Of a stretch of 28,109 nucleotides of DNA, positions 1 to 28,109 are shown piece by piece. The translations under genes were made by a program, and so were the position numbers. The stretch's first letter is position 1; every line of letters begins with the position of its first letter. The notes under the pieces were generated by a model, which ran no database searches, was not told the DNA's origin, and saw only the letters and a program-made list of their open reading frames with translations. The stretch is taken from assembly GCA_903831925.1 (NCBI GenBank), contig CAIKZV010000153.1, positions 1 through 28,109 of the forward strand. Direction: 5' to 3'. Source of the stretch: an uncultured Burkholderiales bacterium. Its GTDB lineage: Bacteria; Pseudomonadota; Gammaproteobacteria; Burkholderiales; Burkholderiaceae_E.

Positions 1-405
1 ACCGCTGCTGCTGCCGCCGGCGTCGCGCTCCCCACCGACCGGATCATCGACGGCGTCAATCTCGCGCCCTTCGTGCGCGGGGAGTCGAGCGGCGTGCCGC
101 ATGAGCGCTTGTTCTGGCGTGGTGGCGACTATGTCGCGGTGCGTGAGGGCGACTGGAAACTGCAGATCACCGCGACACCGCAGCGTGCGATGCTGTACAA
201 CCTTGCCAGTGACCCGGGTGAGAAGCGCGATCTCGCCGCGGTCCATCCCGAGCGGGTCGAACGCTTGCAGGCGCTGATCGTCGAGTTCAACAAGGCCCAG
301 GCCAAGCCCTCATGGCCTGCGTTGATCGAAGCGCCGGTGCCGGTCGACAAGACCCTGAAGACGCCGCAGGCGCCGGACGATCTGTATGTCTATTTTTCGA
401 ACTGA
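1..405 (+). CDS. Sulfatase-like hydrolase, C-terminal part (gene starts before the window)
   Basis: Frame 1 is open from base 1: ...LPTDRIIDGVNLAPF...LFWR...AVREGDWKL...LYNLASDPGEKRDLA, the typical arylsulfatase C-terminal pattern (DG.xL.P, R.G.WKL, LY.L..DP.E..NLA). TGA at 403-405. Confidence 0.85.
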   Translation, partial: TAAAAAGVALPTDRIIDGVNLAPFVRGESSGVPHERLFWRGGDYVAVREGDWKLQITATPQRAMLYNLASDPGEKRDLAAVHPERVERLQALIVEFNKAQAKPSWPALIEAPVPVDKTLKTPQAPDDLYVYFSN

Positions 406-414
406 TGTGGCTGG

Positions 415-2460
415 GTGATGAGCAGGCGATCTGATGGTCTGATTTTCGGTCTCACGGTTTTTTCGAGCTCCTTCCTGCTCTTTCTGATCCAGCCGATCGT
501 CTCGAAGTACATCCTTCCCTGGTATGGCGGGTCGTCGGCGGTCTGGACGACCTGCATGGTGTTCTTTCAGGTCATTCTGCTGCTGGGCTATGCCTATTCC
601 GACTGGGTGAGCCGCTCCCTGCGCCCTGCCGCGCAAGTCGCGCTGCATGGCGGCCTGATCATCCTCAGTCTCGTGACCCTAAAGATTCTGGCCGATGTCG
701 GCGACAAGCCCGACGGGCTCCAGGATCCGACCCTCTCGATCCTGATGCTGCTGGCATCCACCATCGGCCTGCCCTATTTCCTGCTGTCGACCACCGGGCC
801 CCTGATCCAGAGCTGGGCGTCACGCGCCGGCGCCGGGCCCGAGGTCTATCGCTATTTTTCGCTCTCCAACCTGTCATCGCTTGCGGCGTTGTTGAGCTAT
901 CCCTTTCTGATCGAGCCCAATTCGACGCTGGCCAGGCAAGCCAGCGTGTGGTCGATGGTCTATTTTGTGTTCGCCGCTTTTTGTCTCCTGGCGGGCATCC
1001 GCTTCAGTCTGACCGCCGACCGGCAGGCACCACCGCCGCGCGATGCGTCGATGGTGATGCCCGACGAGGCGGCGAGTGCGCCGCCCACGCTGTCTCAGCA
1101 ATTGCTCTGGATCGCCCTGTCGGGCATGGGTTCCTGGCTGCTGCTGGCGGTGACCAACCATCTGACGCAGAACATCGCGCCGGTCCCGCTGCTGTGGCTG
1201 CTGCCACTGTGCATCTACCTGATGACCTTCACGATGGCCTTCGAGAGCGATCGCTGGTATGCCCGCAAAGCCTATCTGCCGGTGCTGCTGCTGCTGGTCG
1301 TGGCCTGTGCTTTCGGACTGCAGTCATCGAGCTGGCCCGATACGAAAACCGGCATTCCGCTCTATCTCATCGGCCTCTTCGTCGCCTGCATGTTCCTGCA
1401 TGGCGAGCTGGCCTTGAGGCGCCCGGCCACCCGGTATCTCACGCGCTTTTATCTGATGATTTCGCTGGGCGGGGCGCTGGGCGGCATCACGGTTGGTCTG
1501 CTTGCGCCGCGCTTTTTTGTCGGCTATTACGAACTGGGCCTGGGGTTTGTCATTGTTCTGCTGCTCGCCATGGGGCTGACCCGCAAGCAGCCGGTGTCAC
1601 TGATGGCGACCGGCGCGGGTGCGCTGGCCTGCGGAGTTTTCCTCACGCTGCAGATCATTGGCGATACCGCTGATGCCCGTGTGCTCAAGCGCAATTTCTA
1701 CGGGACTCTCGAGACCAACGACGCCGGCATCAAGGGCAGCCCGGACGAGGTCAGGGAGCTCTATCACGGTGCGGTGAACCATGGTGAGCAATATCTGTCG
1801 CCCGAGCGCCGCAGCGAGCCGACCAAGTATTACGGCCGCTCCTCTGGTGTCGGTCTGGCCATCGAGAACGCCACCAGCGGCCCGCGACGACTCGGGCTGA
1901 TCGGTCTTGGCGCCGGAACGCTCGCGGTTTATGGTCGGGACGGTGACTATCTGCGCTTTTACGAGATCAACCCCGATGTCATCGAGGTCGCGCAGACCGA
2001 ATTCACCTTCATTGCCGACAGCCGTGCCAAGGTTGATGTCGTGTTTGGCGATGCGCGCCTTGTGCTTGAAAAGGAGCCGGCCAACGCATTCGACGTGCTG
2101 GCCATCGATGCCTTTTCAGGCGACTCGGTGCCTGTGCACCTGATCACGGTGCAGGCGGTCGAGCTTTATCTGAAACATCTCAAGCCCGATGGTGTGCTGG
2201 CCTTCCATGTGACCAACCGATTCCTGTCCCTGGCCCCGGTGCTGGAGCGAATCTCGGCCAGGCTCGGGCTGCATTGCGTGCTGATCCATGATGAAGCGGC
2301 CGGTGTCAATCTCTATCGGACCGATTGGGTGCTGATGGCCCGTACGCCGCAAGCCCTGTCTCCAAAGGCGATTCAGGATGCAGTCAGTCCGATTGTCGGC
2401 ATCGAAGGGCTGACTGCCTGGACGGACGACTTCAACAATCTGGTGAAGGTCCTCAAGTAG
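415..2460 (+). CDS. Integral-membrane spermidine-synthase-like / SAM-dependent protein (fused MFS/spermidine synthase family)
   Basis: About 410 hydrophobic N-terminal residues with many TM segments, then a Rossmann domain: [46 protein letters not shown]. Start is GTG 415 or ATG 418. Confidence 0.85.
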
Positions 2461-3787
2461 GACGGAAGGGCGTGCCCTTGACCAGGCGGCTGAGTTCGGC
2501 GGCCCGATAAGGTTTACCCAGGAATTCATCGACCCCGGCTTCGAGGCAGGCCGCGCGTTCATCTGCCAGCACATTGGCGGTCACCGCGATCACGCGCGGC
2601 TGATGCGCAAGCGGCATCTTGCGCAGTGCGAGGGTGGCGCTGATGCCGTCCAGACGAGGCATCTGAATATCCATCAGAACGAGGTCGTAAGGTTTGGACG
2701 CGAGCAGGTGCAAGGCAGCCTCACCGTCCTCGACGACATCAGGGATGATGCCCAGCCGCTTGAGCAGCGCGCACATCAGCGCCCGGTTGACCGGGTTGTC
2801 CTCGGCCACCAGGACCCTCAGCCCGGCGACCTGTTCGTCGGCGTGTTCGATCGGTGCACTGACTGGCTCAGGGAGGCTTTGCTGGGTGATCGGGCGCCAT
2901 TCGAGCGCGAAGACTGATCCTTGCCCAGGGGCGCTTTGAACCGTGAGCACGCCCTGCATCAGGTCGGCGATCCGCTTGCAGATTGCGAGCCCGAGGCCGG
3001 TACCGCCGAATCGCACGGTGGTGTCGGTCTCGGCCTGCTCGAAGGGCTGGAAGATCGCCTGCAGGCGATCCGCTTCGATGCCGATCCCGGTATCGGTCAC
3101 GCTCAGACGCAGACTGACCCGCTGATGCTCATGCCGGCTCAGGGCCTGCAGCCGGACGGTGACACGGCCCGTTGCGGTGAACTTGATCGCATTGGCGGTC
3201 AGATTCAACAGGATCTGTCGCAGGCGCATATCGTCGCCGATCAGGATCGCCGGCACGTCGCTATCGCAGTTCACCTCGAAGCCCAGGCCTTTGTCTTTCG
3301 CGATGACGTCGAGCATGCGGGCGACGGTATTCATCGCGACACGAATATCGAAAGGCAGGCTGCTCAGAATCATGCCGCCCGCTTCGATCTTCGACAGATC
3401 AAGGACATCATTGATGATCGACAGCAGCAGTTCGCCGCTCGATTCGATCGCCAGCGCATGCTCGCGCTGCTCGGGTGCGAGCGTGCTGTCGAGCAGCAAC
3501 TGCGTCATGCCGATCACGCCGTTGAGCGGTGTTCGCAATTCATGGCTCATTGCCGCCAGGAAGGCCGACTTGGCGAGGGTGGCAGCCCGAGCCTGATCGA
3601 GCGCGGCTGCCAGCTCCCGCGTGCGCTCCGCGACCTGTTGTTCAAGTGTTCCGGCGAGTTCGGCGAGATGGCGGTTGGCCTGGTAGAGCTCGAGGCTCTT
3701 GGCTTCCAGCAGCGCTTCGGCCTGCTTGCGTGCTGCACGCTCTCGATCGGCGCGCTGCCTCAGTAGATCATCATGGCCCTGACTCAC
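2453..3787 (-). CDS. Soluble hybrid histidine kinase (HisKA + HATPase + REC), probable H-NOX partner kinase
   Basis: H-box [12 protein letters not shown]-box [26 protein letters not shown]; REC domain VLVAEDN...[10 protein letters not shown]...FLGKP. N-terminal coiled coil with no TM. GTG start overlaps the H-NOX stop (GTGA, 3784-3787). Confidence 0.92.
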
Positions 3788-4326
3788 GCCCGTGTCAGGG
3801 TGAAGCGCGTGCCATCGGCCTGCGTCTTGCCGAGCGGTCGGCGCGCCAGCGTGACCGGCTCATCGAAGTGCGCGATGCAGGCGTCGATCAATCCGTGCGC
3901 GAGATCATCCATGCAGCGCGGCGAGTGATAGTCGAGCACCAGCTCGTCGCGGCCGTGCTGCATCACGTCAAAAGACGGCAATTCGGCATCCGGATACAAC
4001 TTGCGCACTTCAGTGTGGATGACCGACTCAATGCCGACCAGCACACTGAAGGCGTTGTCCTTGCCGGCGAAAAAGCCGGGATAGGCCGTCGACAGGGTTG
4101 TAAACAGGTTCTCGCCGAACCAATGGAGCACCTCGTTCACCGCTTGTCCGGTCTGACGGCTCAGAGCAACCACCAGCGTGACCATCTCGCGATGATCATA
4201 GTTGCCGACCGAGGTGTAGATGCCGCCCGAGGGCAGATCGGCATTGGCGACCAGCGTTTCGGCCAGTTCAGCCGAGTGGGTCCTTTCGACCAGTTCGAGG
4301 AACTCGGTAAAGATCATGCCCTTCAT
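3784..4326 (-). CDS. H-NOX (haem NO/O2-binding) domain protein
   Basis: [15 protein letters not shown]-terminus, [11 protein letters not shown], proximal His in [16 protein letters not shown] Pro, and haem-binding YxSxR (YHSPR, 3916-3930). Start placed at ATG 4326 rather than 4377 because the family N-terminus begins MKG. Confidence 0.9.
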
Positions 4327-4388
4327 CGCGGTCCGCCCTGAATCATCGTCATCAGCGGCATCGTTGCGATGCAGCATGTCGAGTCCGC

Positions 4389-4417
4389 TTTATATGATGA
4401 ACAGCAAAGATCAGCAA
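4389..4417 (-). promoter_or_regulatory. Candidate sigma70 promoter for the H-NOX/kinase pair
   Basis: Minus strand TTGCTG-N17-TATAAA in the AT-richer intergenic gap, about 60 nt upstream of ATG 4326. Confidence 0.4.
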
Positions 4418-4450
4418 GCGATTGCCGTTGTCTGGCTGAGACTGCGTTCG

Positions 4451-4469
4451 GCGGGGCATCGACCCCCGC
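4451..4469 (-). terminator. GC hairpin just downstream of the EAL gene (possible weak terminator or mRNA-stability stem)
   Basis: GCGGGG-N7-CCCCGC, 4 nt after the stop at 4474. No U-tract follows. Confidence 0.3.
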
Positions 4470-4473
4470 TTGC

Positions 4474-6213
4474 TTAGTGCTGCGACGCGAGCTTCAGTGC
4501 GTCTTCGCGGGATGAGTCGTGCAGTGCGTGGCGCAGGTCGATGAATTGCACGAGATCCTGCTCGGCCAGGGGACGCGAAACAAAGAAGCCTTGCACTTCA
4601 TGGCATCCCATCGTTTTCAGCCATTGCATTTCCCGGTAAGACTCGACCCCTTCGGCGACGACCCGCAGACCCATGCGGGCGCCCATGTCGATCATCGACT
4701 TGACCATCGCCTGATTCTTTTCGTTCGAAGCCAGCCCGCTGACAAAGGAGCGGTCGATTTTCATCTCGTCGACCGGCAGATGCTGCAGCTGCTTCAGTGT
4801 CGAGTAGCCGGTTCCGAAGTCATCGATCGAGAGTTTGAGTCCGGCGCTCGACAGTTCTGACAGGCTGGCAATCACATTGTCGGTATCTTCGATCAGGCCG
4901 CTTTCGGTGACCTCCAGGCAAAGCTGGCTGGGCAGGATGCCTTGATCGCGAACCACCTGGGTGACGAAGGCGACAAAGTCGGGGCGTTCGACGTCCTGGG
5001 CTGTGATGTTGACCGAGACACACATCTCGGGCCTTCGTGAGCAAAGTGTTGTCGCAAACCTGGCGCCTTCGGCGACGACCCACTCGGTGATGCCTTGCAT
5101 CAGACCGGTTTCCTCGGCCATCGGAATGAACTGATCCGGTGACACCATGCCTTTTTTGGGGTGATTCCAGCGAATCAGTGCTTCAACACCTGTAAAGAGA
5201 CCGGATTTCAGGTCGAGTTTGGGCTGGTAGACGAGGAAGAGCTGACGCTCGGCAATGGCCCTGACCAGATCCGACTGCAGCGACAGCCGGTCACGCGAAT
5301 CGTTCAATTGGGTTGTGATCTTCGCATCGAGCCTTGGTTCGAAGAAGAATGATGCGCTGCGTTTGCGGTTCGAACGCTCTGCGGCCAACTGCGCATGCAG
5401 CAGCAGATTGGTCTCGGAATTGGCGTCATCCGGATACTGTGCGGCACCCAGTCCGACTTCAATGTCGACGGACTCGCCATCGATCAGCAGAGGTGGTCTG
5501 GTCGCCTCTGCAATCCGTTGCAGGACCGGCTCTGCGATTGCCCTGTCCCCTCGCACAAGCAAGGCGAAGCGCTCATCGCCCAGGCGCACGACCGTGTCTT
5601 CCTTGCGCAACTCGCGCCGCAGGCGACGCGCGATCTGGTTGATGGCATCGTTGCTCTGACCGGGGCCAAGCATTTCGGCGATTTCCTTGAACCGGCGGAT
5701 TTCGACGATCGCCACGCAAAAGCGCTCGGCGGCTTCGGTATGGGCTTTGATGGCGAGGCTGACGCGATGGCTGAGCACCGTGCGATTGCCAAGCCCTGTG
5801 ACCGGGTCCTGCAGGGCGGCCTTGAGGATCTGCTTTTCGCGCTCGATGGCCATCGAGATCAGGCTGCTCGTGTGCACGCCAATGCAATCGATCAGCTCGA
5901 GCACACCGGCATCACTTGAGTGCGAGGTGATATTCGGACGCGCATGCTCCAGCTCGGACAACATGGCCTCGAGTTTGCGCTTGACCCGGCCAAGGCTCGA
6001 TTCGAAGACGCGCAGCAGCGTCAGATAGCAGGCAATGGCACTTACGCCAAGAATGAGCAGCGACGCTGTGCCCCACTGGGTCTGGTGCAGCAGAAAGGCC
6101 GCAAGCGCTGTCTGCACCAGCAGGACGACGCCCAGCCAGACGAACGGCGCCACCGAGCGCCGGTTGCGCACGCGTTTTGCCCGCTCTGACATTTCCGGAG
6201 TTGGTGAACCCAT
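4474..6213 (-). CDS. Membrane-anchored GGDEF(degenerate)-EAL protein, probable c-di-GMP phosphodiesterase
   Basis: Two N-terminal TM helices; QDPVTGLGNR; the GGDEF site reads GDERF; EAL domain intact (VEALIRW, EVTES, DDFGTGYS, KIDRSFV, AEGVE, QGF). Start uncertain (ATG 6213 or 6192; the 6366 ORF start looks too far upstream). Confidence 0.9.
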   Translation of the reverse strand: MGSPTPEMSERAKRVRNRRSVAPFVWLGVVLLVQTALAAFLLHQTQWGTASLLILGVSAIACYLTLLRVFESSLGRVKRKLEAMLSELEHARPNITSHSSDAGVLELIDCIGVHTSSLISMAIEREKQILKAALQDPVTGLGNRTVLSHRVSLAIKAHTEAAERFCVAIVEIRRFKEIAEMLGPGQSNDAINQIARRLRRELRKEDTVVRLGDERFALLVRGDRAIAEPVLQRIAEATRPPLLIDGESVDIEVGLGAAQYPDDANSETNLLLHAQLAAERSNRKRSASFFFEPRLDAKITTQLNDSRDRLSLQSDLVRAIAERQLFLVYQPKLDLKSGLFTGVEALIRWNHPKKGMVSPDQFIPMAEETGLMQGITEWVVAEGARFATTLCSRRPEMCVSVNITAQDVERPDFVAFVTQVVRDQGILPSQLCLEVTESGLIEDTDNVIASLSELSSAGLKLSIDDFGTGYSTLKQLQHLPVDEMKIDRSFVSGLASNEKNQAMVKSMIDMGARMGLRVVAEGVESYREMQWLKTMGCHEVQGFFVSRPLAEQDLVQFIDLRHALHDSSREDALKLASQH

Positions 6214-6359
6214 GACCTGTTCTGATGAGATCTTGATTGCAGCCTTGACTGATGCTCCGATCCTAATGAAGGAGTCGTGACCGGCGGCGCGCGAACCGGG
6301 TGTTCGGCCGCTTTTGCCCTGCAAGCGGTCGGGTTGTCGGCAAATTGGCGCGTGCCAAC

Positions 6360-6390
6360 CTGACACCCGTGTTTGGTCGCGTGCTAGTAT
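6360..6390 (+). promoter_or_regulatory. Candidate sigma70 promoter (extended -10) for the P450 gene
   Basis: CTGACA (6360-6365), 19-nt spacer, TGc-TAGTAT (6382-6390); RBS AGGAG at 6407-6411 before ATG 6420. Confidence 0.3.
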
Positions 6391-6419
6391 TTTTGGCTTG
6401 AAAATCAGGAGACGCCGTC

Positions 6420-7715
6420 ATGAGCTCAGTCCTTGAGACCCCCGCCTTTGCCGCTCCGCGTTCGGCCGCGGAGTCAGCCGCCGAGCGCGCGCGAGTCCAG
6501 GCGCTCCCGCTCGATCAGCTCAATCCTGCCGATGTGCAGGGCTTCGTTGACGACACCGTCGGTTTCACGCTGGAGCGTCTGCGCCGCGAGGCGCCGGTGC
6601 ACCGCTCGCGCAGCCCGATCGAGGGCGTGGGCGATTACTGGTCGGTGACCCGCTACAAAGACATCATGGCGGTCGACACCAACCATGCCGTCTTTTCGTC
6701 AGACTGGACCCATGGCGGCATCACGCTGGTCGATCAGGTCGGCGAGCAGCAGCTGCCGATGTTCATTGCCATGGATCAGCCCAAGCATGACGATCAGCGC
6801 AAGGCGGTCAGCCCGATCGTTGCGCCGAGCAACCTGAACAACTGGAATGACCTGATTCGCGAGCGGACCATCAGTGTGCTCGAGAGCCTGCCGCGCAACG
6901 AGACCTTCGACTGGGTCGACAAGGTCTCGATCGAGCTCACCACCTTCATGCTCGCAACCCTCTTCGATTTTCCGCTCGAAGACCGGCGACTGCTCACCTT
7001 CTGGTCAGATATCGCCACCGCCAACAAGGCGACCAATCCTGATGCGCCCGAGCCGGAAGTTCGCATGGCCGAGCTGCGCAATATGCTCGGCTACTTCATG
7101 CGCCTCTGGAATGAGCGGGTCAACGCGCCGCCGAAGACCGACCTGATCTCGATGCTGGCCCACAGTCCGGCCACTCGCAACATGGGCCCCCAGGAATTCA
7201 TGGGCAACCTCGTGCTGCTGATCGTGGGCGGCAACGACACCACGCGCAACTCCATGACCGGCGGGCTGCTGGCCCTGCATCAGTTCCCGGCCGAGATGGC
7301 CAAGCTGCGCGCCAATCCGGCCCTGATCGACAGCCTGGTGCCCGAGATCATCCGCTGGCAGACCCCGCTGGCCTATATGCGCCGGACCGCGCTGCAGGAC
7401 ACCGAGCTCGCCGGCCAGCAGATCCGCAAGGGCGACAAGCTTGCGATGTGGTATCTGTCGGGCAACCGCGACGACGCCGCCATTACCGAGCCGGATCGAT
7501 TCATCATCGATCGCGAGCGGCCGCGCCAGCATCTGTCCTTCGGTTTCGGCATCCATCGTTGCGTTGGCAATCGGCTGGCCGAGCTGCAGCTCAAGATCCT
7601 CTGGGAGGAACTGCTCGCACGGTTTCCGGTTATCGAGGTGGTGGGTGAGCCGACACGGGTTCGGTCTCCCTTTGTGCGAGGCTTTACGAAGCTGCCGGTC
7701 CGGATCCCGGGTTGA
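6420..7715 (+). CDS. Cytochrome P450, CYP153-like (alkane/alkyl terminal hydroxylase family)
   Basis: FIAMDQPKHDDQR, I-helix LLIVGGNDTTRNS, EIIRWQTPLAYMRR (ExxR), haem motif HLSFGFGIHRCVGNRLAELQL. These strings match my recollection of CYP153A sequences. Confidence 0.9.
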   Translation: MSSVLETPAFAAPRSAAESAAERARVQALPLDQLNPADVQGFVDDTVGFTLERLRREAPVHRSRSPIEGVGDYWSVTRYKDIMAVDTNHAVFSSDWTHGGITLVDQVGEQQLPMFIAMDQPKHDDQRKAVSPIVAPSNLNNWNDLIRERTISVLESLPRNETFDWVDKVSIELTTFMLATLFDFPLEDRRLLTFWSDIATANKATNPDAPEPEVRMAELRNMLGYFMRLWNERVNAPPKTDLISMLAHSPATRNMGPQEFMGNLVLLIVGGNDTTRNSMTGGLLALHQFPAEMAKLRANPALIDSLVPEIIRWQTPLAYMRRTALQDTELAGQQIRKGDKLAMWYLSGNRDDAAITEPDRFIIDRERPRQHLSFGFGIHRCVGNRLAELQLKILWEELLARFPVIEVVGEPTRVRSPFVRGFTKLPVRIPG

Positions 7716-7729
7716 GTGTAGGCGCCGGT

Positions 7730-8551
7730 ATGCAGGTCATTATTCTCGGCAGCGGCTCGCCGCTGGTGACACCCGATCGCGCCGGTCCGTCGACGCTGGT
7801 GCGCATCGGCAAGACTGACCTGCTCTTTGACTGCGGCCGGGCGGTGCTGATGCGTGGTGCGGCAGTCGGCATGAATGCGCGCGAGCTCACGGCGCTGTTC
7901 GTGACCCATATGCACAGCGATCACACCACCGACTACAACGACGTCATCACCACCCGCTGGATTTCGAGCCCGCAGTCGAACCCGCTTGTGGCCTATGGGC
8001 CGACCGGATTCAAGCGCTTCACCGAGGCCACGCTGGCGATGCTCGATACCGACGTGCACTACCGCATGTCGCATCACGATGATCTGAATGAGGCCCCGAA
8101 GGTCACGGTGCGCGAGGTCGCGCCTGGGCTGGTCTTCGAGTCCGAAGGCATTCGCGTGTTCGCTGAGCCGACCGACCACAGCCCGGTTCATCCGACCATG
8201 GGTTTTCGCATCGAGGCGCAGGGCAAGGTGGTTGCCATTGCCGGTGACACCGTGCCCTGTGAAGGGCTGAGCCGGCTTTGCCGCGGTGCCGATGTCTATG
8301 TCCAGACCGTCATCCGTCGGGACATCATCGAGAAGGCGCCCTTCAAGCGTTTTCGCGACGTGCTCGATTACCACTCCGATGTCGCCCAGGCTGGAAAGAC
8401 AGCCGCCGAATGCGGCGTTCGAACGCTCGTGCTCAACCATCCGGTGCCGGCGCCACAGCCTGGCTCCGAGCCGCAGTGGATTGCCCTGGCCAAGGCTCAT
8501 TTCGCTGGCGAAGTGCTGCTCGCCACCGACCTTCTGACGGTCGACGCCTGA
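7730..8551 (+). CDS. MBL-fold metallohydrolase, RNase Z/AtsA(ElaC)-like
   Basis: ILGSGSP, LLFDCG, THMHSDH (HxHxDH), DH..., AGDT, LNHP. ATG 7730 is 14 nt after the P450 stop. Confidence 0.85.
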   Translation: MQVIILGSGSPLVTPDRAGPSTLVRIGKTDLLFDCGRAVLMRGAAVGMNARELTALFVTHMHSDHTTDYNDVITTRWISSPQSNPLVAYGPTGFKRFTEATLAMLDTDVHYRMSHHDDLNEAPKVTVREVAPGLVFESEGIRVFAEPTDHSPVHPTMGFRIEAQGKVVAIAGDTVPCEGLSRLCRGADVYVQTVIRRDIIEKAPFKRFRDVLDYHSDVAQAGKTAAECGVRTLVLNHPVPAPQPGSEPQWIALAKAHFAGEVLLATDLLTVDA

Positions 8552-8564
8552 GTCTTTCGGGCGC

Positions 8565-9428
8565 ATGCCCCAGAATGACGGGATGAAAACACCCAAGCGA
8601 CTTCAATCGCTGCTAGACGAAGGGCTGATCGACTCGGTCGTGAGGCAGCTGATGAGCGGCAAGGAAGCGACGGTCTATGTGGTGCGCTGCGCGGGCGAAA
8701 CCCTGTGCGCCAAGATCTACAAGGACGCCACCCAGCGCAGCTTTCGCCAGGCGGTCGACTACACCGAGAACCGCAAGGTCAAGAACAGCCGCCAGGCGCG
8801 GGCCATGGCCAAGGGCACGCGCTTCGGGCGCGAGTCTCAGGAGGCGGCCTGGCGAAGTGCCGAGGTTGATGCGCTCTACCGGCTGGCAGCGGCAGGCGTG
8901 CGTGTGCCGGCGCCACGCAATTTCTATGAGGGCGTCCTGCTCATGGAACTGGTCACCGATGAGCATGGCGATGCCGCACCGCGGCTCAATGATGTGATCT
9001 TCACGCCAGACGATGCGGTGCTTTATCACGGCGCCCTGATCGGCGAGGTGGTCCGCATGCTGTGCGCCGGCATCGTTCACGGCGACCTGTCCGAATTCAA
9101 CATTCTCCTGGCGGCCGACGGGCCGGTGATCATCGATCTGCCGCAGGCGGTCGATGCTGCGGGTAACAATCACGCCAATCGCATGCTGCTGCGGGATGTT
9201 GAAAATCTGCGCGATTTTTTCGGTCGCTTCGAGCCTTCGCTGCTCGCCACCGACTACGGCAACGAGATCTGGGATCTTTATGCGCGTGGCCTGCTGACGC
9301 CCGAATCCTCTCTCACCGGCCGCTTCGAGCATCGCACCGGGCCGGTCGATGTGCGCGATGTCATCGCGGTGATCGAAGATGCGCAAGTCCAGGAGGCCGC
9401 AAGACTGGCGCGACTCACGTCGACCTGA
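8565..9428 (+). CDS. Bacterial RIO1-family serine/threonine protein kinase
   Basis: LMSGKEATVY, CAKIY, LLMELV, catalytic loop VHGDLSEFNIL, IIDLPQAV. Start is ATG 8565 or 8583. Confidence 0.9.
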   Translation: MPQNDGMKTPKRLQSLLDEGLIDSVVRQLMSGKEATVYVVRCAGETLCAKIYKDATQRSFRQAVDYTENRKVKNSRQARAMAKGTRFGRESQEAAWRSAEVDALYRLAAAGVRVPAPRNFYEGVLLMELVTDEHGDAAPRLNDVIFTPDDAVLYHGALIGEVVRMLCAGIVHGDLSEFNILLAADGPVIIDLPQAVDAAGNNHANRMLLRDVENLRDFFGRFEPSLLATDYGNEIWDLYARGLLTPESSLTGRFEHRTGPVDVRDVIAVIEDAQVQEAARLARLTST

Positions 9429-9484
9429 GACCGAGGCGCGAAACCCGGTGCAATGCACCACTTTCTGTACATCGAGGCAACCCC

Positions 9485-9772
9485 ATGCTCGAATCAAGCA
9501 GTGATCCGTACGACATCCTCGGTGTTCCGTCGAGTGCCAGCACGGCCGATATCAAGCTCGCCTTTCGAAAAAAGGCGTCTTTCTTTCACCCGGATCGCAA
9601 CCCGGATGCCGATGCCGCGGCGCGTTTTCGTGATGCGCAGCAGGCCTACGAACTGCTGATCGACGAGGACCGGCGCCGGGCACACGACCAGAAACGACGC
9701 AAGCATCTCCTCGAGAATCCGCTCGAGACGGCGCGCGCCATGTTCCAAACCTATCTCGAACAGATCCGATGA
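9485..9772 (+). CDS. atcJ: Short stand-alone J-domain co-chaperone, AtcJ-like
   Basis: DPYDILGV...IKLAFRK...HPD(35-37)...F...QQAYELL; 95 aa; C-terminal NPLETARAMF gives P-X7-F, resembling the PX7W motif of AtcJ. First gene of a four-gene overlapping operon. The J-domain is certain; the symbol is inferred. Confidence 0.8.
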   Translation: MLESSSDPYDILGVPSSASTADIKLAFRKKASFFHPDRNPDADAAARFRDAQQAYELLIDEDRRRAHDQKRRKHLLENPLETARAMFQTYLEQIR

Positions 9773-10314
9773 AACTTTCCGACTATTTCTTTGAACTCGA
9801 AGAAAGCTATCGTGCCGATCTCGATGACCTGCGCTTCGATTCCGATGGCCGCGATGTCCTGCAGGCCAGGCTCAAGGACAAGCGCAGTCAGCTGTCGGCG
9901 CTCCTGCCGATGATCGGATTCGACCCGGTGCTGGTGGCACCGGTCTTTCACGGCGCCTTTGAATTTCCGGCGGGCGGCCATCAGACGGTCGCCGACCTGC
10001 TGAGCCAGTTTCCAGGTGAATTTGCACCCTGGCAGGATGTGGCGGCGGCGGTGACCGTGGCCGCCTGGGCGCAGCCGCTGGTCAAGACCGTGCTGGCCAA
10101 TGCTCATGGCGAGGATTTCCTGGCAACCGTCGTAGCGCTCGAATTTGCGCTCTCGCGCCGTCTCGGGCCGCGGGCTGAGCAGGCCGACGATGAGCGCGAT
10201 GATCATGAAGACGGCGATGATCGCGACGACAGCAGCGAGGACAGCGACGAGGGCGATCAGCTGAGCGAGGATTATCTCGAACAGCAGGGCTTTGACCGCA
10301 GGAGCAGCGAATGA
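9769..10314 (+). CDS. Hypothetical protein, second gene of the J-domain operon (AtcA position)
   Basis: ATGA overlaps at both ends; 181 aa; acidic linker followed by EDYLEQQGFDR. No recognisable catalytic motif; Atc identity rests on gene order only. Confidence 0.75.
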   Translation: MKLSDYFFELEESYRADLDDLRFDSDGRDVLQARLKDKRSQLSALLPMIGFDPVLVAPVFHGAFEFPAGGHQTVADLLSQFPGEFAPWQDVAAAVTVAAWAQPLVKTVLANAHGEDFLATVVALEFALSRRLGPRAEQADDERDDHEDGDDRDDSSEDSDEGDQLSEDYLEQQGFDRRSSE

Positions 10315-11033
10315 CGCATGCGATCGTGAGCACGGTGTCGAGCCTGGTCTACGAGGGCAATATCGACAGCGCCGAGCGGGCACTGGCCACGGTGGCCGAT
10401 GCCGAGGGTGATTACGCCCTGGCCAAGGTGATCGACGAGATGCCCTCGCGGGATGTGGTGGCGATCCTGCGCGAGCACGACAGTTCGCGCAGTTCGATCA
10501 TCAGCGAGCTGATCTCGCCCAAGGCGTTTCTGGCCGCAGTGGTGCTGGAGCGTGAATATCGTGAGCGCAACCACGAGTCACTCAAGGGCATGATCAATTC
10601 GGTGGTCTTTGCCGACGAAGACCGCACCGATGAATTCATCGAATCGCTGGGCAGCACCGCCGATGGCGTGAGTGCGCTGGCCGATTATTTTTCCGAGCGC
10701 CATGAAGAGGTCGAGTACTTCTTTCGCAATGGCACCTATTCCCAGCTCGAGGGCGACGAATCGGCGGGCATTCCGACCTCGAATGCCGATCTCGATCTTG
10801 GTGATCCGGGCGACTACCAGCGCGGTGAGATCGTCGCGCTGCGCGAGGTGCAGGACCAGGACTGGCGCGAGCTGTCCTGGCGGCTGCGCTGCGAACACTA
10901 CGAAATTTTTCGCGAAGTCCTCGAGGTGCTGCGCATGCGCCATATGCGTTCGCTCGAGGTGCCGGTCGCGCCACCCAAGTCGGCGCAGGCGCAGGCACTC
11001 GACGACGATGATGATGAGGATGACGTGCTGTGA
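10311..11033 (+). CDS. Hypothetical acidic protein, third gene of the J-domain operon (AtcB position)
   Basis: ATGA overlap upstream and GTGA overlap downstream; 240 aa, helical-looking, ends DDDDDEDDVL. Confidence 0.75.
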   Translation: MTHAIVSTVSSLVYEGNIDSAERALATVADAEGDYALAKVIDEMPSRDVVAILREHDSSRSSIISELISPKAFLAAVVLEREYRERNHESLKGMINSVVFADEDRTDEFIESLGSTADGVSALADYFSERHEEVEYFFRNGTYSQLEGDESAGIPTSNADLDLGDPGDYQRGEIVALREVQDQDWRELSWRLRCEHYEIFREVLEVLRMRHMRSLEVPVAPPKSAQAQALDDDDDEDDVL

Positions 11034-12250
11034 ACTGGGTCGCACATCGGGATTCCCGCTCACTCTTTGAGCGCGCCTGGCTGCATGGCATCGGGTCGGG
11101 CATCATCACCCCTGAAAATCAGGAGGTGATCAGCCGCGAAGGCACGCGCGCGATCCGCAAGATTGCCAGCGTCCTCGGCTCCGAAAACCTGCGCGCCGAT
11201 CTCGAGCGCGCGATGCGCAGCATGCTCGGGCTGGTCAATCTGCACCTCGAAAAAGTCAGCCAGGGCGACATCCGCCTGGCGGCCCGCTCGATTGCCGACA
11301 ACGGGCTGCTCTTTCATACCCGTGGCGCCTCGAATGACATCAAGCGGATCCTGGCGACCCGCGACGGCCTCGAGCTCGAGGACATCGACCCGGAGCAGAA
11401 GCAGCAGTACGAGGAAGCGGTGGTCTCGTCCTGGGCGCAGTATTCGTTTGCCGACTTCATGCAGCAGTATGAGGACGCCGAGCGGGTGCGCCGAAGGCGC
11501 GATGCTGCCGCGGCGATTTCGCAGGCCCTGCAGGGCGACGCGCCCGACACCGACTTCGAGCCCGAACAGATCATCATGACCGCGCTGCTGATCATGGTCT
11601 ACACGCGAAAGATGACCTGGATTGCAAATCAGCAGGGCCTGGAAAAACTGATCGACGCGATCCGCAAGTCACCGCGCAAGCTTGCTGCGCCGCCCGAGGG
11701 CCTGCCCGATCGGTATCGCACCATTATCGAAGCGGTCTGGGCTGAACGCGCACCGGCCCTCAAAGCGGTGATCGTCGATTCGGCAACCCCTTTGCATGTG
11801 CTGGTCGCGGGCGACCCATCGGTCAACCGGCTACACGAATTGCTGGTGATGCCCGAAAACGCGCTGGCCGATGTCGACGATCACGACGATCGCACCACCT
11901 CGCACTGGCGAAAGCTCACCGGCGGCACCAGCGACGAAGCGCGCCTGCTGGTGATCATGCTCCAGGGTGTACTCGAACTGACCGACAAGCCGCCCTTCAG
12001 CCAGCGAACCGCGAAGCGCCTGCTCGATACCGTGCTCATCAAGCGGCCAGACGATCGGCTCATTGCCGACTGGCTCGAGGCCAATGCGCCGCATCAGAAT
12101 CAGTCGGGGCTGTTCGAGCTCTGGAACGATTTCTGGGACGAGCGCGAGTCGACCTTGCATGAGGATGCCGGCAGCGACGACTACCAGTCCTTTGCGACAA
12201 CCTGGCTGCCGATGCAGGCGCCGCGAAAGAAGCCGGCGGCCAAGGCTTAG
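11030..12250 (+). CDS. Hypothetical protein, fourth gene of the J-domain operon (AtcC position)
   Basis: GTG start overlapping the previous stop; 406 aa soluble, helical-looking; basic tail PRKKPAAKA. Confidence 0.75.
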   Translation: MNWVAHRDSRSLFERAWLHGIGSGIITPENQEVISREGTRAIRKIASVLGSENLRADLERAMRSMLGLVNLHLEKVSQGDIRLAARSIADNGLLFHTRGASNDIKRILATRDGLELEDIDPEQKQQYEEAVVSSWAQYSFADFMQQYEDAERVRRRRDAAAAISQALQGDAPDTDFEPEQIIMTALLIMVYTRKMTWIANQQGLEKLIDAIRKSPRKLAAPPEGLPDRYRTIIEAVWAERAPALKAVIVDSATPLHVLVAGDPSVNRLHELLVMPENALADVDDHDDRTTSHWRKLTGGTSDEARLLVIMLQGVLELTDKPPFSQRTAKRLLDTVLIKRPDDRLIADWLEANAPHQNQSGLFELWNDFWDERESTLHEDAGSDDYQSFATTWLPMQAPRKKPAAKA

Positions 12251-12288
12251 GCCGGGCGGGGCGGCGCACTGTTTCACCTCGATTGACC

Positions 12289-13506
12289 ATGTCCGCCGCC
12301 CGACCCGCCCATTCAGAATCCGCTCAGTCATCAGGGCTCACGCCGAGGCAGCGCAGTGCCTGCGCGATGGCTGCAGCCACCCTCCTCAATCTGCCGTTCG
12401 GAACGATTTACGCTTTCAGCGTCTTTCTCAAGCCAATGGAGGCGATGCTCGGTATCGGGCGCGCCCAGATGGCGCTGGTCTTCTCGGTGGCCTCGATCTG
12501 CCTGACGCTCGGCATGCTCGCCGGGCCAGTGCTCTATCGGCGATTTGCACCGGTTGGGCTATTGCTGTGCGCCGGCCTGTGCAGCGCGGTCGGCTTGCTG
12601 GTCGCGGCCAGCGCCACCGGCATCGGGCAATTGATGCTGGGCTACGGCCTGCTCTTCGGGCTGGGTGGCGGGGTGGCCTTCGTGATGATGCAGCAGGGCA
12701 TCAACCAGACCGTCGAGGCGATGAGCGGCCTGGCCAATGGCTATGTGGTGAGCCTGTATCCCTTGGGCGCGATGATCGGCGCGCCGATCTTCGGCTGGTC
12801 GATTGCTGAGTTCGGATTGCGGGCCACGCTGGTCGGACTGGCGATCACGGTCTCGCTGGCGACCGCGGCGGCGGTGCTGCTGCTGCGCCTTGCCGACATC
12901 CGCATGCAGGACGGCCAGGCCGGCGCGCAAGGCAGTGAAGATCGACGCTGGGGCCTGTTTGCGCGTCTTTTCGGCGTGTTTTTCCTGGCGGCCGCAGCCG
13001 GCCTGATGGTGATGAGCCAGTCGGCCGGCATCCTGCAGGCCTATGGCGCGGCCACGGCGTTTGCCCTGGGCGGCACGACCTTCATCACCGGCGCGATCGC
13101 GGCCGCCCGAATCGGTGGCGGCTGGCTGGTCGATCGCTTTGCGGTGCCATGGGTGGCCTGCGCCGCGCACCTCATCGCGCTGTCGGGCTCGCTGTTGCTG
13201 CTGGCGTTTCCCGGACCGGCCGTGGCGGTGCTGGCCATGACGCTGATCGGCATGGGCTATGGTTTCATTTCCGGACTGACCGCCGGGGCGATTGCCCGCT
13301 ACTGGCACAAGAATGCTTTTGGACGGGTCGCCGGGCAGCTCTATATCGCCTGGTGCGTGGCCGCGGTCAGCCTGCCGGTGGTGGCCGGCTGGCTCTTCGA
13401 CCGCACGCAGGCCTATCACGGGGCGATGATGATCGCGGCAGTCGGCAATCTGCTGGGCGCCATGCTGGCGACCAGTCTGCCGCGCAACAGGGAGGGGACG
13501 CGATGA
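12289..13506 (+). CDS. MFS transporter (oxalate/formate antiporter-like)
   Basis: About 12 hydrophobic segments; LPFGTIYAFSVF, ARIGGGWLVDRF, GWLFDRTQAY. Start uncertain (TTG 12283, ATG 12289 or later). Confidence 0.85.
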   Translation: MSAARPAHSESAQSSGLTPRQRSACAMAAATLLNLPFGTIYAFSVFLKPMEAMLGIGRAQMALVFSVASICLTLGMLAGPVLYRRFAPVGLLLCAGLCSAVGLLVAASATGIGQLMLGYGLLFGLGGGVAFVMMQQGINQTVEAMSGLANGYVVSLYPLGAMIGAPIFGWSIAEFGLRATLVGLAITVSLATAAAVLLLRLADIRMQDGQAGAQGSEDRRWGLFARLFGVFFLAAAAGLMVMSQSAGILQAYGAATAFALGGTTFITGAIAAARIGGGWLVDRFAVPWVACAAHLIALSGSLLLLAFPGPAVAVLAMTLIGMGYGFISGLTAGAIARYWHKNAFGRVAGQLYIAWCVAAVSLPVVAGWLFDRTQAYHGAMMIAAVGNLLGAMLATSLPRNREGTR

Positions 13507-14264
13507 AATGGCATGTGCTGTCCGGTGGCCGGCTGCGAATGCGCAAGGGCGTTTATTTTCCAGATGCCGCGCGTGATGAAACCATCGATCTGCCGGTGAT
13601 CTGTCATCTGCTGCGTCATCCGCAGGGCAATGTGCTCTTCGACACCGGCTGTCATCCCGACATCGCGGTCGATCCGGTGCCGCGCTGGGGTGACAAGTCG
13701 AAGGTGCTGGTGCCGCTGCAGGGGCCGCGCGACAACGTGATCGATGAACTGGCGCTGCTCGGGCTCGGGCCGCTCGACATCGATCTGGTGGTCAATTCGC
13801 ACCTGCACACCGATCACTGCGGCTGCAATGCGTTTTTCAAGAAGGCCACAGTGGTCTGCCATGCCCGCGAGCTCGAGACCGCCCGTGCCGAGCTCGGCCC
13901 GAAGATCGGCATGATGCCGATCGACTGGGATCAGCCGATGCCCTTCGATACCTTCGAGGGTGAACGTGATCTGTTCAACGACGGGCGTATTGTCCTGCTG
14001 CCGATGCCGGGCCACACCCCCGGAATGAGCTGCGCGATGGTCTCGCTCGATCGCACCGGCAGTGTGCTGCTGACCTCGGATGCGGTCGCGCTGCGCGCGA
14101 ACCTCGAGCAGGGCGTGCATCCGCGTCAGACCTGGGATCACGACGCGGCATCGCGCTCGATGGACGAGATCCGGCGCATCGGCGAGCGTGGTGCCACCGT
14201 GATCTTCGGCCACGACGAGCAGCAGTGGCAGGGGCTGCAAAAAGGGGTGGCGTTCTACGACTGA
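13503..14264 (+). CDS. N-acyl homoserine lactonase-family MBL-fold hydrolase (AiiA/AttM-like)
   Basis: LFDTG, NSHLHTDHCG (HxHxDH, 13800-13817), GHTPG, SDA, FGHD. ATG 13503 overlaps the MFS stop (ATGA); the ORF track's 13149 start lies inside the MFS gene. Confidence 0.85.
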   Translation: MKWHVLSGGRLRMRKGVYFPDAARDETIDLPVICHLLRHPQGNVLFDTGCHPDIAVDPVPRWGDKSKVLVPLQGPRDNVIDELALLGLGPLDIDLVVNSHLHTDHCGCNAFFKKATVVCHARELETARAELGPKIGMMPIDWDQPMPFDTFEGERDLFNDGRIVLLPMPGHTPGMSCAMVSLDRTGSVLLTSDAVALRANLEQGVHPRQTWDHDAASRSMDEIRRIGERGATVIFGHDEQQWQGLQKGVAFYD

Positions 14265-14280
14265 GTGACCGGGTGTCGCC

Positions 14281-14892
14281 TCAGGCAGCGCGGCTCGTCA
14301 GTCGTTGCAGCTCGTCGGCTACGAAGTCCATGCGGTCTTTGCCCCAGAAAAGTTCTTTTCCGACGACCATGCTGGGCACACCGAACACCCCTCTGGCCAG
14401 ACCCTGGTCGGTGCTGTCGATCAGCGCCTGGCGCACCAGCTCGCTTTCGCTGCGGGCTTCGAAGGCGTCTGGGTCGACACCGAGCCGCGCCGCAATCGGG
14501 CGCAGGCCGGCATAGTCGGCGATCGAGGCATCGTTCTTTTCCCAGTAGGCGCTCATCACCGCCTCGACGTACTCATGCTCGAGCTGCCAATGGCGCATGG
14601 CGATCGAGCCTCTGAGTGCCCGGCTGGTCTTGATCGGAAAGGTGTCGGGCACGCGAAAGGGCAGCTCGTGCCTGAGCGCCCAGCGCTCAAGGTCGCGGAT
14701 CCGGTTGCTGATCTTGGTCGCCGGTTCTTCCATCAGCACATAGTTGTGATGGCGAAAGACATGGCCGAGGTTGAAGGGATGCAGGCGCAGGCTGGCGCCA
14801 TACTTTGCCACGATCGGCGGCAGCAGCTTGAGCGCAAAATAGGTGTTGGTGCTGCCGGTATCCCAGTAGACATCGACGACCGGCGCGCTCAT
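14281..14892 (-). CDS. 2-hydroxychromene-2-carboxylate isomerase / kappa-GST (DsbA-like) family protein, copy 2
   Basis: VDVYWDTGSTNTY, RDLERWA, ARGVFGVPSM, LFWGKDRM. Confidence 0.85.
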   Translation of the reverse strand: MSAPVVDVYWDTGSTNTYFALKLLPPIVAKYGASLRLHPFNLGHVFRHHNYVLMEEPATKISNRIRDLERWALRHELPFRVPDTFPIKTSRALRGSIAMRHWQLEHEYVEAVMSAYWEKNDASIADYAGLRPIAARLGVDPDAFEARSESELVRQALIDSTDQGLARGVFGVPSMVVGKELFWGKDRMDFVADELQRLTSRAA

Positions 14893-15548
14893 GCGGCCCC
14901 CCGGTTTTCGGTTTGCAGGCGATTCTGTCGCATCGCGTCGGCGGATGCGCTCAGCGTCTGCTCGATCGCCTCGCGCACCATCGCGAGCCTGTCGCCGCCC
15001 CAGTAGAGCTGCTCCTCGAAGATCATCATCGGGACACCGAAAACACCGAGCGTCTCGGCCTCGTCAGTGAGACGCTGCAGACGCATCGCGCCATCGCCCT
15101 GAACGAAGCGCTCGAAGTCGGCGCCGGATGCGCCCAGCGCATCGATATGGCGACCCATCTCCTCATGGGAATCGATATCGAGGTCGTGGCGCCAGAAGCG
15201 CTCGAAGGTGGACGCGTGATAAGCCTCGAAAAATCCGTGATCCTGGGCGAACAGCATCCCGATGCTCGAGAGCTTGCCGCTGTAGATGCGTCGCGGCCCT
15301 TTCATGATCAGGCCCTGCCGGTTGGCCGTGCGGCGCGCATCCATGTAGCCATAACGCACCTTTCGCCAGTTGTGGACGGTGCGCGCTTCGACGCTTCCCA
15401 TGAACTCCTCGATGCGCAGCGTGTAGGGTCGCCAGTCGAGATGGATCGGGTATTGCAGGGCGATGGCGCGGATGGCGGCGTCGGCCACAAAGGCATAAGG
15501 ACTCTTGTAGTCGGTGTAGACGATCAAGCTCGGCAGTGTGGCGGTCAT
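14889..15548 (-). CDS. 2-hydroxychromene-2-carboxylate isomerase / kappa-GST (DsbA-like) family protein, copy 1
   Basis: IVYTDYKSPYAF, YMDARR, GVFGVPMM, LYWGGDRL. Start placed at ATG 15548; its stop overlaps the next start (ATGA). Confidence 0.85.
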   Translation of the reverse strand: MTATLPSLIVYTDYKSPYAFVADAAIRAIALQYPIHLDWRPYTLRIEEFMGSVEARTVHNWRKVRYGYMDARRTANRQGLIMKGPRRIYSGKLSSIGMLFAQDHGFFEAYHASTFERFWRHDLDIDSHEEMGRHIDALGASGADFERFVQGDGAMRLQRLTDEAETLGVFGVPMMIFEEQLYWGGDRLAMVREAIEQTLSASADAMRQNRLQTENRGAA

Positions 15549-15564
15549 CTCGTGCCCCGAAAAC

Positions 15565-15573
15565 ATTATGACA
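15565..15573 (-). promoter_or_regulatory. Candidate extended -10 element for the isomerase pair
   Basis: Minus strand TGt-CATAAT 16 nt upstream of ATG 15548, implying a short leader. Confidence 0.25.
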
Positions 15574-15732
15574 ACACACTCATCCGGCAATGGTCCACGC
15601 AGTGACGCCGACGGGCAGCCGATTGATCCTTAGGAATCAACGATTGAGTCGTCCTCGGTCACGGTACGAAACAATGTCGCCTCACAATTTGCCAACCGCC
15701 GATGACGGCACCCACTGACGATTGAGACTTCG

Positions 15733-16632
15733 ATGAGACTTTCTTTCAACCTTGCAGCGAAAATCAGCATCGGCGTTTTGACGTCCTGGGTTTGCGCTTT
15801 TGCGTCAGCAGAAATGCCGGCGTCATTGCCGTCAGACTCACCGAGTCCGGTTCTGAAGTTCAATATCGTCGGCAGCGATTCGGGCATCAACTGGACGAGC
15901 GCCGACATCGGTTTTTCGCTCGATCGCAACAGCGGCGATTTCTCATTGGCCTCGCCTTATGCCTACTCGGCGGGTCGCAAGGTCACGGTCGATGGCGTCG
16001 AGCTGCCGGCCTTCGTGGTCAAGGTCGATCCGACCGATTCGCAAGGCAATCGGGTCTTCGACCGCGCTACCGGCGGCAATGTCGATCCGTTCATGAGCTA
16101 TGCCTACAGCATCACCAACAACACCTCGGGGACTCTGGCGGTCAGTGCCTATTTCACCTCGCCGATCATTCCCTCGGTCAATGGACAGGCCAACAACGTG
16201 AGTGCTCGCGCATCCGGCATCCTGGTCGATGCCACCGGCAACGGTGGCTCGCTGACCTACAGCCCGGGGACCGCGAGCTTTCAGAGTTTCGCGCTGTCTT
16301 CGCTGGTCAACGCGCCTCAGGGTGACGCGTCTTTCGTGAACGCAGGCGTGGATGTCGGTGCGGTGCAGTCGATTGCGGCGGGCGCTCCCGGTTCGGTGGC
16401 CTTCATCAACACGGTTCAGTCGGGTATCACCACAGGTCCGCAGGGTGTCTGGAACACCATGCAGATGTATGCGCACTTCACCCTGTCGGGCAGCGGCGAC
16501 ATCGCGCTGGTGACCGGCTATGGCGAGATCATCCCGATTCCCGAGCCTTCGGATCTGGCCTTCATGCTTTCCGGGCTGGTCGTCACCGCGTCGATGATGT
16601 CGCGCCGTCGTCGGGCATCCGCATACCTCTGA
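15733..16632 (+). CDS. PEP-CTERM sorting-domain secreted/surface protein
   Basis: N-terminal signal peptide (…VCAFASA|E), S/G/T/N-rich body, C-terminal IPEPS + hydrophobic helix + RRRR. Confidence 0.9.
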   Translation: MRLSFNLAAKISIGVLTSWVCAFASAEMPASLPSDSPSPVLKFNIVGSDSGINWTSADIGFSLDRNSGDFSLASPYAYSAGRKVTVDGVELPAFVVKVDPTDSQGNRVFDRATGGNVDPFMSYAYSITNNTSGTLAVSAYFTSPIIPSVNGQANNVSARASGILVDATGNGGSLTYSPGTASFQSFALSSLVNAPQGDASFVNAGVDVGAVQSIAAGAPGSVAFINTVQSGITTGPQGVWNTMQMYAHFTLSGSGDIALVTGYGEIIPIPEPSDLAFMLSGLVVTASMMSRRRRASAYL

Positions 16633-16699
16633 TGATCGGGGTTGGCCGGTTGTAAAGACTTGGGAGATGATTCGGGGTCATCAACCAAGCGTGATTCCC

Positions 16700-17869
16700 A
16701 TGTCTGCCATCGACCGCATCGCCCTGTTTCATGACGAGCTGACCGCCTTTCGGCGCGATATCCATGCCCATCCCGAACTCGGTTTCCAGGAGTCGCGCAC
16801 CGCAGAGCGGGTTGCGCAGGCGCTTGAGAGCTATGGCATCGAGGTGCATCGCGGCGTCGGTAAAACCGGTGTTGTTGGCGTCCTGAAGGCGGGCGCCTCG
16901 ATGCGATCGATTGGTCTGCGCGCCGACATGGACGCGCTGCCGATCCAGGAGGCCAACACCTTCGATCATCGTTCGCAGCATGCCGGTCGCATGCATGCCT
17001 GCGGTCACGACGGCCACACCACCATGCTGCTTGGCGCCGCCCGATATCTGGCAGCGACGCGCAATTTCGATGGCACGGTCCACTTCATCTTCCAGCCGGC
17101 CGAAGAGGGCCTGGGCGGGGCGAGGGCCATGCTCGACGATGGTCTGTTCACGCGCTTTCCGTGTGACTGGGTCTTCGGCATGCACAACCGCCCGAAATTG
17201 CCGATCGGGCAGTTTTGCGTGCGCTCCGGCGCGATGATGGCGGGCGGTGCTTTTTTTGATATCGACATCACGGGTGTGGGTTCGCATGGCGCGCGCCCCG
17301 AGGCCGGCATCGATTCGCTGATGGTGGGCGTACAGATCGCCTCGATGCTGCAGACCATCGTCTCGCGCAATGTGCGCCCGGTCGATACCGCGGTGGTGTC
17401 GGTCACCCAGTTTCATGCCGGCGATGCCTACAACGTGATTCCGCAGACTGCGCGCTTGTCGGGCACGGTGAGGGCCTTCTCTAAAGACGTGATGGCGCTG
17501 GTCGAGCGCAATATGCGCCGCATTGCCGGCGGCGTGGCCGAATCGATGGGTGCGACGGCAAGCGTGGACTTTCGCGTGAACTTCGGGCCCACGGTCAACG
17601 ATGCCGATGAAGCCGACTTCGCAGCCTCGGTGTGCGCCGAGCTGGTCGGCGCAGACAAGGTCGATCGCAACCCCCCGCTCATCATGGCCTCGGAAGATTT
17701 TTCCTTCATGCTCGATCGCGTGCCGGGCTGCTTCGTGAACATCGGCAATGGCGATGGCGACGGTGATTGCGAGGTGCACAATCCGGCCTATGACTTCAAC
17801 GATCAGGCGATTCCATTGGGCAGCGCCTTTTTTTCGCGGGCGGTCGAGCGCAAGCTCGCATTAGGCTGA
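16700..17869 (+). CDS. M20D amidohydrolase (hippurate hydrolase / aminoacylase-like)
   Basis: RRDIHAHPELGFQE, LRADMDALP, MHACGHDGH, FQPAEEG, GMHN, SEDFS, HNPAYDFND. Start placed at ATG 16700. Confidence 0.92.
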   Translation: MSAIDRIALFHDELTAFRRDIHAHPELGFQESRTAERVAQALESYGIEVHRGVGKTGVVGVLKAGASMRSIGLRADMDALPIQEANTFDHRSQHAGRMHACGHDGHTTMLLGAARYLAATRNFDGTVHFIFQPAEEGLGGARAMLDDGLFTRFPCDWVFGMHNRPKLPIGQFCVRSGAMMAGGAFFDIDITGVGSHGARPEAGIDSLMVGVQIASMLQTIVSRNVRPVDTAVVSVTQFHAGDAYNVIPQTARLSGTVRAFSKDVMALVERNMRRIAGGVAESMGATASVDFRVNFGPTVNDADEADFAASVCAELVGADKVDRNPPLIMASEDFSFMLDRVPGCFVNIGNGDGDGDCEVHNPAYDFNDQAIPLGSAFFSRAVERKLALG

Positions 17870-17939
17870 GCGCCGCGCGATCAGCGCAGCATCAGCCCAG
17901 GCTCAGCCCGATCATCGAGTCTGTCCGGAGACCGACACC

Positions 17940-19262
17940 ATGCGCAAAATGAGACTCGGCGCCTTCATGCGCCCGACCACGATTCACACCGGCGGCTGGC
18001 GTTATCCCGGCGGTTTGCCCGATGCCAACTTCAACTTCGAGCATCTCGCCCGGTTTACGCAGAAACTTGAAGCCGGCCGATTCGATGCGTTTTTCATGGC
18101 CGACCATCTGGCTGTGCTCAACATGCCGATCGAGGCGCTCAAGCGCAGCCATACCGTCACCTCGTTTGATCCGCTGACGCTGCTGCCGGCGCTGGCGGTG
18201 CTGACAAAGCACATCGGGCTGGTGGCCACCGCCTCGACCACCTTCGAAGAGCCCTACATCCTGGCGCGCAAATTTGCCTCGCTCGACCACCTGAGCGGCG
18301 GGCGTGCCGGCTGGAATGTCGTGACCACCTCCAATCCGGATGCCGCGCTCAACTTCGGCCGGGAAGATCACCTCGAACACGGCGAACGCTATCGTCGGGC
18401 ACGCGAGTTCGTTGATGTGGTGACCGGGCTGTGGGACTCCTTTGCCGATGATGCCTTCACGCGCGATGTGAAGACCGGGCTGTTTTTCGACCCGGAAAAA
18501 ATGCATGTGCTCGATCACAAGGGCGAATTCTTTTCGGTGCGCGGCCCGCTCAATGTGGCCCGTCCGGTGCAGGGCTGGCCGGTGATCGTGCAGGCCGGCG
18601 CGTCCGAGGCCGGCAAGCAGCTGGCCGCCGAAACCGCCGAGGTGGTCTTCACCGCGCAGGCCACGCTCGCCGCAGGCAAGGCTTTCTATCGTGACGTGAA
18701 GTCGCGAATGGATGCGATCGGACGTTCGCGCGAGCATCTGAAGATCCTGCCGGGTGCATTGGTGGTGGTCGGCGACACGATCGAGGAAGCGCGCGACAAG
18801 CGCCTGCTGCTCGACAGTCTGGTGCACTACGACAGCGCGATTGCATCGCTGTCGATTGCGCTCGGCCACGATGCCTCGGCCTTCGACCCGGATGCGCCAC
18901 TGCCCGATGACATCCCCGAGACCAATGCCAGCAAGAGCGGTCGCGAGCGCACGATTGCTTTGGCGCGCCGTGAACATCTCACCGTCCGGCAACTGGCGCA
19001 GCGGCTGGGCGGCTATGCCGGTCTGGCCTTCGTCGGCACACCCGCCAGCATCGCTGACGAGATGCAGGCCTGGATCGAAGAAGAGGGCAGTGACGGGTTC
19101 AACATCCTGTTTCCCTACCTGCCGGCCGGACTCGATGACATGGTCGACCGGGTGGTCCCTGAACTGCAGCGCCGCGGCCTTTTTCGTACCGAGTACGAAG
19201 GCGCCACGCTGCGTGAAAACCTCGGGCTGCCACGGCCTTCCAACCGCTTCTTTCCGGGCTGA
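17940..19262 (+). CDS. Luciferase-like flavin-dependent monooxygenase, NtaA/SnaA/DszA family
   Basis: FDAFFMADHL, FDPLTLL, ARKFASLDHLSGGRAGWNVVT, HKGEFFSVRGPLN, PVIVQAGAS, DGFN, VVPELQRRGLFRTEY. Confidence 0.92.
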   Translation: MRKMRLGAFMRPTTIHTGGWRYPGGLPDANFNFEHLARFTQKLEAGRFDAFFMADHLAVLNMPIEALKRSHTVTSFDPLTLLPALAVLTKHIGLVATASTTFEEPYILARKFASLDHLSGGRAGWNVVTTSNPDAALNFGREDHLEHGERYRRAREFVDVVTGLWDSFADDAFTRDVKTGLFFDPEKMHVLDHKGEFFSVRGPLNVARPVQGWPVIVQAGASEAGKQLAAETAEVVFTAQATLAAGKAFYRDVKSRMDAIGRSREHLKILPGALVVVGDTIEEARDKRLLLDSLVHYDSAIASLSIALGHDASAFDPDAPLPDDIPETNASKSGRERTIALARREHLTVRQLAQRLGGYAGLAFVGTPASIADEMQAWIEEEGSDGFNILFPYLPAGLDDMVDRVVPELQRRGLFRTEYEGATLRENLGLPRPSNRFFPG

Positions 19263-19361
19263 GCCGGTCTCGTCCCGAAATGTGATGCCCTCGAGCGGCC
19301 GGCTGCGCCATCGATGGCATGATTCAAGGCTGCCCCCCTATCCCAGACCAGGAGACACCCC

Positions 19362-20600
19362 ATGACTGAAGCTCTCATCATCGACGCCTGCCGCACACCG
19401 CGCGGCATCGGCAAGGTCGGCAAAGGCGCCCTCGCCGACATGCATCCGCAGCATGTGGCCGCCAATGTGCTCAAGGCACTGGCCGCGCGCAACGATCTGA
19501 AGACCGCCGAGATTGACGACATCATCTGGGGCACCAGTTCGCAGCGCGGCCCGCAGGCGATGGACCTGGCACGCATGGCCGCACTCGACGCCGGCTTCGA
19601 TATCCGCGCAAGCGGCGTGACCCTCGATCGCTTCTGCGGCTCGGGCATCACCTCGGTCAGCATGGCGGCAGCCTCGATCATGGCCGGCATGGAAGACCTG
19701 ATGATCGCTGGCGGCTCCGAGATGATGTCGATGACCGGCCGTCGCGCGCCGGATGAAGGCCCGGCTCTGATGGATGCCGGCAATCTGCGTCTGCGCGCCT
19801 CACATCCGCAGTCGCACCAGGGTGTCTGTGCCGATGCAATTGCCACCATGGAAGGCATCTCGCGCCAGGCGCTCGACGAGCTCGCCCTGGTCAGCCAGCA
19901 GCGCGCCGCGCACGCGATCGCCAACGGTCACTTCAAGAAGAGCCTGATCCCGACCTTCAAGGCCGACGGCACGCTGGCGCTCGACCATGAAGAGTTTCCG
20001 CGTCCGCAGACCACGCTGCAGGGTCTGTCCGAAATCAAGCCGGCCTTCCCGGCGCTGGCCGATGTGCCGCTCGACGACAAGGGCAATACCTTCCGCAGCC
20101 TGATCCTGTCGAAGTATCCCGGCCTCGACATCAAGCATGTCCATCACGCCGGCAATTCGTCGGGTGTGGTCGATGGCGCGGGCGCCGTGCTGCTGGCATC
20201 GCCCGCCTATGCCAAAGCCAAGGGTCTGAAGCCTCGCGCCCGTATCGTGGCGATGGCCAATGTCGGCGATTGCCCAACGCTGATGCTCAACGCGCCGGTG
20301 CCGGCGGCCCGCAAGGTGCTGGCCAAAGCCGGCCTGACCCTCGATGACATTGATCTCTTCGAGATCAACGAGGCGTTTTCGGTGGTGGCCGAGAAGTTCA
20401 TCCGCGACCTCAAGCTTGATCGCGACAAGGTCAATGTGAATGGCGGCGCGATGGCGCTGGGCCATCCGATCGGCGGCACCGGTTCGATCCTGATCGGCAC
20501 CATCCTCGATGAACTCGAGCGTCGCGATCTGCGGCGCGGCCTGGTCACGATGTGTGCCGCCGGCGGCATGGCTCCGGCGATCATCATCGAGCGCCTCTGA
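19362..20600 (+). CDS. Thiolase (acetyl-CoA C-acyltransferase)
   Basis: IIDACRTP, catalytic RFCGSG, NSSGVVDGA, EINEAF, NVNGGAMALGHPIG, C-terminal MCAAGGMA. RBS AGGAG upstream. Confidence 0.95.
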   Translation: MTEALIIDACRTPRGIGKVGKGALADMHPQHVAANVLKALAARNDLKTAEIDDIIWGTSSQRGPQAMDLARMAALDAGFDIRASGVTLDRFCGSGITSVSMAAASIMAGMEDLMIAGGSEMMSMTGRRAPDEGPALMDAGNLRLRASHPQSHQGVCADAIATMEGISRQALDELALVSQQRAAHAIANGHFKKSLIPTFKADGTLALDHEEFPRPQTTLQGLSEIKPAFPALADVPLDDKGNTFRSLILSKYPGLDIKHVHHAGNSSGVVDGAGAVLLASPAYAKAKGLKPRARIVAMANVGDCPTLMLNAPVPAARKVLAKAGLTLDDIDLFEINEAFSVVAEKFIRDLKLDRDKVNVNGGAMALGHPIGGTGSILIGTILDELERRDLRRGLVTMCAAGGMAPAIIIERL

Positions 20601-20636
20601 TCGTCTGATCGCAATCTGATCCAAGGGACCCGCAAG

Positions 20637-21665
20637 ATGGGCGCAGCACTGGTTTTCGATGAATCACATCTGATGTCCGAGCATGCCTATGCCCGGCCGC
20701 TCGAGGCGGTCGGGCATCGCCTGCATGGCGGCTTCGATGCGGCAGGCGCCTACCAGTCGCCGCGCACGCTGGGCCGCTGGCCGGCGGTGCGGGGCTGGCA
20801 GCAGGCGCTGGCCGCCCGCGGCTGGCCCCTGATTGATGCCTCTGGCGCCCTGCTCACCATGGGCAACTATCCGAGCTTCGAGCAGCAGCGCCTGCTGCTG
20901 CAGTGGGGGTGCGGGCAAACGCTCTGGAATTCGCTGACGGTCACCGGCGTGGTCGAGGCGCGCGGACGCATTCTGGCCACGATTCCGGTGCCGAATTTTC
21001 AGTCCATCATCGAAGAAGACCTCAGCCAGACCACCGTCGGCCATCTGGGCAAGGGGCTGTTCAGGGCGCACGGCTTCGATGAGGGCGGTGTGCCCGAATC
21101 GGGCATCGGCGGACACGACACCATGTGGTTTGCGGTGCGCGACATGCTCTTCGGGCGCGACGCCTGGCCGATGCCCGAGGTGCCGCCGTCGCTGGCGCGG
21201 CCTGCCGGCGACCGCCTGCTGCCGATGATCGATGCGCCCTATGAGCAGATCATCGTCATGATGATGAACGTGCTGATGATCGAGATTCGTGCCGAGGCCT
21301 TCTTCAGCTTCTGCACGCGGGTCATGCGCGATCCGGCCTGCTTTTCCGATCGCCGCGAGACCGCCGAGCAGGCCGCGGTCATGGTCGAGCGCATCCGCGA
21401 AGACGAGCAGATCCATGTGGCCTATCTGCAGTCGGCGATTTCGGAGTTGCGCAGCTTCACCTTCAAGGCCAATGACGGTCGTCGCATTCCTGGCGAGCGT
21501 CTGCTCGATCCGCTGTGGCAGGGCTTCGTGCGCTGGCACTCGGTCGATACAGTGCAGCACACGCGCGCTCAGGCACGTGCCGCAATCGAAGCCACGTTGC
21601 GCGCCCTGCCGCAAGGCGAGGCAAAGCTTCAGGCATTCATGGCGCTGGAAACTTCCGGCGCCTGA
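20637..21665 (+). CDS. Hypothetical protein with a ferritin-like carboxylate/His (diiron) ligand pattern
   Basis: 342-aa ORF filling the gap between thiolase and ECH. Candidate ligands E107, D148-E149...H160, E216, D256-E257-x-x-H260. The gene is well supported; the function is inferred. Confidence 0.7.
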   Translation: MGAALVFDESHLMSEHAYARPLEAVGHRLHGGFDAAGAYQSPRTLGRWPAVRGWQQALAARGWPLIDASGALLTMGNYPSFEQQRLLLQWGCGQTLWNSLTVTGVVEARGRILATIPVPNFQSIIEEDLSQTTVGHLGKGLFRAHGFDEGGVPESGIGGHDTMWFAVRDMLFGRDAWPMPEVPPSLARPAGDRLLPMIDAPYEQIIVMMMNVLMIEIRAEAFFSFCTRVMRDPACFSDRRETAEQAAVMVERIREDEQIHVAYLQSAISELRSFTFKANDGRRIPGERLLDPLWQGFVRWHSVDTVQHTRAQARAAIEATLRALPQGEAKLQAFMALETSGA

Positions 21666-21732
21666 GCATCGGTTTGCAGACCCCGGCGCAGCTCGGGGCT
21701 GACTCAATACACGAGGATGAGGAGGAGACCCC

Positions 21733-22557
21733 ATGACTTACGAAGACGTGCTGTACCGGGTTGAGGACGGCATTGCCGTGATCACGCTCAATCGCCCCGA
21801 CAAGCTCAATGCCTGGCGTGCCGAGATGGACCGCGACGTGCGGGCCGCGATGAAGGCTGCCTCGTCTGACGAGGCAGTGCGAGTGATCGTGCTGACCGGC
21901 GCCGGGCGCGGTTTTTGCGCCGGCGCCGACATGAATAATCTGCAGTCGCTCGCCGGCAGCGGCGGCGCTGCTGCGCGCCCGCGTCCTGCGGTGCCCGAGC
22001 CCTTCGATGCGTCGGCGAGCGAGGACTTCAAGCGCCAGTATTCGTGGTTTCCATCGGTGCCGCGGCCGATCATCGCAGCCATCAACGGCCCGTGCGCGGG
22101 TCTCGGTCTGATCATGTCGCTCTATGCCGACATGCGCTTTGCCTCCGACAAAGCGGTTTTCACCACCGCCTTCGCACGACGCGGCCTGATCGCCGAGCAT
22201 GGCGTGTCTTGGCTGCTGCCGCGCCTGGTCGGCATGGCCCATGCCTGCGACCTGCTCTATTCGGCCCGCACCGTGCGGGCTCCCGAGGCGCTGGCCATGG
22301 GTCTGGTGAGTCGGGTCATCCCGGAAGACCAGTTCATGACCGAGGTGATGGCCTATGCCCGCATGCTGGCCACCGAGGCCTCGCCGCGCTCGATGCGCGA
22401 GATGAAGCGCGAGATGTGGCATGCGCAGTTCCAGACGCTCGCTCAGGCGATCGACGAGGCCAACGGCGACATGGCCGGCAGCTTCACCTCCGCTGACTTC
22501 AAGGAGGGCGTGGCCCACTTCGTCGAAAAGCGCAAACCGCAGTTCACCGGTCGCTGA
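21733..22557 (+). CDS. Enoyl-CoA hydratase/isomerase (crotonase superfamily)
   Basis: ITLNRPDKLNA, LTGAGRGFCAGADM, IAAINGPCAGLG, GLIAEHG, DFKEGVAHFVEKRKPQF. Strong RBS GAGGAGGAG. Confidence 0.95.
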   Translation: MTYEDVLYRVEDGIAVITLNRPDKLNAWRAEMDRDVRAAMKAASSDEAVRVIVLTGAGRGFCAGADMNNLQSLAGSGGAAARPRPAVPEPFDASASEDFKRQYSWFPSVPRPIIAAINGPCAGLGLIMSLYADMRFASDKAVFTTAFARRGLIAEHGVSWLLPRLVGMAHACDLLYSARTVRAPEALAMGLVSRVIPEDQFMTEVMAYARMLATEASPRSMREMKREMWHAQFQTLAQAIDEANGDMAGSFTSADFKEGVAHFVEKRKPQFTGR

Positions 22558-22568
22558 AGCGTGCCTCG

Positions 22569-24176
22569 ATGAGCGCGATGAACGCACCGGTCGATGTGCT
22601 GATCATCGGCGCAGGTGCGTCGGGTGCGGCCGTGGCCTGGAGTCTTGCCGAGACGCGGATGCGCATCCTGTGTCTGGAGCAGGGCGACTGGGTCAAGCCC
22701 ACCGACTATCCGAGCAATTTCCGCGACTATGAAGCGCGGCAGATGGGCGAATTCCATTTCAGCCCGAACCGTCGCGCCAGCGACGTCGACTATCCGGTCA
22801 ACGAAGACGACTCGCCGATCAAGGTCGCCAACTTCAACGGCGTGGGCGGTGGCACGGTGCTGTATGCCGGTCACTTCCCGCGCTTTCATCCCTCTGATTT
22901 CCGGGTGCGAAGCCTCGATGGCGTGGCCGACGACTGGCCGATCGACTACCGCACGCTCGAGCCCTATTACGCCGAAAACGACCGGATGATGGGTGTCTCG
23001 GGGCTGGCCGGCGATCCGGCCTATCCGCCCAAGACGCCGGTGATGCCACCGCTGCCGCTGGGTCGCACCGGCATGGCACTCGGCCGGGGCTTCAACGATC
23101 TCGGCTGGCACTGGTGGCCCTCCGACAGCACGATTGCCACGCAGGAGTACGGCGGGCGCGCGCCCTGCATCAACCTCGGCCAGTGCATCGGCGGCTGCGC
23201 CCAGGGCGCCAAGGCCAGCACCGACATCACCTACTGGCCCGAGGCACTGCGGGCCGGCGTGATGCTGCGAACCCGCTGCCGAGTGCGCGAAATCACTACC
23301 AACGAAACCGGCATGGCAAGCGGGGTGATCTATTACGACGAGCACGGCATCGAGCAGTTTCAGCCGGCCGAGGTGGTGATCGTGGCCTGCAACGGCATCG
23401 GCACGCCGCGCATCCTGCTCAACTCAGCCTCCTCGCGCCACCCCGATGGGCTGGCCAATTCGAGCGGCATGGTCGGGCGCAATCTGATGTTCCATCCCTA
23501 TGCCGGCGTTTATGGCCGCTTCGAGGCGGCGCTTGATGGCCATCGTGGCCCGATCGATGCGGTCTGGAGCCAGCAGTTCTACGAGACCGACCCATCGCGC
23601 GGCTTCGTGCGCGGCTATACCTTCGAGACCACTCGCGGACGCGGCCCGGTGCAGACCGCCCTGATCGGCATGCTCTCGGGCAAGCTGCCGATCGGGGCCG
23701 GCCATCACGCCGCCTACCGCGGTCTCTTCGATCGCATCGCCGGGCTGGTGGCGATCTGCGAAGACCTTCCGGAAGCCCACAACCGGGTCACGCTCGATCC
23801 GGTGCTCAAAGACTCGAGCGGCATTGCAGCCCCGAAAGTGTCCTACACCTTGAGCGAGAACAGCCTGAAAATGCTGGCGCACAGCGTGGCGCGGGCGACC
23901 GAGGTGCTGCGTGCAGCCGGCGCGGTCGATGTCTCGGTGACCTCGCCGCTGTCGATCGGCGGCTGGCACAACATGGGCACTGCCCGCATGGGGACCGACC
24001 CCGAGCGTTCGGTGGTCAATGAATGGGGCCGCAGTCACGACGTCAAGAATCTTTTCATCGTCGACGGCAGCATTTTCGTGACCTCGGCCGGCGTCAATCC
24101 GACCAGCACGATCCAGGCGCTGGCGCTTTATGTCGCCGACAACATCAAGCGCCGCCTGGCCAATCTTTTCGACTGA
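22569..24176 (+). CDS. GMC-family FAD oxidoreductase (gluconate/glucose dehydrogenase large-subunit type)
   Basis: DVLIIGAGASG, GVGGGTVLY, CX5CX3C motif, GRNLMFHP, HNMGTARMG, NLFIVDGS, NPTSTIQALA. Confidence 0.92.
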   Translation: MSAMNAPVDVLIIGAGASGAAVAWSLAETRMRILCLEQGDWVKPTDYPSNFRDYEARQMGEFHFSPNRRASDVDYPVNEDDSPIKVANFNGVGGGTVLYAGHFPRFHPSDFRVRSLDGVADDWPIDYRTLEPYYAENDRMMGVSGLAGDPAYPPKTPVMPPLPLGRTGMALGRGFNDLGWHWWPSDSTIATQEYGGRAPCINLGQCIGGCAQGAKASTDITYWPEALRAGVMLRTRCRVREITTNETGMASGVIYYDEHGIEQFQPAEVVIVACNGIGTPRILLNSASSRHPDGLANSSGMVGRNLMFHPYAGVYGRFEAALDGHRGPIDAVWSQQFYETDPSRGFVRGYTFETTRGRGPVQTALIGMLSGKLPIGAGHHAAYRGLFDRIAGLVAICEDLPEAHNRVTLDPVLKDSSGIAAPKVSYTLSENSLKMLAHSVARATEVLRAAGAVDVSVTSPLSIGGWHNMGTARMGTDPERSVVNEWGRSHDVKNLFIVDGSIFVTSAGVNPTSTIQALALYVADNIKRRLANLFD

Positions 24177-24180
24177 GCTG

Positions 24181-24657
24181 ATGACGCCTGTTGCCATTCA
24201 AAGCGCCGCGATCGATTCGCCGCTGTCACCGGGCCAGAGGCGCTCGCTGCTGGCGGTGCTGGGCACCATGATTCCGGCAAGCGACGCCTTCGAGGTGCCG
24301 GGCGCCGATGATCCGCTGATCGTGGCCGACCTCCTCAATTCGCTCAAGGCGCAGGCCGCAGCCCTCATCACCGCACTCGATCGGCTCGATGCGTTGTGCG
24401 GGCAGACCTTCCATACGCTGGCGGCCGATGCGCAGCCGCAGGCGCTCGATGATTTCAGGCGCGCCGACATGAAGCACTTCGCGCTGCTGGTCACCCTGTG
24501 CGTGCAGTGCTACTACCGCGATGACCGGGTGATGCGATCGCTTGGCATGGAGGCGCGCGCGCCCTTTCCGAAGGGCTTCGAGGTGCCTGCCGGCGACTAC
24601 GAATTGCTGGATCCGGTGCGCGCGCGCGGCCCGATCTGGCGCGATTCCCCCGGCTGA
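24181..24657 (+). CDS. Small partner subunit of the GMC dehydrogenase (gluconate 2-DH subunit-3-like)
   Basis: Starts 4 nt after the GMC stop; L..V...MIPA...PGA, YYRDDRVMRSLG, PFPKGF, LLDPVRARG. Start placed at ATG 24181. Confidence 0.7.
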   Translation: MTPVAIQSAAIDSPLSPGQRRSLLAVLGTMIPASDAFEVPGADDPLIVADLLNSLKAQAAALITALDRLDALCGQTFHTLAADAQPQALDDFRRADMKHFALLVTLCVQCYYRDDRVMRSLGMEARAPFPKGFEVPAGDYELLDPVRARGPIWRDSPG

Positions 24658-24666
24658 TCAGTCCGG

Positions 24667-25947
24667 TCAGGTCACCGCATGGCGCTGGGCAAAACGCGCC
24701 TCTCGCCACTGCCCGCTTTGCATCACCTGATGCAGCTGATCGACCGCCTGCCAGACATCGGCATGACCGGTGTAAAGCGGGGCAAATCCGAATCGCAGGA
24801 TGTCGTGCTGATGCTTGCCGTCGCCGGCGCGAAAGTCGCCGATCACGCCGCGCTCGATCAGGGCCTGCACGATGGCCCAGGCGCCTTCTGCGCGGCTCAG
24901 GCTGACCTGCGATCCGCGCCGCTGCTCATCGGCGGGCGTGGCGATCGCAAAGCCATGCCCCTGCAGGCGCTCCTGCACGAGCGACATGAAGAGCGAGGTC
25001 AGCGCGAGCGACTTGCGCCGCAGTGACGCCATGCCGCCAAGGCCTTCGGCCGCGAGCAGGGTATCGAGTCCGCAATCGAGTGCGGCAAGGCCCAGGATCG
25101 ACGGCGTGCCGCTCTGGAATCCATTGACGCCTGCAGCAGGGATGTAATCGGTCGTGAACGCAAAGGGCGCTGCATGCCCCCACCAGCCGGTCAGGGGCTG
25201 CCTGACGCGATCGGCGTGACGCGGATGCATCCAGAGGAAGGCCGGCGCGCCGGGCCCGCCGTTGAGGTATTTGTAGCCGCAACCGACCGCAAAGTCGGCT
25301 CCCGCCGCATGCAGATCGACCGGCACCGCGCCGGCGCTGTGAGCGAGGTCCCAGACGGTCAGGATGCCGGCGTCATGCGCCTGCGCGCACACGGCGGCCA
25401 TGTCGAGCATCGCGCCGCTGCGGTAGTTGATATGGGTGAGCATCAGCACCGCGACGTCGTCGCGCAATGCTGCGTCCAGTTCATGGCTTTCGACCAGGCG
25501 CAGCGTCAGGCCGCGATCCCGACACAGCGACTGCGCGATATAGAGGTCGGTGGGAAAATTGCCGCGCTCGCTCAGGATTGCGGTTCGGCGCGGATCAGCG
25601 GCGGCAATGTTCAGGGCTGCACTAAGCGTCTTGTAGAGATTGATCGAGGTGCTGTCGGCGGCCACCACCTCGCCGCGCTGTGCACCGATCAGACGCGCGA
25701 TCTTGTCGCCGACCTGCTGCGCCAGACCGAGCCAGCCGGCGGTGTTCCAGCTGGTGATCAGGCCCTTGCCCCATTCTTCGTTCAGCGTCTGCGCGATGCG
25801 TCCGGGGGTGGCCACCGGCAGCGGCCCGAGCGAATTGCCGTCGAGGTAGACGACCCCTTCCGGCAGTGAAAACTGCCCGCTCAGCGCCGCGAGCGGATCC
25901 TGGCGATCGAGGGCCTCGCAGTCGGCGCGAGTGCGCGCCTGCCTCAT
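24667..25947 (-). CDS. kynU: Kynureninase (PLP-dependent)
   Basis: DRQDPLA, YLDGNSLG, NFPTDLY, WDLAHSAGA, GCGYKYLNGGPG, RRGSQVS, RFGFAPLY. Confidence 0.93.
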   Translation of the reverse strand: MRQARTRADCEALDRQDPLAALSGQFSLPEGVVYLDGNSLGPLPVATPGRIAQTLNEEWGKGLITSWNTAGWLGLAQQVGDKIARLIGAQRGEVVAADSTSINLYKTLSAALNIAAADPRRTAILSERGNFPTDLYIAQSLCRDRGLTLRLVESHELDAALRDDVAVLMLTHINYRSGAMLDMAAVCAQAHDAGILTVWDLAHSAGAVPVDLHAAGADFAVGCGYKYLNGGPGAPAFLWMHPRHADRVRQPLTGWWGHAAPFAFTTDYIPAAGVNGFQSGTPSILGLAALDCGLDTLLAAEGLGGMASLRRKSLALTSLFMSLVQERLQGHGFAIATPADEQRRGSQVSLSRAEGAWAIVQALIERGVIGDFRAGDGKHQHDILRFGFAPLYTGHADVWQAVDQLHQVMQSGQWREARFAQRHAVT

Positions 25948-27203
25948 CCCGCGCCATTTCGCGGCACGTCGCGATAGGGTTTGTCGCTATCGATGCTCGG
26001 CTCCTTCGGCATGCCGAGCACGCGCTCGGCAATGATGTTGCGCTGGATCTCGTCGGTGCCGCCTGCGATCGAGGTGGCCGGCACCGAGATCAGGATCTCG
26101 GCGATCGTGCCGGCATGCGGACCATCGGCGCCAGCCAGCAAGGAGTCGGCGCCGCTCAGCAGGGTATGCACCCGTGCTGCCGCGCGCGCGATATGGCTGG
26201 CCGCGAGCTTGCCGAGCGAGCCTTCCGGGCCTTGCGGGCGACCCTGTTCCTGTGCACTGCGCGCACGGCGTGCGGTCCATTCAGCCGACTTCGACAGGGT
26301 GAGCAGGCGCGCGATTTCCTGGCGCACCGCCGGGTCATCGAGCTTGCCGGTTTCTTTCGCCCGCGGAATGATCAGATCGATCCGGCCCGCGCGATTCGGA
26401 TACCACTTGTAGGGCGCAAGCGCGATTTCGGCTTCGGCGCGCTCCTCGTCAAAGATGCGACCGGGCCGATCAGATTTCGCAGCCCCCCAGGAGCGCAGCG
26501 AATCGGCGGCGCGCCGCTCGTGCATCAGCGTGGTAGTGGCCACCGCCCAACCCTTGCCTTCGCCTGCCACCAGCCAGTTGGCCGGTACGGTCGCATCGGT
26601 GATGAAGACCTGGTTGAAGGTGGCATGGCCGTTCATCTGCTTGAGCGGTTGCACCGTGACGCCTGGCTGATGCATGTCGATGATGAAAAAGGACAGGCCG
26701 GCATGCTTGGTCTTGTCCCAGTCGGTGCGCGCCAGAAGCAGCCCGAAGTCGGCTTTCTGCGCGCCCGAGGTCCAGAGCTTCTGGCCGTTGATGATGTCGT
26801 GGTCGCCCTGGCGGTCGGCGCGGGTCACCGCGCCGGCGGCGTCCGACCCGCTGCCGGGTTCGCTGAAGAGCTGACACCAGGCTTCCTCGCCGGTCATGCT
26901 GGGGCGCAAAAAACGTTTTTTCTGCTCGTCGGTGCCGTGCGCCAGGATGGTGGCTGCGGCCAGCACGCGAATGCCGACCCGAGCTACGCCGACCGCACCG
27001 ATGCGCTTGAATTCTTCTTCGACGATCGGCTGCAACCCGACCGGCAGGTTGCGCCCATACCACTCGGTCGGCCAGTGCGGTGTGCCCCAGCCTGCGTCCA
27101 TCAGCTTGTTGCGCCAGTCGACCAGGCCGCTGTCGGGGTTCCAGTTGGCCTCGAGCCAGGCGCGCACTTCGGCGCGCACGGAGGATTCTGTCTGTTCGGT
27201 CAT
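25944..27203 (-). CDS. Acyl-CoA dehydrogenase family protein (probable catalytic subunit of a heteromeric pair)
   Basis: WCQLFSEPGSGSD, INGQKLWTS, FNQVF, TTLMHER, IAGGTDEIQRNIIAERVLG. RBS GAGGAG overlaps the upstream stop. Confidence 0.92.
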   Translation of the reverse strand: MTEQTESSVRAEVRAWLEANWNPDSGLVDWRNKLMDAGWGTPHWPTEWYGRNLPVGLQPIVEEEFKRIGAVGVARVGIRVLAAATILAHGTDEQKKRFLRPSMTGEEAWCQLFSEPGSGSDAAGAVTRADRQGDHDIINGQKLWTSGAQKADFGLLLARTDWDKTKHAGLSFFIIDMHQPGVTVQPLKQMNGHATFNQVFITDATVPANWLVAGEGKGWAVATTTLMHERRAADSLRSWGAAKSDRPGRIFDEERAEAEIALAPYKWYPNRAGRIDLIIPRAKETGKLDDPAVRQEIARLLTLSKSAEWTARRARSAQEQGRPQGPEGSLGKLAASHIARAAARVHTLLSGADSLLAGADGPHAGTIAEILISVPATSIAGGTDEIQRNIIAERVLGMPKEPSIDSDKPYRDVPRNGAG

Positions 27204-27216
27204 GTCGTGTGTCTCC

Positions 27217-28109
27217 TCAAGCGGTCGCGTTGCTGGCGGGGGTGGGCGCGGCCATCTGCGCCATCATGCGTTCGCGGTGCAGATGCGCATCGCCGAACAG
27301 CGCCTCCGAACTCTTGGCCCGCTTGAACCACAGGTGCGTGTCGTTGTCCCAGGTAAAGCCGATGCCGCCATGGATCTGGATGGCGTGGATGGCGGTCTGC
27401 AGATAGGCGTCGCTTGCGCAGGCCTTGGTGAGTGATGCGGTGACCGCGATATCGGCATCCTGTTCGTCGAGCGCGGCAGCCGCGAAATAGGCCGCCGATT
27501 TGGCGAGTTCGACTTCGAGCAGCATGTCGGCCTGCTTGTGTTTCATCGACTGGAAAGCACCGATCACCCGGCCGAACTGCATGCGCATCATCGCGTAGGC
27601 GAGCGCGTCTTCGCGAAGGCGCGCCGCACCGCCGACCATCTCATTGGACAGGCAGATCGCGGCCTCGATCATGGTTTTCTCAAACGCAGCAGCAGCCTTG
27701 CCTTCCTCGCCGAGCAACTGGGCCTCGACATCGCTGAAGGTGAGGCGCGCAAGCTTGCGGGTCGGATCAAGCGTGGTGAGCGCACGGCGCGACAGCCCCG
27801 ATGCAGTGCCCTGAACGTTAAAGAGCGACAGGCCATCGTTGCCCGATGTGCCGGGGGCGCGGGCCAGCACCACGATCAGGTCGGCGCTGTGGCCATCGAG
27901 CACGAAGCTCTTGTGGCCGTTTAGCTGCCAGCGGTTGCCCGACTTCGTTGCGGTCAGCGTTGTGGCGGCAGCGTCCCACGAGCCGCCGTCTTCGGTGCTC
28001 GCCAGGGTGGCAATCGTCTCGCCCGAAGCGATCCCGGGCAACAGCGCCTGCTGCTGCATCGGCGTGCCGGCATTCAGGATGGCGCCGGCGCCCAGCACGG
28101 TGGAGGCGA
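27217..28109 (-). CDS. Acyl-CoA dehydrogenase family protein, C-terminal part (gene starts beyond the window end)
   Basis: Frame stays open to the window edge; LNGHKSFV, EMVGGA, RMQFGRVIGAFQSMKH, AIQIHGGIGFTWD...WFKRA. Confidence 0.9.
   Translation of the reverse strand, partial: ASTVLGAGAILNAGTPMQQQALLPGIASGETIATLASTEDGGSWDAAATTLTATKSGNRWQLNGHKSFVLDGHSADLIVVLARAPGTSGNDGLSLFNVQGTASGLSRRALTTLDPTRKLARLTFSDVEAQLLGEEGKAAAAFEKTMIEAAICLSNEMVGGAARLREDALAYAMMRMQFGRVIGAFQSMKHKQADMLLEVELAKSAAYFAAAALDEQDADIAVTASLTKACASDAYLQTAIHAIQIHGGIGFTWDNDTHLWFKRAKSSEALFGDAHLHRERMMAQMAAPTPASNATA

Follow-up and report, generated by a model that had tools for sequence, protein, structure and literature searches.

Do the four overlapping genes at positions 9485-12250 of the window encode an Atc ("adaptation to cold") system? 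The window is the whole stretch of DNA that was analyzed, 28,109 nucleotides from an uncultured Burkholderiales bacterium. Our answer is that the four coupled genes very probably form an atcJABC operon of the published Atc family, native to uncultured freshwater Burkholderiales, with a mechanism proposed by homology. The locus contains four open reading frames (ORFs) on the same strand:

9485..9772, + strand: ORF1, assigned as atcJ, 95 aa, ATG start
9769..10314, + strand: ORF2, assigned as atcA, 181 aa, ATG start
10311..11033, + strand: ORF3, assigned as atcB, 240 aa, ATG start, all-helical product
11030..12250, + strand: ORF4, assigned as atcC, 406 aa, GTG start, all-helical product, long form

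The ORFs are joined by 4-nt overlaps, ATGA at 9769-9772, ATGA at 10311-10314 and GTGA at 11030-11033. These lengths and junctions are exactly those given in an earlier reading of this DNA, the sequence-only reading. Shine-Dalgarno-like sequences (GAGG, AGGAG or GAGGA) were read from the sequence 7-9 nt upstream of the atcJ, atcB and atcC starts. A promoter and terminator scan of the locus gave weak hairpins only and nothing resembling a sigma-70 promoter.

The four genes are real genes and not chance ORFs in GC-rich DNA, since each has dozens to hundreds of homologues and the J-A-B-C order is kept. A set of 36 related loci was compared. Three of these end early at a contig end, and the order is J-A-B-C in all 33 loci that reach all four genes. 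The GC content of the operon (62.3%) is near that of the window (63.7%), which indicates that the operon is native and not imported. It is flanked by ordinary metabolic genes, and no mobile-element genes lie nearby. Neighboring genes for a RIO1 kinase, an MBL hydrolase, a P450 and an MFS protein were considered as parts of the system and rejected because they are kept only in four near-identical metagenome-assembled genomes (MAGs; L004-L007). The host genome carries dnaK on contig C669 (TIGR02350, 962 bits, above the 822-bit cut-off). The gene for the helix that AtcB would target, rpoC, was not found in the host MAG, which is 91.5% complete.

Three Atc models of NCBIfam were each matched by the gene at the corresponding position, and across the relatives they were the commonest (AtcB and AtcC) or the sole (AtcA) match. 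In the window, AtcJ scored 38 bits with NF050028 (residues 9-90; equivalog cut-off 150 bits), AtcA scored 19.5 bits with NF047888 (E 7e-4, residues 84-171 on positions 84-171 of the 178 in the model; cut-off 200 bits) and AtcB scored 19.6 bits with NF047889 (E 4.9e-4, residues 21-85 on model positions 23-87; cut-off 440 bits). ORF4 gave no direct match to the AtcC model NF047890 (cut-off 370 bits), so its link to AtcC is transitive. Scores this far below the equivalog cut-offs point to family members and not to Shewanella-type equivalogs, and for this reason automatic annotation keeps naming the proteins hypothetical. With the NCBIfam AtcB model, nothing above the cut-off was found in 400 genomes sampled across the class. 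A search of 1.84 billion representatives with an AtcC alignment profile returned 253 matches. Ten matches of 262-373 aa, a range that spans the Shewanella-type length, were checked, and none reached the AtcC cut-off.

Gene by gene, each of the four proteins has a match in operons of Glaciimonas and Collimonas, which belong to the Oxalobacteraceae. By BLASTP, AtcJ and AtcA are 51% and 41% identical to their Glaciimonas soli counterparts (E 4e-34 and 2e-40). AtcB matches G. soli AtcB (E ~1e-47) and is 36% identical to a Collimonas silvisoli protein (E 7e-53). AtcC aligns over nearly its full length with G. soli AtcC (E 3e-23) and with a protein of Collimonas pratensis (E 2e-26, 25% identity). 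The atc operon has been found in 294 genomes, mostly of Beta- and Gammaproteobacteria, with a gene order that never varies (Boussouar et al. 2026, bioRxiv 10.64898/2026.09.07.749886). In the same study, the Collimonas arenae system behaved experimentally as an Atc system like that of Shewanella. Gene order, a short J-protein with HPD, a tail motif, homology of AtcA, AtcB and AtcC, an Asp pair and a DnaK gene, the features by which Atc systems are recognized, were all found for the locus and its host.

These results support the interpretation given in the sequence-only reading. It had described a minimal J-domain protein with an intact HPD and partners without enzymatic motifs; HPD lies at residues 35-37, and the local copy of Pfam finds no domain in ORF2-4. 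Its suggestion that a host which is GC-rich and not Shewanella carries a distant homologue of atcJABC is borne out by the collinear NCBIfam matches, the AtcB_N label described below, the Oxalobacteraceae homology and the motifs. It had made the atc label depend on homology to Atc proteins, and such homology is present, by NCBIfam for AtcA and AtcB and transitively for AtcC. Its statement that the role is untested in such hosts is outdated, as the preprint tests betaproteobacterial systems, those of Collimonas and Janthinobacterium.

The atcJ product is a class C J-domain protein. Its J-domain covers residues 7-68 (Pfam DnaJ PF00226, E 4.4e-19) and is followed by a C-terminal extension of about 27 aa (69-95). 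An AtcJ is expected to have such an extension, of about 21 aa, and no further part. Two features of AtcJ were located:

9587..9595, + strand: HPD tripeptide H35-P36-D37, the J-domain loop that contacts DnaK, read from the translation
9719..9745, + strand: tail motif P79-X7-F87, aligned with the canonical AtcC-binding motif PX7W

Each of the 34 related loci with a J protein keeps HPD in it. The PX7W motif of AtcJ binds AtcC, and its Trp is crucial in both S. oneidensis and C. arenae (Boussouar et al. 2026). P79-X7-F87 aligns with the P-X7-W of Glaciimonas, Herbaspirillum and other loci; the strict Trp is absent, and Phe stands instead. On the AtcB tree, all 25 Phe-bearing loci fall within the window's group. 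In loci farther away, the motif reads P-X7-W or A-X7-W at this place, and the same xxYL comes after it. The change from Trp to Phe keeps an aromatic residue at the position and is conservative. Atc systems with W-to-A/S/T or P-to-A changes, or without the motif, are listed as functional (Boussouar et al. 2026). The tail of AtcJ would qualify as an Atc tail on its sequence, since the preprint authors accept degenerate or absent forms of the motif.

In AtcA, a globular part at the N-terminus (about residues 1-130) is followed by a disordered acidic stretch and then by a conserved C-terminal motif. Its NCBIfam model was matched by 8 of the 17 aligned relatives (best E 7e-8), and no other family was matched. 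In locus L043, the ORF taken for atcA was without homology to the AtcA profile and is probably the wrong one. The features at the C-terminal end are as follows:

10174..10272, + strand: Asp/Glu-rich low-complexity stretch, about residues 136-168, from the alignment of relatives, among which its length varies
10273..10302, + strand: C-terminal motif YLEQQGFDRR, from the alignment of 17 sequences

Residues L170, G174, F175, D176 and R177 are invariant in the 17 sequences. A disordered C-terminal region enriched in Asp and Glu has been described for AtcA (Boussouar et al. 2026), and the acidic stretch found here agrees with it.

AtcB is the predicted RNA-polymerase-binding component. Its NCBIfam model was matched by 30 of the 32 aligned relatives (best E 3e-6). 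Pfam PF27486, called AtcB_N in the Atlas (a Pfam 38 label), is assigned to ORF3 homologues with identities of up to 71%. The AF2 model of AtcB (pLDDT 85.7) matched an Atlas cluster with a TM of 0.66, and 18% of the members of this cluster carry AtcB_N/AtcB_C. PDB sequence searches and Foldseek against the PDB found no solved-structure relative of AtcB or of AtcC. Resemblances of AtcB to TPR, FliG or MgtE_N-like proteins were weak and not significant, and these candidates were rejected. Three features were taken from the alignment of relatives:

10410..10412, + strand: D34, the first invariant Asp of a pair, alignment of 32 sequences
10479..10481, + strand: D57, the second invariant Asp of the pair, alignment of 32 sequences
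11001..11030, + strand: acidic C-terminal tail ending in Val-Leu, with pLDDT < 50 at residues 221-237

D34 and D57 are invariant in the 32 AtcB sequences and lie 23 residues apart. The RNA polymerase-binding Asp pairs are D37/D60 in S. oneidensis, D28/D51 in C. arenae and D33/D56 in Janthinobacterium (Boussouar et al. 2026), so the spacing is the same as in the three tested proteins. The equivalence of D34/D57 to D37/D60 rests on this spacing and on the register of the NCBIfam match. Besides the Asp pair, most of AtcB is invariant across the window's clade. An insertion of about 20 residues (roughly 145-170) is present here, and the Oxalobacteraceae proteins are without it. All AtcB relatives end in acidic residues followed by [V/A/F]-[L/I].

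AtcC is predicted to be the adaptor that binds the AtcJ tail and AtcB. Its NCBIfam model was matched by 3 of the 11 aligned relatives (best E 6.3e-8), and a 95%-identical homologue of ORF4 carries Pfam PF26699 (DUF8235). The AF2 model of AtcC reached a pLDDT of 94.1 and a pTM of 0.86. An ESM Atlas feature search with AtcC returned only unnamed clusters, with scores < 0.9. One part of AtcC sets it apart from shorter proteins:

11750..12247, + strand: C-terminal part, about residues 241-406, absent from short (~290-aa) AtcC proteins

Another Burkholderiales genome encodes a 290-aa AtcC, which matches NF047890 at 4.3e-6. Aligned with this protein by hhalign, the AtcC family profile gave a probability of 97% and an E of 8e-11, with only residues 32-234 covered. 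A 297-aa AFDB protein aligns to residues 1-257. The AtcC found here has about 170 extra C-terminal residues compared with the short forms. AtcC is known to vary in length and to differ in its C-terminal regions (Boussouar et al. 2026).

The proposed mechanism builds on what is seen at the locus (the genes, their coupling by overlaps, the homology, the conserved residues and motifs, and dnaK in the host) and takes the interactions and the physiological role from homologous systems. The four genes would be translated as a coupled unit. AtcB would bind RNA polymerase via D34 and D57, which would make contact with a helix of positive charge in the beta-prime subunit, and AtcC would bind AtcB. The short C-terminal helix of AtcJ, with P79-X7-F87 for the canonical PX7W, would dock on AtcC, and the J-domain with its HPD would recruit DnaK and activate its ATPase. 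DnaK may then limit or remodel the complex of AtcB with RNA polymerase, which would couple chaperone activity to transcription. Shewanella requires its system to grow in the cold (Maillot et al. 2019, PMC6715715). The relatives of the present locus come from lake and stream metagenomes, and this origin lends circumstantial support to a possible role in cold growth in the present host.

Could the genes instead form a DnaK-recruiting system that is new and has no relation to Atc, with three partners of unknown kind and only the operon layout in common? The sequence-only reading kept this as its fallback, and our results do not support it. The lack of Pfam domains in ORF2-4 in the local copy, NCBIfam scores far under the cut-offs and the absence of solved-structure relatives of AtcB and AtcC would fit such a system. 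They are countered by three Atc models matched at the corresponding genes, which among the relatives are the commonest or sole matches, by homologues labeled AtcB_N and by full-length homology to the Oxalobacteraceae atc operons. The locus also has the Asp pair, the acidic tail of AtcA and the tail motif of AtcJ in common with Atc. An unrelated system is extremely unlikely and close to refuted. A toxin-antitoxin-like or phage-defense module, in which AtcB would be a transcription-blocking toxin restrained by AtcJ, AtcC and DnaK, is very unlikely as well. Overproduced AtcB is toxic because RNA polymerase is blocked, and co-expression of AtcC and AtcJ relieves this toxicity (Boussouar et al. 2026), but the toxicity appears only upon overproduction. 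The patchy distribution of the operon within the order (27 of 401 genomes and 20 of 168 genera, with the window's own genome counted) would suit a module of this kind; however, its GC content is native, its flanks are ordinary metabolic genes without mobile-element genes nearby, and inheritance of the system is vertical and congruent with the species tree (Boussouar et al. 2026). PADLOC defense models match none of the four proteins.

A further possibility is that the locus is an Atc homologue with a drifted function. The link between DnaK and a client via AtcC would be kept, and either the client would not be RNA polymerase or the role would not be in the cold, for example in general stress control of transcription. 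We consider this unlikely. Expression of atc in S. oneidensis is about equal from 7 to 37 °C, and the authors allow other roles (Maillot et al. 2019). The system also occurs in mesophiles, and some AtcB proteins do not bind the foreign RNA polymerase of E. coli (Boussouar et al. 2026). The Phe common to all Phe-bearing loci, which are confined to the window's group, and the longer AtcC could be signs of such drift. Set against these, the Phe is a conservative aromatic replacement at the same position, neither the Asp pair nor most of AtcB varies within the clade, and the Collimonas system behaved like that of Shewanella, with a long AtcC present in its relatives too.

An Atc system remains our preferred reading. 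Within it, the freshwater Burkholderiales clade might be a distinct sub-type, although we think this unlikely. In such a sub-type, Phe would replace the "essential" Trp in the contact between AtcJ and AtcC, possibly with matching changes in the C-terminal part of the long AtcC. The L..xGFDR(R) motif after the acidic tail of AtcA and the acidic-[V/A/F]-L end of AtcB, both unreported, might dock DnaK, AtcC or RNA polymerase. If the docking-motif reading is true, it would give the first functional handle on AtcA.

The Atc system has already been described in Burkholderiales, so the finding is ordinary. The present locus is a further copy and opens no new question, and its only twist is P-X7-F in place of P-X7-W in AtcJ, a replacement found throughout its freshwater clade. 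With it comes a W-to-F variant of the AtcJ tail motif that is natural and well sampled. Mutagenesis on the coupling of DnaK to RNA polymerase could be guided by the alignments, which fix the invariant residues in AtcA, AtcB and AtcC. Hundreds of homologues in Burkholderiales MAGs from lakes, streams and soil are labeled "hypothetical protein", since the Atc models of NCBIfam are tailored to sequences of the Shewanella type. The chief value of the locus is for annotation, as its four genes and hundreds of MAG homologues can be named atcJABC.

The locus was compared with three known systems. In S. oneidensis MR-1, AtcJ, AtcA, AtcB and AtcC correspond to SO_1850, SO_1849, SO_1848 and SO_1846 (Maillot et al. 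2019). Both systems share the order J-A-B-C, an AtcJ of similar size (95 aa here, 94 there) with HPD and a P-X7-aromatic tail, an AtcB Asp pair 23 residues apart, and AtcA, AtcB and AtcC without known domains. AtcA and AtcB have 181 and 240 aa here, and the NCBIfam models have 178 and 252 positions. Unlike in S. oneidensis, AtcC has 406 aa instead of 298, Phe stands for the crucial W89, and the genes overlap by 4 nt, whereas a 120-bp gap follows atcJ in that species. The sequences are also very divergent, with only 19-38 bits to the Shewanella-centered NCBIfam models, and the host is a GC-rich freshwater MAG of betaproteobacterial type.

The systems of Collimonas arenae and Janthinobacterium (B9-8) come from Burkholderiales, as does the present locus, and share with it the acidic disordered AtcA tail and the Asp pair spacing of 23. 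Nearly full-length identity to Collimonas is 36% for AtcB and 25% for AtcC. The present locus falls in a freshwater clade of its own, uncultured, whose AtcB is 36-39% identical to that of Oxalobacteraceae. The tail motif is PX7F here, PX7W in Collimonas and PX7A in Janthinobacterium. HscB-IscU-HscA is similar in design, since a minimal class C J-protein uses its non-J part to target one operon-encoded partner to an Hsp70. Its partners and its pathway, Fe-S cluster assembly, are unrelated, and HscB uses its own Hsp70, HscA, whereas AtcJ would use the housekeeping DnaK.

The sequence-only reading had described four coupled plus-strand open reading frames, headed by a short J-domain protein, as an atcJABC-like operon. 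The four are joined by ATGA, ATGA and GTGA overlaps at the ORF1/2, ORF2/3 and ORF3/4 junctions, exactly at the places it had named:

9485-9772, plus strand: ORF1, assigned to atcJ, 95 aa
9769-10314, plus strand: ORF2, assigned to atcA, 181 aa
10311-11033, plus strand: ORF3, assigned to atcB, 240 aa
11030-12250, plus strand: ORF4, assigned to atcC, 406 aa, GTG start

Shine-Dalgarno-like stretches can be read in the sequence 5' of the atcJ, atcB and atcC starts. ORF1 matches Pfam DnaJ over residues 7-68 (E 4.4e-19), and the HPD reported as intact is present at residues 35-37. No Pfam domain was detected in ORF2, ORF3 or ORF4 with a local copy of Pfam.

Each of the four Atc proteins has a curated NCBIfam model with an equivalog cut-off. 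The AtcJ model matched the whole length of ORF1 (38 bits), the AtcA model (NF047888) matched ORF2 residues 84-171 at model positions 84-171 of 178 (E 7e-4), and the AtcB model (NF047889) matched ORF3 residues 21-85 at model positions 23-87 (E 4.9e-4). ORF4 had no NCBIfam match in the direct scan. Since all scores fall far under the equivalog cut-offs, the ORFs are not Shewanella-type equivalogs. Despite these scores, the matching Atc model is found by the gene in the corresponding position, in register. Family alignments were built, and every member was scanned against NCBIfam. The AtcB model was matched by 30 of 32 aligned relatives (best 3e-6), the AtcA model by 8 of 17 (best 7e-8; the sole family matched), and the AtcC model by 3 of 11 (best 6.3e-8). 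Precomputed Pfam labels were PF27486 on ORF3 homologues up to 71% identical and PF26699 on a 95%-identical ORF4 homologue; the ESM Atlas, whose labels are based on Pfam 38.1, names these families AtcB_N and DUF8235. The AF2 model of ORF3 (pLDDT 85.7) had a TM of 0.66 on an Atlas cluster, 18% of whose members carry AtcB_N/AtcB_C.

D34 and D57 of AtcB are invariant in 32/32 aligned sequences and 23 residues apart. This spacing equals that of the RNAP-binding pairs D37/D60 of S. oneidensis, D28/D51 of C. arenae and D33/D56 of Janthinobacterium, as given in a preprint (Boussouar et al. 2026, bioRxiv 10.64898/2026.09.07.749886). At AtcB residues about 145-170 (window 10743-10820), a loop of ~20 residues with lower pLDDT is found in the window's clade, but not in Oxalobacteraceae AtcB; a variable-length AtcB loop is described in the same text. 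In the alignment, the N-terminal part of AtcA is globular; further on come a stretch rich in Asp and Glu, which varies in length, and the invariant motif L..xGFDR at the C-terminus. The preprint also describes an acidic disordered AtcA tail.

At the aligned position of PX7W, the canonical AtcC-binding motif, the window AtcJ tail has P79-X7-F87. Phe occupies this position in 25 loci (24 PX7F and one SX7F), all inside one 27-row group on the AtcB tree (support 88/89), and all Trp-bearing loci fall outside it. The pattern is consistent with one conservative W-to-F substitution that has been kept in this freshwater clade. Systems with W-to-A/S/T or P-to-A changes, and motif-less systems, still work according to the accessible text of Boussouar et al. 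2026, in which no mention of Phe at the Trp position was found.

The window AtcC is the long form. When hhalign compared the AtcC family profile with an AtcC of 290 aa encoded in a different genome of this order, the alignment spanned residues 32-234 only (97%, E 8e-11), and a 297-aa AFDB protein aligns with window AtcC residues 1-257. These partial alignments agree with the variable AtcC length and common N-terminal folds described in the preprint. The AF2 model of window AtcC is confident (pLDDT 94.1) and all-helical, and a structure search of the PDB found no relative. A second type of atc-like operon, with a short AtcC, was seen in another genome of the same order (locus L043, G518:C1, 3046-5513, minus strand), with J of 97 aa, B of 261 aa and C of 290 aa. 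Its AtcB matches the window AtcB only in the N-terminal ~130 residues (E about 3e-14), and for its AtcC the match is confined to window residues 32-234; therefore, two Atc sub-types coexist in Burkholderiales. In some database proteins (P0253, P0256, P0074), the N-terminal part of AtcC continues into a C-terminal part resembling HisC or SoxH, or AtcB runs on into out-of-frame AtcC sequence. These are probably frameshifts or gene-calling/assembly chimeras, not real fusions.

The operon's GC content (62.3%) is in line with that of the window (63.7%). It is flanked by ordinary genes (upstream, P450, MBL hydrolase and RIO1 kinase; downstream, MFS transporter, MBL and DsbA-like), which are kept only in the four MAGs near-identical to the window. 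The gap between the RIO1-type kinase gene and atcJ is only 56 bp (9429-9484), and that between atcC and the MFS transporter gene only about 33-39 bp (12251-12288). Neither a terminator nor a sigma-70-like promoter could be recognised convincingly around the operon, so transcription may read through between it and its neighbours. No defence-system model matched the operon proteins. Elsewhere in the window, a 681-aa ORF (415-2460, plus strand) has no Pfam match at E 1e-5. Beside it are genes for a hybrid histidine kinase (2453-3787) and a GGDEF-EAL protein (4474-6366), both on the minus strand. The ORF may be a genuine uncharacterised gene, or it may have arisen by chance in GC-rich DNA.

By homology, AtcB would bind the RNAP beta-prime subunit via D34 and D57, AtcC would bridge AtcB and the AtcJ tail helix, and the AtcJ HPD J-domain would recruit DnaK. 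Since DnaK would limit the inhibitory AtcB-RNAP complex, chaperone activity would be coupled to transcription. DnaK is encoded in the host MAG (3.5 Mb, 765 contigs); rpoC was not found in this 91.5% complete assembly. In S. oneidensis, the Atc system is needed for cold growth (PMC6715715).

AtcB homologues are distributed patchily, in 27/401 sampled genomes and 20/168 genera of the order, with the genome of the window included. When one genome was scanned for each species, 36 related loci were identified, mostly in Burkholderiales or Burkholderiaceae MAGs from lakes and streams. The order is J-A-B-C in all 33 loci reaching all four genes; the other three end at a contig end. The window has near-identical counterparts in four MAG loci (L004-L007). 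Records of lake-metagenome MAGs with this operon (L034, L031, L004) bear the name 'Bordetella parapertussis' or 'Chitinophaga pinensis' in their titles and look like mislabelled uncultured Burkholderiales bins.

The most distant loci include those of a Herbaspirillum MAG and Glaciimonas soli GS1 (Oxalobacteraceae). Each gene of the Glaciimonas operon (92, 177, 250 and 412 aa) matches its counterpart in the window: AtcJ is 51% identical (4e-34), AtcA 41% (2e-40), AtcB 39% (about 1e-47) and AtcC 24% over its full length (3e-23). Its AtcA and AtcC match the NCBIfam Atc models. Collimonas AtcB and AtcC are 36% (7e-53) and 25% (2e-26) identical to those of the window. This homology matters because the preprint covers experimentally tested betaproteobacterial Atc systems (Collimonas, Janthinobacterium). 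The atc label is supported, and the evidence for a link to the Shewanella type system comes from matches to the NCBIfam models, Pfam labels carried by homologues, the shared hallmarks and homology to a genus whose system was tested in the preprint. The fallback proposal of a new DnaK-recruiting system is unsupported. According to the preprint, 294 genomes have the atc operon, most of them from Beta- and Gammaproteobacteria, with constant gene order. Experiments on tested systems including B9-8 are reported there to show that AtcB binds RNAP via two Asp residues, that the AtcJ tail binds AtcC, and that AtcB toxicity is relieved by DnaK recruitment. The Atc family has already been described, and its members tested experimentally, in Burkholderiales, and the window operon adds a minor PX7F variant.
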